Shown: piece by piece, positions 1-64,000 of the stretch
Layout of the letters: every line of letters begins with the position of its first letter
How positions within the stretch are numbered: the first letter of the stretch is position 1
Source of the DNA: a virus
Strand: one strand, 5' to 3'
IMG/VR virus record: IMGVR_UViG_3300044632_001218
Length of the DNA: 64,000 nt
Notes under the pieces: generated by a model
Database searches by the model: none
The model's input: only the letters and a program-made list of their open reading frames with translations
Told to the model about the DNA's origin: nothing
Translations under genes and position numbers: made by a program

Positions 1-1
1 A

Positions 2-1255
2 AGCAAAAGTGGAGCTAAGATCACTGCCCTTCAGCATGTGGATGAATTACCTGATTATTATTCTAAACTAAAAAAAATTGAAAAAGTCAAAGAAGGAAGT
101 TTACATCAGTGGTTTAGTGGTTCTAAAGATAAGAGTGGAAAACCTGGATGGGTTAATGTTGTAACTGGAGATAGTTGTGCCAGTGACAAACCTGGAGAAG
201 GTGTTCCAAAGTGCGTTTCTTCTTCTAAAAGAGCAAGTATGTCTCCAGAAGAAAGACGTTCTGCAGCAGCAAGGAAAAGAAGAGCAGATCCTGGACAACA
301 GGAAAAGTCTGGTGCTTCAAAACCAACTTATGTTTCTACAGATAGTCCAAAAAAAATGAAAGAAGAGGTTATTTCGGAAAAAGACAACAAAGGCAAAGGA
401 AGTGGTAAAAAGGATGCTTGCTATCATAAAGTAAAAGCAAGATTCAAAGTTTGGCCAAGTGCATATGCTTCTGGAGCACTTGTAAAATGTCGCCAAGCAG
501 GTGCTAAAAATTGGGGCAATAAATCAGAGAATGTAGAACAGCAGTATGAAGAGGACACAAAGTATTGTCTGCTTTGTAGAAAGAATGAAAAAAGAGAAGA
601 ATGTTCATATGGTCCTATGATGTGGGACAGATATACAATTGCTAAGATTCATCCAGCAAATGAATCTAAAGTTTATGAAAGTCATAAAGAAATTGCTTCT
701 GGTAAGATGAAAGATGAAGAAGGATATATGGCAAATATTGAGATGGACAAAATTGAAAGGTCTGTTCAAATTTTAAGAAAAATTGTTAAAAGTCCAAATA
801 TGCAACTTCCTGCTTGGGTTCAATCAAAAATTACCAGAGCAGCAGATTTTATTGATACTGCAGCAGAATACTTATCAAGTGATGAAGAAGTTTCTGAAGC
901 ATGTTGGACAGGATACAAGCAAGTTGGAATGAAGAAAAAAGGAAAGAAGATGGTTCCTAACTGTGTTCCTGCAAATGAAGATGCTTGTCGTTCTTTCTCA
1001 CAATTTATGCAACTTACAGAAGTTGCTGCATGGCAAAGAAAAGAAGGAAAGAATCCTAAGGGAGGATTGAATGAGAAGGGAAGAAAATCTTATGAAGCAG
1101 AAAATCCTGGCAGCAATCTACAAGCACCTCAACCAGAGGGTGGACCTCGTAAAAGATCATTCTGTGCTCGTATGGGAGGAATGCCTGGTCCTATGAAAGA
1201 TGAAAAAGGAAGACCTACAAGAAAAGCATTAGCACTCAGAAAGTGGGCATGTTGA
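2..1255 (+). CDS. Modular cyanophage hypothetical protein, 5'-truncated; probable internal head/virion protein
   Basis: Frame is open from base 2 (SKSGAKITALQHVDELPDYYSKLKK), so the ORF-track start at 38 (GTG) is not the true start. Basic modules (KKDACYHKVK..WPSAYASGALVKCR; CWTGYKQVGMKKK..VPNCVP; AAWQRKEGKNPKGGLN) are separated by acidic xxE linkers. Confidence 0.75.
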   Translation, partial: SKSGAKITALQHVDELPDYYSKLKKIEKVKEGSLHQWFSGSKDKSGKPGWVNVVTGDSCASDKPGEGVPKCVSSSKRASMSPEERRSAAARKRRADPGQQEKSGASKPTYVSTDSPKKMKEEVISEKDNKGKGSGKKDACYHKVKARFKVWPSAYASGALVKCRQAGAKNWGNKSENVEQQYEEDTKYCLLCRKNEKREECSYGPMMWDRYTIAKIHPANESKVYESHKEIASGKMKDEEGYMANIEMDKIERSVQILRKIVKSPNMQLPAWVQSKITRAADFIDTAAEYLSSDEEVSEACWTGYKQVGMKKKGKKMVPNCVPANEDACRSFSQFMQLTEVAAWQRKEGKNPKGGLNEKGRKSYEAENPGSNLQAPQPEGGPRKRSFCARMGGMPGPMKDEKGRPTRKALALRKWAC

Positions 1256-1256
1256 T

Positions 1257-1571
1257 ATGAAATCATACAAACAGTTTCTTTCAGAGAGTATTACTATTCA
1301 AGGTGACTTTAATGGAACTTTGAACATTGGATCTCAACCAACTCCACAAAAAGTTGGAGAAGAATTTGCTGTAGATTTTGTTTGGCAAGGCAGCATCTAC
1401 AGAGTGGAGATGGTAACTAATGATGGAATCCCATCAAAGAATAAATTAACAGAGCATCTTCAGAATGAATATCCTGGAGCAATCATTCATAACATTTATC
1501 CATCAACTCCCAGGTCTTCAAACATTACAAAGGTAAATAGGTATCATCCAGCAAAATTGGAATGGATTTGA
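1257..1571 (+). CDS. Hypothetical protein with capsid-targeting-like N-terminus (MKSYKQFLSE)
   Basis: 104-aa ORF; N-terminus resembles the T4 internal-protein capsid-targeting sequence (CTS) MKTYQEFIAE. Confidence 0.75.
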   Translation: MKSYKQFLSESITIQGDFNGTLNIGSQPTPQKVGEEFAVDFVWQGSIYRVEMVTNDGIPSKNKLTEHLQNEYPGAIIHNIYPSTPRSSNITKVNRYHPAKLEWI

Positions 1572-1574
1572 TTT

Positions 1575-2900
1575 ATGGCTATTTGGAATATAACAACACA
1601 AGATTATTTAAATCAAGAAAGATCTCTATTTGAAGTTTATAATGTAGCAACAAGAGATGGTGAGCAAGTTACAATTGATAATCCATTTCCAGTTACTTTT
1701 CCTCCCATAGCAACTGATGCATTTGGCAGATTGAGAACTTCTATTCCACTTACATTATTTGATTCATCTCACAGATATAGAGATAATAATCTTTGGAGTA
1801 GTTTAGTTGTTGGTACTGGTTCTACAGTAGGATTTGTAACAACACAAGGTTTAGTCAATATTGGAATAGGAACTACTGCTGGATGTTCTGTGATTAGGGA
1901 AACCACAAAAGTATTCTCTTATCAACCAGGAAAATCATTACAGGTATTGAATACATTTATAATGAACCCAGCAAAAGCAAATCTTCTTCAAAGAGTAGGG
2001 TACTTTGGTGCAGATAATGGAATGTATTTAGAACTTGATGGAGATACTTTATATTTTGCGGAAAGAAGTTTATCTACTGGAACAACAACAAAAATTTCGC
2101 AACATAACTGGAATATTGACACAATGCTTGGTGCAGGACACTTAAATCCATCAGGTGTCACATTAGATATTTCCAAAGCACAAATCTTATGGATGGATAT
2201 TGAATGGTTAGGACTTGGAACAGTAAGAATGGGTTTTGTAATTGATGGAAAATTTATTCATTGTCATTCATTTCATCATGCAAACATAATTGAATCAACT
2301 TATATTACAACAGCATCACTTCCAGTAAGATATGAGATTGCCAATACTGGAATAACTACGAGTGTAAGTAATCTTAAACAGGTTTGTTCTACAGTTATTT
2401 CAGAAGGTGGTTATGAACTTAGTGGAATACAGCAGGCAGTGGGAATTGCAGTCACAACACCAAAAACTCTTACAACTCAGGGAACTTTTTATCCTATCAT
2501 TAGTTTACGTCTTAAAACATCACCAAATTTTTTGGATGCAATTGTAATTCTCACGGCACTTTCAGTAATGCCAGTTGCTACAGGTTATTACAATTGGCAG
2601 ATTAGAGCATCTGGCACTACTAGTGGAGGAAATTGGGTAAGTGCTGGTGTTGATAGTGCTGTGGATTATAACATTACTGGAACTTCTTACACTGGTGGAA
2701 GAATACTTGGAAGTGGATTTTTTAGTGCTTCAAATCAAGGAACAACTCAAATTGATATTCTCAAAGAAGCACTCTTTAAGTTTCAGTTGGAAAGAAATGG
2801 ACTAACATCAACACCTTTTGAAATTTCTCTTGTTGTTGCTTCTAATGCTAATAATAATACAGTACTTGCTTCAATGGACTGGGAAGAGATTAGTAGGTAA
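1575..2900 (+). CDS. Hypothetical, probable virion structural protein (G/T/S-rich, beta-rich)
   Basis: 441-aa ORF immediately upstream of terminase; composition typical of structural proteins. Confidence 0.7.
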   Translation: MAIWNITTQDYLNQERSLFEVYNVATRDGEQVTIDNPFPVTFPPIATDAFGRLRTSIPLTLFDSSHRYRDNNLWSSLVVGTGSTVGFVTTQGLVNIGIGTTAGCSVIRETTKVFSYQPGKSLQVLNTFIMNPAKANLLQRVGYFGADNGMYLELDGDTLYFAERSLSTGTTTKISQHNWNIDTMLGAGHLNPSGVTLDISKAQILWMDIEWLGLGTVRMGFVIDGKFIHCHSFHHANIIESTYITTASLPVRYEIANTGITTSVSNLKQVCSTVISEGGYELSGIQQAVGIAVTTPKTLTTQGTFYPIISLRLKTSPNFLDAIVILTALSVMPVATGYYNWQIRASGTTSGGNWVSAGVDSAVDYNITGTSYTGGRILGSGFFSASNQGTTQIDILKEALFKFQLERNGLTSTPFEISLVVASNANNNTVLASMDWEEISR

Positions 2901-2905
2901 TAATT

Positions 2906-4564
2906 ATGGCTGATAATATTTACTTAGGTAATCCCCTTTTAAAAAAGGCAAATACTGCAATTGAATTTACACAAGATCAGATTCTTGAATTTATCAAGTG
3001 CAAAAGTGATCCTGTATATTTTGCAAAAAATTATGTACAGATTGTAACCTTGGATCATGGTCTTCAACCATTTAAACCATATGACTTCCAAGAAAAATTA
3101 ATTACAAATTTTCATAACAATAGATTTAACATTTGTAAGATGCCTCGCCAAACAGGCAAATCTACAACTGTTGTATCTTATTTGCTTCATTATGCCATCT
3201 TTAATGATAATGTAAATATTGCTATTCTTGCAAACAAAGCATCAACTGCAAGAGATTTGTTATCAAGATTACAAACTGCATATGAAAACCTTCCCAAATG
3301 GTTGCAACAAGGCATCCTAGCTTGGAACAAAGGTTCTATGGAACTTGAGAATGGTTCAAAGATTCTTGCTGCTTCTACCTCAGCATCTGCAGTTAGAGGT
3401 GGTTCTTATAACATCATCTTCCTTGATGAATTTGCATTCGTTCAAAACCATCTTGCAGATGACTTCTTTGCATCTGTATATCCTACCATTTCTTCTGGAC
3501 AATCTACAAAAGTTATTATAGTTTCTACCCCACACGGTATGAATCATTTCTACCGTTTGTGGCATGATGCAGAAAGGGGAAAAAATGAATACATTCCAAC
3601 AGATGTTCACTGGTCAGAAGTTCCAGGAAGAGATGCAAAGTGGAAAGAACAAACCATTGCCAACACTTCTGAACAGCAGTTTAAAATTGAGTTTGAGTGT
3701 GAATTTTTAGGATCTGTTGATACTCTAATTGCACCAAGTAAACTGAAGAGTTTGGTATATGATGCTCCAGTCAAAAGAAATAAAGGATTGGATGTTTATG
3801 AAAATTCAACTCCAGACAAAGATTATGTAATTACTGTTGATGTGGCAAGAGGTGTTGGTAGTGACTATTCTGCTTTTGTAGTTTTTGATATAACTACATT
3901 CCCACATAAAATTGTAGCAAAGTATAGGAATAATGAAATAAAACCTATGCTTTTTCCCAACATCATTTATGATGTGGCAAAAAATTATAACAGTGCATTT
4001 ATTTTATGTGAAGTAAATGATGTTGGCGATCAGGTGGCAGCAATTATTCAATATGATTTGGAGTATCAAAATCTTCTTATGTGCTCTATGCGAGGTAGAG
4101 CAGGTCAAATTGTGGGTCAAGGATTTTCTGGAAAGAAAACACAACTTGGATTAAAAATGTCCAAGACAGTCAAGAAGGTTGGATGTCTTAATCTCAAAAC
4201 AATGATTGAGGAAGATAAACTAATCTTTAATGACTATGAAATTATCAGTGAGTTAACCACATTCATTCAGAAACACAATTCCTTTGAGGCAGAGGAGGGA
4301 TGTAATGATGATTTGGCAATGTGCCTTGTAATCTATGCTTGGTTGGTTGCACAGGACTATTTCAAAGAACTTACAGAGCAAGATGTTAGGAAACGTTTAT
4401 ATGAAGAACAAAAAAATCAAATAGAACAAGACATGGCACCATTTGGATTTGTCCTTACTGGTGTGGATGATGAACCTATAGTAGATACTGATGGTGATGT
4501 TTGGCACACTGATGAATATGGAGATAGGTCACATGAATTCTCTTATATGTGGGAATACAGGTAA
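2906..4564 (+). CDS. gp17: Terminase large subunit (T4 gp17)
   Basis: Walker A MPRQTGKSTT, Walker B IIFLDEFAF, RNase-H-like nuclease motifs (VDVARG, DDLAM). Confidence 0.97.
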   Translation: MADNIYLGNPLLKKANTAIEFTQDQILEFIKCKSDPVYFAKNYVQIVTLDHGLQPFKPYDFQEKLITNFHNNRFNICKMPRQTGKSTTVVSYLLHYAIFNDNVNIAILANKASTARDLLSRLQTAYENLPKWLQQGILAWNKGSMELENGSKILAASTSASAVRGGSYNIIFLDEFAFVQNHLADDFFASVYPTISSGQSTKVIIVSTPHGMNHFYRLWHDAERGKNEYIPTDVHWSEVPGRDAKWKEQTIANTSEQQFKIEFECEFLGSVDTLIAPSKLKSLVYDAPVKRNKGLDVYENSTPDKDYVITVDVARGVGSDYSAFVVFDITTFPHKIVAKYRNNEIKPMLFPNIIYDVAKNYNSAFILCEVNDVGDQVAAIIQYDLEYQNLLMCSMRGRAGQIVGQGFSGKKTQLGLKMSKTVKKVGCLNLKTMIEEDKLIFNDYEIISELTTFIQKHNSFEAEEGCNDDLAMCLVIYAWLVAQDYFKELTEQDVRKRLYEEQKNQIEQDMAPFGFVLTGVDDEPIVDTDGDVWHTDEYGDRSHEFSYMWEYR

Positions 4565-4575
4565 AAGGAGAAATT

Positions 4576-4583
4576 TATAAATA
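4576..4583 (+). promoter_or_regulatory. T4-type late promoter TATAAATA (gp18)
   Basis: Exact T4 gp55 late consensus in the intergenic gap upstream of the sheath gene. Confidence 0.85.
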
Positions 4584-4619
4584 CTTGTAGAGCAAAATGA
4601 AGCATTTAGAGGAGTCAAA

Positions 4620-6776
4620 ATGGCGTTAGGCTTAGCATCTCCAGGTATTAAAGTAAAAGAACTTGATTTGACAAGAGGTGGGATTACAAATACTACTTCA
4701 ATCTCAGCAGGAATTGCAGCACCTTTTGCAAAAGGTCCTGTCAACCAAGTAGTTACTATTGCAAATGAAAACGATCTTGTAAATGTCTTTGGAAAACCAT
4801 CTTCCAATAACTATCATTATGAGTATTGGTATTCAGCATCTAATTTCCTGTCATATGGCGGAAGTTTGAAGGTAGTTAGATGTGGTGGAACTGAGTTAAA
4901 AAATGCTAATGCTGGCGTTGGTGTAGCATCAACTGCAACAGTAAGTATTGATAATTACGAGGATTATCAAGGAACTTCTTTAACTTCAGCATACTGGGCA
5001 GCAAAGAATCAAGGTTCTTGGGCAGAAGGAATTAAAGTTTGTGTAATTGACAACTTTGCAGACCAAACTCTTACAGGAATTAACACCACAGGAATTTCTG
5101 TTGGATTTGGTGTTACTCAACCTTTAAGTGGTATTGTTCCTGGAGTTGGAACTACTTCAACAGCATCTGGACACCTCAAGGGAATCATTACTGGCATTGG
5201 CGCATCTTTAGTTCATGTAAAAGTCCTCTCAACAGTATCTGGTGCTACTGAAACTAATCAAGAATATACTGAAAATGGAATTTATGCCTTTGCAGCATCT
5301 TCTTTAGTTGTAGTAAACAACTCAGGAGCAAATATTTCTACAGCAACTCCTTCTGCAACACAAGATTGGTATAACAATCAAAACCTTTTAGATACTGCAA
5401 ATGGTGATTACACCACAATTTCTTGGAGAAGTGTTGCACCAAAACCAAGAACAAATGCATATGTAACAGAAAGAAATGGTGGTAATGATTCTTTCCATAT
5501 AGTAGTTGTTGATAGTAAAAAAGTAGGAAACATTACAGGAAACCCACAAGCACTACTTGAAAAATTCCTCAATCTTTCCAAAGCAACTGACACTAAAGTT
5601 TCTCCATCTGAAAATGTTTACTACAAAGATTATCTTGCATTAAATTCACAATTCATTTATGCAGGAAAATCAATAGGAAATGATGATGATGCATATTGGA
5701 ATGTAACTCCAGTATCAGTTAAATTTACTTCTGCATTCACACCACAGTCAGTTAATTCTGGTGATTGGGAAGTAGCAGCAGAAAATGTAACTTTTAGTTC
5801 AGTTGGAAATGTTTCTTACACTTTAACTGGAGGTAAAGATTATAGTGGATCTGGTAATGTTGGGGGATTTGCTGCAACCCTGTCAGATTTTACAACTGCT
5901 TATGACAAACTTGCTAATGCAGATGAAGTTCCTCTTAACTTCTTGCTTCAAGGTGGAACTTCATTAGGAAAGGAACAAGAGCAAGCAAAAGCAAACAAAC
6001 TGATTAGTATTGCAGAATCAAGAAAAGATTGTATGGCATTCATCTCACCATACAGAGATGGAGTTGTTAATGTCTCTTCTGCTGCTACTCAACTTCAAAA
6101 TGTCTTATCATTCTTTAGTCCACTGACTTCTTCATCTTATGCAGTGTTTGATAGTGGATATCAATATGTGTATGATAGATTTAATCAGCAGTTTGTTTAT
6201 ATGCCATGTTCAGCAGATGTTGCTGGGCTTTGTGCAAGGACTGATATTGACCAATTCCCCTGGTATTCACCTGCAGGAAAGTCTAGAGGTTCTCTGAAGT
6301 TTACTATCAAACTTGCATACAACCCAGACCAAAACGCAAGAGACCAACTGTATTCACAAAGAGTAAATCCAGTTATCTCTTCTCCTGGATCAGGAATCAT
6401 TCTCTTTGGTGATAAAACTGCACTCTCATATCAATCTGCATTTGATAGAATCAATGTTAGAAGATTGTTCATCACTATTGAACAAGCAATTAAAGGGGCA
6501 GCAGATGCTCAACTCTTTGAGTTTAATGATGCAAGCACAAGAGCAAACTTCATTAATATTGTTGAACCATACTTAAGAGATGTACAAGTTAAGAGAGGAA
6601 TCACTGACTTCCTCTTAGTTTGTGATGAAACAAACAACACCCCTGATGTAATTGATAGAAATGAGTTTATTGCTGACATCTATGTGAAACCTGCAAGATC
6701 AATTAACTTTATTGGTCTTACATTTATTGCTACCAGGACTGGGGTTTCATTTGAATCCATTGTAGGCACAGTTTAA
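4620..6776 (+). CDS. gp18: Tail sheath protein (gp18)
   Basis: N-terminal SPGIKVKELDLT, C-terminal FDRINVRRLF...KPARSINFI; position after gp17. Confidence 0.97.
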   Translation: MALGLASPGIKVKELDLTRGGITNTTSISAGIAAPFAKGPVNQVVTIANENDLVNVFGKPSSNNYHYEYWYSASNFLSYGGSLKVVRCGGTELKNANAGVGVASTATVSIDNYEDYQGTSLTSAYWAAKNQGSWAEGIKVCVIDNFADQTLTGINTTGISVGFGVTQPLSGIVPGVGTTSTASGHLKGIITGIGASLVHVKVLSTVSGATETNQEYTENGIYAFAASSLVVVNNSGANISTATPSATQDWYNNQNLLDTANGDYTTISWRSVAPKPRTNAYVTERNGGNDSFHIVVVDSKKVGNITGNPQALLEKFLNLSKATDTKVSPSENVYYKDYLALNSQFIYAGKSIGNDDDAYWNVTPVSVKFTSAFTPQSVNSGDWEVAAENVTFSSVGNVSYTLTGGKDYSGSGNVGGFAATLSDFTTAYDKLANADEVPLNFLLQGGTSLGKEQEQAKANKLISIAESRKDCMAFISPYRDGVVNVSSAATQLQNVLSFFSPLTSSSYAVFDSGYQYVYDRFNQQFVYMPCSADVAGLCARTDIDQFPWYSPAGKSRGSLKFTIKLAYNPDQNARDQLYSQRVNPVISSPGSGIILFGDKTALSYQSAFDRINVRRLFITIEQAIKGAADAQLFEFNDASTRANFINIVEPYLRDVQVKRGITDFLLVCDETNNTPDVIDRNEFIADIYVKPARSINFIGLTFIATRTGVSFESIVGTV

Positions 6777-6796
6777 TTTAATCAGGAGAAACTAAA

Positions 6797-7432
6797 ATGG
6801 CTTTAACTTTTAACGATAGAAGTATTGATGCTTTTAAATCAAGACTAAGAGGTGGTGGTGCTCGTAGCAACTTATTTGAAGTAAGTTTTGGTCAAGAGCA
6901 AACTGGATCACCAGCAGCAACTACATTAGATTCCTCAATTACACAAGGACTTGATTTTAATGATACTGATTTAATGATGATCAAGGCAGCAGGTCTTCCA
7001 GCTTCAAATATCACAGAAATTCCAGTTCCATTTAGAGGGAGAACCCTTAAAATTGCTGGTGATAGAACCTTTGACATTTGGACCATCACTGTTATCAATG
7101 ACACAGACTTCAAGTGGAGAAGTTTCTTTGAAAGATGGGTAAATTATATTGTCAAAGTTAATGATGGATCTGGTTCAATTAATCCAGCAGAGTATATGTG
7201 TGATATGAATGTTGTTCAACTTTCAAGAGGTCCTGCAACTCCACCAAATCAAAGAAACACTAATAGCATTGAAGTTTTAAGAAAGTATATTGTTAAGCAC
7301 GTATTTCCAACTGCAGTTTCTACTATTGACCTTTCTTATAATAATGAAAATGAAATTGAAGAGTTTACAGTAGACCTTCAGGTTCAATACTGGGAAGCTT
7401 TGACTGGATCAGGAGCTCCAGATATCGTCTAA
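6797..7432 (+). CDS. gp19: Tail tube protein (gp19)
   Basis: GGGARSNLFEV, PFRGRTLKIAGDRTF..WTITV motifs; synteny. Confidence 0.95.
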   Translation: MALTFNDRSIDAFKSRLRGGGARSNLFEVSFGQEQTGSPAATTLDSSITQGLDFNDTDLMMIKAAGLPASNITEIPVPFRGRTLKIAGDRTFDIWTITVINDTDFKWRSFFERWVNYIVKVNDGSGSINPAEYMCDMNVVQLSRGPATPPNQRNTNSIEVLRKYIVKHVFPTAVSTIDLSYNNENEIEEFTVDLQVQYWEALTGSGAPDIV

Positions 7433-7458
7433 ATACTTTTACAGTTTAAAATTATACT

Positions 7459-9147
7459 ATGCCAAAGCTTTTTGGATTTTCTATTGAAGATAAGCCAGAA
7501 TTACCTAAAGGTGCCATATCCCCTGTCCCCGAAAATAACGAGGATGGGGTTGATTACTATATTACATCTGGTTTTTATGGACAATATGTAGATATTGAAG
7601 GTGTATTCAGGAATGAATATGACTTGATTAAAAGATATCGTGAAATGTCACTGCACCCAGAGTGTGATAGTGCGATTGAAAATGTTGTTAATGAAGCAAT
7701 TATAAGTGACTTAAATGATTCTCCAGTAGAAATTGAATTAAGTAACTTAAATGCAAGTGATGGACTAAAAAAAATTATTAGAGAAGAATTTAAATACGTA
7801 AAAGATTTGATGGACTTTGATAAAAAGTCTCATGAAATTTTTAGAAATTGGTATGTTGATGGTCGCTTAATTTATCATAAAGTAATTGATTTAAAGAAAC
7901 CAGAAGAAGGTATTAAAGATATCAGAAGTATAGACCCCCTCAAAATAAAATTTATGAGGGTGGAAAGAAGAACTGGTAAGGAAGCTGGTATGTCTTTTGT
8001 TCCAGATACAAAAAATAAAGATGCTTTTATAGAACCAGAAATTGATGAGTATTTCATTTATTTTCCAGATGCCACAGTTCAAAAATATGCTTCATCTGGA
8101 AAAGGAATTCAAATTGCAAGAGATGCAATAACTTTTGTAACATCAGGTCTTGTAGATAGAAATAGAAAACTTACACTTTCATATCTACATAAAGCAATCA
8201 AAGCTCTCAATCAACTTAGAATGATTGAAGATGCTTTGGTCATTTACAGACTTTCAAGAGCACCAGAAAGAAGAATTTTTTACATTGATGTTGGCAACCT
8301 CCCTAAGGTAAAGGCAGAGCAATACCTTAGAGATGTCATGAACAGGTATAGAAACAAACTCGTTTATGATGCCAACACTGGCGAAATGCGTGATGATAAA
8401 AAGTTCATGAGTATGATGGAAGACTTTTGGCTTCCAAGAAGAGAGGGGGGAAGAGGAACTGAAATCACCACGCTTCCTGGTGGACAAAATCTTGGTGAAC
8501 TTGCTGATATTCATTATTTCCAAAAGAAACTGTTTAGAGCACTCAATGTTCCTGAGTCAAGAACTGCCTCTGATGGGGGATTTAATTTAGGACGTTCATC
8601 TGAAATTCTTCGTGATGAATTGATGTTTAGTAAGTTTATTGGAAGATTGAGAAAGAGATTCTGTCATTTATTTCATGATATGCTCAAGACTCAATTGATT
8701 CTCAAAAATATCGTTACCCCACAAGATTGGGAAAAAATGAGCGATCATATTCAGTATGATTATCTTTATGATAGTCATTTTACTGAATTAAAAGATAGTG
8801 AATTGATGAATGAAAGATTGAATCTTGCTGCAGCAATTCAACCTTATATTGGAACTTATTATTCTAAGGATTATGTAAGAAGGAAAATTCTGAGACAAAC
8901 TGACCAAGAAATTGTAGACCAGAATAGATTAATTGATAAGGAAATTAAAAATGGTGATTATGCCAATCCCAAAGAAAATCCTCCTGTGGGACCAAATGGT
9001 TCACCAATTTTACCAATAACACAAGACCAACAAATGCAAATGTTAGGTCAAGTTCCAATGGAACCTGGACTTGAAGGACAAAGTTCTTCTGTTGATGCTG
9101 AAGCACAATCCGCAACCAATATTAACACCAAAGCAGCAAAAATATAA
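7459..9147 (+). CDS. gp20: Portal vertex protein (gp20)
   Basis: YRLSRAPERRIFYIDVGNLPK, EDFWLPRREGGRGTEITTLPGG signature. Confidence 0.98.
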   Translation: MPKLFGFSIEDKPELPKGAISPVPENNEDGVDYYITSGFYGQYVDIEGVFRNEYDLIKRYREMSLHPECDSAIENVVNEAIISDLNDSPVEIELSNLNASDGLKKIIREEFKYVKDLMDFDKKSHEIFRNWYVDGRLIYHKVIDLKKPEEGIKDIRSIDPLKIKFMRVERRTGKEAGMSFVPDTKNKDAFIEPEIDEYFIYFPDATVQKYASSGKGIQIARDAITFVTSGLVDRNRKLTLSYLHKAIKALNQLRMIEDALVIYRLSRAPERRIFYIDVGNLPKVKAEQYLRDVMNRYRNKLVYDANTGEMRDDKKFMSMMEDFWLPRREGGRGTEITTLPGGQNLGELADIHYFQKKLFRALNVPESRTASDGGFNLGRSSEILRDELMFSKFIGRLRKRFCHLFHDMLKTQLILKNIVTPQDWEKMSDHIQYDYLYDSHFTELKDSELMNERLNLAAAIQPYIGTYYSKDYVRRKILRQTDQEIVDQNRLIDKEIKNGDYANPKENPPVGPNGSPILPITQDQQMQMLGQVPMEPGLEGQSSSVDAEAQSATNINTKAAKI

Positions 9148-9150
9148 ATA
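9143..9150 (+). promoter_or_regulatory. Late promoter TATAAATA
   Basis: Exact consensus overlapping the gp20 stop codon. Confidence 0.8.
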
Positions 9151-9175
9151 CTTCTATAAACTTTGAGGATTTTTT

Positions 9176-9355
9176 ATGGATTCTGATAATGATTTGTTGA
9201 GTATCTTAATGACTGATAATTCTGCAGAAAAAGTTTCTGATAAAATTAAGGAACTTCTTTATGCAAAATCTGCAGAAAAAATTAATTCATTGAGACCAGT
9301 TGTGGCACAATCTATGTTTGGTGATGCCCAATATCAAGAAACAGAGGGAGATTGA
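9176..9355 (+). CDS. Small acidic protein between gp20 and gp21 (position of T4 gp67/68 core genes); missing from ORF track
   Basis: Translated by hand: MDSDNDLLSILMTDNSAEKVSDKIKELLYAKSAEKINSLRPVVAQSMFGDAQYQETEGD (59 aa); GAGG RBS; TGA overlaps the next ATG. Confidence 0.75.
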   Translation: MDSDNDLLSILMTDNSAEKVSDKIKELLYAKSAEKINSLRPVVAQSMFGDAQYQETEGD

Positions 9356-9876
9356 TGGCTTTAAAAATTGCACAAGTAGTACCTACATTAGCAGTTGTTT
9401 CTGGAGTAACAACCAGCACAGCATTTGAATTAACTTCTGGATACTTGAGATTAACCTCAAGTGTTGGATGTAATGTTGTTGTTGGTTCAAATCCATCAGC
9501 ATCAACTAATGATTTTTATCTGGCACCAAATGAATCAGAAATTATAAAAGAAAAAGTTGCCAGACAAAAAATTGTAGGTATTACTACTGGGTCTTCTACC
9601 ATTATAAATTTGGGTCATAATAATGGAAATCCATTTGTTGTTGGTGATTATGTAACTATTGCAGGTTCTGTTGGTATCAACACCTCCCACAATGAAGTGA
9701 CAGCAATTGCTGAAAATATTGCCAATACAACTATTACAATTAATTACAATAGTTCTGCTGTTGGTGTTCCAACAATTACAAGTGCATATGTTTCAAAAAG
9801 TGTAAAAGTGTCTGCAGCAGCAACTACTTCAGGTTCTTTATACATTACAGAAGTTCAAATAGCATCACAGGCATAA
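9355..9876 (+). CDS. Hypothetical, probable virion protein
   Basis: ATG at 9355 coupled to the upstream stop; T/S/G/V-rich. Confidence 0.7.
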   Translation: MALKIAQVVPTLAVVSGVTTSTAFELTSGYLRLTSSVGCNVVVGSNPSASTNDFYLAPNESEIIKEKVARQKIVGITTGSSTIINLGHNNGNPFVVGDYVTIAGSVGINTSHNEVTAIAENIANTTITINYNSSAVGVPTITSAYVSKSVKVSAAATTSGSLYITEVQIASQA

Positions 9877-9880
9877 TCAA

Positions 9881-10531
9881 ATGAAACTCATCACGGAAGA
9901 AATAGAATCAGTAGAAATCATCAAAGAAGAAAAGGATGGTAAACAATCCCTGTATATTACAGGACCTTTTCTTCAAGCTGAAATCACTAATAGAAATGGC
10001 AGATGTTATCCATTTCCAATTCTTGAACGTGAAGTAAAAAGGTACACTGATAACTTCATCAAAAATGGTCGTGCTCTTGGAGAACTTGGCCATCCAGATG
10101 GTCCTACAGTAAATCTTGATAGAGTTTCTCATATGATTACTGCCCTCACGGCAGAAGGAAATAATTTTGTAGGAAAGGCAAAAATTCTTGATACTCCTAT
10201 GGGCAACATTGCCAAATCTCTTTTGGATGAGGGTGTTAAGCTTGGGGTTTCTTCCAGAGGACTTGGTTCTATGGTAGAAAAAAATGGAGTAAAATATGTT
10301 GGTGAAGATTTTATGTTAGCAACTGCTGCTGATATTGTTGCAGATCCTTCTGCTCCTGATGCTTTTGTTCAGGGAATTATGGAAGGTAAAGAGTGGGTTT
10401 GGGAAGGTGGTATTCTTAAAGAAAAAGCAGCAGAAAATACAAGAAGAAGAATTGAATTATATTCAAAACAGAGAAAATTGAGTGAGCAGAAAAAACTTAA
10501 ACTTCTGAATGATTATCTCACAAATCTGTAA
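9881..10531 (+). CDS. gp21: Prohead protease (gp21)
   Basis: NRNGRCYP, ALGELGHP, GVSSRGLGS, DIVADPSAPDAFV motifs. Confidence 0.97.
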   Translation: MKLITEEIESVEIIKEEKDGKQSLYITGPFLQAEITNRNGRCYPFPILEREVKRYTDNFIKNGRALGELGHPDGPTVNLDRVSHMITALTAEGNNFVGKAKILDTPMGNIAKSLLDEGVKLGVSSRGLGSMVEKNGVKYVGEDFMLATAADIVADPSAPDAFVQGIMEGKEWVWEGGILKEKAAENTRRRIELYSKQRKLSEQKKLKLLNDYLTNL

Positions 10532-10533
10532 TT

Positions 10534-10541
10534 TATAAATA
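10534..10541 (+). promoter_or_regulatory. Late promoter TATAAATA (gp22)
   Basis: Exact consensus, intergenic. Confidence 0.85.
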
Positions 10542-10582
10542 AATATAGAATAAATCAAAGATTTTTTATTCGGAGTATACAA

Positions 10583-11755
10583 ATGAGTGCCGGTAACAAC
10601 TTACAAGAAATGGAAGTATCTACTAAAAAATCAGTCACCTCTGTAAACAAAGGTGCAAGACCTGCTGAATCAATGCCAAGTTTTGATGCAAAAGTACAAG
10701 GTCAATCAGGTTCATGGGAAGATCTTGGTGGTCCTACCCCAACTGAGAATCATCCTTTAGGAGATTCAAACAAGTTGAAAACTCCTAGTGCTACTCTTAA
10801 GCAAGTTAAGAATGTAGTCAACAAAGGAGCTAAGTCTGCTGACTCAATGCCTGCTAAAATTGTTGGCAAGGAAGCAAGTTATGAAGAAGTTGAGACTGAT
10901 GAAGAACTTGTAGAAGACTCTGAAGAAGATACTAATGCAGTAGTTTCAGAAGCTGAGCATAAGGGTGAGAAGGGTAAGGGGGAGAAAGAAGAGAAGAAAG
11001 ATGAGGATGAAGAAGAAGAAGAAGAAGATATGGAAGAAGAGTTTGAACTCAACTTCACAGAAGATGTTAATGCAATGATTGGTGGTGAAGACCTTTCCGA
11101 AGAGTTCAAAGAGAAAGCAACTCTCATTTTTGAAACTGCAGTTAAAACTAAAATTGCAGAAATTAAAGAATCACTTGAGAATAAGTTCAACAAAGCACTT
11201 GTTGAAGAAGTTGTTGCAATCAAAGAAGAATTAACAGGAAGAGTAGATGCTTATCTTGAGTATGTTGCTGAAGAGTGGATTGATGAAAATGCTCTTCAGA
11301 TTGAGAATGGACTGAAAGGAGAACTTTCAGAATCATTCATGAGTGGTCTGAAGTCACTCTTTGAAGAACATTATGTAGAAATCCCTGAAGATAGATATGA
11401 TGTATTAGAGAATATGGTTATGAGATTAGATGAAATGGAAGAAAAACTCAACGAACAAATCGAAAGAAATGTTCAATTAAATCAAAGATTAAGTGAGGCT
11501 GTAAGCGATACCATTTTCAATGATGTCGCTGAAGGGTTAGCTTTAACTCAGAAGGAGAAGCTTGCTGGTCTTGCTGAAAGTGTTGAGTTTGATAGTGAAG
11601 ATACATATCGTGAAAAACTTGAATCTCTTAAGGAATCATATTTCCATAGAGCAACAGGTTCTTCGAAAAATGAGGTATTGACTGAACAAGCAGGTGAGGA
11701 CTTTGGTCCCCATATGAATGCTTATCTCAGAGCAATTTCCAAATATTCTAAGTGA
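10583..11755 (+). CDS. gp22: Prohead core scaffold (gp22)
   Basis: Acidic coiled-coil protein between gp21 and gp23; LSEEFKEKATLIFE, YLEYVAEEW motifs. Confidence 0.93.
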   Translation: MSAGNNLQEMEVSTKKSVTSVNKGARPAESMPSFDAKVQGQSGSWEDLGGPTPTENHPLGDSNKLKTPSATLKQVKNVVNKGAKSADSMPAKIVGKEASYEEVETDEELVEDSEEDTNAVVSEAEHKGEKGKGEKEEKKDEDEEEEEEDMEEEFELNFTEDVNAMIGGEDLSEEFKEKATLIFETAVKTKIAEIKESLENKFNKALVEEVVAIKEELTGRVDAYLEYVAEEWIDENALQIENGLKGELSESFMSGLKSLFEEHYVEIPEDRYDVLENMVMRLDEMEEKLNEQIERNVQLNQRLSEAVSDTIFNDVAEGLALTQKEKLAGLAESVEFDSEDTYREKLESLKESYFHRATGSSKNEVLTEQAGEDFGPHMNAYLRAISKYSK

Positions 11756-11768
11756 AATTAATCTTAAT

Positions 11769-11776
11769 TATAAATA
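11769..11776 (+). promoter_or_regulatory. Late promoter TATAAATA (gp23)
   Basis: Exact consensus upstream of the GGAG RBS of gp23. Confidence 0.85.
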
Positions 11777-11824
11777 ATTTCAGTTAAAACAACACTTTTA
11801 CAAGAAAAACAAGGAGAAAAAGCA

Positions 11825-13276
11825 ATGTTCCTTTCAGAACAATTGCAGAAAAAGTGGGAACCCCTTTTAGAGGCAGAAGGTCTTGATAAGATCTCTGACC
11901 CATATAGAAAGGCTGTTACTGCTGTTCTGCTCGAAAACCAAGAAAGATTTTTACAAGAAGAAAGAGGTTTCCTTTCTGAAACCCCTGCAGGGATGTATGC
12001 CAGCACTGCTGGTGCTGGTGGTGCTGCTGGTTTCAGTCATGGTGCTGCTCCAGGTGGTCCAGTTGCAGGTTTTGACCCTGTTCTGATCTCATTGATCAGA
12101 CGTTCAATGCCTAACCTTGTTGCATATGATCTCGCTGGTGTTCAACCAATGAGTGGTCCTACTGGACTTATCTTTGCAATGAGAAGCAGATATGTTGACC
12201 AGAATGGTAATGAGACCTTCTTTGATGAAGTTGACTCAGCATACTCTGGTCAAGATGATGGTTACAATACCACAACTGGCGACTACACTGGTGGTTCAGA
12301 TGATGGTTCTTCAGTTGGTTTTGGTACTACTGGTTTCCAAGGTAGTGGTGCTACTGCTGCTCAAAAGACTGCTTATGGTTTCAACCCCGCAGACCTGAAT
12401 GCTTCTGGTGCAACTGGAAGAGAGTACAGAGTTGGACAAGGTATGTCCACCTATGATGCAGAAAATCTGGGTGCTGGTTCAGGTGACCAGTTCAACCAGA
12501 TGGCATTCAGCATTGAGAGAATCTCTGTGACTGCAAAGTCAAGAGCACTCAAAGCTGAGTACACTCTGGAACTGGCACAGGACCTCAAGGCTATTCATGG
12601 TCTTGATGCTGAAGCAGAATTGGCAAACATTCTGTCTTCAGAAATCCTTGCTGAAATCAACAGAGAAGTCATCAGAACTATCTACAAGGCTGCTGAGCCT
12701 GGTGCACAAGTCAATGTTGCTAATGCTGGCACCTTTGACCTTGATGTTGACTCAAATGGTAGATGGTCTGTTGAGAAGTTCAAAGGACTTCTGTTCCAGA
12801 TCGAAAGAGATGCTAATGCTATTGCATATAGAACTCGTAGAGGGAAGGGTAACACCATTCTTTGCTCATCTGATGTTGCTTCTGCACTCACAATGGCAGG
12901 AATCCTGGATTACACCCCTGCACTCAATGCTAACCTGAGTGTTGATGATACTGGCAATACTTTTGCTGGTGTTATTAATGGTAAGTTCAAGGTATACATT
13001 GACCCATATTCTGCTAACCTTTCTGCTAACCAATACTATGTTGTTGGTTACAAGGGAACCAATCCTTATGATGCTGGTCTGTTCTACTGCCCATACGTTC
13101 CTCTCCAGATGGTTCGTGCTGTTGGTCAGGACACCTTCCAGCCCAAGATTGGATTCAAGACCAGATATGGTATGGTTGCTAACCCATTTGCAAATGGTCT
13201 TGATAAGGATCTGGGTGCCATCAAGGCTGGTGCTAACAGATACTACAGAAGAGTTGCTGTTAAGAACCTCATGTGA
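11825..13276 (+). CDS. gp23: Major capsid protein (gp23)
   Basis: GVQPMSGPTGLIFAMR, KSRALKAEYTLELAQDLKAIHGLDAE, FQPKIGFKTRYG. Confidence 0.99.
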   Translation: MFLSEQLQKKWEPLLEAEGLDKISDPYRKAVTAVLLENQERFLQEERGFLSETPAGMYASTAGAGGAAGFSHGAAPGGPVAGFDPVLISLIRRSMPNLVAYDLAGVQPMSGPTGLIFAMRSRYVDQNGNETFFDEVDSAYSGQDDGYNTTTGDYTGGSDDGSSVGFGTTGFQGSGATAAQKTAYGFNPADLNASGATGREYRVGQGMSTYDAENLGAGSGDQFNQMAFSIERISVTAKSRALKAEYTLELAQDLKAIHGLDAEAELANILSSEILAEINREVIRTIYKAAEPGAQVNVANAGTFDLDVDSNGRWSVEKFKGLLFQIERDANAIAYRTRRGKGNTILCSSDVASALTMAGILDYTPALNANLSVDDTGNTFAGVINGKFKVYIDPYSANLSANQYYVVGYKGTNPYDAGLFYCPYVPLQMVRAVGQDTFQPKIGFKTRYGMVANPFANGLDKDLGAIKAGANRYYRRVAVKNLM

Positions 13277-13296
13277 GTTTATCTCACATATTTTCA

Positions 13297-13323
13297 AGGA
13301 CCTCCAAAAGAGGTCCTTTTTTT
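13297..13323 (+). terminator. Rho-independent terminator after gp23
   Basis: AGGACCTC-caaaa-GAGGTCCT then a T-run; a second hairpin ATGTGAG-tttat-CTCACAT lies at 13271-13289. Confidence 0.9.
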
Positions 13324-13344
13324 ATGTCCTAAATAATTAAAAAA

Positions 13345-13896
13345 ATGTCTTCTAGTTATTTAAATCGTACTCCAACAAATAAAAACCTATTGTCGCCAAT
13401 AGGGTTTAAGTTCGTTTTAGATAAGGCACCCAAAGTAGACTTTTTTTCCAACTATGCAGGAATTCCTGCCATTACATTGGGTTCCGCAATTCAAACTCGC
13501 TATGGGAAGAATATTGATATTCCTGGCGATAAAATGAACTTTGAAGATTTTCGTCTACGTTTTCTTGTAGATGAAGATATGGAAAACTACATGGAAATAT
13601 GGAACTGGATGACTGGTTTGGGGTTCCCATACAGTTTAGAGCAGTATGCAGACCTAAGAGAAAATTCTGACAAATACAATTCTGAAGCATTGAAGAATGA
13701 TTTCTATGAAAGGTCTGATGCAACCCTAAACATTTTGAACAGCAGTTTCAATGTTCAATCTCAAGTTATTTTTGATGGATTATATCCGGTCTACTTATCA
13801 GGTCTAGACTTTGATGCTACACAAGAAGACATTAGATATTTTACTGCAGAGGTAACTTTCAAGTATACTTACTATAGAATTATTACAGGTTTATGA
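13345..13896 (+). CDS. gp3: Tail completion / sheath terminator (gp3-like)
   Basis: N.LSPIGFKF, IPGDKMNFEDFRLRFLVDE motif; usual position after gp23 in cyanomyoviruses. Confidence 0.85.
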   Translation: MSSSYLNRTPTNKNLLSPIGFKFVLDKAPKVDFFSNYAGIPAITLGSAIQTRYGKNIDIPGDKMNFEDFRLRFLVDEDMENYMEIWNWMTGLGFPYSLEQYADLRENSDKYNSEALKNDFYERSDATLNILNSSFNVQSQVIFDGLYPVYLSGLDFDATQEDIRYFTAEVTFKYTYYRIITGL

Positions 13897-14324
13897 TTTC
13901 TCTTGAAAATATTCAATCTATGTGGAGTGAAGACTCCAAAATCAACATAGATGACTTACACAATGAATCTTTAAAAGTTGCAAGTTTACACTCAAAATAT
14001 TATGAAATATACAATAACATTTCACTATTGAGAAAAAGAGCAGAGGTTCAATATAACCATAAAAGATTAGAAAGATATAATTTTTATGCAGGGAAAGCAT
14101 CACCTGATGTTTATAAGGAAGAACCATTTCCATATAAAGTCAGGGATAAAGAAGGAATGCAAAGACACATTGAAGCTGATGAAAAACTATCAGAAATGTT
14201 TATGAAAATAGAATATTATGATATAATATTAAAATACTTAGAAGAAATTATTAAAATGATTTCCAACAGAACTTATCAAATTAAAAACTCCATTGACTTT
14301 TTAAGATTCCAGTCTGGTATGTAA
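13893..14324 (+). CDS. uvsY: Recombination mediator UvsY
   Basis: IDDLHNESLKVASLHSKY, NRTYQIKNSIDF motifs; synteny with uvsW. Confidence 0.88.
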   Translation: MISLENIQSMWSEDSKINIDDLHNESLKVASLHSKYYEIYNNISLLRKRAEVQYNHKRLERYNFYAGKASPDVYKEEPFPYKVRDKEGMQRHIEADEKLSEMFMKIEYYDIILKYLEEIIKMISNRTYQIKNSIDFLRFQSGM

Positions 14325-14325
14325 T

Positions 14326-15789
14326 ATGTCTGATTTAGTGATTTCAAAAAAGAACGAAATATTTTTAAAAATAGAATGCGAACCACATATCAAATATGAA
14401 TTGAGTGATCAGTTTACCTTTGATGTTCCTGGTGCCAAGTTCATGCCTCAGTATAGAAGTAAGTACTGGGATGGTAAAATTCGTTTATTCAACTTACAAA
14501 CAGGAGAAATCTATTCTGGTTTATTGGATAAACTTATTTCCTTCTGCGAAAATCACAACTATACTTTTGAATTATTAGATAACAAATATTATGGTCTTCC
14601 TGGAGAAATGGATGAGTCTATTTCTATGGAAGGTGTTAAAGATTACATGACTAGTATTTGTTCTCACAGTCCAAGAGATTATCAAATACAAGGAGTTTAT
14701 GATGCATTAAAATATAAAAGAAAATTAATATTATCTCCTACTGCATCAGGAAAATCATTGATGATTTATTCTGTAGTTAGATACTTTGTAGAGCAGAATC
14801 AGAATGTTCTCCTTATAGTCCCCACCACATCCCTTGTAGAGCAGATGTATAAGGACTTTGAGGATTATGGATGGAACTCAGAGGAATACTGCCACAGAGT
14901 CTATGGAGGCAGTGATAGAGTATCAGATAAGCAAGTAATCATATCTACTTGGCAATCAATATACAAGTTAGATAAATCATATTTTCAAAAATTTGATGTA
15001 GTAATTGGAGATGAAGCTCATCAATTCAAATCCAAATCACTTGTATCTATTATGTCTAATCTTCATGATGCAAAATATAGATTTGGATTCACAGGAACAC
15101 TTGATGGAACACAGACTCATAAACTTGTTCTTGAAGGTTTATTTGGCCCAACATATAAATTAATTAAAACTGATGAATTGATTAAGAAAGGATATCTTTC
15201 TAAATTGAATATTAAAGTTCTTCTTCTCAAACACAATCCACAATCATTTGAAACTTATGAAGATGAAGTTCAATATTTAATTACACATCAACGAAGAAAT
15301 AACTTTATCAAAAACTTATCAATAAGTTTAGAAGGAAATACTTTGATTTTGTTTAGTAGGGTTTCTACTCATGGGGAACCTTTATATGATCTCATAAATA
15401 AGAACATAGGTGATAATAGAAAAATATTTTTCATCCACGGTGGTGTTGATACTGAAGAAAGAGAATTAGTCAGAAAAATTGCAGAAGAAGAATCTAATGC
15501 AATCATAGTTGCTTCTTATGGGACATTCAGTACAGGAATAAACATTAAAAATCTTCACAATATAATATTTTCATCTCCAAGTAAATCAAGAATCAGAAAC
15601 CTACAATCAATAGGAAGAGTTCTTAGAAAAAGTAAAGAAAAAGTATCAGCAACACTTTATGATATTGCTGATGATATTACTAACAAAAGTAAAAGAAATT
15701 ATACTCTTAATCATTTAGTAGAAAGAATTAAAATCTACAATGAAGAAAACTTTAATTATGAAATTGTAACAATAGACTTTAAAAAATAA
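14326..15789 (+). CDS. uvsW: SF2 helicase UvsW
   Basis: SPTASGKS, GDEAH, QSIGRVLR. Confidence 0.96.
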   Translation: MSDLVISKKNEIFLKIECEPHIKYELSDQFTFDVPGAKFMPQYRSKYWDGKIRLFNLQTGEIYSGLLDKLISFCENHNYTFELLDNKYYGLPGEMDESISMEGVKDYMTSICSHSPRDYQIQGVYDALKYKRKLILSPTASGKSLMIYSVVRYFVEQNQNVLLIVPTTSLVEQMYKDFEDYGWNSEEYCHRVYGGSDRVSDKQVIISTWQSIYKLDKSYFQKFDVVIGDEAHQFKSKSLVSIMSNLHDAKYRFGFTGTLDGTQTHKLVLEGLFGPTYKLIKTDELIKKGYLSKLNIKVLLLKHNPQSFETYEDEVQYLITHQRRNNFIKNLSISLEGNTLILFSRVSTHGEPLYDLINKNIGDNRKIFFIHGGVDTEERELVRKIAEEESNAIIVASYGTFSTGINIKNLHNIIFSSPSKSRIRNLQSIGRVLRKSKEKVSATLYDIADDITNKSKRNYTLNHLVERIKIYNEENFNYEIVTIDFKK

Positions 15790-16167
15790 ATGGATAACGA
15801 ATTTTATGCATCAATTAAATTAGTATCAGGTGAAGAAATCTTTGCATTGGTCTCTCCATCAGAAGAAGAAGATAGAACTCTTTTAATTCTTGACACTCCT
15901 GTTATCATTGAACCAATGGTATCTAAAAGTCAAGGAATAGTTGGATATAAAGTTAAGCCTTGGATGTGTATTCCTGATGATGATATTTACATTATTGATA
16001 TGAATAAAGTCATTACCATGACTGAAATTTATAATGATCAAATCATTAGAGTTTATGAAAAGTACACCAAAAATTCTTCTCAAGTATCTTTAGAGAAGAC
16101 TGTAGGATTCATTTCTAAAGTGGATGAAGCTCGTAAAGTACTTGAAAAACTCTATAACAGTAATTAA
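15790..16167 (+). CDS. Conserved cyanophage hypothetical protein (Sm-like fold suspected)
   Basis: 125-aa ORF abutting uvsW; IKLVSGEEIFA motif. Confidence 0.75.
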   Translation: MDNEFYASIKLVSGEEIFALVSPSEEEDRTLLILDTPVIIEPMVSKSQGIVGYKVKPWMCIPDDDIYIIDMNKVITMTEIYNDQIIRVYEKYTKNSSQVSLEKTVGFISKVDEARKVLEKLYNSN

Positions 16168-16175
16168 GCCGTACC

Positions 16176-16201
16176 TATCCTTCAAACCTAACAGAGTGAT
16201 T
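16176..16201 (-). repeat. 26-bp dispersed repeat, copy 1 (AATCACTCTGTTAGGTTTGAAGGATA on minus strand)
   Basis: Exact reverse complement of 44091-44116. Confidence 0.9.
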
Positions 16202-16227
16202 CTAACCATATTCGAGGAAGTTGTCAA
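16199..16227 (-). promoter_or_regulatory. Minus-strand sigma70 promoter TTGACA-N17-TAGAAT
   Basis: Reverse complement of 16199-16227 reads TTGACA acttcctcgaatatggt TAGAAT. Confidence 0.75.
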
Positions 16228-16249
16228 CTCCTTGATTTAATGGTATACT
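16221..16249 (+). promoter_or_regulatory. Sigma70 promoter TTGTCA-N17-TATACT for gp55
   Basis: 17-bp spacer; its -35 box overlaps the -35 of the divergent promoter. Confidence 0.7.
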
Positions 16250-16282
16250 AACATTACTAAATTATATTATGAAACAAAGTTA

Positions 16283-16771
16283 ATGAGTATATTAATGGTC
16301 AGAGGTAAAAAGAAATCAGAGCATTATGTAAACAATAAAGAGTTTTATCAAGCTCTTGTTGAATACAATAAGAAAGTAGATGAAGCAAAGTCATTAGGTC
16401 TCCCTAAACCAAGAATCACAAATTATCTTGGTGACTGCTTCTTACGCATTGCCAATCATCTTGCATACAAACCAAACTTCGTGAACTACATGTTCAAGGA
16501 TGATATGATTTGTGATGGAATTGAAAATTGCGTTCAATATATTCATAACTTTGATATAAACAGAACCAATCCTTTTGCATACTTTACCCAAATTGTTTAT
16601 TATGCATTCTTAAGAAGAATTGCCAAAGAGAAGAAACAGTTAGAAATCAAATCTAAAATCATAGAAAGATCTGGTTATGATGAAGTATTCTCTATAGATG
16701 ATCCAGATTTTAGTGGAGGATATTCTGATATGAATAGTATCAAAGATAATATTAATTATAGATTTCAATGA
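16283..16771 (+). CDS. gp55: Late-transcription sigma factor (gp55)
   Basis: HYVNNKEF, KPNFVNYMFKDDMICDGIENC, NPFAYFTQI. Confidence 0.96.
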   Translation: MSILMVRGKKKSEHYVNNKEFYQALVEYNKKVDEAKSLGLPKPRITNYLGDCFLRIANHLAYKPNFVNYMFKDDMICDGIENCVQYIHNFDINRTNPFAYFTQIVYYAFLRRIAKEKKQLEIKSKIIERSGYDEVFSIDDPDFSGGYSDMNSIKDNINYRFQ

Positions 16772-17802
16772 AAATTGGCATAATTACTGATACTCACTTC
16801 AACTTCAAAAAAGGTAGTAAAGTTTTTCATGATTATTTTGAAAAATTTTATAAGGATATTTTTTTCCCCTCTTTGAAAAAATATAAAGTTGATACAGTCA
16901 TTCACATGGGTGACATGTTTGATAATCGTAAATCAACTGATTATTGGAGTATTGATTGGACAAGAAGGGTTATTCTTGAACCACTAAAAAAATATAAGGT
17001 TCATGCAATCTTGGGTAATCATGATATTTTTTATAAGAATACAACAAAACTAAACAGTCCAATGCTTTTGTTGAATGAGTATAAGAACATCAACGTGTAT
17101 CATAAACCATCTACTGTCCAAGTTGGTGAACAAGAGATACTGTTTGTTCCTTGGATAACACCAGATAGTGAGCAGGAGACCCTACAAGCAATTCAAAGCA
17201 CCTCTGCAAAGGTTTGTATGGGTCATTTAGAATTGAGTGGGTTTGAGCATCACAGAGGTCACCTGAATGAAAATGGTCAAGATAAATCAATCTTCAAAAA
17301 GTTTGATAGAGTATTTTCTGGACATTACCACACAAGAAGCGATGATGGTAATATTTTTTACTTAGGAAATCCATATCAAATGTATTGGAATGATTATAAT
17401 GATAAAAGGGGATTTACAATTTTTGATACAGAAACTTATGAAATAATTTCCATAGACAATCCATATGAAATGTTCAAGATGTGTAAGTATGATGAAGATT
17501 GTCTTGAAGAAGATTTTGATTCTTATCAAGGTTGTATTGTAAAATTAATCATAGAAAATAAAACAAATCAAAAGAAATATGAAAATTTCCTAGATAAACT
17601 GATAAAAGTTCAACCAGTAGAACTCAAGATTATTGAACATATAAAACTCAATTCTGATTTTGATTCTGATGAAATTGTTCAAAATGAGGATACATTGACT
17701 CTATTAAAAAAGTATGTTGATGAATCTGAAATTAAGTTAAATAAGAATAAGATTAAAGATTTAATACAATCAATTTATCAGGAGTCGTTTCAGTTGCAAT
17801 AA
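16768..17802 (+). CDS. gp47: Recombination endonuclease subunit (gp47, SbcD/Mre11-like)
   Basis: DTHF, GDMFD, GNHD, SGHYH metallophosphoesterase motifs. Confidence 0.96.
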   Translation: MKIGIITDTHFNFKKGSKVFHDYFEKFYKDIFFPSLKKYKVDTVIHMGDMFDNRKSTDYWSIDWTRRVILEPLKKYKVHAILGNHDIFYKNTTKLNSPMLLLNEYKNINVYHKPSTVQVGEQEILFVPWITPDSEQETLQAIQSTSAKVCMGHLELSGFEHHRGHLNENGQDKSIFKKFDRVFSGHYHTRSDDGNIFYLGNPYQMYWNDYNDKRGFTIFDTETYEIISIDNPYEMFKMCKYDEDCLEEDFDSYQGCIVKLIIENKTNQKKYENFLDKLIKVQPVELKIIEHIKLNSDFDSDEIVQNEDTLTLLKKYVDESEIKLNKNKIKDLIQSIYQESFQLQ

Positions 17803-18083
17803 TGTATATTCTAACACTCAAGGATGAAGATACTGAAGGTGCATATGCAGTAGAAGACAAGTATGGAGAAAAGGTTCTCTATTTGTTTGAAGAGGAAGAT
17901 GATGCTATCAGATATTGTAATATGCTAGAAGAACTTGATTATCCTGAACTTGAGGTTACTGAAGTCAATCCACATGTAGCTTTTATGGCTTGTGATAAAA
18001 TGGACTATCAGTATGCTATAATTACTTCCAATGACATTGTGATTCCCCCTGATTATGTTGACATTCAAAACTCTACGATATAA
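17802..18083 (+). CDS. Conserved cyanophage hypothetical protein
   Basis: 93-aa acidic ORF coupled between gp47 and gp46. Confidence 0.75.
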   Translation: MYILTLKDEDTEGAYAVEDKYGEKVLYLFEEEDDAIRYCNMLEELDYPELEVTEVNPHVAFMACDKMDYQYAIITSNDIVIPPDYVDIQNSTI

Positions 18084-19773
18084 AAACTTTTTATCATCAG
18101 GGAATCAATTTACAGAAATCCTTTTAACTAATTTTAAGTCTACTTTAGTCATAGGAAGTAATGGAGCAGGAAAAAGTACAATGCTTGATGCATTGACTTT
18201 TGTTCTGTTTAATAAACCTTTTAGAAAGATTAGTAAAACGCAACTTATTAATACATCTAACGAAAAAGAGTGTGTTGTTGAAATAGAATTCAGTATTGGA
18301 AAAACTAACTGGAAAATTATTAGGGGGATTAAACCAACAGTTTTTGAAATTTATAAAGGTAAAACATTATTAGACCAAGCATCATCTGCTAATGACCAAC
18401 AAAAATGGTTAGAACAGAATGTATTGAAATTAAACTTCAAATCATTTACACAAATTATTGTTCTTGGTTCTTCAAGTTTTGTTCCATTTATGCAACTATC
18501 TTCTCAACATAGAAGAGAGGTTGTAGAGGATTTGCTTGATATCAAAGTATTTTCTTCAATGAATGATATTGCCAAAATTAAAATTAAGGAGATTAAGGAT
18601 GATATCAAAGAAATTGGATACAAAAAAGATAATATTGAAGATAAAATTGAATCCCAAAAAATGTTTATTGGTGAGATTGAAAAACTCAAAGATAAAGATA
18701 TTCAAGACAAACAAAACAAAATAGAATCCATAGATTCTAATGTGAATGCTATTAGCATTAATAATACTAATATACAAGAAAAAATCAATCAGTTTACTAA
18801 ATCTTTAGAAGAACTGTCTTACTCAGAAGACAAGATAAAGAAACTTGAAAGGTTGAATATTAAATTGGAACAAAAGATAGCATCAGTTATAGATGACCAC
18901 AAGTTTTTTAAGAAGAATAGTGTTTGCCCTACCTGCACGCAAACTATTGAAGAAGATTTTAGATTAAATAAGATTGGGGAGATTGAAAATAAAGCAAAAG
19001 AAATCAAGGATGGACAACACCAACTGAAACAATCTATTGAACAAGAGACTCAAATACAGAGTCAATTTATAAAAATTACTAAAGAGGTATTAGAACTCAA
19101 CAATGAAATCAGTCTTAACAATGTTAAAATTGTTCAATTCCGAAAACAAATTAAAGAACTTGAATCAGAAATTCAAGAACTTACCACACAATCAGAAGAC
19201 AGAAATATTGAAACTACAAAGTTAGAAACTTATCAAGAAACATTAGAAAATCTTTTAACTGAACTTTCAAACAAAAAAGAAGAATTATCTAACTATGAAT
19301 TTATTCATTTGTTATTGAAGGATGATGGCGCAAAGACAAAAATTATTAAAAAATATTTACCATCAATCAATCAGACATTGAATAAGTATTTGGATATTAT
19401 GGAGTTCTCTGTGAACTTTACATTAGATGAAGAGTTTAGCGAAAAAACTTTGAATCCAATTTATGAAGACTTTAGTTATGAATCCTTTAGTGAAGGTGAA
19501 AAAATGAGAATTGATTTGGCAATCCTGTTTACTTGGAGGGAAATTGCCAAACTAAAAAATTCAATCAATACAAATTTACTAATACTTGATGAAGTTTTTG
19601 ATAGCTCATTGGATGAGTATGGAACAGAATATTTTACAAAAATTATTAAGTATATGATAGACAAATCTAATGTATTTGTAATTTCACATAAGACTGATGA
19701 ATTGTTGGATAAATTTGATTCTGTAATTAAGTTTGAAAAACAAAAGGGATTCAGTGTCATGGTTGACTCTTGA
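18055..19773 (+). CDS. gp46: Recombination ATPase subunit (gp46, SbcC/Rad50-like)
   Basis: GSNGAGKST, CPTC zinc hook, FSEGEKMRIDLA signature, LILDE. Confidence 0.97.
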   Translation: MLTFKTLRYKNFLSSGNQFTEILLTNFKSTLVIGSNGAGKSTMLDALTFVLFNKPFRKISKTQLINTSNEKECVVEIEFSIGKTNWKIIRGIKPTVFEIYKGKTLLDQASSANDQQKWLEQNVLKLNFKSFTQIIVLGSSSFVPFMQLSSQHRREVVEDLLDIKVFSSMNDIAKIKIKEIKDDIKEIGYKKDNIEDKIESQKMFIGEIEKLKDKDIQDKQNKIESIDSNVNAISINNTNIQEKINQFTKSLEELSYSEDKIKKLERLNIKLEQKIASVIDDHKFFKKNSVCPTCTQTIEEDFRLNKIGEIENKAKEIKDGQHQLKQSIEQETQIQSQFIKITKEVLELNNEISLNNVKIVQFRKQIKELESEIQELTTQSEDRNIETTKLETYQETLENLLTELSNKKEELSNYEFIHLLLKDDGAKTKIIKKYLPSINQTLNKYLDIMEFSVNFTLDEEFSEKTLNPIYEDFSYESFSEGEKMRIDLAILFTWREIAKLKNSINTNLLILDEVFDSSLDEYGTEYFTKIIKYMIDKSNVFVISHKTDELLDKFDSVIKFEKQKGFSVMVDS

Positions 19774-19819
19774 CTCTTTTGATGGTATTATAATCTTTGA
19801 TTAGTTTATTATTTTTATT

Positions 19820-20170
19820 ATGTTTGGACCTGAAGATGAACTTAATTATGTAAATGAGGTTTCTATTAAAACACCCTATATGCCTGAATCAAATCATTTT
19901 TGGAAATATAACGAACATAAAATTCTAAAACAATTGGAACAGTATATCGCAAGTACCTATAATCAGCATTATGTAGATAGGACTGGTGGTAGCACTGAAC
20001 AAACACTGGACAAAATCAAGCACAATCGTAGAGAAGGATTTTGTGCTGGTAATGTGACTAAGTACATTGATAGGTATGATAGTAAAGGAACTCCTCGTGC
20101 TGACCTCTTCAAGGTTTTGCATTATACGATTCTTTTAATTAATCATCTTAATCTAGTTGAAAACAAGTGA
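19820..20170 (+). CDS. DUF3310-like protein (T7 gp1.7 nucleotide-kinase-like)
   Basis: QHY...GFCAGNVTKYIDRY..KG...DLFKVLHY matches the recalled DUF3310 pattern. Confidence 0.6.
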   Translation: MFGPEDELNYVNEVSIKTPYMPESNHFWKYNEHKILKQLEQYIASTYNQHYVDRTGGSTEQTLDKIKHNRREGFCAGNVTKYIDRYDSKGTPRADLFKVLHYTILLINHLNLVENK

Positions 20171-20853
20171 AACTGAAACCTCAAATGATGAAACTTTCCC
20201 CTGATACAGTAACCATTCTTAAGAACTTTTCTAATATCAATCAATCTATTTTGATTAGGAAAGGTTCTAAGATTAGCACCATGAGCATTCTTAAAAACAT
20301 TTATGCAGAAGCAAATGTTGGTGAAGACTTTCCCAAAGAAGTTGCTATCTATGACTTAAATGAGTTTTTGAATGGTTTGGGTTTGCATCAAGACCCAGAT
20401 TTAGATTTTGCCAATGATTCTTATATTTCCATTAAAGAGGGTAACAGAAGGGTTAAATATTTTTGTGCTGACCCTGAAGTGATTGTTGCTCCTCCAGATA
20501 AGGAGGTAAATCTTCCTTCTAAGGATGTGTGCTTCCAACTTGAACATTCTCAACTTGATAAACTCCTCAAGGCAGCAGCAGTTTATAAACTCCAAGACCT
20601 TGCTGTAGTTGGTGCAGCAGGAGTTATTAGTCTTGTTGTTAGAGACAAAAACAATGATACTTCTAATGAATATTCAATCATTGTTGGAGAAACTGATAAA
20701 GAGTTTACTTTCAACTTTAAGGTAGAAAATATCAAGATTATTCCAGGATCTTATGATGTTGTGATTTCTAAAGTTCTGCACGCAGAATTTACTAATACCA
20801 AATACAACATGAGATATTTTATTGCACTGGAACCAGATTCAACTTTTGAATAA
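20167..20853 (+). CDS. gp45: Sliding clamp (gp45)
   Basis: LKNFSNINQSILI, IYDLNEFL, YFIALEPDS. Confidence 0.95.
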   Translation: MKLKPQMMKLSPDTVTILKNFSNINQSILIRKGSKISTMSILKNIYAEANVGEDFPKEVAIYDLNEFLNGLGLHQDPDLDFANDSYISIKEGNRRVKYFCADPEVIVAPPDKEVNLPSKDVCFQLEHSQLDKLLKAAAVYKLQDLAVVGAAGVISLVVRDKNNDTSNEYSIIVGETDKEFTFNFKVENIKIIPGSYDVVISKVLHAEFTNTKYNMRYFIALEPDSTFE

Positions 20854-20868
20854 TTTTTTTAATATATT

Positions 20869-21813
20869 ATGAGTAAAGATTTTTTGTGGGTGGAGAAATA
20901 CCGTCCAAAGAAAATTGAAGATTGCGTATTGCCTGATGAAACTAAAAAGACATTTAAGGAGTTTGTAGAAAAAGGAGAGATTCCTAATCTTCTCCTTGCA
21001 GGACCTCCAGGCATTGGTAAAACTACAATTGCAAAAGCATTATGTAATGAACTGGGAGTAGATTTTTATGTCATCAATGGGTCAGATGAAGGGAGATTTT
21101 TGGACACTGTACGGAACCAAGCAAAAAACTTTGCGTCGACCGTATCACTTCAAGCAACTGGTAAACACAAAGTCATCATCATTGATGAAGCAGATAACAC
21201 AGGGAACGACGTACAACTCCTACTACGGGCTAATATTGAGACATTTTATAACAACTGTAGATTCATCTTTACCTGCAACTACAAAAACAAAATCATTGAA
21301 CCACTTCACTCCAGATGTGCAGTCATTGATTTTACAATCAAAGGAAAAGAAAAAACCAAGTTGGCAGGATCCTTCTTCAAGCGTCTACAAAACATCTTGG
21401 ATGAAGAGAGCATCCAATATGATCAAAAAGTCCTTGCAGAACTAGTCAAAAAATATTTCCCAGATTTCAGAAGAGTCCTCAATGAATGTCAAAGACACTC
21501 AGTAGGGGGAAAAATTGACACAGGAATTCTTGCAACCTTCTCAGACATAGCAGTAAATGAACTCATTAAAAACCTTAAGGAAAAGAACTTTGCAGAAGTC
21601 AGAAAGTGGGTGGTCTCCAACTTGGACAACGATAGTTCTGTCCTTCTTCGCAGGGTTTATGACGCCTGTTATAGTTGTCTTTCACCCCAATCTATCCCTG
21701 CTGCCGTTCTTGTTATTGCTAAGTATCAATACCAAAGTGCGTTCGTGGCTGACCAAGAAATTAACATCTTAGCAGCACTTACAGAGTTAATGGTGGAGTG
21801 TAGTTTCAAATGA
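20869..21813 (+). CDS. gp44: Clamp loader large subunit (gp44)
   Basis: LWVEKYRPK, GPPGIGKTT, IIDEAD, PLHSRC. Confidence 0.97.
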   Translation: MSKDFLWVEKYRPKKIEDCVLPDETKKTFKEFVEKGEIPNLLLAGPPGIGKTTIAKALCNELGVDFYVINGSDEGRFLDTVRNQAKNFASTVSLQATGKHKVIIIDEADNTGNDVQLLLRANIETFYNNCRFIFTCNYKNKIIEPLHSRCAVIDFTIKGKEKTKLAGSFFKRLQNILDEESIQYDQKVLAELVKKYFPDFRRVLNECQRHSVGGKIDTGILATFSDIAVNELIKNLKEKNFAEVRKWVVSNLDNDSSVLLRRVYDACYSCLSPQSIPAAVLVIAKYQYQSAFVADQEINILAALTELMVECSFK

Positions 21814-22637
21814 CACAACTCAAAACTTGCCTTCGTTACCCTGGTGGGAAATCTAGAGCAGTCCCAAAACTGGCACAATATTTTCCAGACCTCAAAAACT
21901 ATGATGAGTTTAGAGAACCTCTTGTAGGTGGAGGAAGTGTTGCACTATACATTACAAAACAATATCCTTTTCTGGATATTTGGGTGAATGACCTTTATGA
22001 ACCTCTGGTAAACTTCTGGCAGCAACTCCAGATGTTTGGAACAGATCTGAAAGATAATCTTAAAGGAATAAAATTAGCAAACGATAAACCAGAATTAGCA
22101 AGGGATCTATTTCTTTATTGTAAGGATAAATTACACGAAGAAGGACGTTCAAATCTTGATCGTGCTGTTGATTTTTATATTATTAATAAGTGTTCTTTTT
22201 CTGGTCTTACAGAGAGTTCATCCTTTTCTGCACAAGCATCAGAAAACAATTTTAGTTTAAGGGGAATTGAAAAACTCCCAGAATACTCAAAATTAATTGA
22301 GCATTGGCGCATAACTAATTATTCTTATGACTACCTTATGGATGGAAACAAAGGTGTTTTTATGTATCTTGATCCTCCTTATGACATTAAGGATAATCTC
22401 TATGGGAACAGAGGTTCAATGCATAAAGGATTTGATCACGATAAGTTTGCTGCTGATTGTGATGTTAACAATGTGGATATGATGGTCAGTTATAATTCAA
22501 GTCAACTTATCAAAGAAAGATTTAAAAACTGGAAGGCAATTGAGTTTTCTCACACATATACAATGAGGTCTGTTGGAGATTATATGAAAGACCAACATGA
22601 ACGAAAAGAATTAGTATTGATTAATTATGAGTTATGA
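21810..22637 (+). CDS. dam: DNA adenine methyltransferase (Dam/D12 family)
   Basis: LRYPGGKS, EPLVGGGSV (SAM-binding), YLDPPY. Confidence 0.93.
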   Translation: MTQLKTCLRYPGGKSRAVPKLAQYFPDLKNYDEFREPLVGGGSVALYITKQYPFLDIWVNDLYEPLVNFWQQLQMFGTDLKDNLKGIKLANDKPELARDLFLYCKDKLHEEGRSNLDRAVDFYIINKCSFSGLTESSSFSAQASENNFSLRGIEKLPEYSKLIEHWRITNYSYDYLMDGNKGVFMYLDPPYDIKDNLYGNRGSMHKGFDHDKFAADCDVNNVDMMVSYNSSQLIKERFKNWKAIEFSHTYTMRSVGDYMKDQHERKELVLINYEL

Positions 22638-23013
22638 ATTGAAAGATTGGTTAAATTCAATTAACCAATCCAAAACCAATATTATGGACGAAGACCCCTC
22701 TTCTACAAAGGAATATCCTCCATATATTATTAATAGATGCTTGTCTGGACATATTGATTGTTTGATGTATGCTAATGAAATGAATAAGTATCACTCATTA
22801 GATAAAAAACTCCAATATGACTTTTTTATAAATACTTTGAGACCAAAGAAAAGATTTTCTCCTTGGATTAAAAAAGAAGAAATCAAAGACCTTGAAGTAG
22901 TCAAATCTTACTATAAGTATAGTAATGAAAAAGCAAAACAAGCTTTGAAAATCCTTTCTAAAGAACAAATTAAATTTATTAAATCAAAACTTGAAACTGG
23001 AGGAAGAAAATGA
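22627..23013 (+). CDS. gp62: Clamp loader small subunit (gp62)
   Basis: WLNSIN, YPPYIINRCLS, QYDFFINTLRPKKRFSPW. Confidence 0.92.
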   Translation: MSYELKDWLNSINQSKTNIMDEDPSSTKEYPPYIINRCLSGHIDCLMYANEMNKYHSLDKKLQYDFFINTLRPKKRFSPWIKKEEIKDLEVVKSYYKYSNEKAKQALKILSKEQIKFIKSKLETGGRK

Positions 23014-23450
23014 GCGTTGTAAATGAACCTGAAGTGAAATGGTCCCCAGACCAAATGGTAGAAGTATTTCTAAATGAACCTGATGATTTCTTGAAGGTTC
23101 GTGAAACACTTACAAGAATTGGAGTTGCTTCTCGCAAAGAGAGAAAAATTTACCAATCTTGTCACATTCTTCATAAACAGGGTAAATACTATCTTGTTCA
23201 TTTTAAAGAACTGTTTGCCCTTGATGGTAAGCACGCTAATTTGACTGTAAATGATGTGCAGAGAAGGAATAGAATTGCTCAACTTCTTGCAGATTGGGGT
23301 TTAATTACTGTCAAAGATGTTACTAAAATTCAAGACATTGCTCCATTGAATCAAATCAAAGTCTTATCTTACAAAGATAAAGATGAATGGATTCTTGAAA
23401 CCAAGTATAATATTGGTTCTAAAAAGAAAAGAGTAGAGGAAACTGAATAA
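23010..23450 (+). CDS. regA: Translational repressor RegA
   Basis: DDFLKVRETLTRIGVAS, QSCHILHKQGKYYLVHFKELFALDG. Confidence 0.97.
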   Translation: MSVVNEPEVKWSPDQMVEVFLNEPDDFLKVRETLTRIGVASRKERKIYQSCHILHKQGKYYLVHFKELFALDGKHANLTVNDVQRRNRIAQLLADWGLITVKDVTKIQDIAPLNQIKVLSYKDKDEWILETKYNIGSKKKRVEETE

Positions 23451-23559
23451 TTTTGTGGGGAATTCAACACTCCCTTTTTTATTGTATGTGATATAATTAG
23501 TATTGGATGCCTTAGGGATCCACAAATCACAAACTCGCTTAAAAAAAGGAGCTACCATA

Positions 23560-24000
23560 ATGACTAACCTTGCAACCTCACGGTTTACATCTGCGGATCT
23601 TCCTGCTCTAATGGATAGGATTACTCGCAATAGTATTGGAATGGATGAGTATTTTGATAGATTGTTTAATCTTCATGAAACAACATCAAATTATCCACCC
23701 TATAATCTAATTCAGGTAAATAATGTAGAATCTCATTTAGAGATTGCACTTGCGGGATTCAAAAGGGAGGAAGTAAATGTCTTCACAGAGTATGGAAAAC
23801 TTTTTGTCGAAGGACAAAAATCAGATACTGAATCGGATAGGACGTTTGTCCACAAGGGTTTGGCTCAACGAAGTTTCAAAAGAGCATGGACACTCTCAGA
23901 TGACACAGAGGTCAGAGAAGTCATCTTTGAAGATGGATTACTTGTCATTCGATTAGGAAAGATTGTTCCAGAGCATCATACACGTAAAAATTATCTCTAA
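23560..24000 (+). CDS. hsp20: Small heat-shock protein (Hsp20)
   Basis: YPPYNLI, EIALAGF, HKGLAQRSFKRAW, FEDGLL; ATG 23560 follows an AGGAG RBS. Confidence 0.95.
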   Translation: MTNLATSRFTSADLPALMDRITRNSIGMDEYFDRLFNLHETTSNYPPYNLIQVNNVESHLEIALAGFKREEVNVFTEYGKLFVEGQKSDTESDRTFVHKGLAQRSFKRAWTLSDDTEVREVIFEDGLLVIRLGKIVPEHHTRKNYL

Positions 24001-24024
24001 ATATAATTGAATATCGTTGCCGCT

Positions 24025-24064
24025 GGGGGAAGGATGACTAAGACCATCCACTTCCCCCTTTTTT
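24025..24064 (+). terminator. Terminator after hsp20
   Basis: GGGGAAG-GATG...CATC-ca-CTTCCCC followed by a T-run. Confidence 0.75.
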
Positions 24065-24071
24065 ATAAATA
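24064..24071 (+). promoter_or_regulatory. Late promoter TATAAATA upstream of nucleotidyltransferase
   Basis: Exact consensus 17 nt before ATG 24088. Confidence 0.8.
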
Positions 24072-24087
24072 TCAATAAAAGGATTTG

Positions 24088-24816
24088 ATGAAGACATATA
24101 CTGGGTTTTTTAAAGAATCTATATCTTTCCAAATACATAATCAATTAAATCCTACTTTTTGGGATGGTGAAGTTTTGCGTCCTAAAGTTAGATCGCAACT
24201 CAAAAAAATTGCCATGGCTTGGATTGATTATGTTGGTTTAAATAAAAATTCTGTAGAAGATATTTTACTTCTTGGTGGTAATGCAGGATATAACTACACA
24301 AAGTATTCTGATTTGGATTTGCATGTAGTCATTGATATGGATAAAGCACCAGATTGTCCAGATTTGCTTTCTGATTACTTTAAAGATAAAAAACAACTTT
24401 GGACATTAACACATGATATAAAAATCTATGGACATTCTGTAGAACCTTATATTGAAGAAGTTGGAAAGAAAAGAAGAAAAAATCAAGGGGTGTATTCAGT
24501 TAAGAATAACAAATGGATTGTTTTTCCTGGCAAGTTTGATGGTACTGTAGATAGGGACTTGCTAAAAACAAAGGTTTCTGATATGATGAGAAAGATTGAC
24601 AGCGTTATTAAAACCGGAAACAATGTTTCTGTGTTGGAAAATCTTCTGAAAAAAATCAGAGATATGAGAAATGCTGGGTTAGATAAATCTGGCGAGTTTG
24701 CTTTTGAAAATCTTGTATTCAAAGAATTGAGAAATAAAGGATACATAGACAAACTTGCTGATTATATTATAAAATTACAAGATAAATCATTAACTTTAGA
24801 AAATTATGTCTGTTAA
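24088..24816 (+). CDS. Pol-beta-superfamily nucleotidyltransferase-like protein with CTS-like N-terminus
   Basis: LLLGGNAGYNYTKYSDLDLHVV fits hG[GS]x9-13DhDh; third acidic residue in VEPY; N-terminus MKTYTGFFKE. Confidence 0.75.
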   Translation: MKTYTGFFKESISFQIHNQLNPTFWDGEVLRPKVRSQLKKIAMAWIDYVGLNKNSVEDILLLGGNAGYNYTKYSDLDLHVVIDMDKAPDCPDLLSDYFKDKKQLWTLTHDIKIYGHSVEPYIEEVGKKRRKNQGVYSVKNNKWIVFPGKFDGTVDRDLLKTKVSDMMRKIDSVIKTGNNVSVLENLLKKIRDMRNAGLDKSGEFAFENLVFKELRNKGYIDKLADYIIKLQDKSLTLENYVC

Positions 24817-25111
24817 ACTTTTGATTCTAAAATCATATGAAGATGTGATTGCTGATGTAAAAGAAATGCTCTCTGGTGATAAGGTTGTAGGATATGTTTT
24901 AAATAATCCATATCTGATTAGACTTGAAGATAACACTGAAGATTTGCCAGCAAGAGTTTCTTTTTATCCTTATGTTCCACTTTCAAAGGATAAAAATATT
25001 CCAATTCCTTGTGATTGGGTAGTGTCTATTGTGGAACCCCTTGATGAAGTAAAAGATTCTTATTTGGAGCGATTGAATGCAAAACCTGAAAATTCTGATT
25101 CTGAAGAATGA
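24806..25111 (+). CDS. Conserved cyanophage hypothetical protein
   Basis: 101-aa ORF; first of a similar-looking pair upstream of gp43. Confidence 0.75.
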   Translation: MSVKLLILKSYEDVIADVKEMLSGDKVVGYVLNNPYLIRLEDNTEDLPARVSFYPYVPLSKDKNIPIPCDWVVSIVEPLDEVKDSYLERLNAKPENSDSEE

Positions 25112-25340
25112 TACAATTCTAATTACTGAAGTTCATGAAATAGAAACTGAACTTGGTGGACCAGATTGTAAATTAGTAAATCCTTGTCAGATGATTGTTT
25201 CTGATGAAGCAGTATATGATATGAGGAAGTGGCCAGTCTTTACTGACCAAAAAGAACTAATGATTCATTCTGATTCTATCTTTACTATTGTAGACCCTAA
25301 ACCTGACCAAATTGAACTTTATTTGAAGACTATTAAATGA
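25077..25340 (+). CDS. Conserved cyanophage hypothetical protein
   Basis: 87-aa ORF coupled to gp43. Confidence 0.75.
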   Translation: MQNLKILILKNDTILITEVHEIETELGGPDCKLVNPCQMIVSDEAVYDMRKWPVFTDQKELMIHSDSIFTIVDPKPDQIELYLKTIK

Positions 25341-27829
25341 ACTTTTACACGAATGTAGTTCTTGTTGGAAATGAAATACTTTCCAGAGGGTATTCTAACG
25401 GAAAACATTATAAAAACAGAGAGGATTTTTATCCAACTCTTTATGTTCAGACGAATAAAAAGACTAAGTTTAAAACCCTTGAAGGTAATTATGTAGAAGA
25501 AGTTAAACCAGGAACTATTCGTGAAACAAGAGATTTTATTAAAAGATATGAAAATGTAGAAAATTTTCAACTATCTGGAAATACCAGATACATCAATCAA
25601 TATATTACAGAAAACTATCCTGATGAAATCAAGTTTGATATTTCTAAAATTAGATTGATTACTATTGACATTGAGGTTGCTTCTGAAAATGGGTTTCCTG
25701 ATGTTAAGAGTTGTGCAGAAGAACTTCTGACAATTACTATTCAAGATTATAATACAAAAGAGATTACTACTTGGGGAGTAAAACCATTCAATAACAAACA
25801 AAAAAATGTAACTTATCATTTGTGTTCTGGAGAAGCAGACCTGTTAGACCAGTTTATTTTCTGGTGGGAAAACTATTCTCCAGAAGTTATTACTGGTTGG
25901 AACTGTGATTTGTATGATATTCCATACATCTATGGAAGGATGTGTAGAATTATTGGTGAGAAAGTTGCTAAACAACTTTCTCCTTGGGGAATTGTCACAG
26001 AAAATGAAGTCTTCATAAAAGGTAGGACTCATAGTAGATATGATATTGCTGGGGTAACTATTCTTGACTATCTTGAACTTTATAAGAAATTTACATATAA
26101 AGCACAAGAATCATATCGTCTGGACCACATTGCTGATGTAGAGCTTGGTCAGAAAAAACTTGACCACTCTGAGTTTGATACTTTTAAAGAGTTTTATACC
26201 AAAGGTTGGCAGAAGTTTGTTGAATACAACATCGTTGACGTGGAACTTGTTGACCGTTTGGAAGACAAGATGAAACTGATTGAGTTGGCAATTACTATGG
26301 CTTATGATGCTAAAGTAAATTATAATGATGTATTCTTTCAGGTAAGGACTTGGGATTCTATTATCTACAATTATTTGAAGGAACGAAATATTGTTATTCC
26401 TTTCAAAAAAGAAACTAAAAAAGATGCTAAGTTTGCTGGTGCTTATGTAAAAGAACCTATTCCTGGAAAGTATGATTGGGTTGTGTCTTTTGACCTCAAC
26501 TCCCTATATCCACACCTTCTGATGATGTATAACATTAGTCCAGAAACTTATGTTGGTATGAAACATCCAACAGCAACTGTTGATAGGATTTTGCAACAAT
26601 CTATAGATTTTTCTGATTACAAAGACTATGCAGTTTGTGCTAATGGTGCAATGTATAGAAAGGATATTAAAGGATTTCTTCCAGAGTTGATGGAAAAGAT
26701 GTATAGTGATCGTGTCATCTATAAAAAGAAGATGCTTGTTGCTAAACAACAGTATGAAAAAACTCCCACTAAAGAGTTGGAAAAAGAAATTGCCAGATGT
26801 AATAACATTCAGATGGCAAAGAAGATTTCTCTAAACTCTGCTTATGGTGCTGTTGGCAATGAATACTTCAGATACTTCAAGTTGGAAAATGCAGAAGCAG
26901 TTACACTTTCTGGTCAAGTTTCAATTAGATGGATTGAAAATAAACTTAATGAATATCTGAACAAACTTCTCAAAACTGATGAGGTAGATTATGTTATTGC
27001 TGTGGATACTGATTCCGTGTATCTTAATATGGGTCCTTTGGTTGAAATTATATTCAAGGGACGAGAGAAAACTACTGAAAGCATTGTCACGTTCCTTGAT
27101 AAGATCTGTCAGGTGGAACTTGAAAAGTATATTGAAGGTTGCTACCAAGAACTGGCGAACTATGTAAATGCCTATGAACAGAAGATGCAGATGAAGCGTG
27201 AGAACATTGCTGATCGTGGAATCTGGACTGCCAAGAAAAGATACATTCTCAATGTCTGGGATAGTGAAGGTGTTAGATATGAAACTCCTAAACTGAAGAT
27301 GATGGGTATTGAGGCAGTTAAATCTTCAACTCCTGCTCCTTGTAGGGTGAAAATTAAAGAAGCACTCAATATCATTATGACTAAGACTGAAGATGAGTTG
27401 ATTGATTTTGTGAGTAATTTTAAGAAAGAGTTTTCTAATCTTAACCCAGAAGACATTGCTTTTCCCAGATCAGTTAATGAACTTCTTAAGTATAAGTCAA
27501 ATCAAACAATTTATAGTAAAGGAACCCCTATTCACACCAGAGGAGCTTTGTTGTATAATCACTATATCAAAGATAAAAGTTTGGACTCAAAATATCCATT
27601 GATTAACAATGGTGAAAAAATCAAGTTCATTTTTCTAAAGAAGGCAAACCCAATTAGAGAAAATGTAATCTCATTCATTCAACAGTTTCCCAAGGAACTT
27701 GGATTAGTCAAATATGTAGATTATGATTTACAATTTGAAAAGAGTTTTATTGAACCACTCAAAAGCATTCTAAACTGTATTGGTTGGAATGTAGAAAAAA
27801 CAACAACATTAGATTCACTTTTTGCATAA
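25337..27829 (+). CDS. gp43: Family B DNA polymerase (gp43), uninterrupted
   Basis: Exonuclease [25 protein letters not shown] motifs. Confidence 0.98.
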
Positions 27830-27831
27830 CT

Positions 27832-28836
27832 ATGGACTTTCTTAAAGATATCGTAAAGGAAATTGGTGGAGAATACACACAACTGGCAGCAGACATTGAT
27901 GAAACTGAAACATATGTGGACACAGGTAGTTACATATTCAATGCTCTTGTGTCTGGGAGTATCAATGGTGGTGTATCTGGTAACAAAATCACTGCAATTG
28001 CAGGTGAAAGTTCTACTGGAAAAACATTCTTCTCTCTTGCAGTTGTCAAGCATTTTCTTGATAATAATACTAATGGATATTGTCTGTATTTTGATACTGA
28101 AGCTGCAATAACAAAATCCATGCTTGAAAGTAGAGGATTGGATACCAGTAGAGTTGTAGTTGTTAATGTTGTTACTATTGAAGAGTTTAGGTCAAAGGCA
28201 CTTAAAGCAGTTGATTTGTATCTCAAAAGAAAAGAAGGAGAACGTAAACCTTGTATGTTTGTTCTTGATTCTCTTGGTATGCTTTCTACAGAAAAGGAAA
28301 TTCAAGATGCTTTAGATGATAAGCAAGTTCGTGACATGACTAAATCGCAACTTATCAAAGGTGCATTTAGAATGTTGACTCTTAAATTGGGACAAGCAAA
28401 GATTCCTATGATTGTAACTAATCACACTTATGATGTTGTTGGTTCATATGTACCAACTAAAGAAATGAGTGGTGGTTCTGGTCTTAAGTATGCAGCATCT
28501 ACAATCATCTATCTTTCTAAAAAGAAAGAAAAGGATGGCACTGAAGTAGTTGGTAATATCATCAAGGCAACAACCCACAAATCAAGGTTGAGTAAAGAAA
28601 ATAAAACAGTAGAGATTCGTCTTTATTATGATGAGAGGGGATTGGATAAGTATTATGGTCTTTTAGAGTTGGCGGAAAAATATGAAATCTTCAAGAAGGT
28701 GGGAACTCGTTATGATGTGGGAAATGGTATTACTCAGTTTGGAAAAACTATTATGGAAGCTCCACAGAAATACTTTACGCCAGAAATCCTCCAAGCACTT
28801 GATGAAGTAGCAAAAAAAGAATTTTCTTATGGTTGA
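27832..28836 (+). CDS. uvsX: RecA-like recombinase UvsX
   Basis: [29 protein letters not shown]. Confidence 0.96.
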
Positions 28837-28841
28837 TTTGA

Positions 28842-30221
28842 ATGGATAGTATTGAAGTTACAATTTTAAGAAATTTACTTTTTAATAATGAATATTGCAG
28901 AAAGGTTTTACCTTTTATTAAATTAGATTATTTTGAGAACTTTCATGAGAAAGTTCTCTTTGATGAAATGAGTAAGTTTATCACTACATATGACAGTCTT
29001 GCTACCAAAGAAGTTCTCTTGATTGAGGCAGAAAAAAGAACTGATATTAGTGAAGATACTTATAAAACAATCTGTGAATATGTTTCTAATCTTGATGATT
29101 CCCCAGCAGAACTCAACTGGTTGATTGACACTACAGAAAAGTGGTGTAGAGATCGTGCCATTTATCTGGCACTCATGGAATCAATTAAAATTGCTGATGG
29201 TCAGGAAGAAACAAAATCAAGAGATGCCATTCCATCTATTTTGCAAGAAGCACTTGCTATTGGATTTGACCACAATATTGGACATGATTACTTAAATGAC
29301 TATGAACAAAGATATGAATCATATCACAGGAAGGAAGACAAAATTCCATTTGACCTTGATTACTTCAACAAAATTACAAAAGGTGGCATACCTAATAAGA
29401 CTCTCAATATCGCTTTGGCTGGCACAGGTGTCGGGAAAAGTTTATTCATGTGCCATATGGCTAGCTCCGTCCTCCTGCAAGGGCGCAATGTTCTCTACAT
29501 TACACTTGAAATGGCAGAAGAAAGGATTGCTGAAAGAATTGATGCAAATCTTTTGAATGTTAATATCAAAGATATTGAAGAACTTCCCAAGAAAGTTTTT
29601 GAAACTAAAGTAAATAGCATTAGTAAAAAGACTCAAGGGACTTTAATTATTAAAGAATACCCTACTGCTTCTGCTCATACAGGGCACTTTAAGGCACTTC
29701 TCAATGAACTTTCTCTCAAGAAATCATTTAGACCTGATATTATTTTCATTGACTACCTTAATATTTGTGGTTCCTCTAGGTATAAGGCAAACTTTTCAGT
29801 CAATTCTTATAGTTATGTCAAAGCAATTGCTGAAGAACTTAGAGGTTTGGCAGTGGAATTCAATGTTCCCATTGTCTCTGCTACCCAGACTACCCGCAGT
29901 GGTTATGGCAACTCTGATGTTGAACTTACTGATACTAGTGAGTCCTTTGGTCTCCCTGCTACTGCTGATCTTATGTTTGCCCTTATTAGCACTGAAGAGT
30001 TGGAGCAACTTGGGCAGATTATGGTAAAGCAATTGAAAAATAGATATAATGACCCTACCATCAATAAAAGATTTGTTGTTGGTATTGATAGAGCAAAAAT
30101 GAGACTCTATGATTGTGAACAGAAGGCACAAGATAATATTCTTGACTCTGGAAAGGAAGAGGAGTATACTTATGAAGAAGAACCTAAAAAAGACAAATTC
30201 GCTGGATTTAAATTCTCATGA
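28842..30221 (+). CDS. gp41: Replicative helicase (gp41)
   Basis: AGTGVGKS, IDYLNIC, TQTTR, SESFGLPATAD, KQLKNRY. Confidence 0.97.
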   Translation: MDSIEVTILRNLLFNNEYCRKVLPFIKLDYFENFHEKVLFDEMSKFITTYDSLATKEVLLIEAEKRTDISEDTYKTICEYVSNLDDSPAELNWLIDTTEKWCRDRAIYLALMESIKIADGQEETKSRDAIPSILQEALAIGFDHNIGHDYLNDYEQRYESYHRKEDKIPFDLDYFNKITKGGIPNKTLNIALAGTGVGKSLFMCHMASSVLLQGRNVLYITLEMAEERIAERIDANLLNVNIKDIEELPKKVFETKVNSISKKTQGTLIIKEYPTASAHTGHFKALLNELSLKKSFRPDIIFIDYLNICGSSRYKANFSVNSYSYVKAIAEELRGLAVEFNVPIVSATQTTRSGYGNSDVELTDTSESFGLPATADLMFALISTEELEQLGQIMVKQLKNRYNDPTINKRFVVGIDRAKMRLYDCEQKAQDNILDSGKEEEYTYEEEPKKDKFAGFKFS

Positions 30222-30628
30222 TTGATAAAGTTGATTTTAACAAGTATAAAAACTTTGTAGATGCAGTTACATCAGATGCATCAAAAGATTTTGTAGCATT
30301 TTCAGATCGTATTGTAGAACTGGATCGCAAAGGTGCTAATATTGAACGCCTTCTCACTGCTGGTGTTGGCATCAATGCTGAAGGTGGTGAGTTTCTTGAG
30401 ATTGTTAAGAAGATGATTTTTCAAGGTAAGCCATGGAATGAAGATAACAAAGACCACCTGATTACTGAACTTGGTGATATGATGTGGTATGTTATGCAGG
30501 CATGTATTGCTCTTGAAGTTCCTTTGGATTATGTGGTTTCGAGGAATGTTGACAAACTGATGAAGCGTTATCCTGAAGGTGCATTTGATGTATTCTATTC
30601 GGAACATCGTTCTGAAGACGATAGATAA
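30218..30628 (+). CDS. mazG: MazG-like NTP pyrophosphohydrolase
   Basis: EGGEFLEIVKK...ELGDMMWY...NVDKLMKRYP. Confidence 0.92.
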   Translation: MIDKVDFNKYKNFVDAVTSDASKDFVAFSDRIVELDRKGANIERLLTAGVGINAEGGEFLEIVKKMIFQGKPWNEDNKDHLITELGDMMWYVMQACIALEVPLDYVVSRNVDKLMKRYPEGAFDVFYSEHRSEDDR

Positions 30629-30640
30629 TAATAAAAACCT

Positions 30641-31411
30641 ATGACTGCAAAATTTGATAGGTATGAAATACTAATTGCAGAAGAGATTAATAAAATAAAA
30701 GGTCTTACTGCGATAAGACCTGCATCAAATGTTCATTATTCTGATGTAAAAATTACAAAAAATGGAAAAACCTCTTTTGTAGAAGTAAAGATGGAAGATA
30801 GTAAGGGACAATATCCACAAATTGTAAATACAAGATTTAATTATAATATTACATTACCTGGAAAATGGGGATCTACTAATCCTGGTGCAGCAGCTGAATT
30901 TATGGTAGATAAACTAAATTCCTCAACGATAACAAAAAATATTGTAAAAGAATTATCTCAATTTATTAAAATACCTTTAGATAAATTAAAGATTCCAACA
31001 ACTTTTGGAAATTTAAAAAAATATGCTGATGTATCTCCATCTAAAGAACAAATTAAAAAATTTTTTTCTGATGGTGGAGGAATAAGAGGTAGGCAATATA
31101 TTTTTGAAATTAAAAATATAGATATGAGTGAACTAGCTAAATTACATTATATGACTGGAAAAACATTTCCTGCAGACTACATACAACTGGGAGACAATTT
31201 TTTTAGAATGAATGAACATGATACTTTTAATCTTAAACATGTTCCTATGTTAAATGGAAAAGGAAATTTGTTAGTTAGATTTTCTATACTAAATTCAAAA
31301 AATTATTATGAAATTCAACCTGAAGCAAAGTTTAATAAAAATAGTATTGTAAAAAGTCAATATTCATTTCACCCAGGAACTAAAAAGTTAAACCCATTTT
31401 TTTCTTTATAA
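30641..31411 (+). CDS. Putative PD-(D/E)xK nuclease
   Basis: YSDVKITKNGKTSFVEVK resembles the D-x(10)-ExK catalytic motif; very AT-rich. Confidence 0.5.
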   Translation: MTAKFDRYEILIAEEINKIKGLTAIRPASNVHYSDVKITKNGKTSFVEVKMEDSKGQYPQIVNTRFNYNITLPGKWGSTNPGAAAEFMVDKLNSSTITKNIVKELSQFIKIPLDKLKIPTTFGNLKKYADVSPSKEQIKKFFSDGGGIRGRQYIFEIKNIDMSELAKLHYMTGKTFPADYIQLGDNFFRMNEHDTFNLKHVPMLNGKGNLLVRFSILNSKNYYEIQPEAKFNKNSIVKSQYSFHPGTKKLNPFFSL

Positions 31412-31413
31412 CT

Positions 31414-32691
31414 ATGGCAACAGAAACAGATTTATTTGAAGCAGCTTCTATAGTTACTTTTTATTATGCGATAGATAAAGGTGCCAACTTAATCCCCAAT
31501 CAGGATTTAATTCTTTTTGAAGATTTGAAAAAAGAATTTCCTAATATGGATAAAGAATGGTATGAAGGTTTGCTCAAACAAGCAAGAGCACTTGTAAAAT
31601 ATCTTTCTCATTCTGAAGGTGCTGAAGATACTTCTTGGAAATATGCAAGATATGGTGGTAAAACAAAAACTCTACCTCCAAATAAAGATACTGATATCTA
31701 TGATTATATTTGGAATAGTTTTAATAGACAGCAGCAACAATTATTTACAGGTAAAAAAGATAGTTGGAATACTACAGATGTCTATATGGTAAAATCATCT
31801 GAAGAATATAAAATTAAACAAATGGTAGATTTGTTAAAAGATGAATTTTCAGATGGAACAACTGCACCAGAAGTATTTGTTGGAACTGTTAATGCTTACT
31901 TGAGCCAACTTTTAAGAGATAAAAAACTTGTAGGTATTTCTCTTAAAAAGCCAACAAAGGCAGAACCAGAATCTCATGTATATGAAACCAATCTTGATGT
32001 TGGTCCTGATGGAATTGAAGTTCATGAAGGTAATATTATAGGTGAAATGTTTACTTATATGGAAATAAGTAAAAGAGGTGGTGAAACTGATTTTGCAGGA
32101 AACTCCTTAACCTTTGAGGCACAATTTAAAGCAGGAAAATATATTAAAAGATATTTTTGGGAGAGTAAAGTTTCAAGTGCTGCTGCTCATGCAACAGAAC
32201 CAAGAGATAGAGTTCCTAATAATAAAGGAAAATATGTAAATGCTACTGCAAGAAATGGTGCTATTCCTGCTCCAAAAATGGCAGACCTTGTTAAAAAGTA
32301 TACTGGGGAAGATATTAATTACAACATTCCTTTAAGTGGAAAATTTACAGATGCTCATTTGAAATATTGGCAAAAGTATTTTAAAGACATAGTTTCTGAT
32401 AGAACCATTAAAAAAGATTTTGGTAAAGTTTCTGTTTTGGGAAGACAAGTTTCTCCAGAAGTTTTTATTGAATTAGCTTTTGAATTGGATAAGGTATCTC
32501 CAAATCCATCTGGTAAAAACTTTGCAGTTAAGTTGAGAAGTAAGTTAAGAATTTTGAGATACATTAAAATGTTTATTGGAGCAAAAAGACAAGGAAAATT
32601 AGCAGAACTTATTACTCATGCGTACTTCTTGTCATCAAAAATGAACATTAGTCAAGCAGACTTGTCTGGACCCTTTATCAAGGTCCAGTGA
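31414..32691 (+). CDS. Hypothetical protein, possible restriction-endonuclease-like fold
   Basis: KKDSWNTTDVY...LVGISLKK, a D...SxK variant of the PD-(D/E)xK motif. Confidence 0.5.
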   Translation: MATETDLFEAASIVTFYYAIDKGANLIPNQDLILFEDLKKEFPNMDKEWYEGLLKQARALVKYLSHSEGAEDTSWKYARYGGKTKTLPPNKDTDIYDYIWNSFNRQQQQLFTGKKDSWNTTDVYMVKSSEEYKIKQMVDLLKDEFSDGTTAPEVFVGTVNAYLSQLLRDKKLVGISLKKPTKAEPESHVYETNLDVGPDGIEVHEGNIIGEMFTYMEISKRGGETDFAGNSLTFEAQFKAGKYIKRYFWESKVSSAAAHATEPRDRVPNNKGKYVNATARNGAIPAPKMADLVKKYTGEDINYNIPLSGKFTDAHLKYWQKYFKDIVSDRTIKKDFGKVSVLGRQVSPEVFIELAFELDKVSPNPSGKNFAVKLRSKLRILRYIKMFIGAKRQGKLAELITHAYFLSSKMNISQADLSGPFIKVQ

Positions 32692-32693
32692 TG

Positions 32694-32702
32694 TGCTATA
32701 CT
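32694..32702 (+). promoter_or_regulatory. Extended -10 promoter (TGcTATACT) upstream of methylase
   Basis: TGn plus TATACT about 20 nt before ATG 32723; preceded by hairpin CTGGACC-N9-GGTCCAG. Confidence 0.5.
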
Positions 32703-32722
32703 GGTAAAATACTGGAGACCTT

Positions 32723-33490
32723 ATGATTGACCTGAGAACTGGAGACTGTATTGAGTTGGCAAAACAACTTGATGACAACTCTATTGATTGCACTGTAACT
32801 TCACCACCATACAACAAACAAAAGATTGGTGGTGGTTTGTTTCGTAAAATTGAATATGATAATTTTGATGATTCACTTCCAGAGGATGTTTATCAAGAGC
32901 AACAGATTGAACTTCTGAATGTTCTTTTTGACAAAACCAAAGAGGGTGGTTCTTTATTTTACAATCATAAAGTCAGGTATCTTGAAGGTAATGCAACTTC
33001 TCCTTGGGCATGGTTGCCTAAAACTAAATGGCACATCAGAGAAGAGATTATCTGGAACAGAGGTAGTGGTCCAGAGATTTCTGGATACAGATTCACACAG
33101 ATTGATGAAAGAATCTACTGGTTGTGTAAAGGTGCTAAGCGTCCTAAACTTCCCAGAAGGTCTGTAAACTATGGAAGTGTTTGGAAGTTTGGACCTGAGA
33201 TGAAGAATCCTCATCCTGCACCATTTCCTATTGTTCTTCCACTTCGTTGCATCCAAGCAGTAATGGAATCTCCTGGTGTTATTCTTGATCCTTACAGTGG
33301 ATCAGGAACTACAGGTCTTGCTGCTACGCTTCTTGGTCATGATTACATTGGGTTTGATCTTTCTGATGATTATCATACTATGGCAAAAGAAAGAATCAAT
33401 AATCCATCCAGAAGAGACCTTGAAAGGTTTACCGAAGAGTGTGGTGTTGAGGTAAATACAGAAAGAGATATCTTTACCTTACTTTCCTGA
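32723..33490 (+). CDS. Beta-class N4-C/N6-A DNA methyltransferase
   Basis: TSPPY catalytic motif precedes HPAPFP and ILDPYSGSGTTG SAM-binding motif. Confidence 0.92.
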   Translation: MIDLRTGDCIELAKQLDDNSIDCTVTSPPYNKQKIGGGLFRKIEYDNFDDSLPEDVYQEQQIELLNVLFDKTKEGGSLFYNHKVRYLEGNATSPWAWLPKTKWHIREEIIWNRGSGPEISGYRFTQIDERIYWLCKGAKRPKLPRRSVNYGSVWKFGPEMKNPHPAPFPIVLPLRCIQAVMESPGVILDPYSGSGTTGLAATLLGHDYIGFDLSDDYHTMAKERINNPSRRDLERFTEECGVEVNTERDIFTLLS

Positions 33491-33714
33491 TGGAAGAATT
33501 TTTCGATGACTTAATTAGATTATACAAACAACACATAAGAATTACGCAACTAAAAAAGAAAACTATTGAAAATTTTTCCAGATTTTATGTAAGTTTTGTA
33601 GACCAAGACAAAAATCCAAAAGATAAGAAAGATAAATATTTACAAGTAAAACGACTTGGTTTGCAATATATTCAGCAAAACCAAGATTTGATATATAAAA
33701 AAATTAATAAATGA
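33490..33714 (+). CDS. Hypothetical protein
   Basis: 74-aa ORF translationally coupled on both sides. Confidence 0.65.
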   Translation: MEEFFDDLIRLYKQHIRITQLKKKTIENFSRFYVSFVDQDKNPKDKKDKYLQVKRLGLQYIQQNQDLIYKKINK

Positions 33715-35000
33715 AGAAGTTTTCTGAGTTTATAGTAGAAGCAAGAAGTTCCCAAGCAGCTCAAAAGGCACACAAGCTTGGGTTACAGGGTGATGGGCAC
33801 GGATATTGGATTGATAAACAACAGAAACGAGTAGCACAAACTGTCAAAGGACAACTGCAATTTATTTCTGGTAAGAAGAAAGGTAAGAGTGGTGAAGATG
33901 GTGATGGTGAAGAAGGTAAAGAACCATCAAGAGTATCAACAGGAAAGTTTAGAGGACAAAAACCTGGAAAGAAAAGACTAGGTGCTAAAGCACCACAACC
34001 AACTGCAAAAAGAGCACCAGCTCCAGCAGCAACACCAAGACCAAAGGCAACAGCACAGGAACCAACGCCAAAACCAAAAGAAACTATAAGAGATGAAGTA
34101 GTTACTGTTGTCTTTGGTAAGTTTAATCCTCCAACACAAGCACATAAAAGGGTATTGGAGTCTGCAAAGAAAACAGCATCTGGTGGAAATTTTTACGTTT
34201 TCCCAAGTAGAACACAAGATGGTAAAAAGAATCCATTAGACCCAGACACAAAGATTTCGTATATGAAGGAAATGTTCCCTGAGTATGCTGATAGTATTAT
34301 TGATAGTGATGAGTTTCAAACCATCTTTGATGTTCTTCAGTTCTTGAATCAAGAAGGATATACTGGAGTTAATATTGTTTGTGGGGCAGAAAGAGTTTCT
34401 GAGATTGATAATCTTGCTAATAAAAGTAATGGACAGTTGTATGATTACCAATCAATCAATGTAGTATCTTCTGGTTCAAAAGATGCTGAATCAGAAAGTG
34501 GATCATCTGATGTTGCAAGAAAAGCAGCAGCAGAAAAAGATTTTGAAACATTCAAGAAAGCACTTCCTTCAGGATTTAGCGGTGCTAAACAAATGTTCAC
34601 TGACCTTCAACAGTCTATGAATATCAAAGAAGGTTATAGACTTTGGGAAATTGCTCCTGAATATGATTGGAAAGGATTGAGAGAAAATTATGTCTTTGGG
34701 CATTTGTATCAAGTGGGCACAATAATTGAAAGTTGTAATACAGGGTTGATAGGAAAAGTTATAAGGTCTGGTGCTAATCATTTAATCTGTGTAACTGAAG
34801 ATGGAATTATGTTCAAGTCTTGGATAAAGGACGTTTGTGAGTATACAGAAGTCAAGATGGATAAGATGACAAGAGAACCAGGAAAACCAAATACTCTTGT
34901 AGGAACTGTAGGATATACAAAGTATGTTGCCTCTATGACTCCTGGAGCAACAGTGGATACTATAAATAAAAAAAGGAAAGAACTAACAAAAAGTAAATGA
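33711..35000 (+). CDS. Cytidylyltransferase-like (HIGH-superfamily) nucleotidyltransferase with CTS-like N-terminus
   Basis: VVFGKFNPPTQAH (HxGH variant), KKNPL; N-terminus MKKFSEFIVE; K/P/A-rich linker. Confidence 0.8.
   Translation: MKKFSEFIVEARSSQAAQKAHKLGLQGDGHGYWIDKQQKRVAQTVKGQLQFISGKKKGKSGEDGDGEEGKEPSRVSTGKFRGQKPGKKRLGAKAPQPTAKRAPAPAATPRPKATAQEPTPKPKETIRDEVVTVVFGKFNPPTQAHKRVLESAKKTASGGNFYVFPSRTQDGKKNPLDPDTKISYMKEMFPEYADSIIDSDEFQTIFDVLQFLNQEGYTGVNIVCGAERVSEIDNLANKSNGQLYDYQSINVVSSGSKDAESESGSSDVARKAAAEKDFETFKKALPSGFSGAKQMFTDLQQSMNIKEGYRLWEIAPEYDWKGLRENYVFGHLYQVGTIIESCNTGLIGKVIRSGANHLICVTEDGIMFKSWIKDVCEYTEVKMDKMTREPGKPNTLVGTVGYTKYVASMTPGATVDTINKKRKELTKSK
34961..34968 (+). promoter_or_regulatory. 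Late promoter TATAAATA within the end of the upstream CDS
   Basis: Exact consensus about 30 nt before ATG 34997. Confidence 0.6.
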
Positions 35001-36250
35001 CTAACATTTGGACACAATCTTTTGAAGAAGTAAGGAAACCATTTTTTGAAATGGAAGACCCCTATACTTTGAGAGAAAAGAAAGAAAAAGAAGAGAAAGA
35101 AAATGGGCCAAAGCGTTGGTGGGATGATGATGGCGATGGTGTTGGATATGAGAAGGGGGAAGTAAAAGGTAAGTTTAAGAAGAAGAAAGTAAAGGAAGAA
35201 GTAGAAGAAGTTGGTGAAAATGTAAATTTACAAAGTCAATCATCAAAAAGAAAATCTTTAGGAAAATATAAGGGGAAATACGAAAGTCCAAAAGAATTTA
35301 GAAAAACTGAAATTGAAGATGCTCCATATCAATATAAAGGAAATTATAATGCCCATTTAAAGAAAGAAGAAGTAGAAGAAGTTGGTGAGGAGATGAAACC
35401 CCTTCCCAAAAACAAGATGTTTCGTAAGGCAGGAAATCTTGGTAGAGATATTGTTTCTCCCTCAACAGGAGATGAAGATCGCCAAAAGAAATATGGTCGT
35501 CAGAAGAAAATCATAAAACAACTTAATAAAGAAGAATATATTGATGAAGTAAATGATTCAAAAGAAACAAGGCTTGATGTAAGAAAGGGAATCAAAAACA
35601 AAGTTGAAATTAACCCCCAAATCAAAGAAGAACTTGAGACTTGGATTGGTGAACTTGTAGAAGAAGGTTATGACCTTTCTCAATTTACTTGGCAGGAAAT
35701 GTTTGAAATTTATGAATCTGCTGAGTTTATTGATGAGGGAACTGCTGGTATGCCAGCAGCAGGAGATGCTCAAACAGTAACAGTAGACCCTATTGCAGTA
35801 GCAAAAGTAAAGGCAGCAAAGGCAAAAGTGGCAAAGGAAAGAGCAGACCTTCAAGTTGCTCAGCAATCACAGAGACTGAAAGTTTCCACAAATGAGTCGT
35901 TTGACTCAATTGTTGAGTACCTTTCACAAAGACCTAATGCCTTTGAGAATCTTGAAGAGGGAGTATTTGACCCCAAAAAGTCTAAAATGAGACCTGCTTC
36001 AGAAAGATCAAAAAATGCAATGACTGATGCCCAAAGAAAGGCAGAAAAAAAAGAAGCACAAAGAACTGCAGAAATTCATAGTAAAGGTGAAACTGTTCTT
36101 GCTGGGTTAATGCCACAAGGTAAAAAAGGAAAAGTTAAAACTACTCCTACACCAAAAGCAGCAGCACCAGCATCAAATAGAAAAGTAAAAGGTCGCTATG
36201 ATAAACTTGCTGCTGCAGCAAATAAAGTTCTGAAAGATATTAAAAAATAA
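34997..36250 (+). CDS. E/K-rich modular hypothetical protein, probable internal head protein
   Basis: 417 aa; basic modules between acidic EEVEE/IDE/LEE linkers. Confidence 0.7.
   Translation: MTNIWTQSFEEVRKPFFEMEDPYTLREKKEKEEKENGPKRWWDDDGDGVGYEKGEVKGKFKKKKVKEEVEEVGENVNLQSQSSKRKSLGKYKGKYESPKEFRKTEIEDAPYQYKGNYNAHLKKEEVEEVGEEMKPLPKNKMFRKAGNLGRDIVSPSTGDEDRQKKYGRQKKIIKQLNKEEYIDEVNDSKETRLDVRKGIKNKVEINPQIKEELETWIGELVEEGYDLSQFTWQEMFEIYESAEFIDEGTAGMPAAGDAQTVTVDPIAVAKVKAAKAKVAKERADLQVAQQSQRLKVSTNESFDSIVEYLSQRPNAFENLEEGVFDPKKSKMRPASERSKNAMTDAQRKAEKKEAQRTAEIHSKGETVLAGLMPQGKKGKVKTTPTPKAAAPASNRKVKGRYDKLAAAANKVLKDIKK
35195..35388 (+). repeat. 23-bp exact direct repeat (GAAGAAGTAGAAGAAGTTGGTGA) at 35195-35217 and 35366-35388
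   Basis: Both copies read directly; 171-bp period, in frame (EEVEEVGE). Confidence 0.9.
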
Positions 36251-36277
36251 ATAGTTACATAATTGCCAGGAGGTATT

Positions 36278-36463
36278 ATGACTTTAGCAGCTATTGGTGC
36301 TTGGTTTGCAGCAAATGAAGCTTTGGTTGCAACAGTGCTTCTCTTAATTTCAGAAGCACTTGGAGCAAATCCAAAACTCAAATCAAATGGAATTCTTTCA
36401 TTCATTCTTCTTCAATTGCAAAATCACTTGAAGAAAAAGGGTGCAACAGATTTAACTCCATAA
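36278..36463 (+). CDS. Small hydrophobic protein (possible holin-like membrane protein)
   Basis: GGAGG RBS before ATG 36278; hydrophobic N-terminal half, basic C-terminus. Confidence 0.6.
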   Translation: MTLAAIGAWFAANEALVATVLLLISEALGANPKLKSNGILSFILLQLQNHLKKKGATDLTP

Positions 36464-36484
36464 TTTTTAATCAAATTTTAATAC

Positions 36485-36517
36485 AAAGGAGATCGATTAC
36501 TGAGGTCTCCTTTTTTT
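36485..36517 (+). terminator. Rho-independent terminator
   Basis: AAAGGAGATC-N9-GGTCTCCTTT plus T-run. Confidence 0.85.
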
Positions 36518-36524
36518 ATAAATA
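36517..36524 (+). promoter_or_regulatory. Late promoter TATAAATA
   Basis: Exact consensus directly after the terminator. Confidence 0.85.
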
Positions 36525-36557
36525 CTCTTAGACAAAGAAATTTATTAGGTACAAAGA

Positions 36558-37319
36558 ATGGCACTCTGGGGAAATAACGACAACAAGGGTTCAGGTGGAA
36601 CAGTATCTTTAGATTATGCAGCCTTGGTTGTTACAGGTTCTGGAACTACTTTTGGACAAGTAGGTGCTGCTGCAACTGGAGACGTAATTAGATTTGGTTA
36701 TAGAGGTTCTGGTGGAACCTATTTTGGAGATGCAGTTATTGTTGGCATTGCAAGTACTACCCAATGTTCGATTGCATCAACTGCTGGTCTTAGTGGGGCT
36801 TCAATTGCTTCTACAAGTTTCTATATCAGTGAACTTCCAAAATACACTGTTCTTGATAGCACTTACAGTAACAAAATTGATGCTGCTGAATCTTTAGCAA
36901 CTTTATCAATCACAGGAACTGCAACTACAAATGCTGGTGTAGGAACTGCTATTATTCCAACCATTCCTCCAGTAGGATTGATTGTTGGGGACTTGCTGGT
37001 AAATGGTGGTAACAATATTACAATTTCTACTATTGATGCTACCACAATTAGTTTAGGATCAACTATTTCTGTTGGTATTGCTACTGGTGCTACCTTAACC
37101 TTCAAGAGATATGTTGATGGTTATGACAAGCAAGTTTATGGTATTTCAACAACCTCTTATGTTCCAGCAGCATATCAAGGATATACTCATGCTGGTTGGG
37201 TTGGTGTTACAACCTATGTTGATTGTCATGGCAGTCTGAGAGTCAAGAGTGAAGTCCTTGTTGCAATGTCTGGTATCCAAACAGGAACTGATGGCATTCT
37301 TTATCCAACATCAAAATAA
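36558..37319 (+). CDS. Virion structural protein (G/T/S-rich; MALWG start)
   Basis: Late promoter; MALWG...HAGWV..RVKSEVLVAM pattern of cyanophage virion proteins. Confidence 0.7.
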   Translation: MALWGNNDNKGSGGTVSLDYAALVVTGSGTTFGQVGAAATGDVIRFGYRGSGGTYFGDAVIVGIASTTQCSIASTAGLSGASIASTSFYISELPKYTVLDSTYSNKIDAAESLATLSITGTATTNAGVGTAIIPTIPPVGLIVGDLLVNGGNNITISTIDATTISLGSTISVGIATGATLTFKRYVDGYDKQVYGISTTSYVPAAYQGYTHAGWVGVTTYVDCHGSLRVKSEVLVAMSGIQTGTDGILYPTSK

Positions 37320-37326
37320 TTAATCT

Positions 37327-37698
37327 ATGAAGTTTGATGAATTGAATGAGGACAATTACCTCCTGTTTGCCATTAAGTATTATGATAATCCTCAATCTAT
37401 AACTAAAGAGGATTTCTTTGAGGACTTAAGTAGATTTAAATATATCAAAAAGTTATTGAGAAGATATGTAAAATCAGGAGAGCTAAAAACTACTCTCCTG
37501 ATTAATCATTTTATTATTGTCTTCAATGTTTTTAATGATGCAGCACTCCCTCTTTTGTTCTTCAAAATAGAAAGAGAGTTATGGTCTTCTATGAAGACTT
37601 TTTTATTATATCTCAATAGAATACCTGAGTATCCAAAGTCATTTTTAGATGATATTCCTATTGACCAAACCTGTTTAAAAATATTGGAATCACTATAA
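37327..37698 (+). CDS. Conserved T4-like hypothetical protein
   Basis: MKFDELNEDNYLLFAIKYYDNP...NHFIIVFNVF. Confidence 0.8.
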   Translation: MKFDELNEDNYLLFAIKYYDNPQSITKEDFFEDLSRFKYIKKLLRRYVKSGELKTTLLINHFIIVFNVFNDAALPLLFFKIERELWSSMKTFLLYLNRIPEYPKSFLDDIPIDQTCLKILESL

Positions 37699-37868
37699 TG
37701 AACAATTTTAAGTTGAATAAAATAATAAATATTATTAGAGAAGAAATGACTGCTACTGGAGGCAACCTTGCAGGATTGCCTCCTGATTTGCCTCCAGTTG
37801 ACTTGAGAAAAAGAAAATATAAAAGAATTCCATTCTTCTTCAGAGACGTTTTAAAGAAGAAAAAGTAG
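37698..37868 (+). CDS. Small hypothetical protein (56 aa); missing from ORF track
   Basis: MNNFKLNKIINIIREEMTATGGNLAGLPPDLPPVDLRKRKYKRIPFFFRDVLKKKK; ATG overlaps the upstream TAA. Confidence 0.65.
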   Translation: MNNFKLNKIINIIREEMTATGGNLAGLPPDLPPVDLRKRKYKRIPFFFRDVLKKKK

Positions 37869-37872
37869 ACAC

Positions 37873-38286
37873 ATGTTTAACAATAACACAGCTGCAGATA
37901 CTAAAATTGCTGTTTTAGAAGAACGTCTTTCCGCATATGAACTTATGATGAGAAAAATAGACGAAGCAATTCAACTAATGGGCAAAACCAGTCAAAACAT
38001 TAGCAAGATGCTTGCTGTTCATGAAGAAAGAATAGAACAGTGCAATAAAGCTGATGATATGATTACCAGAGTGTTAGATGAGATGAGGGACGAAAATAGA
38101 GAACAGCATGAATCAGTGTCACATAGAATAGAAAAGTTGGAAACTAAATTGGAAGATTTTGTAAAGTTTCGCTGGATAATTGTAGGAGCAGCTTTGATTA
38201 TGTCGTTTATGTTTTCTCAGTCAGAAATTGTTGTTGACTTCTTGACCCCAACCCACCAACCTGCTAAAATAGAAGGACAAAAATAA
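37873..38286 (+). CDS. Coiled-coil protein with C-terminal transmembrane segment
   Basis: Heptad-rich region followed by FRWIIVGAALIMSFMF. Confidence 0.75.
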   Translation: MFNNNTAADTKIAVLEERLSAYELMMRKIDEAIQLMGKTSQNISKMLAVHEERIEQCNKADDMITRVLDEMRDENREQHESVSHRIEKLETKLEDFVKFRWIIVGAALIMSFMFSQSEIVVDFLTPTHQPAKIEGQK

Positions 38287-38295
38287 TTTTTATGA

Positions 38296-39309
38296 ATGAG
38301 CTTTGTTGATTCCAAATACATTGGACTGATATCCCCAAGACTTCAAAAATTTAAACAAGTAAAAAATAATCTTTATAATTTTAGGTGTCCCTATTGTGGG
38401 GATTCCCAGAGGCATAAAAATAAAGCAAGAGGATATATTTACCAACTTAAAAATGACCACAATTATAAATGTCATAATTGTGGAATGTCTAAATCTTTTA
38501 CTAATTTTCTAAAGGATTTGGACACATCACTATATGACCAGTATGTGATGGAACGATATAAGAATGGTATTACTGGGAAAAATTCCAATACTCCTGAACC
38601 TCAGTTCAATTTTCAGGAACCAAAGTTTTCTAAAAAAGTTAAAAATTGTAAGGTAGATTTGCCAACAATAGCAGAACTAAATACTGAGCACCCAGCAAAA
38701 GTATACTTACATAAAAGAAAAATTCCAGAAAAATTTTTTGGAGAACTGTATTATTGTGAAAATTTTAAAGCATGGACAAATGAGCAAAAGTATACATTTG
38801 AAACTACAGACCATGATGAACCAAGAATCATTATCCCATTAATCAACAAAGGGACACTATTTGGGTTTCAAGGTCGTAGTCTAAACAAAAATTCTAAAAT
38901 TAAATATATTACTATAATTTTAGATGAGCACCATCCAAAAATTTATGGTCTTGATAAAATCAATTGGGATAAAACTGTTTATATAACAGAAGGTCCATTT
39001 GATAGTATGTTTATAGATAATGCCATTGCTATGGTTGGTGCTGATGTTGATAAAATGTTTTTTGTAACGAACTTTGAAACTAACTTTGTTATGATTTATG
39101 ATAATGAAAAAAGAAATAAACAGATTGTAGATAGGATTGAAAAGGCAATTAATACACATTTCCCTGTGGTTATTTGGCCATCAGATGTAAAGGAAAAGGA
39201 TATTAATGATATGGTTTTATCTGGACTTGATGTGGATAGTATGCTAAAATCAAATACTTATTCAGGTTTAGAAGCAAAAGCAAAACTTATTAGTTGGAAA
39301 AGAGTATGA
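38296..39309 (+). CDS. gp61: DNA primase (gp61)
   Basis: FRCPYCGDS..CHNCG zinc finger, TOPRIM EGPFDSMF, YDNE. Confidence 0.96.
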   Translation: MSFVDSKYIGLISPRLQKFKQVKNNLYNFRCPYCGDSQRHKNKARGYIYQLKNDHNYKCHNCGMSKSFTNFLKDLDTSLYDQYVMERYKNGITGKNSNTPEPQFNFQEPKFSKKVKNCKVDLPTIAELNTEHPAKVYLHKRKIPEKFFGELYYCENFKAWTNEQKYTFETTDHDEPRIIIPLINKGTLFGFQGRSLNKNSKIKYITIILDEHHPKIYGLDKINWDKTVYITEGPFDSMFIDNAIAMVGADVDKMFFVTNFETNFVMIYDNEKRNKQIVDRIEKAINTHFPVVIWPSDVKEKDINDMVLSGLDVDSMLKSNTYSGLEAKAKLISWKRV

Positions 39310-41600
39310 GCAACGGGTTAAAGGTAACTAAAAGAAATGGTATTATTCAATCACTTGATTTGGATAAGATGCATTTGATGGTTGAAGAGTCATGTAAAGG
39401 TCTTGCAGGAGTATCTGCAAGTCAAGTTGAGATGCAATCTGGAATTCAGTTCTATGATGGTATCACCACAGCAGAAATTCAAGAAATCTTGATTCGCTCT
39501 GCATCAGATTTGATTGATTTGGACCATCCAAATTATCAGTTTGTTGCAGCACGTCTTCTTCTTTTTTCACTTAGAAAAAGTTTGTATGGTGGTATCAAAG
39601 ACTTCCCTCACCTTGAGGAGCACATTAACAATTGTGTAGCAAAGGGAGTTTATGATAGTGAAATTTTTATCAAATACTCTAAAGAAGAAATAGATAGAGT
39701 AAATGGATTTATTGACCATGATAGGGATATGCTTTTTACCTATGCAGGTCTTCGTCAGGTAGTAGATAAGTATCTGGTACAAGACAGAAGTCTTGGTAAG
39801 GTTTATGAGACTCCTCAGTTCATGTATATTATGATTGCTCTGACAATCTTTGCAGAGTATCCAAAAGAAACTCGTTTGGAATATGTTCGTAGGTACTACA
39901 ATGCAATCTCAAAGCACAAAATCAACATTCCTACACCAATCATGGCAGGTGTTAGAACCCCACTTCGCCAATTTGCAAGTTGCGTTCTTGTTGATGTTGA
40001 TGACACCCTTGACAGTATCTTCAGCAGTGATATGGCAATTGGTCGCTATGTTGCTCAAAGAGCAGGAATTGGTATCAATGCAGGTAGAATCAGGGGCATC
40101 AATTCTAAAATCAGAGGGGGAGAAGTTGCTCATACAGGGGTTGTCCCATTCCTCAAAAAGTTTGAAGCAACTGTCAGATGTTGCACTCAAAATGGCATCA
40201 GAGGTGGAAGTGCTACTGTCCACTTTCCAATCTGGCACCAAGAAATAGAAGATATTATTGTTCTCAAAAACAATAAAGGAACAGAAGATAATAGAGTTAG
40301 AAAATTAGATTATTCTATTCAGATTAGCAAACTGTTCTATGAAAGATTTATTCAAGATGCAGAAATTACATTATTCTCTCCACATGATGTTCCTGGACTG
40401 TATGATGCTTTTGGCACTGACAGATTTGATGAGTTATATGTAGGGTATGAACAAAATTCAAGCATTCCTAAAAAGACAGTAAAAGCACAAAGTTTGATTC
40501 TTGACCTCCTCAAGGAAAGGGCAGAAACTGGTCGTATTTACATTATGAATATTGACCATTGCAACTCTCACTCTTCCTTCAAGGATAAAATTGAGATGTC
40601 AAATCTTTGTCAAGAAATTACTCTTCCCACAGTTCCTCTTCATCACATTGATGACCCTGAAGGTGAAATTGCATTGTGTATTCTTTCTGCCATTAATGTG
40701 GGTAAAGTTAAAGATGATGAAGAGTTTGAGGAACTTTGTGATTTGTCAGTAAGAGGATTGGAAGAACTGATTGATTATCAGAACTATCCAGTAGAAGCAG
40801 CAGAGATTTCTACAAAGGCACGCAGGTCTCTTGGAGTAGGTTTTATTGGACTGGCACATTATCTTGCTAAACTTGGGTTTAACTATGATTCACAAGAGGC
40901 ATGGGACGCAGTTCATGGTCTTTCTGAATCATTCCAGTATTTCTTGTTAAAATCTTCCAACCAGATTGCTAAAGAGAAAGGTTCTTGTAAGTATTTTAGC
41001 AGGACCAAATATGCTGATGGTATTCTTCCAATTGATACTTATAAAAAAGATGTAGACGAAATTTCCTCTATTACCTACCAACATGATTGGGAAACTTTAC
41101 GTGCCGAGATTCAGGCACATGGACTTAGACATTCAACATTGTCAGCACAGATGCCTTCGGAGAGCAGTTCCGTTGTGTCAAATGCAACCAATGGAATCGA
41201 ACCACCTCGTGGATTCTTGTCTATTAAAAAGTCAAAGAAGGGACCTCTTAAGCAGATTGTCCCCCAGTATCAAACTCTTAAGAGCAATTACACTCTTCTG
41301 TGGGACATGTCTAGCAATAGTGGTTATATCAACATTGTTGCTCTTATGCAAAAATTCTTCGATCAAGCGATTAGTGGAAACTGGTCCTATAACCCAGAGA
41401 ATTATCAAGACAATGAAGTCCCTGTTAGCGTGATGGCTCAGGATTTCTTATCCACATATAAGTATGGATGGAAGACAAGTTATTATCAGAATACATATGA
41501 TAATAAGACTGATGAAATAAAGGATGAACCAGTTAATTTAGATACACTTATTCAAGAACTATTAGAAGGAGAGGAAGATTGTGAATCCTGTAAAATTTAG
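39306..41600 (+). CDS. nrdA: Ribonucleotide reductase class Ia alpha subunit
   Basis: ATP cone, PTPIMAG, SCVL, SNLCQEI, SAQMPSESSS, C-terminal CESCKI. Confidence 0.98.
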   Translation: MSNGLKVTKRNGIIQSLDLDKMHLMVEESCKGLAGVSASQVEMQSGIQFYDGITTAEIQEILIRSASDLIDLDHPNYQFVAARLLLFSLRKSLYGGIKDFPHLEEHINNCVAKGVYDSEIFIKYSKEEIDRVNGFIDHDRDMLFTYAGLRQVVDKYLVQDRSLGKVYETPQFMYIMIALTIFAEYPKETRLEYVRRYYNAISKHKINIPTPIMAGVRTPLRQFASCVLVDVDDTLDSIFSSDMAIGRYVAQRAGIGINAGRIRGINSKIRGGEVAHTGVVPFLKKFEATVRCCTQNGIRGGSATVHFPIWHQEIEDIIVLKNNKGTEDNRVRKLDYSIQISKLFYERFIQDAEITLFSPHDVPGLYDAFGTDRFDELYVGYEQNSSIPKKTVKAQSLILDLLKERAETGRIYIMNIDHCNSHSSFKDKIEMSNLCQEITLPTVPLHHIDDPEGEIALCILSAINVGKVKDDEEFEELCDLSVRGLEELIDYQNYPVEAAEISTKARRSLGVGFIGLAHYLAKLGFNYDSQEAWDAVHGLSESFQYFLLKSSNQIAKEKGSCKYFSRTKYADGILPIDTYKKDVDEISSITYQHDWETLRAEIQAHGLRHSTLSAQMPSESSSVVSNATNGIEPPRGFLSIKKSKKGPLKQIVPQYQTLKSNYTLLWDMSSNSGYINIVALMQKFFDQAISGNWSYNPENYQDNEVPVSVMAQDFLSTYKYGWKTSYYQNTYDNKTDEIKDEPVNLDTLIQELLEGEEDCESCKI

Positions 41601-42765
41601 AGTTAATTCAGAAGAAAACAAAATGCCAGAAGGAATGACAGTATTTAATACAACACAAGTCAATACCAAAAAACAACCAATGTTTTTTGGAAACCCTTTG
41701 GGTGTTCAAAGATATGATCAATACAAATATCCTGTATTTGATAAATTAACTCAACAACAACTTGGATACTTCTGGAGACCAGAAGAAATTTCTCTTCAAA
41801 AAGATAGGGCAGATTATCATACTCTCAGACCAGAACAAAAACACATCTTCACATCAAATCTAAAGTATCAGATTCTTCTTGATTCAGTTCAAGGAAGAGG
41901 TCCTGGTATGGCATTTATTCCATACTGCTCTCTTCCTGAATTGGAGGCATGTATGACTGTATGGGAATTCATGGAAATGATTCACTCTAGGTCTTATACT
42001 TACATTATCAAAAATGTATACTCAGATCCATCAGAAGTTTTTGATACTATTCTAACCAACGACAAGATTTTGGAGAGGGCATCTTCAGTAACACAAGCTT
42101 ATGATGACTTTATTAATTCAGCACAAAAGTATGGAACTTCTAATGATTGGATATTTGCACAAGAAGGTGCAGGGTATGCTAAAGAAGAAAGAATTGAATT
42201 AAAAAGAAAACTTTACAGAGCAATTGCTAATGTCAACATTCTCGAAGGTATCAGGTTTTATGTCTCTTTCGCTTGCTCGTTTGCGTTTGGTGAACTCAAA
42301 CTTATGGAAGGATCAGCTAAAATTATCTCTCTTATCGCCAGAGATGAAAATCAGCATCTTGTCATTACTCAAAACATCATCAACAAGTGGCGTGAAGGAG
42401 ATGATTCAGAAATGCAACAAATTGCTAAAGAAGAAGAGGACTGGGTAATCAATGCATTCAAGACTTGTGTAGACCAAGAAAAAGCATGGGCACAATATTT
42501 GTTCAAGGATGGTTCTATGATTGGTCTTAATGATAAACTTCTCAACAATTATGTTGAGTGGATTGCTAATAGAAGAATGAGATCTATTGGTCTTAAGACA
42601 ATTTATGATATTGCTGCTAAAAATAATCCACTTCCCTGGACTGAGCACTGGATTTCCTCTAAAGGACTTCAAGTAGCACCACAAGAAACAGAAGTTGAAA
42701 GTTATGTGGTTGGAGGAATCAAACAAGACGTGAAGAAAGATACCTTTGCTGGATTCAAACTGTAG
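41581..42765 (+). CDS. nrdB: Ribonucleotide reductase class Ia beta subunit
   Basis: FWRPEE, EMIHSRSY, LEGIRFY, RDENQH di-iron motifs. Confidence 0.98.
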   Translation: MNPVKFRVNSEENKMPEGMTVFNTTQVNTKKQPMFFGNPLGVQRYDQYKYPVFDKLTQQQLGYFWRPEEISLQKDRADYHTLRPEQKHIFTSNLKYQILLDSVQGRGPGMAFIPYCSLPELEACMTVWEFMEMIHSRSYTYIIKNVYSDPSEVFDTILTNDKILERASSVTQAYDDFINSAQKYGTSNDWIFAQEGAGYAKEERIELKRKLYRAIANVNILEGIRFYVSFACSFAFGELKLMEGSAKIISLIARDENQHLVITQNIINKWREGDDSEMQQIAKEEEDWVINAFKTCVDQEKAWAQYLFKDGSMIGLNDKLLNNYVEWIANRRMRSIGLKTIYDIAAKNNPLPWTEHWISSKGLQVAPQETEVESYVVGGIKQDVKKDTFAGFKL

Positions 42766-42776
42766 CAGATTATACA
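42761..42776. promoter_or_regulatory. Candidate NtcA binding site TGTA-N8-TACA
   Basis: tGTAgcagattaTACa is a perfect match to the cyanobacterial NtcA consensus, about 25 nt upstream of the riboswitch. Confidence 0.65.
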
Positions 42777-42797
42777 AAATAAAATTATAAAATAATA

Positions 42798-42854
42798 TAC
42801 GTTCATTTGCTATTTGCAAATAGCAAACGGAAGTAGGGAAACTGAAGGAACGCA
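42798..42854 (+). ncRNA. Glutamine riboswitch (glnA RNA motif)
   Basis: P1 CGTTC(42800-04)/GAACG(42848-52); P2 from palindrome TTTGCTATTTGCAAATAGCAAA; conserved CGGAAGTAGG-GAAA-CTGAAGGAACGC E-loop/P3. Confidence 0.85.
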
Positions 42855-42884
42855 CCAATACCCATAAAGTAAAGGAGCAAACCT

Positions 42885-42965
42885 ATGGCGCTTATTTTAA
42901 TCAAACAAAAAATTATGAAAGAAAGAAGACTGTATGAAGCACAACTTCATATGGCAACTCGTTGA
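42885..42965 (+). CDS. 26-aa riboswitch-controlled basic peptide; missing from ORF track
   Basis: MALILIKQKIMKERRLYEAQLHMATR; AAGGAG RBS at 42872-42877; bounded by riboswitch and terminator. Confidence 0.75.
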   Translation: MALILIKQKIMKERRLYEAQLHMATR

Positions 42966-42972
42966 AGATTTG

Positions 42973-42999
42973 AGAGGGTCCTTGTGACCCTCTTTTTTT
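42973..42999 (+). terminator. Rho-independent terminator
   Basis: AGAGGGTC-cttgt-GACCCTCT plus T-run. Confidence 0.9.
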
Positions 43000-43006
43000 A
43001 TAAATA
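42999..43006 (+). promoter_or_regulatory. Late promoter TATAAATA
   Basis: Exact consensus before ATG 43027. Confidence 0.85.
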
Positions 43007-43026
43007 CTTAAAAACTTGTATTAGAT

Positions 43027-43638
43027 ATGGCTGGATTAAACAACATCAGAGAAGCATATGACCAAGTTTATGCTCAAGTGGTTGAGAGAATGGACCCAGA
43101 AGAAAGAGAACTGAGAAGAGCAGAGGTTGCTGATAGAAAGGCAAGTAGAATGGACTCTAAGGTTGCTGCTAAGTATGCAGGGTCAGAAGCACAATCAGCA
43201 GCAAGAGCAGATAAGAAATCAAAAGGTAAGCACATTCATGGAATGGCAGATTCCTATGATGTTGAAGGAGACCTTGTAGATGAAGCTAGAAAACCATCTC
43301 AAATTGCAAAAATAAAGAAATTGAATGCTCTGATGAATCAGAGACATCAAGAGAATGAAAAGGCAAGAAAGGAGATGATAGGAACTCAGGCACACAAAGA
43401 TATGGTGAAAGCTGCCTCAAGACATTTTGAAGAAACTGAACTTTCAGAAAGAGAACTTGACCCAACAGAAACCAGAGAAAAAGAAAGACTTGTAAAAGGT
43501 CTCAAGAAGTCTGCTGGTGATTTTAAACAAAGATATGGGGCAAGAGCAAAATCAGTAATGTATGCTACTGCCACAAAGATGGCTAAAGACAGGATGGACA
43601 CATCCAAGTCAGACAGGAGATATGGTGTTGAGGGATGA
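43027..43638 (+). CDS. Modular charged hypothetical protein, probable internal head protein
   Basis: Late promoter; basic modules after VVE, VDE and LSE linkers. Confidence 0.75.
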   Translation: MAGLNNIREAYDQVYAQVVERMDPEERELRRAEVADRKASRMDSKVAAKYAGSEAQSAARADKKSKGKHIHGMADSYDVEGDLVDEARKPSQIAKIKKLNALMNQRHQENEKARKEMIGTQAHKDMVKAASRHFEETELSERELDPTETREKERLVKGLKKSAGDFKQRYGARAKSVMYATATKMAKDRMDTSKSDRRYGVEG

Positions 43639-44090
43639 AGTTTAACTTCCAATTTGGAAAGAAACAAAAAACAATATGGGACTATGCTTTTTGGAGCATA
43701 GTCCTTTTTTCTTTAGTCGCACTTTTATCATCAGTATTCAAAGTCAATGAAAAAACTATATGGATGTGGATAGACCAAATACAACGAGAATTAATTAGAA
43801 GAAATATATTACCTCAAGATAATCCAATACAAGATGAAATCCTTAACAATCCAGAACTTCTGAAAGAAAGAATCAAAGGTGATGTAGATGCTGCTCTAAG
43901 GGACTATGAGAGATGGGAGTCCTCCATCCCTCCCAGAATGACTAACAAGACCATTCTGGATGGTCTGAGGTCCCCAAGATTCTCTGACACTCAGAGGTTG
44001 GTCGTGAAGGATTCTATTTACTATGAGTGCCCTGAAGGAGTTATGGGTATCAGAGGAGCATGGGTTGACAAAGACCCTCAATGTGATTAA
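43635..44090 (+). CDS. Hypothetical membrane protein
   Basis: N-terminal TM helix AFWSIVLFSLVALLSSVF. Confidence 0.7.
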   Translation: MKFNFQFGKKQKTIWDYAFWSIVLFSLVALLSSVFKVNEKTIWMWIDQIQRELIRRNILPQDNPIQDEILNNPELLKERIKGDVDAALRDYERWESSIPPRMTNKTILDGLRSPRFSDTQRLVVKDSIYYECPEGVMGIRGAWVDKDPQCD

Positions 44091-44093
44091 AAT
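44065..44093 (+). promoter_or_regulatory. Sigma70 promoter TTGACA-N17-TAAAAT
   Basis: TTGACA aagaccctcaatgtgat TAAAAT. Confidence 0.75.
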
Positions 44094-44116
44094 CACTCTG
44101 TTAGGTTTGAAGGATA
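44091..44116 (+). repeat. 26-bp dispersed repeat, copy 2
   Basis: AATCACTCTGTTAGGTTTGAAGGATA, identical to minus-strand 16176-16201. Confidence 0.9.
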
Positions 44117-44142
44117 AATAATAGCTTATAGGATTTACTTAT

Positions 44143-44601
44143 ATGAGCTATGATAATCCTTGGAAATATCAAGGAAAGGTCTTTGAATCAGAAGATATTC
44201 AAGACAACTTTGGATTTGTTTATCTTATCACAAATAAAATAAATTCAAAACAATATATTGGCAGAAAGTATCTGTGGCAATTTAGAACGCCAAAAGGTAA
44301 GAAGAGAAAAGTAAAATCAGAATCTGATTGGAAGAATTATTATGGGTCTTGTCCAGAGCTTAAAGAAGATATTGTTAAGTATGGCAGAGAAAACTTTGTT
44401 AGAGTTATCTTGTCGTTACATAAAACACCAGGCAAAACTAATTATGAGGAGACGAGACAACTCTTTGTCAACAATGTCCTCACTGAATCCCTTGACAACG
44501 GAGACCCAGCATTCTACAATAGTAACATCCTGTCAAGATACTTCAGAAAAGATTATTATGAATTCGATGCAAATGCAGAAGATGTGTCAGAAACAAGTTG
44601 A
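44143..44601 (+). CDS. GIY-YIG family endonuclease (Seg-like)
   Basis: GFVYLITNKINSKQYIGRK...YYGS...FVRVIL...YN. Confidence 0.85.
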   Translation: MSYDNPWKYQGKVFESEDIQDNFGFVYLITNKINSKQYIGRKYLWQFRTPKGKKRKVKSESDWKNYYGSCPELKEDIVKYGRENFVRVILSLHKTPGKTNYEETRQLFVNNVLTESLDNGDPAFYNSNILSRYFRKDYYEFDANAEDVSETS

Positions 44602-44743
44602 TGCAGTAGTTGATAGAATGCATGAATTGTGTGCAAAAGGTCAGTATGAAGATGCTAATGCACTATATTCTGAAATTAGTGACTGGATTGGTAATGTAAA
44701 AGGTCATGAAGTAATGTCGCTTGACTATCTTAACGAAATGTGA
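44558..44743 (+). CDS. Small hypothetical protein (61 aa)
   Basis: 3' part of track ORF 44342-44743 from ATG 44558; helical-looking sequence. Confidence 0.55.
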   Translation: MNSMQMQKMCQKQVDAVVDRMHELCAKGQYEDANALYSEISDWIGNVKGHEVMSLDYLNEM

Positions 44744-44791
44744 GATAATAAATAATCATTCATTATGATTCTTATTATGAGACTGTGATAA

Positions 44792-44863
44792 TGATTTTAG
44801 AGCCCAGGAGATTCCCCCTTGAAAGAGGGGAAGTGCGGTTTCTCTATTGGGATGTAGAGTTCA
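44792..44863 (+). ncRNA. Candidate structured 5' leader RNA
   Basis: Nested stems: CCCAG/TTGGG, GAGA/TCTC, inner CCCCTT-GAAA-GAGGGG GNRA hairpin; upstream TTGACT-N17-GATAAT (44721-44749). Confidence 0.5.
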
Positions 44864-44873
44864 ATTAAAACTA

Positions 44874-45512
44874 GTGCAAAATTTCTTTACAGTAGCCGTT
44901 CCTCTTATGGCAATGGTTACAACCACGGCAACACTGCCTTCAGTGTTTCCTCCTCCACCTGTGAGTGGTCTTCCACAATATTCAATTATTCAAGAGGAGC
45001 CTACATCAAAGACAGCAATTCGAAAGGTTGCTCCAGAAAAACCAAAAGAGAAAAGGTTAATTTGTAAAGGGTGTAATGAAAATGAAAATGTAGCTCTGGA
45101 ATATTTCCAGAACATTGGAATTAAAGACAAAAACGCCCTTGCTACTATCATGGGTAACATTCGTCAGGAATCAACTTTTGTTCCTAACATTTGTGAAGGT
45201 GGTAGCAAAACCAGTTGGAGTAACTGTGGACGCGGTTACGGACTGATTCAATGGACATCTGCTAATAGATATTATGGGTTGGGTGACTTTGCTAAAAAGT
45301 ATGGTGGTTCACCATCATCACTTCACACACAACTTCGTTATTTGAGGAATGAGGTTCAGTGGCAGGAGATTGAGGAGAAGATGAAAACTCCTGGAAAATC
45401 AATCAATCGTTACATGGACTATGCTTATAGTTGGATTGGATGGGGGCATCATGGTGCTCGTACATCTTATGCCCATGACTATGCTTCTCGTCTAATTCTG
45501 GCAGAAGTTTAA
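44874..45512 (+). CDS. Exported cell-wall hydrolase (phage tail lysozyme-like domain)
   Basis: Hydrophobic N-terminus, P-rich linker, ALATIMGNIRQES...GYGLIQWT; probable start GTG 44874. Confidence 0.75.
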   Translation: MQNFFTVAVPLMAMVTTTATLPSVFPPPPVSGLPQYSIIQEEPTSKTAIRKVAPEKPKEKRLICKGCNENENVALEYFQNIGIKDKNALATIMGNIRQESTFVPNICEGGSKTSWSNCGRGYGLIQWTSANRYYGLGDFAKKYGGSPSSLHTQLRYLRNEVQWQEIEEKMKTPGKSINRYMDYAYSWIGWGHHGARTSYAHDYASRLILAEV

Positions 45513-45518
45513 TCATAC

Positions 45519-45548
45519 TTGACAACTGAATATTAGGGAGGTTATAAT
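45519..45548 (+). promoter_or_regulatory. Sigma70 promoter TTGACA-N18-TATAAT for tRNA-Gly
   Basis: Consensus boxes; the -10 is flanked by the inverted repeat GGGAGG/CCTCCC. Confidence 0.8.
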
Positions 45549-45560
45549 CCTCCCATACAT

Positions 45561-45631
45561 GCGGGTATAGTTTAGGGGTAAAATGCCATCCTTCCAAGTT
45601 GGAGTCACCAGTTCGAATCTGGTTACCCGCT
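45561..45631 (+). tRNA. tRNA-Gly (TCC)
   Basis: Acceptor GCGGGTA/TACCCGC, anticodon loop CT-TCC-AA, T-loop GTTCGAATC; no encoded CCA. Confidence 0.93.
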
Positions 45632-45658
45632 TCCCTATATAAAAAAATATGAAGAACA

Positions 45659-45913
45659 ATGTTAAAAATCAGATGCAAAAATTGCAATATAGAATTAGAA
45701 TCTCACCCAACCAAAACTAAGTGTTGTGGGTGTGAGAATATGACCACAGTAAGAGGAGAAAACATTAGTGGTATTAATTTAAACCTTGTAGAAATCATAT
45801 ATTCAGAGTATAATAAGAAGAGCACTAATGCAGTGCTATCAAATCAAGACCTGGCATTTCAGGAAGAACGTAAAAATCGTAAAGTTAGAAAAATGGAGTT
45901 TGAAATTAGATGA
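45659..45913 (+). CDS. Small Cys-rich (Zn-binding) hypothetical protein
   Basis: CKNC...CCGCEN. Confidence 0.75.
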   Translation: MLKIRCKNCNIELESHPTKTKCCGCENMTTVRGENISGINLNLVEIIYSEYNKKSTNAVLSNQDLAFQEERKNRKVRKMEFEIR

Positions 45914-46065
45914 GTTGGGAACCACCAAAGTTGTCAAAACCTGACATTGAGTTTATTACTTTGGCATTAGATGAATACATATATTATTCCAAACAAGATG
46001 GAATAGATGTAAAAGAAGCAGAGCAAATATGGTTAAGATTAAATGACCACCTGCAAAAATTCTAA
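45910..46065 (+). CDS. Small hypothetical protein (51 aa)
   Basis: MSWEPPKLSKPDIEFITLALDEYIYY...; ATGA coupling. Confidence 0.6.
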   Translation: MSWEPPKLSKPDIEFITLALDEYIYYSKQDGIDVKEAEQIWLRLNDHLQKF

Positions 46066-46221
46066 ATGGACGATCACACCTATAATAATTGGGTGAAAAT
46101 AAAAACAACATTTGAAGAATCTGGCAATACAAATAATATGTTTTATAGGAGGGCTTGTGAGATAATAAAAACTAAACACGACCCCCTTAAAAAGTTTCTT
46201 GAAGGGAGCAATGAAACCTGA
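46066..46221 (+). CDS. Small hypothetical protein (51 aa)
   Basis: MDDHTYNNWVKIKTTFEESGNTNNMFYRRACEII...; abuts the previous stop. Confidence 0.65.
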   Translation: MDDHTYNNWVKIKTTFEESGNTNNMFYRRACEIIKTKHDPLKKFLEGSNET

Positions 46222-46357
46222 AGAAGTTCAAAAGATGATTGATGCTGCTATTGACAAGCACAATAAAACTGCTACAATGATTAGTGCAAGCATTGGTTCA
46301 GTCTTGCTTTTCTTTTATGCTCATGGTGTAATCAGTATTATTGATAAAATGAAATGA
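46211..46357 (+). CDS. Small membrane protein (48 aa)
   Basis: MKPEEVQKMIDAAIDKHNKTATMISASIGSVLLFFYAHGVISIIDKMK. Confidence 0.6.
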   Translation: MKPEEVQKMIDAAIDKHNKTATMISASIGSVLLFFYAHGVISIIDKMK

Positions 46358-46524
46358 ATACTTATACAGTGGAAGAATTTCAAAACAACTTTGACAATCT
46401 TATTGGCAGAGTTGAAAATGGCGAACACATTACAATTATTAATGAAGAAGGACAAACAGTAGTCATGATTCCTGCAGATGATGAATTAGTGAAAATACAC
46501 ACACAGCACAATGATGCTCCATAA
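46354..46524 (+). CDS. Phd/YefM antitoxin-like small protein (56 aa)
   Basis: MNTYTVEEFQNNFDNLIGRVENGEHITIINEEGQTVVMIP follows the Phd/YefM N-terminal pattern. Confidence 0.6.
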   Translation: MNTYTVEEFQNNFDNLIGRVENGEHITIINEEGQTVVMIPADDELVKIHTQHNDAP

Positions 46525-46531
46525 GTTTTGT

Positions 46532-46602
46532 GGGGGTATAGCTTAATGGTAGAGCGGCCTGCTTATAACGGGTTGGTCTGGGTTCAATTCCCAGTATCCC
46601 TA
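46532..46602 (+). tRNA. tRNA-Ile (TAT)
   Basis: Acceptor GGGGGTA/TATCCCT, anticodon arm GCCTG-CT-TAT-AA-CGGGT, T-arm CTGGG-TTCAATT-CCCAG. Confidence 0.88.
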
Positions 46603-46604
46603 TT

Positions 46605-46800
46605 GTCCCGGTTATGACAAAAAACTGAGCCCTGGTCGGGAAAGAACCCCCTTCAGTCATGGAGAGACTTTAAAAATCCTGGTGGAGTCATATGACCCTC
46701 ATTAGGTTTCCAATTTCCTCAAAGAATTGGTGGTGCGGATGGAGGATACTCCCGCCTGGTTTCCAATTTCCAGTTAAAGAATTGGTGGCGAGCCTGCAAA
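46605..46800 (+). ncRNA. manA-type (or wcaG-type) cyanophage structured RNA upstream of gmd
   Basis: About 190 nt with two near-identical units GGTTTCCAATTTCC-N2/4-AAAGAATTGGTGG (46705-46733, 46758-46788), between a tRNA and sugar-nucleotide genes. Confidence 0.65.
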
Positions 46801-46810
46801 AACGGAATTT

Positions 46811-46846
46811 AGAGGGGTTGCATAAACTCCTCTTTTTTTGTATAAT
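46811..46846 (+). terminator. Terminator hairpin overlapping a sigma70 promoter (TTGCAT-N17-TATAAT)
   Basis: AGAGGGGTT-gcata-AACTCCTCT plus T-run; -35 at 46818, -10 at 46841. Confidence 0.75.
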
Positions 46847-46867
46847 AATATAAAAAGTATTTTGTAT

Positions 46868-47869
46868 ATGAAAGTTGCTTTAATCACTGGTATTACAGGA
46901 CAAGATGGATCTTATCTTGCTGAACTTCTTTTGGAAAAAGGATATGAAGTTCATGGAATTATTCGTAGAAGTTCTCTTATCAATACTGATAGAATTGATC
47001 ACATTTATTCCCAATTGAAACTTCATTATGGTGATTTGTCTGATGCTACTAATTTAATTAGAATTATCCAAGAAGTTCAACCTAATGAAATCTATAATCT
47101 TGGTGCTCAAAGTCATGTAAAAGTTTCTTTTGAAATGCCAGAGTTTACTGGACAAGTTGATGGACTTGGGACTCTTCGTATTCTTGAAGCAGTTAGATTG
47201 CTTAGATTGGAAAATAAAACTAGAATCTATCAGGCATCTACATCTGAACTATATGGATTAGTTCAAGAGATTCCTCAAAGAGAAACCACTCCATTTTATC
47301 CTCGTTCACCTTATGGTGTTGCTAAAATTTATGGATATTGGATTGTAAAAAACTATAGAGAATCTTATGGGATGCACGCAAGTTCAGGCATTTTGTTTAA
47401 TCATGAATCTCCAAGACGTGGTGAAACATTTGTGACTAGAAAAATTACTCTTGGTCTTTCTAATATTCAAAAAGGAAATCAAGATTGTCTTTATCTTGGC
47501 AATCTAAATGCTAAAAGGGATTGGGGACATGCTAAAGACTTTGTAGAAGCAATGTGGTTGATGCTCCAGCAGGATACTCCTGATGACTATGTGATTGCTA
47601 CTGGTAAACAATATTCAGTCAAACAGTTTGTAGAAGAATCTGCACCATACTTTGGAATGGATATTGTGTGGAGTGGTGAAGGTCTTGATGAAGTTGGTAT
47701 TGATAATAATAGTCAAAGGATAGTCATTAGAGTTGATCCTAAATATTTTAGACCTGCTGAAGTTGAAACTTTGTTAGGTGATGCCTCTAAGGCAAAGGAA
47801 CAATTAGGTTGGGAACCTAAAACTTCATTTACAGAATTGGTTGAGGATATGTGTAAAAATGGACTTTGA
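46868..47869 (+). CDS. gmd: GDP-mannose 4,6-dehydratase
   Basis: [47 protein letters not shown]. Confidence 0.97.
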
Positions 47870-48803
47870 TAGTAAAATTTTTGTAGCAGGACATAGAGGG
47901 CTTGTTGGTTCTGCGTTAGTTAGAAAACTTAGAGCACAAGGATATGAAAATATTCTTGCAGTTGGGAAAGATGTTGTAGATCTTACTGATGCTGAAGAAG
48001 TTAATTGTTTTTTTAAAGTAAAAAAACCAGAATATGTTTTTCTTGCTGCAGCAAAAGTAGGTGGGATTGGATATAATAAAGAATATCCTGCAGACTTCAT
48101 TAGGGAGAATCTTCAAATTCAAACTAATGTAATTGATGCTGCTCATAGATATGGATGCAAAAAACTTTTGTTTCTTGGATCTGCTTGCATTTATCCTAAA
48201 CATGCGCCAGTTCCTATTAAAGAAGAATATTTGATGACTGGTCCTCTTGAAGAAACTAACATTTCATATTCCTTAGCAAAGATTGCTGGGTATATGATGT
48301 GTAAAAAATATACAGAACAATATGGAATGGATACTGTTTCTGTAATGCCTAATAATCTTTATGGGATTAACGATAATTTTAATATTTCTCAGTGCCATGT
48401 AATTCCAAGTTTTATCAATAAGTTTATTACTGCAAAAGAAAAGAAACTATCATCAGTTACCTGTTTTGGTGATGGTAGTCCAACCAGAGAATTTTTATTT
48501 TCTGATGATCTTGCTGATGGACTGGTCTTTTTAATGAACAATTATAATGACCCAGAAATCATTAACATTGGTCCTGATAGAGAAGTGAGTATTAAAGAAC
48601 TCTCTGAACTTGTTGCTAAATTAGTTGGATATGAAGGGGAAATTATTTGGGATACCACAAAACCAAATGGAACTCCTAGACGTGCACTTGATAATTCTAA
48701 AATGAATTCTATTGGGTGGAAATCATCCACATCTCTTGAAGATGGATTGAAGACTACTATTGATTGGTTTTTTGAGAATAGGAGTAAGTATGCAAGGGTA
48801 TAG
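47859..48803 (+). CDS. fcl: GDP-L-fucose/colitose synthase (Fcl/WcaG/ColC family)
   Basis: [42 protein letters not shown]. Confidence 0.93.
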
Positions 48804-49950
48804 ATGGCCACTTATGAAAAACACTTTATCCTTTATGGATAGAGTTAAACTTGCAAAATTTGTTCTCACTTCTGACAAATTTACTCAAGGAAAAAAAGTT
48901 CAAGAGTTTGAGGATGCTTGGTCCAATTGGATTGGTTCTAAACACTCTTTATTTGTAACTTCTGGTAGCACTGCAAACTTTCTTTTAGTTGCTGCTGTGA
49001 TTGAAAAGTATGGATTGAAACCTGGAGATAAAGTTATTTTACCTGCATGTACATGGGTTACAAATATCAATCCCATTTTTCAATTAGGACTTACTCCAAT
49101 TTTTTGTGATATTAACCTTCAAAATTATAGTTTTGATATTGGTAATTTGGAAAGAATATCTGAACAACATCCAGATATTAAAATGGTATTTGTCACACAC
49201 CTTTTGGGTATTCCTGCTGACAACACCAAGTATCAAGAGATTTTCCCAAATGCAATTATTTTAGATGATGTTTGCGAATCTCATGGATGTACTGATTGGG
49301 ATGGCAATAAAGTTGGTTCTAAAAGTTTAGGAGCAACCTTTAGTTTTTACTTTGGACATCACATGTCTACTATTGAAGGTGGAATGATTTCCACTAATGA
49401 TAGTGAACTTTATGATCTAATGAAACTGAAAAGATCTCATGGTTTAGCAAGAGTGTCTGACAACTTTGATTCTTATATCAACAAAAATCCTGAAATTGAA
49501 AAGTCATTTTTATTTGTAACTGATGGATATAACTTTAGAAATACTGAACTTGCTGCAGTTCTTGGTCTATCCCAACTAAAACGACTTGATAAGTTTATTA
49601 AAATAAGAAGAGATAATTATTTTAAATTTCTTGGGGTAGTTTATGAAAATAAAAATTTTTATGCAATCCAACCAAGTTTAGGTAATAGTTGTTTTTGTTT
49701 ACCATTTATTTGTAAAACAAAAGAAATTAAACAAAATTTAATTAAACTTTTTGATAAGTATTCTATTGAATATAGACCTATAGTTGGTGGTAATCTTTTA
49801 AGACAACCATACCTCAATTACAATGTAGAGTGCTCAGAAGATATTTTGAATGTTGATATTGTCCACGAAAATGGAATATACATAGGTAACAGTCAATTTG
49901 TTTCTAGCAAAGAGATTGAAATTATTAAAAAAATTATTGGAGAATTGTAA
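48790..49950 (+). CDS. PLP/PMP-dependent DegT-family enzyme of the ColD/E1 3-dehydratase type
   Basis: VTSGSTAN, DDVCESHG, FSFYFGHHMSTIEGG with His in place of the Schiff-base Lys. Confidence 0.85.
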   Translation: MQGYRWPLMKNTLSFMDRVKLAKFVLTSDKFTQGKKVQEFEDAWSNWIGSKHSLFVTSGSTANFLLVAAVIEKYGLKPGDKVILPACTWVTNINPIFQLGLTPIFCDINLQNYSFDIGNLERISEQHPDIKMVFVTHLLGIPADNTKYQEIFPNAIILDDVCESHGCTDWDGNKVGSKSLGATFSFYFGHHMSTIEGGMISTNDSELYDLMKLKRSHGLARVSDNFDSYINKNPEIEKSFLFVTDGYNFRNTELAAVLGLSQLKRLDKFIKIRRDNYFKFLGVVYENKNFYAIQPSLGNSCFCLPFICKTKEIKQNLIKLFDKYSIEYRPIVGGNLLRQPYLNYNVECSEDILNVDIVHENGIYIGNSQFVSSKEIEIIKKIIGEL

Positions 49951-50291
49951 TGAATTTTGGGGAATTAATTGAACAGTGTATTAAAGAAACTGTTGATAGG
50001 GTTCTTTTTTCTGGGAAAGAAATTTCAGATATTGAATATGTAGAAACTGATAATCTTGGAGAAGTAGTTGAAAAACTTTCTATTCTTCACATTAGAACAT
50101 GGATGCTTGAAGATGCCATTCAAGAAGCAAAGACTGACTCAGAAATTGCAGAATTAAAAAGAAAGATTGATATTTGCTTTAAAGTAAAAAGGCCACGTTT
50201 GGTTCAAGCAATTAATCTTCTTGTAGATAATGCAATTGCTCAGAATAAGACTTTAAGAGAAGATTCTGTAAAATTATATAAGGGTGTCTAG
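49950..50291 (+). CDS. DUF4254-like hypothetical protein
   Basis: LGEVVEKLSILHIRTWMLED pattern, recalled from polysaccharide clusters. Confidence 0.55.
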   Translation: MNFGELIEQCIKETVDRVLFSGKEISDIEYVETDNLGEVVEKLSILHIRTWMLEDAIQEAKTDSEIAELKRKIDICFKVKRPRLVQAINLLVDNAIAQNKTLREDSVKLYKGV

Positions 50292-50973
50292 TGTGGAGAA
50301 TAGATACATCTACCACCATCTTGGATTGGGGGATCATATTATTTGCAATGGAATGATTAGACATTTTTGCGAATTGTATGATCACATAACATTATTTTGC
50401 TATACTCACTATGCAAAAAATGTTAAGTATATGTTTAGAGATTTAAAAAATCTCATAATACTTGATTTTAAAACAGAACCAGAAGTTGTATCTTATATTA
50501 CTCAGAATAATCTGCAGAAAGATTTAATTAGAATAGGATTTGAAAACCTACATCAACACTTAACATACACTACTTTTGATAAAGCTTTTTATACATTAGC
50601 AGGATTGGATTTTGATATTAGATTTTCTAAATTTTATTTACAAAGAGATTATTCTAGAGAGGAAGAATTAGTAAAAACATTAAACCCAACTGGAGAACCA
50701 TATGCTTTTGTTCATGATGACCCAGATAGGGGATATAGTATTGACATAGATTGTGACTACAATATCATTAGGAATGATAAAAGATTTTTACTATTTGATT
50801 ACATTAGTTTATTGGAAAATGCAGAACAGATACATTTGATGCAATCTTCTTTTAAAGATATGATTAATTCTTTCAAAATGAATAAACCAAAAATATATCA
50901 GCATAATTATGTTAGAAACTATCCTAAATCAATACACTCAGTAGGATTAAATTACATAGAGGAAATTAATTGA
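50284..50973 (+). CDS. Putative GT-B glycosyltransferase (GT9-like)
   Basis: N-terminal HHLGLGDHII. Confidence 0.5.
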   Translation: MSSVENRYIYHHLGLGDHIICNGMIRHFCELYDHITLFCYTHYAKNVKYMFRDLKNLIILDFKTEPEVVSYITQNNLQKDLIRIGFENLHQHLTYTTFDKAFYTLAGLDFDIRFSKFYLQRDYSREEELVKTLNPTGEPYAFVHDDPDRGYSIDIDCDYNIIRNDKRFLLFDYISLLENAEQIHLMQSSFKDMINSFKMNKPKIYQHNYVRNYPKSIHSVGLNYIEEIN

Positions 50974-51653
50974 TGAAAATACTTTATTGCATTAAAACTA
51001 CAGAGAGGTATCAAAATAGAAGAGATTCTATTAAAGATACTTGGTTAAAAAACGTTGATGATTATCTTTTTTATTCAGACCATGAAGATTTGGATAATAG
51101 TATAATTAAAGTTTGTGAAGATTCTTCTTATGGTGGATTAGAAGAAAAGGGTGTAAATTTTTATAATCTGCTCAAAGACATAGAAATTCAAAGTGAAAAA
51201 AATGTTTTGGAGTATTATGATTGGTTATTTTTAGTAGATGATGATACTTTTGTTAATACTAAAAATTTAAATGATTTTGCTCAAGGTGCTGATGAGAGTA
51301 AAGGTTATGGGGAAATATTTACATATGAAACACATCCTGACAATCCTATGTTTAGTTCGCCATCATTTAAAAAATCATATAAATGGTACTCTGGTGGAGC
51401 TGGTTTGTTAGTCAGCACAAAGACTATTAAAAGTATAAATGAATTTATTAATTACAATACTAGACATGATGATGTTAGTATTGGTCTTACTTTTTTTAAT
51501 AATGGAGTTGAGTTAGTAGATTCTAATAATTTTAATTCACAACCTCCAGAATTCTGGGGAGAAACAGATTTGGATATAAAAAATAAAATTACATATCATC
51601 ACATAGATGAAAATAAAATGTTAGATCTTTATAAAGTTTTGCAAAATGACTGA
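50973..51653 (+). CDS. GT31/Fringe-like glycosyltransferase
   Basis: WLFLVDDDTFVN, GGAG, DDVSIG. Confidence 0.8.
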   Translation: MKILYCIKTTERYQNRRDSIKDTWLKNVDDYLFYSDHEDLDNSIIKVCEDSSYGGLEEKGVNFYNLLKDIEIQSEKNVLEYYDWLFLVDDDTFVNTKNLNDFAQGADESKGYGEIFTYETHPDNPMFSSPSFKKSYKWYSGGAGLLVSTKTIKSINEFINYNTRHDDVSIGLTFFNNGVELVDSNNFNSQPPEFWGETDLDIKNKITYHHIDENKMLDLYKVLQND

Positions 51654-52521
51654 AGTTAAAAAAATATGTTTTTTTAATCATTACCATAATGGTGATTTGT
51701 TCAACAGCAAATCTTTTATAGAAGAAATTATTTCTAATATAAACTTAAAATATTACTATGCACATTCAAATCAATCTATAGTTCTTTCTGATTTAAATGC
51801 AGAATATTTAGAAATCCCAAACATTTCCCATTCTGAAAAATTTTTAATAGACAATGATATTTTGTACGTTAATACTTGGATAGGATGTTATTTTGATTCT
51901 AATAAACCTTTTAATGGAGAATGTACTTTAAGATTTTCTTATCAAATGTTTGGAGAAATATATGAATATCTTAATTCATTATTTTTGTCTGATTTGAAAT
52001 TAAAGTCCATTGAGGAATATTTTTCTTTTGTGGATTATTCTAAGTTTAATCTTTTGAATGTAGATGAGTTTGTAAATCAATTTCTTCAAAAGAAAATTTT
52101 ATTTTCTAATGGTCCATGTTTATCTGGACAATGTAATTACTATGGAGACATGTCAAGTATTATTGAAACATGTGCTAAAAAAAATGAAGATAAAATTTTT
52201 GTAGTAACGCACAAATTTAATACTGATGTTCAAAATATAAAATTTACAGATGATATTTTAAATTTAAATAGATGTGACTTAAATGAAATTTCTTATATTT
52301 CAACTTTTTGTGATATAATTATTGGTAGAAATTCTGGACCATTTTGTTTTTCTATGACAAAAGAAAATGTCTTAAATCCACAAAAAACATTTTATGCTTT
52401 TGGGAATAAAGAGACTGATTGTTTTTGTTATGGAGTTGATATTAATTGTGAATTTGTTTTTGAATACTTTGAAAGTTTGGAGCAAATTGAAGAAACCATT
52501 TTATCTTTAGTTAAAGTATGA
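51646..52521 (+). CDS. Putative GT-B glycosyltransferase (GT9-like)
   Basis: HYHNGDLF N-terminus; IIIGRNSGP C-terminus. Confidence 0.55.
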   Translation: MTEVKKICFFNHYHNGDLFNSKSFIEEIISNINLKYYYAHSNQSIVLSDLNAEYLEIPNISHSEKFLIDNDILYVNTWIGCYFDSNKPFNGECTLRFSYQMFGEIYEYLNSLFLSDLKLKSIEEYFSFVDYSKFNLLNVDEFVNQFLQKKILFSNGPCLSGQCNYYGDMSSIIETCAKKNEDKIFVVTHKFNTDVQNIKFTDDILNLNRCDLNEISYISTFCDIIIGRNSGPFCFSMTKENVLNPQKTFYAFGNKETDCFCYGVDINCEFVFEYFESLEQIEETILSLVKV

Positions 52522-53225
52522 TTAGCATTGTTACTGGTACACTCAATAGGGGACCACTCCTTCAAAGATTGATAGAAAATACAGTTGAAGCAAACGAGAA
52601 ACTTGAACTAGTATTGGTTGATGGTGGAAGCACTGATGGGACCATTGAGTATATTAAAGAAGAAAATCATCCAAGAATTAAACTAATTGAAGTTGGGCAA
52701 AGAAGTCCTTATCCACACTTTATGAATCTTGGAATACAAAATGCATCACATGACATAGTTTGTCAGTGGAATGATGATGTTCTTTTATCTAATGATTGGG
52801 AAGAAATATTTCAAGAAATAGATGATGAGCATGATTTTTATTTGTTCAATTGGAAATATGGCAATGTTTCTGATATGACTGATGAAACTTGGTTATCTGG
52901 CGATGACCATCAGAATAATTGGTGTTTACTTAATAATAAACCTGATGGTGAGATTGTTATGAATTATGGATTATATAAAAAGAAAATCTTTAGAGAAGTT
53001 GGAATGTATAATTTTGAGTATAGATATTATTGCGCTGATGGTGATATGGCTGATAGGGCATATGAGTTTGGGTATAAAGTAAAAACACTGAAGAATATAA
53101 AAATTTGTTCTTTAATAGCAGATAAAGTAGCACAACATTTTTCTGGGGACCAAGAAATATACCAAAAGAATTTAAGTTTACATAAACAAAAAGTATTGCC
53201 AGATTCACTTGAGTTTTTATTATAA
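52518..53225 (+). CDS. GT2 glycosyltransferase
   Basis: ISIVT.., LVLVDGGSTDGT, WNDD, ADGD. Confidence 0.88.
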   Translation: MISIVTGTLNRGPLLQRLIENTVEANEKLELVLVDGGSTDGTIEYIKEENHPRIKLIEVGQRSPYPHFMNLGIQNASHDIVCQWNDDVLLSNDWEEIFQEIDDEHDFYLFNWKYGNVSDMTDETWLSGDDHQNNWCLLNNKPDGEIVMNYGLYKKKIFREVGMYNFEYRYYCADGDMADRAYEFGYKVKTLKNIKICSLIADKVAQHFSGDQEIYQKNLSLHKQKVLPDSLEFLL

Positions 53226-54034
53226 TGGAAAAGTATAAAATTAATTTAGTAGGTGATTCCTTTACACATCTTACTGGTGGTAATAAAGGATATTCTGTGG
53301 CAGGAAAAGAATCTAAGTTTGTTCAATGGGTAAAAGATGATTCTCTTCCTGAAACAGTTTATGTTGATGCTTGGATCAATCAAGCATTTACTGATAAAAT
53401 TTCTGGAATTAAATATGCTTGGTTATTAGAGTCCAAGTGTGTAACACCAGACATTGTAGATGAGGTTAAATTCAATTATGAAGAATATTTTAAAGTATTC
53501 AAATATATTTTTACTCATAATAAAGAACTATTAAATCTTGATGATAGATTTAAGTGGTGTCCTGCTAATGGTTTTTGGATTAAAGAACCAAAGATTTATG
53601 AGAAAAGTAAAATGATCTCCATGATCTCATCCAATAAAAATTTTACAGAAGGTCATTTAAAAAGGTTAGAGTGGTTATCGAGGATTAGTGATCAGGTAGA
53701 TGTCTATGGTAGAGGATTTAATGAAATAGAATTCAAAGAAGAAGGTCTATGTGATTATATGTTTTCTGTTGTAATTGAAAATGGATTTTATGAGTCGTAC
53801 TTCACTGAGAAGATTCTTGATTGTTTCGCTACTGGTACTATTCCTGTTTATTTGGGATCTCCAGACATTAAAAACTATTTTAATGAAGATGGAATAATTT
53901 TCTTAACTGATGAATTTGACGTATCTGAAGAAATATATTATAGTAAAATGGATGCTATTAAAGATAATTTGAAAAGGATAGAAGAAATTGAAGTCCTTGA
54001 AGATTTTATCTACAAACAATATTTGGAGAAATAA
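53225..54034 (+). CDS. GT10 (alpha-1,3-fucosyltransferase-like) glycosyltransferase
   Basis: YMFSVVIENG..ESYFTEKILDCFATGTIPVYLG. Confidence 0.82.
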   Translation: MEKYKINLVGDSFTHLTGGNKGYSVAGKESKFVQWVKDDSLPETVYVDAWINQAFTDKISGIKYAWLLESKCVTPDIVDEVKFNYEEYFKVFKYIFTHNKELLNLDDRFKWCPANGFWIKEPKIYEKSKMISMISSNKNFTEGHLKRLEWLSRISDQVDVYGRGFNEIEFKEEGLCDYMFSVVIENGFYESYFTEKILDCFATGTIPVYLGSPDIKNYFNEDGIIFLTDEFDVSEEIYYSKMDAIKDNLKRIEEIEVLEDFIYKQYLEK

Positions 54035-54664
54035 ATGAGCACATTAGTTTATATTGGAACCAATGAAGGTGATGGACTAAAAGAATACATTAATCTGTAT
54101 GATAGTGTTTATGCATTTGAACCTGATCCTGAAATTTTTAATATTTTGAAAAATAGGTTTGCAGATTGTGAACACGTAACTTTTATTAATGCAGCTTGCT
54201 CAGAAACAGAAGGTGTTAAAACACTTTATGTAACTGAAAATAGACATTCAACTTCCCTATCAGAATTGTCTGAATTTTCTTTGACTAAAGGATTTTCTGG
54301 AGGTAAAGCATCATTTAAAACCTTTGATGTCAATACCATTAATCTTAATAATTTTCTTAGTGAAAATGGCATTGATCATATTGATACTTTGATTACTGAT
54401 TGTCAAGGGAGTGACCTTTCAATTCTTACTACAATTAAATCTTTTATTGATGATGGAAAAATTAGTGAGATCTTTTGCGAAACACATGCAAATTCTGTAG
54501 AACTTTATGAAGGTCTTTATAATCAGTATGATGGATTTAAGGAATTACTTTCTCATAATTATGAAGTAAAAGATTTCTATCTTGATGGAAAACTTATGTC
54601 TAAAGATGGAGAACCTTTTGTTGAGTGGGATACTCATTGGATTTTGAAAAATGATATCATTTAA
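54035..54664 (+). CDS. FkbM-family methyltransferase
   Basis: VYIGTNEG, AFEPDP, INAACS, ITDCQGSD. Confidence 0.8.
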   Translation: MSTLVYIGTNEGDGLKEYINLYDSVYAFEPDPEIFNILKNRFADCEHVTFINAACSETEGVKTLYVTENRHSTSLSELSEFSLTKGFSGGKASFKTFDVNTINLNNFLSENGIDHIDTLITDCQGSDLSILTTIKSFIDDGKISEIFCETHANSVELYEGLYNQYDGFKELLSHNYEVKDFYLDGKLMSKDGEPFVEWDTHWILKNDII

Positions 54665-55451
54665 TCAATTAGGAAATTTAGGACGACTTGGAAATCAAAT
54701 GTTTCAGTATGCCTCTTTGAGAGGTATTGCTGCGAATAGGGGATTTGATTTTTGTATTCCACCAAAAAGTTATTTTGGTGTTGTTGACCCTAATGTAAAA
54801 AACTCTAATGTTGATATTCATAATACATTTAACATTTCTCATACACAAACTGAAGTAACACATTATAAATCTGTTGAAGAATCTTTATATGGATTTGATG
54901 AAGAACTTTTCAACAACTGCGAAGATGAAATAGATTTGGTTGGATACTTCCAGTCAGAGAAATACTTTAAACACATTGAAGAAGACATTAGAAAGGACTT
55001 TACATTTTCAAAAGAACTTGTAAAAAATTGTTCTGATTTTATTGATGAGATTGATTCTAATAGAGAAGTTATTTCATTGCATATCAGACGTGGTGATTAC
55101 TTAAGTTTGCAATCATTTCATCCTACGCCACCAATAGAGTATTATGAGGAAGCATTAAAACAACTTCCAAATTCTCCAGTTCTTATTTTTTCAGATGACC
55201 CTGAATGGTGTTTAAACCAACCTTTGTTTGAGTCTGATAGATTTTTAATTTCCGAATTAAATACTGCTGACTTTGATATGTGTATAATGACCATGTGTAA
55301 ATATCACATTATGGCTAACTCATCATTCTCTTGGTGGGCATCTTGGTTATCTAAAAGTGAAAATGTTATTGCTCCAAAGGTTTGGTTTGGACCTTCATTG
55401 TCCCATAAAGATACTTCTGATTTATATTGTGATGGGTGGATAAAACTATGA
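54651..55451 (+). CDS. GT11 (alpha-1,2-fucosyl/colitosyltransferase-like)
   Basis: GRLGNQMFQYA, GYFQSEKYF, LHIRRGDY, NSSFSWW. Confidence 0.92.
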   Translation: MISFNQLGNLGRLGNQMFQYASLRGIAANRGFDFCIPPKSYFGVVDPNVKNSNVDIHNTFNISHTQTEVTHYKSVEESLYGFDEELFNNCEDEIDLVGYFQSEKYFKHIEEDIRKDFTFSKELVKNCSDFIDEIDSNREVISLHIRRGDYLSLQSFHPTPPIEYYEEALKQLPNSPVLIFSDDPEWCLNQPLFESDRFLISELNTADFDMCIMTMCKYHIMANSSFSWWASWLSKSENVIAPKVWFGPSLSHKDTSDLYCDGWIKL

Positions 55452-56098
55452 GAACTTTGAATGATTATTTTGACAAGATTTATTGTATTAATCTTGATGA
55501 TAGAAAAGATAGAATGGTAGATACTGTAAAGCAATTCCATAAACATAACCTTTGGGTGGAGAGAGTTCCTGGAATTAAAGGTTCAGATATGAACCTTGAT
55601 TTTCCTCCAGAAATTAAAGAAGGTGCAGTTGGATGTGCACTGTCTCAATTGTTTACACTTAAGTTAGCAAAGCAAGTTAATGCGAAAAAGTTTTTACTCC
55701 TTGAGGATGATATTGAATTTGATGAAGATTTAAATAGCAAGTTCAATAAGTATTATGCTGAAGTTCCAAATGATTGGGATATGTTGTATCTTGGTGGGCA
55801 GCATTTTCATGGAATGAATCTTACCCAAGTATCTGAACATATTTACAGATGTGAATATACTTTGGCAGCACATTCTGTTGCTTTTAAGTATACAGTTTAT
55901 GATAGGTTTATTAATAAACTTGTAGATATTACCAAACCCTGTGATGTTCATTATGCAGAATCTCATAAAGAAATTAATGCATATGTTATTGTTCCTCACT
56001 TAACATGGCAAAGAGAAAGTTATTCTGATATTGAAAAATTTAATGTAGATTATTCTTTCCTGAAGGATCATAGATATCCACAGTGGGGCAAGCCATGA
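55448..56098 (+). CDS. GT25 glycosyltransferase
   Basis: YCINLDDRKDR, GCALS, LLEDD, WDMLYLG. Confidence 0.88.
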   Translation: MRTLNDYFDKIYCINLDDRKDRMVDTVKQFHKHNLWVERVPGIKGSDMNLDFPPEIKEGAVGCALSQLFTLKLAKQVNAKKFLLLEDDIEFDEDLNSKFNKYYAEVPNDWDMLYLGGQHFHGMNLTQVSEHIYRCEYTLAAHSVAFKYTVYDRFINKLVDITKPCDVHYAESHKEINAYVIVPHLTWQRESYSDIEKFNVDYSFLKDHRYPQWGKP

Positions 56099-56829
56099 CT
56101 AAAGTATTATCATATTGTGTATATGGAGATGTTCCAAAATATACATTGGGTGCTATTAGAAATGCAGAAACTAAAGATGATTATTTTCCAGATTGGGAAA
56201 TGAGAATGTATCATGATGATTCTGTTCCTGTTGATATTTTGAAACAACTTGAAAAATTAAATGTAAATTTAATTGATATAACTAAAGAAATATCAGGCAT
56301 TTATTATCCAACAAAAGATGAATCAAAAACATATGGTATGTTTTGGAGATTTGTTCCTGCTGGAGATGACACTGTAGATTATTTTGTCTCAAGAGACACT
56401 GATTCAAGATTTTCTGAACGAGAAGTTTTAGCAGTTAATGAATGGATAGATTCTGAACAACCATTTCATATTATTAGGGAACATCCGTGGGGTCATACTT
56501 GGGTAATCAACGGTGGTATGTGGGGTTGTGAGGGGGGATTTATAGAAAACATAGACCAATCAATCAAGGACTATTTGCAGACAAGTAAATGGGCACATGA
56601 GCAAGCTGCAGATCAATGGTTTCTCAAAGAGTGTATATATCCTGTTGTAAAGGATTATGCGTTTATTACAGATGAGTTTATAAATTATGAAGGAAGATCT
56701 GTATCTATTAAAAGAGATAGAGCATTGGATGATTTTGCTTTTATTGGAGAACCATTTGATGAAAATGAAATCTACGATCAAAGTCATAGAGATTTAATAC
56801 AACAATACTATAATCAACTTAAAAGATGA
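56095..56829 (+). CDS. Hypothetical glycosyltransferase-like protein
   Basis: SYCVYG..Y..GA, FWRF, SRDTDSR (DxD), GGMWG. Confidence 0.6.
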   Translation: MTKVLSYCVYGDVPKYTLGAIRNAETKDDYFPDWEMRMYHDDSVPVDILKQLEKLNVNLIDITKEISGIYYPTKDESKTYGMFWRFVPAGDDTVDYFVSRDTDSRFSEREVLAVNEWIDSEQPFHIIREHPWGHTWVINGGMWGCEGGFIENIDQSIKDYLQTSKWAHEQAADQWFLKECIYPVVKDYAFITDEFINYEGRSVSIKRDRALDDFAFIGEPFDENEIYDQSHRDLIQQYYNQLKR

Positions 56830-57704
56830 AAAGTTTAGTTACTGGGGGTGCTGGTTTTATTGGTTCCAATCTTGTCAACAGGTTGGTTGAAATAGGACAT
56901 GATGTTATTGTTTTGGATAGAGTGTATCCAAAAGTAAAAAATAAAAATGCACAATACTATCTTCAAGATTTGTCAGAAAGATATACAAAGTATCTTCACT
57001 TATTTGAAGGTGTAGACAATGTATTTCATTTAGCTTCAGAGGTTTCTATTCCATATTGTGTGGAGAAGCCAAATGAAAGTATGTCTAATAATGTATTATC
57101 TACTATGAACTCTTTGGAGTGTTCAAGAATTCATAATATTAAGAAGTTTATATTTTCCTCAACTTCTGCTGTTTATGGAAATACCTTGTTTATTCCAAGC
57201 ATAGAGACAAACCAAGTTCATTGTATGAATACATATTCAATATCAAAGTATACTGGTGAACAACTTTGTAAAATGTATTATGAGTTGTATGGTATCAAAA
57301 CAATAATCTTTAGATACTTTAATGTTTATGGTGAAGGTAATCCCAAAACAGGTCAATATGCTCCAGTAATGTCCATCTTTGAAAATCAAAAACGCAATAG
57401 TGAACCATTAACTATTATTGGAGATGGGTATCAGACAAGAGACTTCGTTCATGTGTCTGATGTAGTTTTGGCAAACATCCTTGCTTCACAAAGAGAGCTA
57501 AAAAATTATGGTGAAGTTTATAATGTAGGCACTGGAAAAGGTATAGAAATCAAAGAAATAGCAGACCTTATTTCACATTATCAAATGAGTATTCCAGAAC
57601 GTCCTGGAGAGGTATTGCATTCTAGAGCATCTATTGATAAAATTAAGAATGATTTGGGGTGGAATTACAGTATAAATGTTTTGGACTGGATTAAAAATAA
57701 ATGA
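56826..57704 (+). CDS. NAD-dependent epimerase/dehydratase (UDP-glucose 4-epimerase-like)
   Basis: TGGAGFIGS, SSTSAVYG, YSISK, FRYFNVYG, GDGYQTRDFVHV. Confidence 0.92.
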   Translation: MKSLVTGGAGFIGSNLVNRLVEIGHDVIVLDRVYPKVKNKNAQYYLQDLSERYTKYLHLFEGVDNVFHLASEVSIPYCVEKPNESMSNNVLSTMNSLECSRIHNIKKFIFSSTSAVYGNTLFIPSIETNQVHCMNTYSISKYTGEQLCKMYYELYGIKTIIFRYFNVYGEGNPKTGQYAPVMSIFENQKRNSEPLTIIGDGYQTRDFVHVSDVVLANILASQRELKNYGEVYNVGTGKGIEIKEIADLISHYQMSIPERPGEVLHSRASIDKIKNDLGWNYSINVLDWIKNK

Positions 57705-58483
57705 CTGATACATCTACAGTGAGAAAAAAACTTAAAGGGATGGGTCCAATTCTTTGGATTAATCTTGATACTGAAACTAACAGACAAGAACATATGACAA
57801 GTTTGTTAGATTTCTATGAGATTCCTCATACAAGGATTTCTGCCATTGATGCTAGGGGTGATAATGATGTTAGCGATCTTTTGGTAGGAAGATACCCAGA
57901 AATGATTACTCAAGGTGAACTTGGTTGTACAATGTCGCACCTAAAAGCAATTAAATATTTTTATGAAGAAACAGATTTAGATTACATTATTATATGTGAA
58001 GATGATATTGTGTTTGATACAGTCCCTTATTGGCCTTTCACTTGGAGTGGATTTATTTCTCATGCTCCATATGATTGGGATGTATTACAATGTGCAATTA
58101 CCAGCACTAAAAATTTGAGAGCAAATCTTCATCCAAGATTAATTAATGATTTTTGTGCAGCATTTTATATAATTACAAGACATCATGCAGCAAAGATTCT
58201 GAAGTTGCACGTAAGGGGTGATAAGTTTAGGTTGGACCAAAAATTGAAACCAAGAGCAACATCTGAAGAAATTATCTACAATACAGGCAGAACATATTCA
58301 ATGCCTTTGTTTACTTATAGATATGACTTTGACTCTGGTATTCATCAAGACCATATTGAAATTTTCCATAAAAATAATGTAGAGGGAGTTTTAAACTTTT
58401 GGAAAAGTAGATCTCCAGAAATGGGAACACAACAATTATTAGATTATGATTACTATGGTTTTTGGGAACCTTTGGTGGGTTGA
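57701..58483 (+). CDS. GT25 glycosyltransferase
   Basis: WINLD...R, GELGCTMSH, ICEDD. Confidence 0.88.
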   Translation: MTDTSTVRKKLKGMGPILWINLDTETNRQEHMTSLLDFYEIPHTRISAIDARGDNDVSDLLVGRYPEMITQGELGCTMSHLKAIKYFYEETDLDYIIICEDDIVFDTVPYWPFTWSGFISHAPYDWDVLQCAITSTKNLRANLHPRLINDFCAAFYIITRHHAAKILKLHVRGDKFRLDQKLKPRATSEEIIYNTGRTYSMPLFTYRYDFDSGIHQDHIEIFHKNNVEGVLNFWKSRSPEMGTQQLLDYDYYGFWEPLVG

Positions 58484-58513
58484 CAAAATAAAATTTTTAG
58501 GATAATATAAATA
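58480..58513 (+). promoter_or_regulatory. Dual promoter for porin: sigma70 TTGACA-N17-TAATAT overlapping late TATAAATA (58506-58513)
   Basis: Both motifs read directly. Confidence 0.65.
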
Positions 58514-58576
58514 CGTACTTGAAATCTAATAGTTAGATTTCTTAACAATTGTAGTTTAGTACTAAAAAAAATTTTT

Positions 58577-60058
58577 ATGAATTTTCTCAAACAACTAATG
58601 CTCGTGCCTGTTGCACTGGGTCTTGTTGCTCCTGCTGTGAATGCTGCAGAACTCAATAATGAGGATGTCAACAAGTATGCCTCAGTACAACAAGTTACCA
58701 GCATTACACAATTCTCTGATATCCAACCCACTGATTGGGCTTATCAGGCACTTGGCAATCTTGTAGAACGTTATGGTTGTGTGGCAGGTTATCCTAATGG
58801 CACCTTTGTTGGTCGTCAGGCAATGACTCGCTTTGAAGCAGCTGCCCTTCTCAATGCTTGCTTGGATCGTGTAACTGAAACTACTGATGAACTCAAAAAA
58901 CTCCTTGCTGAGTTTGATGCAGAACTCACAGTGATTACTTCTCGTGTAGATGGTCTTGAAAGTAAAGTTGGGCAACTTCAAGCAACCCAATTTTCTACTA
59001 CAACCAAACTTAAGGGTGAAGCTAGCTTTGTTCTTGGTGGAGTTCCTGGTTTAAAAACAAATGATGGTGGAAACGTTGGCAACACCGCATTTAACTATGA
59101 CCTTCGTCTGAACTTTGATACTTCATTCACAGGTAAGGATTTGCTTCGTACTCGTATTCGTTCTGGTAACTTCAGCAGTGATCCTTTTGGTTCAAGTTCT
59201 TCTCTGTTCAAACTGGACAAGGCAGAAACTTATGAGAACCAAGCAGTCATTGATCGTCTTTACTATCAGTTCCCAGTTACTAACAGTGTAACTCTGACTG
59301 CTGGTCCTCTGGTTCGTAACACAGAGATGGCTTGGATTCCTTCTGCTTATAAGTCAGATATCCTTGACTTCTTCCAACTTGGTGGTGCCTCTGGTGTCTA
59401 TAACAAGGCAACTGGTGCTGGTTTTGGTGCTCAGTGGAAACAACCTACTCAAAAAGGTAAAGGTGGATTTCTTGTTAACCTGAACTATGTTGCTCAAAAT
59501 GGCGACAATAGTGATACTGGTGTGTTCAATGCAGATGGTGCTCTGAACTTTATGGGTCAAGTAGGTTATCGTGCTCCTCAGTGGGGTGCTGCTGTAGCTT
59601 ACAGGTATGGTACTGAAGGTTCTCGTGTTCGTACCTTCAACTCTCTTGGTGGTGGTTCTGCTGCCCTTGTGTCTGGTCAATCCAGCAACAGCATTGCTTT
59701 AAATGCTTACTGGCAACCACAAGATTCAGGTATTGTTCCCTCAGTTTCTGTGGGTTATGGATACAATGAAATTGATGGTACTGGTTCTAAAAAGGGTGCT
59801 ACCAATTCTGATTCCTGGTTCGTTGGGCTTCAGTGGTCTGATGTGTTTGCTAAGGGTAATTCTGCTGGAGTTGCTTTTGGTCAACCTGGAAATTCTGAGA
59901 ACATTAGTGATGATGCTCAAATGCTTGAAATTTTCTACAAGTATAGAGTGTCTGATAACATCAGCATCACTCCTGCTCTCTTCTACATCAGCAACAACCA
60001 AAGATTCCAAAATGAATCTGCTTGGGGTGGCGTAGTCCAGACAACCTTCAAGTTCTGA
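58577..60058 (+). CDS. Cyanobacterial outer-membrane porin (Som/OprB type with SLH domain)
   Basis: Signal peptide, SLH FSDIQPTDWAYQAL..LVERYGCVAGYP, TRFEAAALL, C-terminal TTFKF. Confidence 0.93.
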   Translation: MNFLKQLMLVPVALGLVAPAVNAAELNNEDVNKYASVQQVTSITQFSDIQPTDWAYQALGNLVERYGCVAGYPNGTFVGRQAMTRFEAAALLNACLDRVTETTDELKKLLAEFDAELTVITSRVDGLESKVGQLQATQFSTTTKLKGEASFVLGGVPGLKTNDGGNVGNTAFNYDLRLNFDTSFTGKDLLRTRIRSGNFSSDPFGSSSSLFKLDKAETYENQAVIDRLYYQFPVTNSVTLTAGPLVRNTEMAWIPSAYKSDILDFFQLGGASGVYNKATGAGFGAQWKQPTQKGKGGFLVNLNYVAQNGDNSDTGVFNADGALNFMGQVGYRAPQWGAAVAYRYGTEGSRVRTFNSLGGGSAALVSGQSSNSIALNAYWQPQDSGIVPSVSVGYGYNEIDGTGSKKGATNSDSWFVGLQWSDVFAKGNSAGVAFGQPGNSENISDDAQMLEIFYKYRVSDNISITPALFYISNNQRFQNESAWGGVVQTTFKF

Positions 60059-60079
60059 TAATCACTCCCAAAATGAGTG

Positions 60080-60107
60080 AAAGCACCCCCCAAAGGGGTG
60101 CTTTTTT
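60080..60107 (+). terminator. Terminator after porin
   Basis: AAGCACCCC-loop-GGGGTGCTT plus T-run; a second hairpin TCACTC/GAGTGA lies just upstream. Confidence 0.9.
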
Positions 60108-60137
60108 CTTAACCAAATCTTAGTTGATTTTATATTT
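60108..60137 (+). promoter_or_regulatory. Possible Pho box upstream of pstS
   Basis: CTTAACCA-aat-CTTAGTTG-att-TTATATTT: first half-site fits YTTAAYYW, the others are degenerate, 11-bp period. Confidence 0.4.
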
Positions 60138-60174
60138 TCTTCAAATAGAATTATCTTGTAGTTATTCACTTTTT

Positions 60175-61140
60175 ATGAAACTCAAACATTTTATTGCTAT
60201 TAGTCTTGCTCTTGCACCTACTGCTGCATTTGCTGGAGTTGACCGTATCGCTGTTGCTGGTGCTACTTTCCCAGCAACTATCTATCAACGCTGGTTTGCT
60301 GCTCTTGCCAAGTCTGGTGGACCAAAAGTAAACTATCAGTCAGTTGGTTCTGGTGCTGGTCGTAAGGCATTTATTGACCAGACAGTAACCTTCGCAGCAA
60401 CTGATGATCCTATCTCTGATAAGGACAGAGCAAAGGTTTCTCGTGGTGTAGTTCAAATTCCTACCGTTGGTGGAACGATTGCTATTGCCTACAACAATCC
60501 TGCTTGTAAACTGAAACTCACCCAGAAGCAAGTAGTATCTGTCTTTATGGGTTCTATTAACAACTGGAAGGAACTTGGATGCCCTGCTGGTAAGATTTCT
60601 GTGGCACACCGTTCTGATGGTTCTGGAACCACTGCTGCCTTTACTGAATCACTTCAATCTTTCTCCAAAGAATGGACTCTTGGTGTTGGTAAGTCTGTAA
60701 ATTGGAAAGTTGGTGTTGGTGGTAAAGGTAATGAAGGCGTTGCCGGTGTTCTCCAAACTACTCCTGGTTCAATTGGTTATCTTAATCAATCTTTTGTGAA
60801 GGGTAATCTGAAAGCAGCGGCAGTTCAGAACAAGGTTGGTGAATTCGTTCTCCCCAATTATACTTCTGGCGCCAAAGCACTGAATGGTATTAAGTTGGAT
60901 AAAAATCTTGCCGGACAAAATCCCAATCCTTCTGCCAGTGGTGCTTATCCTATTGCCACTTTGACTTATGTTCTTGCCTATAAGACTGGTAATGGTCCTA
61001 AAGCAGCATCTATCAGACAGGCAATTAGTTATATGCTGAGCGATAAGGCACAGGCACTTGCTGATGATCTTGGATATGTTCCCCTTAAGGATGAAATCCA
61101 ATCACGAGCACAGGCTGCTGTGAAACTTATTGGTGAATGA
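60175..61140 (+). CDS. pstS: Phosphate ABC transporter substrate-binding protein
   Basis: AGATFPA, YQSVGSGAG, RSDGSGTT, YPIA; signal peptide from ATG 60175. Confidence 0.96.
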   Translation: MKLKHFIAISLALAPTAAFAGVDRIAVAGATFPATIYQRWFAALAKSGGPKVNYQSVGSGAGRKAFIDQTVTFAATDDPISDKDRAKVSRGVVQIPTVGGTIAIAYNNPACKLKLTQKQVVSVFMGSINNWKELGCPAGKISVAHRSDGSGTTAAFTESLQSFSKEWTLGVGKSVNWKVGVGGKGNEGVAGVLQTTPGSIGYLNQSFVKGNLKAAAVQNKVGEFVLPNYTSGAKALNGIKLDKNLAGQNPNPSASGAYPIATLTYVLAYKTGNGPKAASIRQAISYMLSDKAQALADDLGYVPLKDEIQSRAQAAVKLIGE

Positions 61141-61182
61141 TAAGTCAGTAAATCCTGACATAATTAGGTATAAATGCTTACC

Positions 61183-61219
61183 AGAGGGGCTTGACCCCTC
61201 TTTCTTTTTGCTATATAAT
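61183..61219 (+). promoter_or_regulatory. Hairpin AGAGGGG/CCCCTCT enclosing the -35 of promoter TTGACC-N17-TATAAT
   Basis: -35 at 61191, -10 at 61214; T-rich tail follows the hairpin. Confidence 0.75.
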
Positions 61220-61246
61220 TCTGTAATAGTTCTTTACAAAACTCAA

Positions 61247-61456
61247 ATGACCGTAACAAAAAATGAATTTGGACAAATGAACATGTTCGCCAAAGAGCCT
61301 ACAATGTGGATGTCAGAAGAAGACATTGAGCGTTATGGATTTGAGCCTTATGCTGAGAAAGCGGAGAAATCAAATGGACGTTGGGCTATGGTCGGTTTTG
61401 TTAGTGGGATCATTTCTTATACTCTCACTGGCAACTTCTTCTTCGGTATCTTCTGA
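61247..61456 (+). CDS. hli: High-light-inducible protein
   Basis: AEKSNGRWAMVGF chlorophyll-binding motif. Confidence 0.92.
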   Translation: MTVTKNEFGQMNMFAKEPTMWMSEEDIERYGFEPYAEKAEKSNGRWAMVGFVSGIISYTLTGNFFFGIF

Positions 61457-61542
61457 TGACTGAAATTCTTTGGACGTTAACCACAGTTGCTTTTTTTGTG
61501 ACTTTGGGTTATGCTGTAGAACAACTTGCTGAAACCTACTGA
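61456..61542 (+). CDS. 28-aa hydrophobic peptide
   Basis: [28 protein letters not shown]; TGATG coupling with hli. Confidence 0.55.
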
Positions 61543-61547
61543 TTTTT

Positions 61548-61841
61548 ATGGCAACTTACAAAGTAACACTTCAATCCCCTGATGGTACTGAGACAGTCAT
61601 TGACTGCCCTGATGATCAATATATTCTCGAATCTGCTGATGAGGCAGGTGTAGATCTTCCTTCATCCTGCCGTGCTGGTGCTTGCTCTGCTTGTGCTGGT
61701 AAACTGATTAGTGGTACAGTAGATAATTCTGAGCAATCCTTTCTTGATGATGAACAAATGGAAGAAGGTTGGATTCTCACTTGTGTGGCATATCCCACCA
61801 GTGACTGTGTAATTCTTACTGAACAGGAAGAAAACCTGTGA
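61548..61841 (+). CDS. petF: Plant-type [2Fe-2S] ferredoxin
   Basis: [13 protein letters not shown]...LTCVAYP. Confidence 0.97.
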
Positions 61842-62050
61842 GTGCTAGTATGTTAGGGCAACTTGAACTTGCCCTTCAAGAACTCTCTGCTGCTGGGTGG
61901 AATCCAGACACACAATTGGAAGTCAAGATTGCAGGCACCCTAAAGAATGACAAGTTTATTGCCATCAAACCTATCAAAGAAAAACTGGTTTGTAATCCAA
62001 ACCCAGAACTTAAACAACATCACACTATTAAGGAGAAAAACAATGTTTAA
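61838..62050 (+). CDS. Hypothetical protein
   Basis: 70-aa ORF coupled to petF. Confidence 0.6.
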
Positions 62051-62153
62051 CGAAAAGTCTGAGCGTATTAATGGTTGGTTTGCAATGATTGGTATCGTTG
62101 CTGCTATGGGAACTTATGCTTTTACTGGGCAAATCATTCCTGGCATTTGGTGA
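62043..62153 (+). CDS. hli: High-light-inducible protein (short, 36 aa)
   Basis: [17 protein letters not shown]...TGQIIPGIW. Confidence 0.9.
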   Translation: MFNEKSERINGWFAMIGIVAAMGTYAFTGQIIPGIW

Positions 62154-62240
62154 CTGAAGGTAACAAAAAAAAGTTCTTGAGTATGTAAAAACACCTGTCA
62201 GGAAAACCTCATTAGTTTGAAATAATAAGCAATAATAATT

Positions 62241-62277
62241 AACTCTATTTCTAAATATGGAAGTAGAGTTTTTTTTT
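62241..62277 (+). terminator. Terminator hairpin with TAAATA in the loop
   Basis: AACTCTATTTC-taaatatg-GAAGTAGAGTT plus T7. Confidence 0.75.
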
Positions 62278-62279
62278 AC

Positions 62280-62441
62280 ATGCCCAGAGGACAATTGACA
62301 AAAGATGAAATAAAGTGTTGGGTGTTAAAATTAAAACAAAAACTTTATAACGAAAATATTGGTTATACCTCTGACCCAAAAGCACTTGCAGATAGTTATC
62401 TGAATAAAGTTTTAGAAAAAATAGAGGAATGTCAAAGATGA
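62280..62441 (+). CDS. Small hypothetical protein (53 aa)
   Basis: MPRGQLTKDEIKCWVLKLKQKLYNE... Confidence 0.65.
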   Translation: MPRGQLTKDEIKCWVLKLKQKLYNENIGYTSDPKALADSYLNKVLEKIEECQR

Positions 62442-62512
62442 TGGAATGGTTTTTATCTTATTTTTTAATTGTTGTAGCAATTATTATAATAAAAACATCA
62501 TTATCTAAATAA
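62438..62512 (+). CDS. Possible 24-aa membrane peptide
   Basis: MMEWFLSYFLIVVAIIIIKTSLSK; ATGA coupling; could be chance. Confidence 0.35.
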   Translation: MMEWFLSYFLIVVAIIIIKTSLSK

Positions 62513-62532
62513 AATACAGAATTGATAAAGCA

Positions 62533-63219
62533 ATGAAAGTAGATCTTCACAATTTTTTTCAATATTACGATCCAAAAAATCCAAAACATGTTGCTGCAGT
62601 AGAGCAACTTGAAGTTGATTTGAAAGACTCTCCACTCTTGGATGATACCTCAAACTGGGTGAAGATTTTCAGGACAAAAGTGGAACCAGTAGTTCCAGGA
62701 GTTCTCAATGTTCCTTACTACCCTCAAACGGATAATTACAGAGACGCTAATCGTACTTGTAATAGTTCTTCCTGTGCTATGTGTCTTGAGTATTTTAGTC
62801 CAGGAACACTAAAAGGACCAAAGGGTGATGATGCTTATGTTCAAAAAGTATTCGCAGTGGGCGATACAACTGATCATGCAGTTCAGACAAAAGTTCTCAG
62901 TTCTTATGGGATTAAGTCTGAGTTTAGGTATAATCTTTCATTTGCAGATCTTGATCGTGAGTTATCTGCTGGTAGACCCGTTGTTATTGGGGTACTCCAT
63001 CGTGGCACTTTATCTTCTCCTACTGGTGGGCACATGTGTGTAGTCATAGGAAAGAAAGGTGATTGTTATGTAGTAAATGATCCTTATGGTTCTTTGAATG
63101 ATGGGTACACAGGACCTGTTACAAATGGTAAGGGTGTAGTTTATAAGAAGACGGATCTTCAATATCGTTGGTTGGAGAAAGGGAAAGATAAAACTGGTTG
63201 GGGCAGAATCTTCAAATGA
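62533..63219 (+). CDS. Peptidase C39-like protein
   Basis: VPYYPQTDN..RTCNSSSCAM, GGHMCVV, VNDPYG (Cys-His-Asp). Confidence 0.85.
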   Translation: MKVDLHNFFQYYDPKNPKHVAAVEQLEVDLKDSPLLDDTSNWVKIFRTKVEPVVPGVLNVPYYPQTDNYRDANRTCNSSSCAMCLEYFSPGTLKGPKGDDAYVQKVFAVGDTTDHAVQTKVLSSYGIKSEFRYNLSFADLDRELSAGRPVVIGVLHRGTLSSPTGGHMCVVIGKKGDCYVVNDPYGSLNDGYTGPVTNGKGVVYKKTDLQYRWLEKGKDKTGWGRIFK

Positions 63220-63833
63220 CTATAAAATTTATTGATGCAGTAAAGAATCATAAAGATCTTCCACATCAAAATAATGCTTGGCAGTTTCTTCAAGCATCAG
63301 TTCATAAAGAAATTCTAGATGAGTTTGCAAGAATTTATCGTAATCAACAGATCAATTTAACATTAGAGGGTCTCCCTGAACCTGGAGTTTTTCTCATCAA
63401 AGAGTTTGAAGGATGCCATCTTTCTGCATACTATGACCCCCTCACAGGAGGACTTCCGATCACAATAGGGTGGGGAAGCACCAGAAGAAAAGATGGATCC
63501 ATTTTTATGATTGGGAATCGTATTTCTCAAGAAGAAGCAGATGATCTTTTATACTTTCAATTGCGTCGTGAGTTTCTTCCAACACTTCAAAAAATTCCAT
63601 ATTGGAGGGAGATGAATGAAAATCAACAAGGCGCAATTCTTAGCTTTGCTTATAATCTTGGTGCTGATTTTTATGGAAGCCCTGACTTTAATACGATAAC
63701 TAAAGTCCTTAAGAATAAGGAGTGGGGTAAAGTTCCAGAGGCACTCAAACTCTATCGTAATCCTGGTAGTAAAGTAGAGAAAGGATTACTCAGAAGAAGA
63801 ACTGCCGAAGGTGCCCTCTGGTCTTCCAAGTAA
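63216..63833 (+). CDS. GH24 lysozyme (endolysin)
   Basis: IKEFEGC..AYYD...TIGWG, SFAYNLG, GLLRRRTAE. Confidence 0.92.
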   Translation: MTIKFIDAVKNHKDLPHQNNAWQFLQASVHKEILDEFARIYRNQQINLTLEGLPEPGVFLIKEFEGCHLSAYYDPLTGGLPITIGWGSTRRKDGSIFMIGNRISQEEADDLLYFQLRREFLPTLQKIPYWREMNENQQGAILSFAYNLGADFYGSPDFNTITKVLKNKEWGKVPEALKLYRNPGSKVEKGLLRRRTAEGALWSSK

Positions 63834-63980
63834 CTTTCTACCACGCCTCCAAGTTCTACGAATTGCAGAACGAACTTCTGGTGGTTGTTGTTTAATTTTT
63901 ATATTTCTATTCTCATTAAAGAAACCATCATTAGTCAGTAATCTAATGAGGATGATTATCGGAAGAATTGTTTTCTTCAT
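63786..63980 (-). CDS. Small minus-strand hypothetical protein converging on the lysozyme gene
   Basis: 64-aa ORF with hydrophobic N-terminus and R-rich C-terminus; no + strand ORF covers 63834-63980. Confidence 0.5.
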   Translation of the reverse strand: MKKTILPIIILIRLLTNDGFFNENRNIKIKQQPPEVRSAIRRTWRRGRKLLGRPEGTFGSSSSE

Positions 63981-64000
63981 TATCCCAGATAAGAATTTTG

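Follow-up and report, generated by a model that had tools for sequence, protein, structure and literature searches.

Two small-protein genes of cyanobacteria, gifB and PMM1846, are repressed by NtcA and switched on by glutamine (PMC6212724). NtcA-activated promoters carry the NtcA site at about -41.5, and the sites of repressed promoters cluster near -30 (PMC5714215, PMC6316151). Published descriptions of the ORFs linked to the RF01704 aptamer deal only with the YRG/DUF4278 majority (PMC2864571 supplement; PMC6212724), the non-YRG ORFs being a minority. The glnA RNA motif has already been reported in cyanophage genomes, e.g., S-CREM1 (PMC9964418), and in Rfam entries, where the RNA is only listed. 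The control of glutamine synthetase (GS) in picocyanobacteria, marine and freshwater, and the roles of many small proteins controlled by glutamine riboswitches are an open question (PMC6212724, PMC6316151).

Here, we analyzed a 64,000-nucleotide stretch of DNA (hereafter, the window) of a freshwater T4-like cyanophage. It contains a stand-alone unit of about 240 bases, which consists of an NtcA-type box, a glutamine riboswitch, a 26-codon gene, and a terminator (Table 1). The unit is real, a phage version of a circuit known from hosts. On balance, we consider it probable that the phage carries a copy of the cyanobacterial circuit by which nitrogen status gates a small protein, with a peptide that acts in trans and is expressed in nitrogen-replete cells.

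Table 1. Features of the unit and of its flanks, with window coordinates.
Feature	Coordinates	Strand	Evidence
nrdB (ribonucleotide reductase beta subunit)	41581..42765	+	ORF list; 3' end matches annotated nrdB of many cyanophages
NtcA-type box TGTA-N8-TACA	42761..42776	.	exact match; core GTA-N8-TAC at 42762-42775, centre 42768.5
A+T-rich -10-like element, including TAAAAT at 42788-42793	42786..42795	+	sequence
Type-1 glutamine riboswitch aptamer (glnA RNA, RF01739)	42798..42856	+	cmscan
Linker with extended Shine-Dalgarno AAAGGAG at 42871-42877	42857..42884	+	AGTAAAGGAGCA block invariant in 18/18 aligned relatives
Gene for 26-aa basic peptide	42885..42965	+	ORF list; relatives; pN/pS; host homologues
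Intrinsic terminator (9-bp stem, 5-nt loop, T run)	42972..43000	+	terminator scan; fold energy
Late-promoter motif TATAAATA belonging to the following gene (ORF 43027-43638)	42999..43006	+	downstream edge of unit

The stop codon of nrdB (42763-42765) lies inside the NtcA-type box, and the terminator scan revealed no terminator-like site between nrdB and the aptamer. At the other end of the unit, the G+C-rich terminator hairpin (42972-42994) has a folding energy of -14.2 kcal/mol (z = -4.0), and none of 200 shuffled sequences was as good. An equivalent hairpin follows the last ORF of most related cassettes. The motif TATAAATA occurs ten times on the + strand of the window and never on the - strand; eight of these copies are located no more than 80 nt upstream of ORF starts, and the one that borders the unit is placed 20 nt before the ATG at 43027. 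Among related phage cassettes, the segment from box to terminator is preceded by at least four different genomic contexts. The first-pass annotation had described the locus as self-contained, and the strong terminator, the TATAAATA copy of the next gene, and this recurrence support such a promoter-to-terminator layout. All six parts that it listed (box, TAAAAT, riboswitch, AAGGAG, ORF, and terminator) were recovered at the same positions. The AAGGAG ribosome-binding site occupies 42872-42877, with the ATG 7 nt further on, and the terminator is a 9-bp G+C-rich hairpin followed by a T run. The window has the cassette in its minimal form, with a single aptamer and no gene besides that of the basic peptide, and no DUF4278-like (YRG) gene was found anywhere in the 64 kb.

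The riboswitch had been proposed as a glnA motif that Rfam cmscan should recognize. The scan gave a + strand match to RF01739 of 53.5 bits (gathering score 35, E 6e-9) that covered model positions 1-53 of 53. The aptamer has a single core only, and its first hairpin is long. In 18 aligned cassettes both hairpins change on both sides and the core is invariant, the compensatory changes being judged by eye and not scored. By its model score and this pattern of change, the aptamer is a genuine type-1 glutamine riboswitch. The distance from the aptamer to the ATG is 28 nt. A candidate segment for weak pairing with the Shine-Dalgarno (SD) sequence was noted at 42851-42856. An SD-sequestering hairpin formed with it would be weak, at -3.8 kcal/mol and with a z of about 0 versus shuffles. 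Among relatives, the 5' side of the linker is variable, yet it keeps some complementarity to the SD, and the SD side is invariant. Since the hairpin is no stabler than shuffled sequences and the SD side does not vary, the ON-switch polarity is assigned by analogy alone.

The product of the 26-codon gene is a basic peptide with a net charge of about +4. Its relatives comprise 584 protein clusters of 26-60 aa, all on phage-sized contigs; the family has 48 representatives by full HMMER and corresponds to phrog_545. The values of pN/pS (0.25 and 0.17), a third-position bias, and the mostly synonymous changes indicate purifying selection. As judged by these substitution patterns, the 26-codon ORF, which the first reading of the DNA had singled out as unannotated and as coding for a basic peptide of 26 aa, is a real gene. 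The peptide is the common component of the phage cassettes. It stands alone, is translationally coupled to a DUF4278-like gene (stop and start codons overlap), or forms a fusion with a YRG module. For the window peptide, Pfam gave no match up to E 10, and so no DUF4278 (PF14105); no NCBIfam match was found either, and a profile search against solved structures returned a chance-level match only (E 2.2). A tblastn search of isolate phages with the window peptide and with a 32-aa relative gave no match, for which the low-complexity filter is one likely cause. At the nucleotide level, the searches of isolate phages recovered nothing beyond the nrdB end and related cassettes in three isolates. S-CREM1, DSL-LC02, and S-SRM01 share the leader together with a DUF4278-like gene.

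The profile of the phage peptide matched proteins in 9 of 401 cyanobacterial genomes, all of 1.7-2.9 Mb. Comparison of the phage and host profiles with hhalign gave a probability of 96.7% (E 4.7e-10, 48% identity over 27 columns), a score that is inflated by the selection of the host matches with the phage profile; the independent support for the homology is the riboswitch context. In the joint alignment, the window peptide and the first host sequence share 54% identity. The host peptide family is present in 63 of the 151 genomes of the picocyanobacterial family. Two fetched sets of host loci (8 and 12, with five in common, hence 15 distinct loci) were checked, and every locus has RF01704 (Glutamine-II, "Downstream-peptide") directly upstream (8/8 and 12/12). 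On the evidence of profiles and riboswitch context, the phage peptide is the counterpart of picocyanobacterial small proteins encoded behind Glutamine-II riboswitches. AlphaFold2 models the conserved module of one host homologue (L352) as one helix (residues 3-27, pLDDT 92-97), from which we infer that the phage peptide is a single helix, too. An ESM Atlas look-up with the host homologue gave no usable match, and no hint of function came from the genes that surround the host homologues.

The perfect TGTA-N8-TACA reported in the first-pass annotation is exact. Within the window alone, such a box is not above chance, with two matches against 1.3 expected and at least two in 37 of 100 shuffles. 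Its significance comes, instead, from the fixed offset across related cassettes. Of 115 cassettes with this leader, 83 have a perfect GTA-N8-TAC that begins 38 or 39 nt before the CGTTCA of the aptamer (61 of 77 when only unique upstream sequences are counted), and a further 11 of the 115 have it about 20 bases further upstream, 58-61 nt before CGTTCA. The flanks upstream of the box are conserved only at 30-60%. Phage glutamine riboswitches with other leader types have the box at scattered offsets only, and it is absent from the nrdB ends of phages without the cassette. At the host Glutamine-II peptide loci, a perfect box was found in 3 of 8.

The predicted transcription start (about 42799-42801) coincides with the 5' edge of the aptamer, which puts the box centre about 31-32 bp upstream. 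A transcript that starts past the box and contains the whole aptamer has the box centre no further than about -32, hence not at -41.5. Counted from the predicted start, the box plausibly occupies the zone where the sites of NtcA-repressed promoters cluster. The TAAAAT hexamer suggested as the -10 is present; the -10-like element as a whole failed the sigma-70 scan and is not an exact TATAAATA. A conserved TAnATAA block follows 13 nt after the box in the cassette family. The window has TATAAAAT at this place, 6 nt from the aptamer, and many relatives have CTAAATAA; the clear late motifs of this phage are exact TATAAATA. In T4-type late promoters, the start follows TATAAATA by about 6-7 nt. By its letters, the -10-like element appears as close to the phage late-promoter motif as to a sigma-70 -10. 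Control by the phage late sigma factor gp55 is possible, in which case NtcA may or may not act on the promoter; no paper with mapped starts of cyanophage late promoters was found in the literature. In metatranscriptome data, one 151-nt contig (42756-42906) covers the region; it starts upstream of the box, but the end of a contig does not mark a transcript 5' end, and read-through from nrdB or contaminating DNA may account for it.

It is possible, though we regard it as unlikely, that the box is not a repressor site. NtcA would then activate the promoter, or the palindrome would serve another regulator or have no regulatory role, and the peptide would not be limited to nitrogen-replete cells. 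Many GTA-N8-TAC sites in cyanomyophage genomes have been read as activating (PMC3037559), and a late-type promoter is possible. In about 10% of the cassettes, an insertion of 20 nt creates TTGACT-N17-TATAAT; these long variants have a near-consensus sigma-70 promoter with the box upstream of it near -51, a position of no evident meaning, and the 20-nt difference preserves the helix face. However, a box at -41.5 in the 83 short cassettes needs a start about 10 nt inside the first aptamer helix, which would destroy a conserved aptamer. Moreover, the host counterparts are NtcA-repressed (PMC6212724, PMC6316151), activation under starvation combined with a glutamine-ON switch makes an incoherent gate, and GTA/TAC is the signature of NtcA, not of CRP.

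We return to the reading in which the box is a repressor site within a nitrogen-gated unit. A short transcript of about 200 nt would run from the 5' edge of the aptamer to the intrinsic terminator, with the peptide as its sole gene. When nitrogen is scarce, host NtcA activated by 2-oxoglutarate would bind the box and hinder RNA polymerase. At high glutamine, the bound ligand would free the strong ribosome-binding site and increase translation. Both layers would agree in direction, so the peptide would appear in nitrogen-replete infected cells. By analogy with gifB and PMM1846, production of the peptide only under plentiful nitrogen is the most coherent reading, plausible but unproven. The peptide would act in trans on some component of host nitrogen metabolism or nitrogen signalling.

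The first-pass annotation had gone further and suggested that the peptide may act on GS. We found no support for this claim: the peptide has no IF7-like core and no DUF4278, and its relatives are small picocyanobacterial ORFs. In its strict form, as a minimal GS inactivating factor that is a functional analogue of IF7 and shuts down host GS at high glutamine, the proposal seems to us distinctly unlikely. The control logic is the same as that of gifB (PMC6212724). The family has three nearly invariant basic positions and IF7 acts via three arginines (PMC6316151); invariant arginines are visible in the IF7-like cores that we compared. The pairing or fusion of the peptide with a DUF4278-like module in the family echoes the two-part build of IF17, whose N-terminal module is DUF4278. 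Against this, the spacing of the conserved residues is unlike that of IF7, and profile similarity is missing. Comparison of the phage family with nine riboswitch-linked IF7-like cores (R-x-L ... R ... L-x-R) gave an hhalign probability of 0.3%, in agreement with the earlier remark that no homology to IF7/IF17 is evident, and comparison with a second C-terminal type of riboswitch-linked DUF4278 proteins gave 0.5%; a third such type was likewise without similarity. An IF7-like core is present in 137 of the 401 cyanobacterial genomes and in none of the nine with the peptide family, but this complementary distribution is confounded by phylogeny, as picocyanobacteria are known to be without full-length inactivating factors (PMC6316151). 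Other small nitrogen-regulated proteins of cyanobacteria have other targets, PirA acting on PII and NirP1 on nitrite reductase (PMC8092223, PMC10907346). When a host homologue and two copies of the GS from the same host were modelled as a complex, the score was 0.01, which counts neither way.

A broader version, to which we give little credence, holds that the basic helical peptide, which cyanophages and picocyanobacteria share and which a glutamine aptamer always gates, is the missing functional counterpart of IF7 in a lineage without IF7 and IF17, and that it blocks nitrogen assimilation, at GS or at a different step. By this means the phage would raise 2-oxoglutarate in nitrogen-replete cells and turn on its many NtcA-dependent promoters, and its own box would provide negative feedback.

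Finally, it is very improbable that the ORF is a cis leader peptide or a by-product of a regulatory RNA that is itself the functional product: the ORF is very short and has no known partner, and Weinberg et al. considered that conserved residues of downstream peptides might have a regulatory role (PMC2864571), but the strong terminator directly 3' of the ORF and the own promoter of the next gene leave nothing downstream for cis regulation, phage and host keep the amino-acid sequence although their aptamers belong to two different classes, synonymous changes predominate, and the peptide also occurs as a second, coupled ORF and as a fusion.

If the favoured reading of a nitrogen-gated, trans-acting peptide holds, the unit offers a concrete and testable case of a lytic phage that reads the nitrogen status of its host by two independent sensors. 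It adds a second, non-YRG peptide family tied to glutamine aptamers in hosts and phages. The peptide is the constant part of the phage cassettes, which makes it a short, synthesisable candidate effector. Phages retain the peptide, swap the aptamer class, and often lose the DUF4278 partner, and this constitutes a natural experiment.

The glnA RNAs already reported in cyanophages belong, like the window, to T4-like cyanophages and to the same aptamer class; cassettes of the S-CREM1 type carry a DUF4278-like gene, whereas the window has none. Prochlorococcus MED4 PMM1846/yfr6 resembles the phage unit in that a small protein, here a picocyanobacterial one, is encoded behind a promoter with an NtcA motif and a glutamine riboswitch that raises expression under nitrogen excess (PMC6212724, PMC6316151). 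It differs in that it encodes a DUF4278 (YRG) protein behind a type-2 aptamer. The gifB gene (IF17) of Synechocystis sp. PCC 6803 and other cyanobacteria shares with the phage unit a type-1 riboswitch, a small basic protein, and an NtcA box in a non-activating position, which for the phage box is a predicted one (PMC6212724), and the same layout was seen in the cyanobacterial genomes that we examined. In contrast to gifB, the phage unit sits in a lytic phage, its promoter may be of the late type, and its product is not IF17, being without DUF4278 or an IF7-like core. The box of gifB-type and other cyanobacterial type-1 cassettes lies 23-33 nt before the aptamer; the phage box starts 38 nt before it. 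The picocyanobacterial non-YRG ORFs behind RF01704 have the same peptide module directly downstream of a glutamine aptamer, and some of them, like the phage, have GTA-N8-TAC just upstream. They differ from the phage gene in the aptamer, which is type-2 (Glutamine-II) and not type-1, in the length of the proteins (33-58 aa, with variable tails), and in a box that is nearer to the aptamer. The homology between phage and host members of this glutamine-aptamer-linked, non-YRG peptide family, as seen at the level of sequence, is new.

Directly downstream of nrdB, the parts named in the first-pass annotation were all found, in the order box, -10-like block, aptamer, Shine-Dalgarno (SD) sequence, 26-codon ORF and terminator hairpin (Table), and the proposed glutamine riboswitch was recovered as a full-length Rfam match. 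The unit had been described as self-contained. This holds at the 3' end, where the terminator is followed by a gene with its own late motif, but not at the 5' end, as a terminator scan of the nrdB-to-unit interval found none; read-through from nrdB is possible. In the case of an SD-sequestering hairpin, the fold energy was no better than that of shuffled sequences, the SD side never varied among relatives, and no expression platform was defined.

Table. Features of the glutamine riboswitch unit and its surroundings in the window
Feature	Coordinates	Strand	Remarks
NtcA-type box TGTA-N8-TACA, perfect	42761-42776		5' end overlaps the nrdB stop codon
A+T-rich -10-like block	42786-42795		
Glutamine riboswitch RF01739	42798-42856		full-length Rfam match, 53.5 bits (cut-off 35)
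Strong extended SD	42871-42877		
26-codon ORF (peptide gene)	42885-42965		
Terminator, G+C-rich hairpin and T run	42972-43000		-14.2 kcal/mol, z -4.0
Late motif TATAAATA, exact copy	42999-43006	+	merges with the terminator T run; assigned to the next gene
Two tRNA genes	45561-45631; 46532-46602		~3-4 kb 3' of the cassette
wcaG RNA (RF01761)	46702-46799		full-length match, 91.8 bits; ~3-4 kb 3' of the cassette

The source of the window is a T4-like cyanomyovirus with nrdA, nrdB, tRNA genes and wcaG RNA, and the + strand holds almost all genes. Since many lake-water metagenomes contain the window DNA at full length, it is a freshwater phage. The exact motif TATAAATA occurs ten times on the + strand of the window and never on the - strand, and eight of the ten copies lie no more than 80 nt 5' of an ORF start; it is thus a clean signal of the T4-type late promoter of this phage. 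In the ORF at 43027-43638, 139 bases within 43250-43390 are swapped for 142 other letters in RNA-library contigs from two studies, which points to a variable segment among close relatives.

The 26-codon ORF is a real gene. The peptide, conservation of which had been left to a database check, is widespread: a profile of 14 phage peptides matched 584 clusters at E <= 0.01 in a collection of 5.8 billion proteins. The best 120 of the 584 clusters were 29-40 aa long, had no Pfam domain, and their longest contigs did not exceed 239 kb. When 1.84 billion representatives were searched with full HMMER, 48 matched, with a maximum length of 60 aa. Among the hits, P0160 and P0149 are close homologues of the window peptide. 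In the PHROG collection the family is phrog_545, to which no function is assigned. In two subfamilies pN/pS was 0.25 and 0.17, and variable columns were concentrated at third codon positions. What the cassettes have in common is the basic peptide. About 46 have it as their sole or leading ORF, as in the window; in ~52 it comes second and overlaps the stop codon of a DUF4278-like ORF with the YRG motif, and 20 encode a fusion in which one YRG motif precedes it. No YRG ORF was found anywhere in the window, the cassette of which is the minimal form, a single aptamer with just the basic peptide. The related locus L218 has apparently lost the 3' half of the peptide together with the terminator: a 66-aa ORF there consists of peptide codons 1-16 read in frame into the gene that is normally found beyond the terminator.

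The sequence comparison shows that the peptide has homologues in picocyanobacteria. A search of 401 cyanobacterial genomes with the phage profile gave nine matches, all in genomes of 1.7-2.9 Mb. The matched ORFs are 33-58 aa long and align through their N-terminal 25 residues. The host and phage alignments matched with an hhalign probability of 96.7% (E 4.7e-10), a score somewhat inflated by selection of the host sequences with the phage profile; the window peptide shares 54% identity with the first host sequence. The riboswitch context gives independent and unanimous support for this homology. In 8/8 fetched loci the host ORF starts 15-20 nt after a Glutamine-II riboswitch (RF01704, 38-54 bits), and in a second search RF01704 was just upstream in 12/12; with five loci common to both sets, 15 distinct loci were checked. 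The host peptide family is present in 63 of the 151 genomes of the picocyanobacterial family, and the conserved module of the host homologue was modelled as a single helix (AlphaFold2 on the joint alignment, pLDDT 92-97). RF01704 was named by Weinberg et al. after such downstream ORFs, with YRG in 360/429 and peptides that are perhaps not all homologous (PMC2864571 supplement), and Klahn et al. mentioned exceptions without Pfam matches (PMC6212724); no description of a non-YRG peptide family was found in these two sources. One host ORF (L358:1408-1581:-) has the basic module at the N-terminus and YRG motifs at the C-terminus, the reverse of the phage fusion order.

Within the window alone, the box is not above chance (2 matches vs 1.3 expected). 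Viral contigs scanned with a pattern of the aptamer core gave at least 120 loci. Downstream of nearly every phage aptamer, at a distance of 19-37 nt, come an SD and a short ORF (26-65 codons). These ORFs belong to several unrelated peptide families, and GTA-N8-TAC at constant distance occurred only in loci with the window-type leader (GAAGGAACGC ... AGTAAAGGAGCA). A second scan, for this leader, yielded 115 cassettes in which the upstream sequence was long enough. In 83 of them CGTTCA of the aptamer is preceded by a perfect box that begins 38 or 39 nt before it (61/77 unique upstream sequences); in 11 the distance is 58-61 nt. Conservation is only 30-60% in the columns 5' of the box; it reaches 80-100% in the half-sites, in the run of four A's behind TAC and in a TAnATAA block that lies 13 nt downstream. 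The unit stands in at least four unrelated upstream contexts, and nrdB ends of cyanophages without the cassette have no box. By this comparison, the box is part of the cassette. In 11 loci, about one-tenth of the sister cassettes, an insertion of ~20 nt between box and aptamer makes a small hairpin and simultaneously a near-consensus TTGACT-N17-TATAAT, and moves the box two helical turns away, to about -51.

A typical site for activation by NtcA is centred at -41.5. A transcript that starts 3' of the box and keeps the first aptamer helix intact has to begin no later than about 42800; the box centre (42768.5) is then at -32 or closer. For such a transcript, by an argument that needs no mapped start, the box cannot be in the activating position and would lie near -30, in the zone in which repressed promoters are concentrated (PMC5714215); an Anabaena gifA site is at -28.5 (PMC6316151). 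NtcA sites of gifB and PMM1846 are in repressing positions, and both aptamer classes raise expression in tested host systems when glutamine is present (PMC6212724). By analogy with these systems, we infer that the phage unit most likely works as a coherent gate, following the logic of the first-pass annotation: host NtcA would repress it in N-poor cells and bound glutamine would open translation, so that the peptide would be made in N-replete infected cells. In most relatives the -10-like element resembles the late-promoter motif more than a sigma-70 -10; the window copy matches neither of the two exactly.

A direct action on glutamine synthetase (GS), inhibiting or tuning it, had also been suggested. 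Three things speak for GS as the target: the logic of the control, the conservation of three basic positions, and the pairing with a DUF4278-like module, which recalls the IF17 build. We gathered cyanobacterial type-1 cassettes, the ORFs of which are IF17-like or IF7-like, from genome contigs, and nine aligned IF7-like cores showed three invariant arginines, as expected from the literature (PMC6316151). The phage family had no profile similarity to these cores (probability 0.3%), in agreement with the earlier impression by eye, and the peptide is not detectably related to IF7 or IF17. The probability was 0.5% against a second C-terminal type of riboswitch-linked DUF4278 proteins. An IF7-like core is present in 137/401 cyanobacterial genomes and in 0/9 with this peptide family, a distribution confounded by phylogeny, and other small N-regulated cyanobacterial proteins act on PII or nitrite reductase (PMC8092223, PMC10907346). 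We consider GS an improbable target. Behind cyanobacterial type-1 aptamers (loci L229-L307) we observed short YRG-only proteins, IF7-like proteins without DUF4278, and DUF4278 proteins with an IF7-like or a different conserved tail (alignment A10); in most of these cassettes GTA-N8-TAC starts 23-33 nt before the aptamer.

Glutamine riboswitches of other marine viral contigs stand before 28-65-aa peptides of at least five additional unrelated families; tandem aptamers are frequent there, as is a TAAATA-type element 5-7 nt upstream. SAR11, SAR86 and SAR116 genomes have the type-1 aptamer too, frequently in tandem. Glutamine riboswitches in cyanophages (PMC2864571, PMC9964418), NtcA sites in cyanomyophage genomes (PMC3037559) and the host circuit (PMC6212724) were already known. 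To these the window adds the cassette in its minimal form. The analysis connects the peptide with a host family that is both widespread and riboswitch-gated, tests it against IF7 with a negative result, and argues from the geometry of the box independently of the start.
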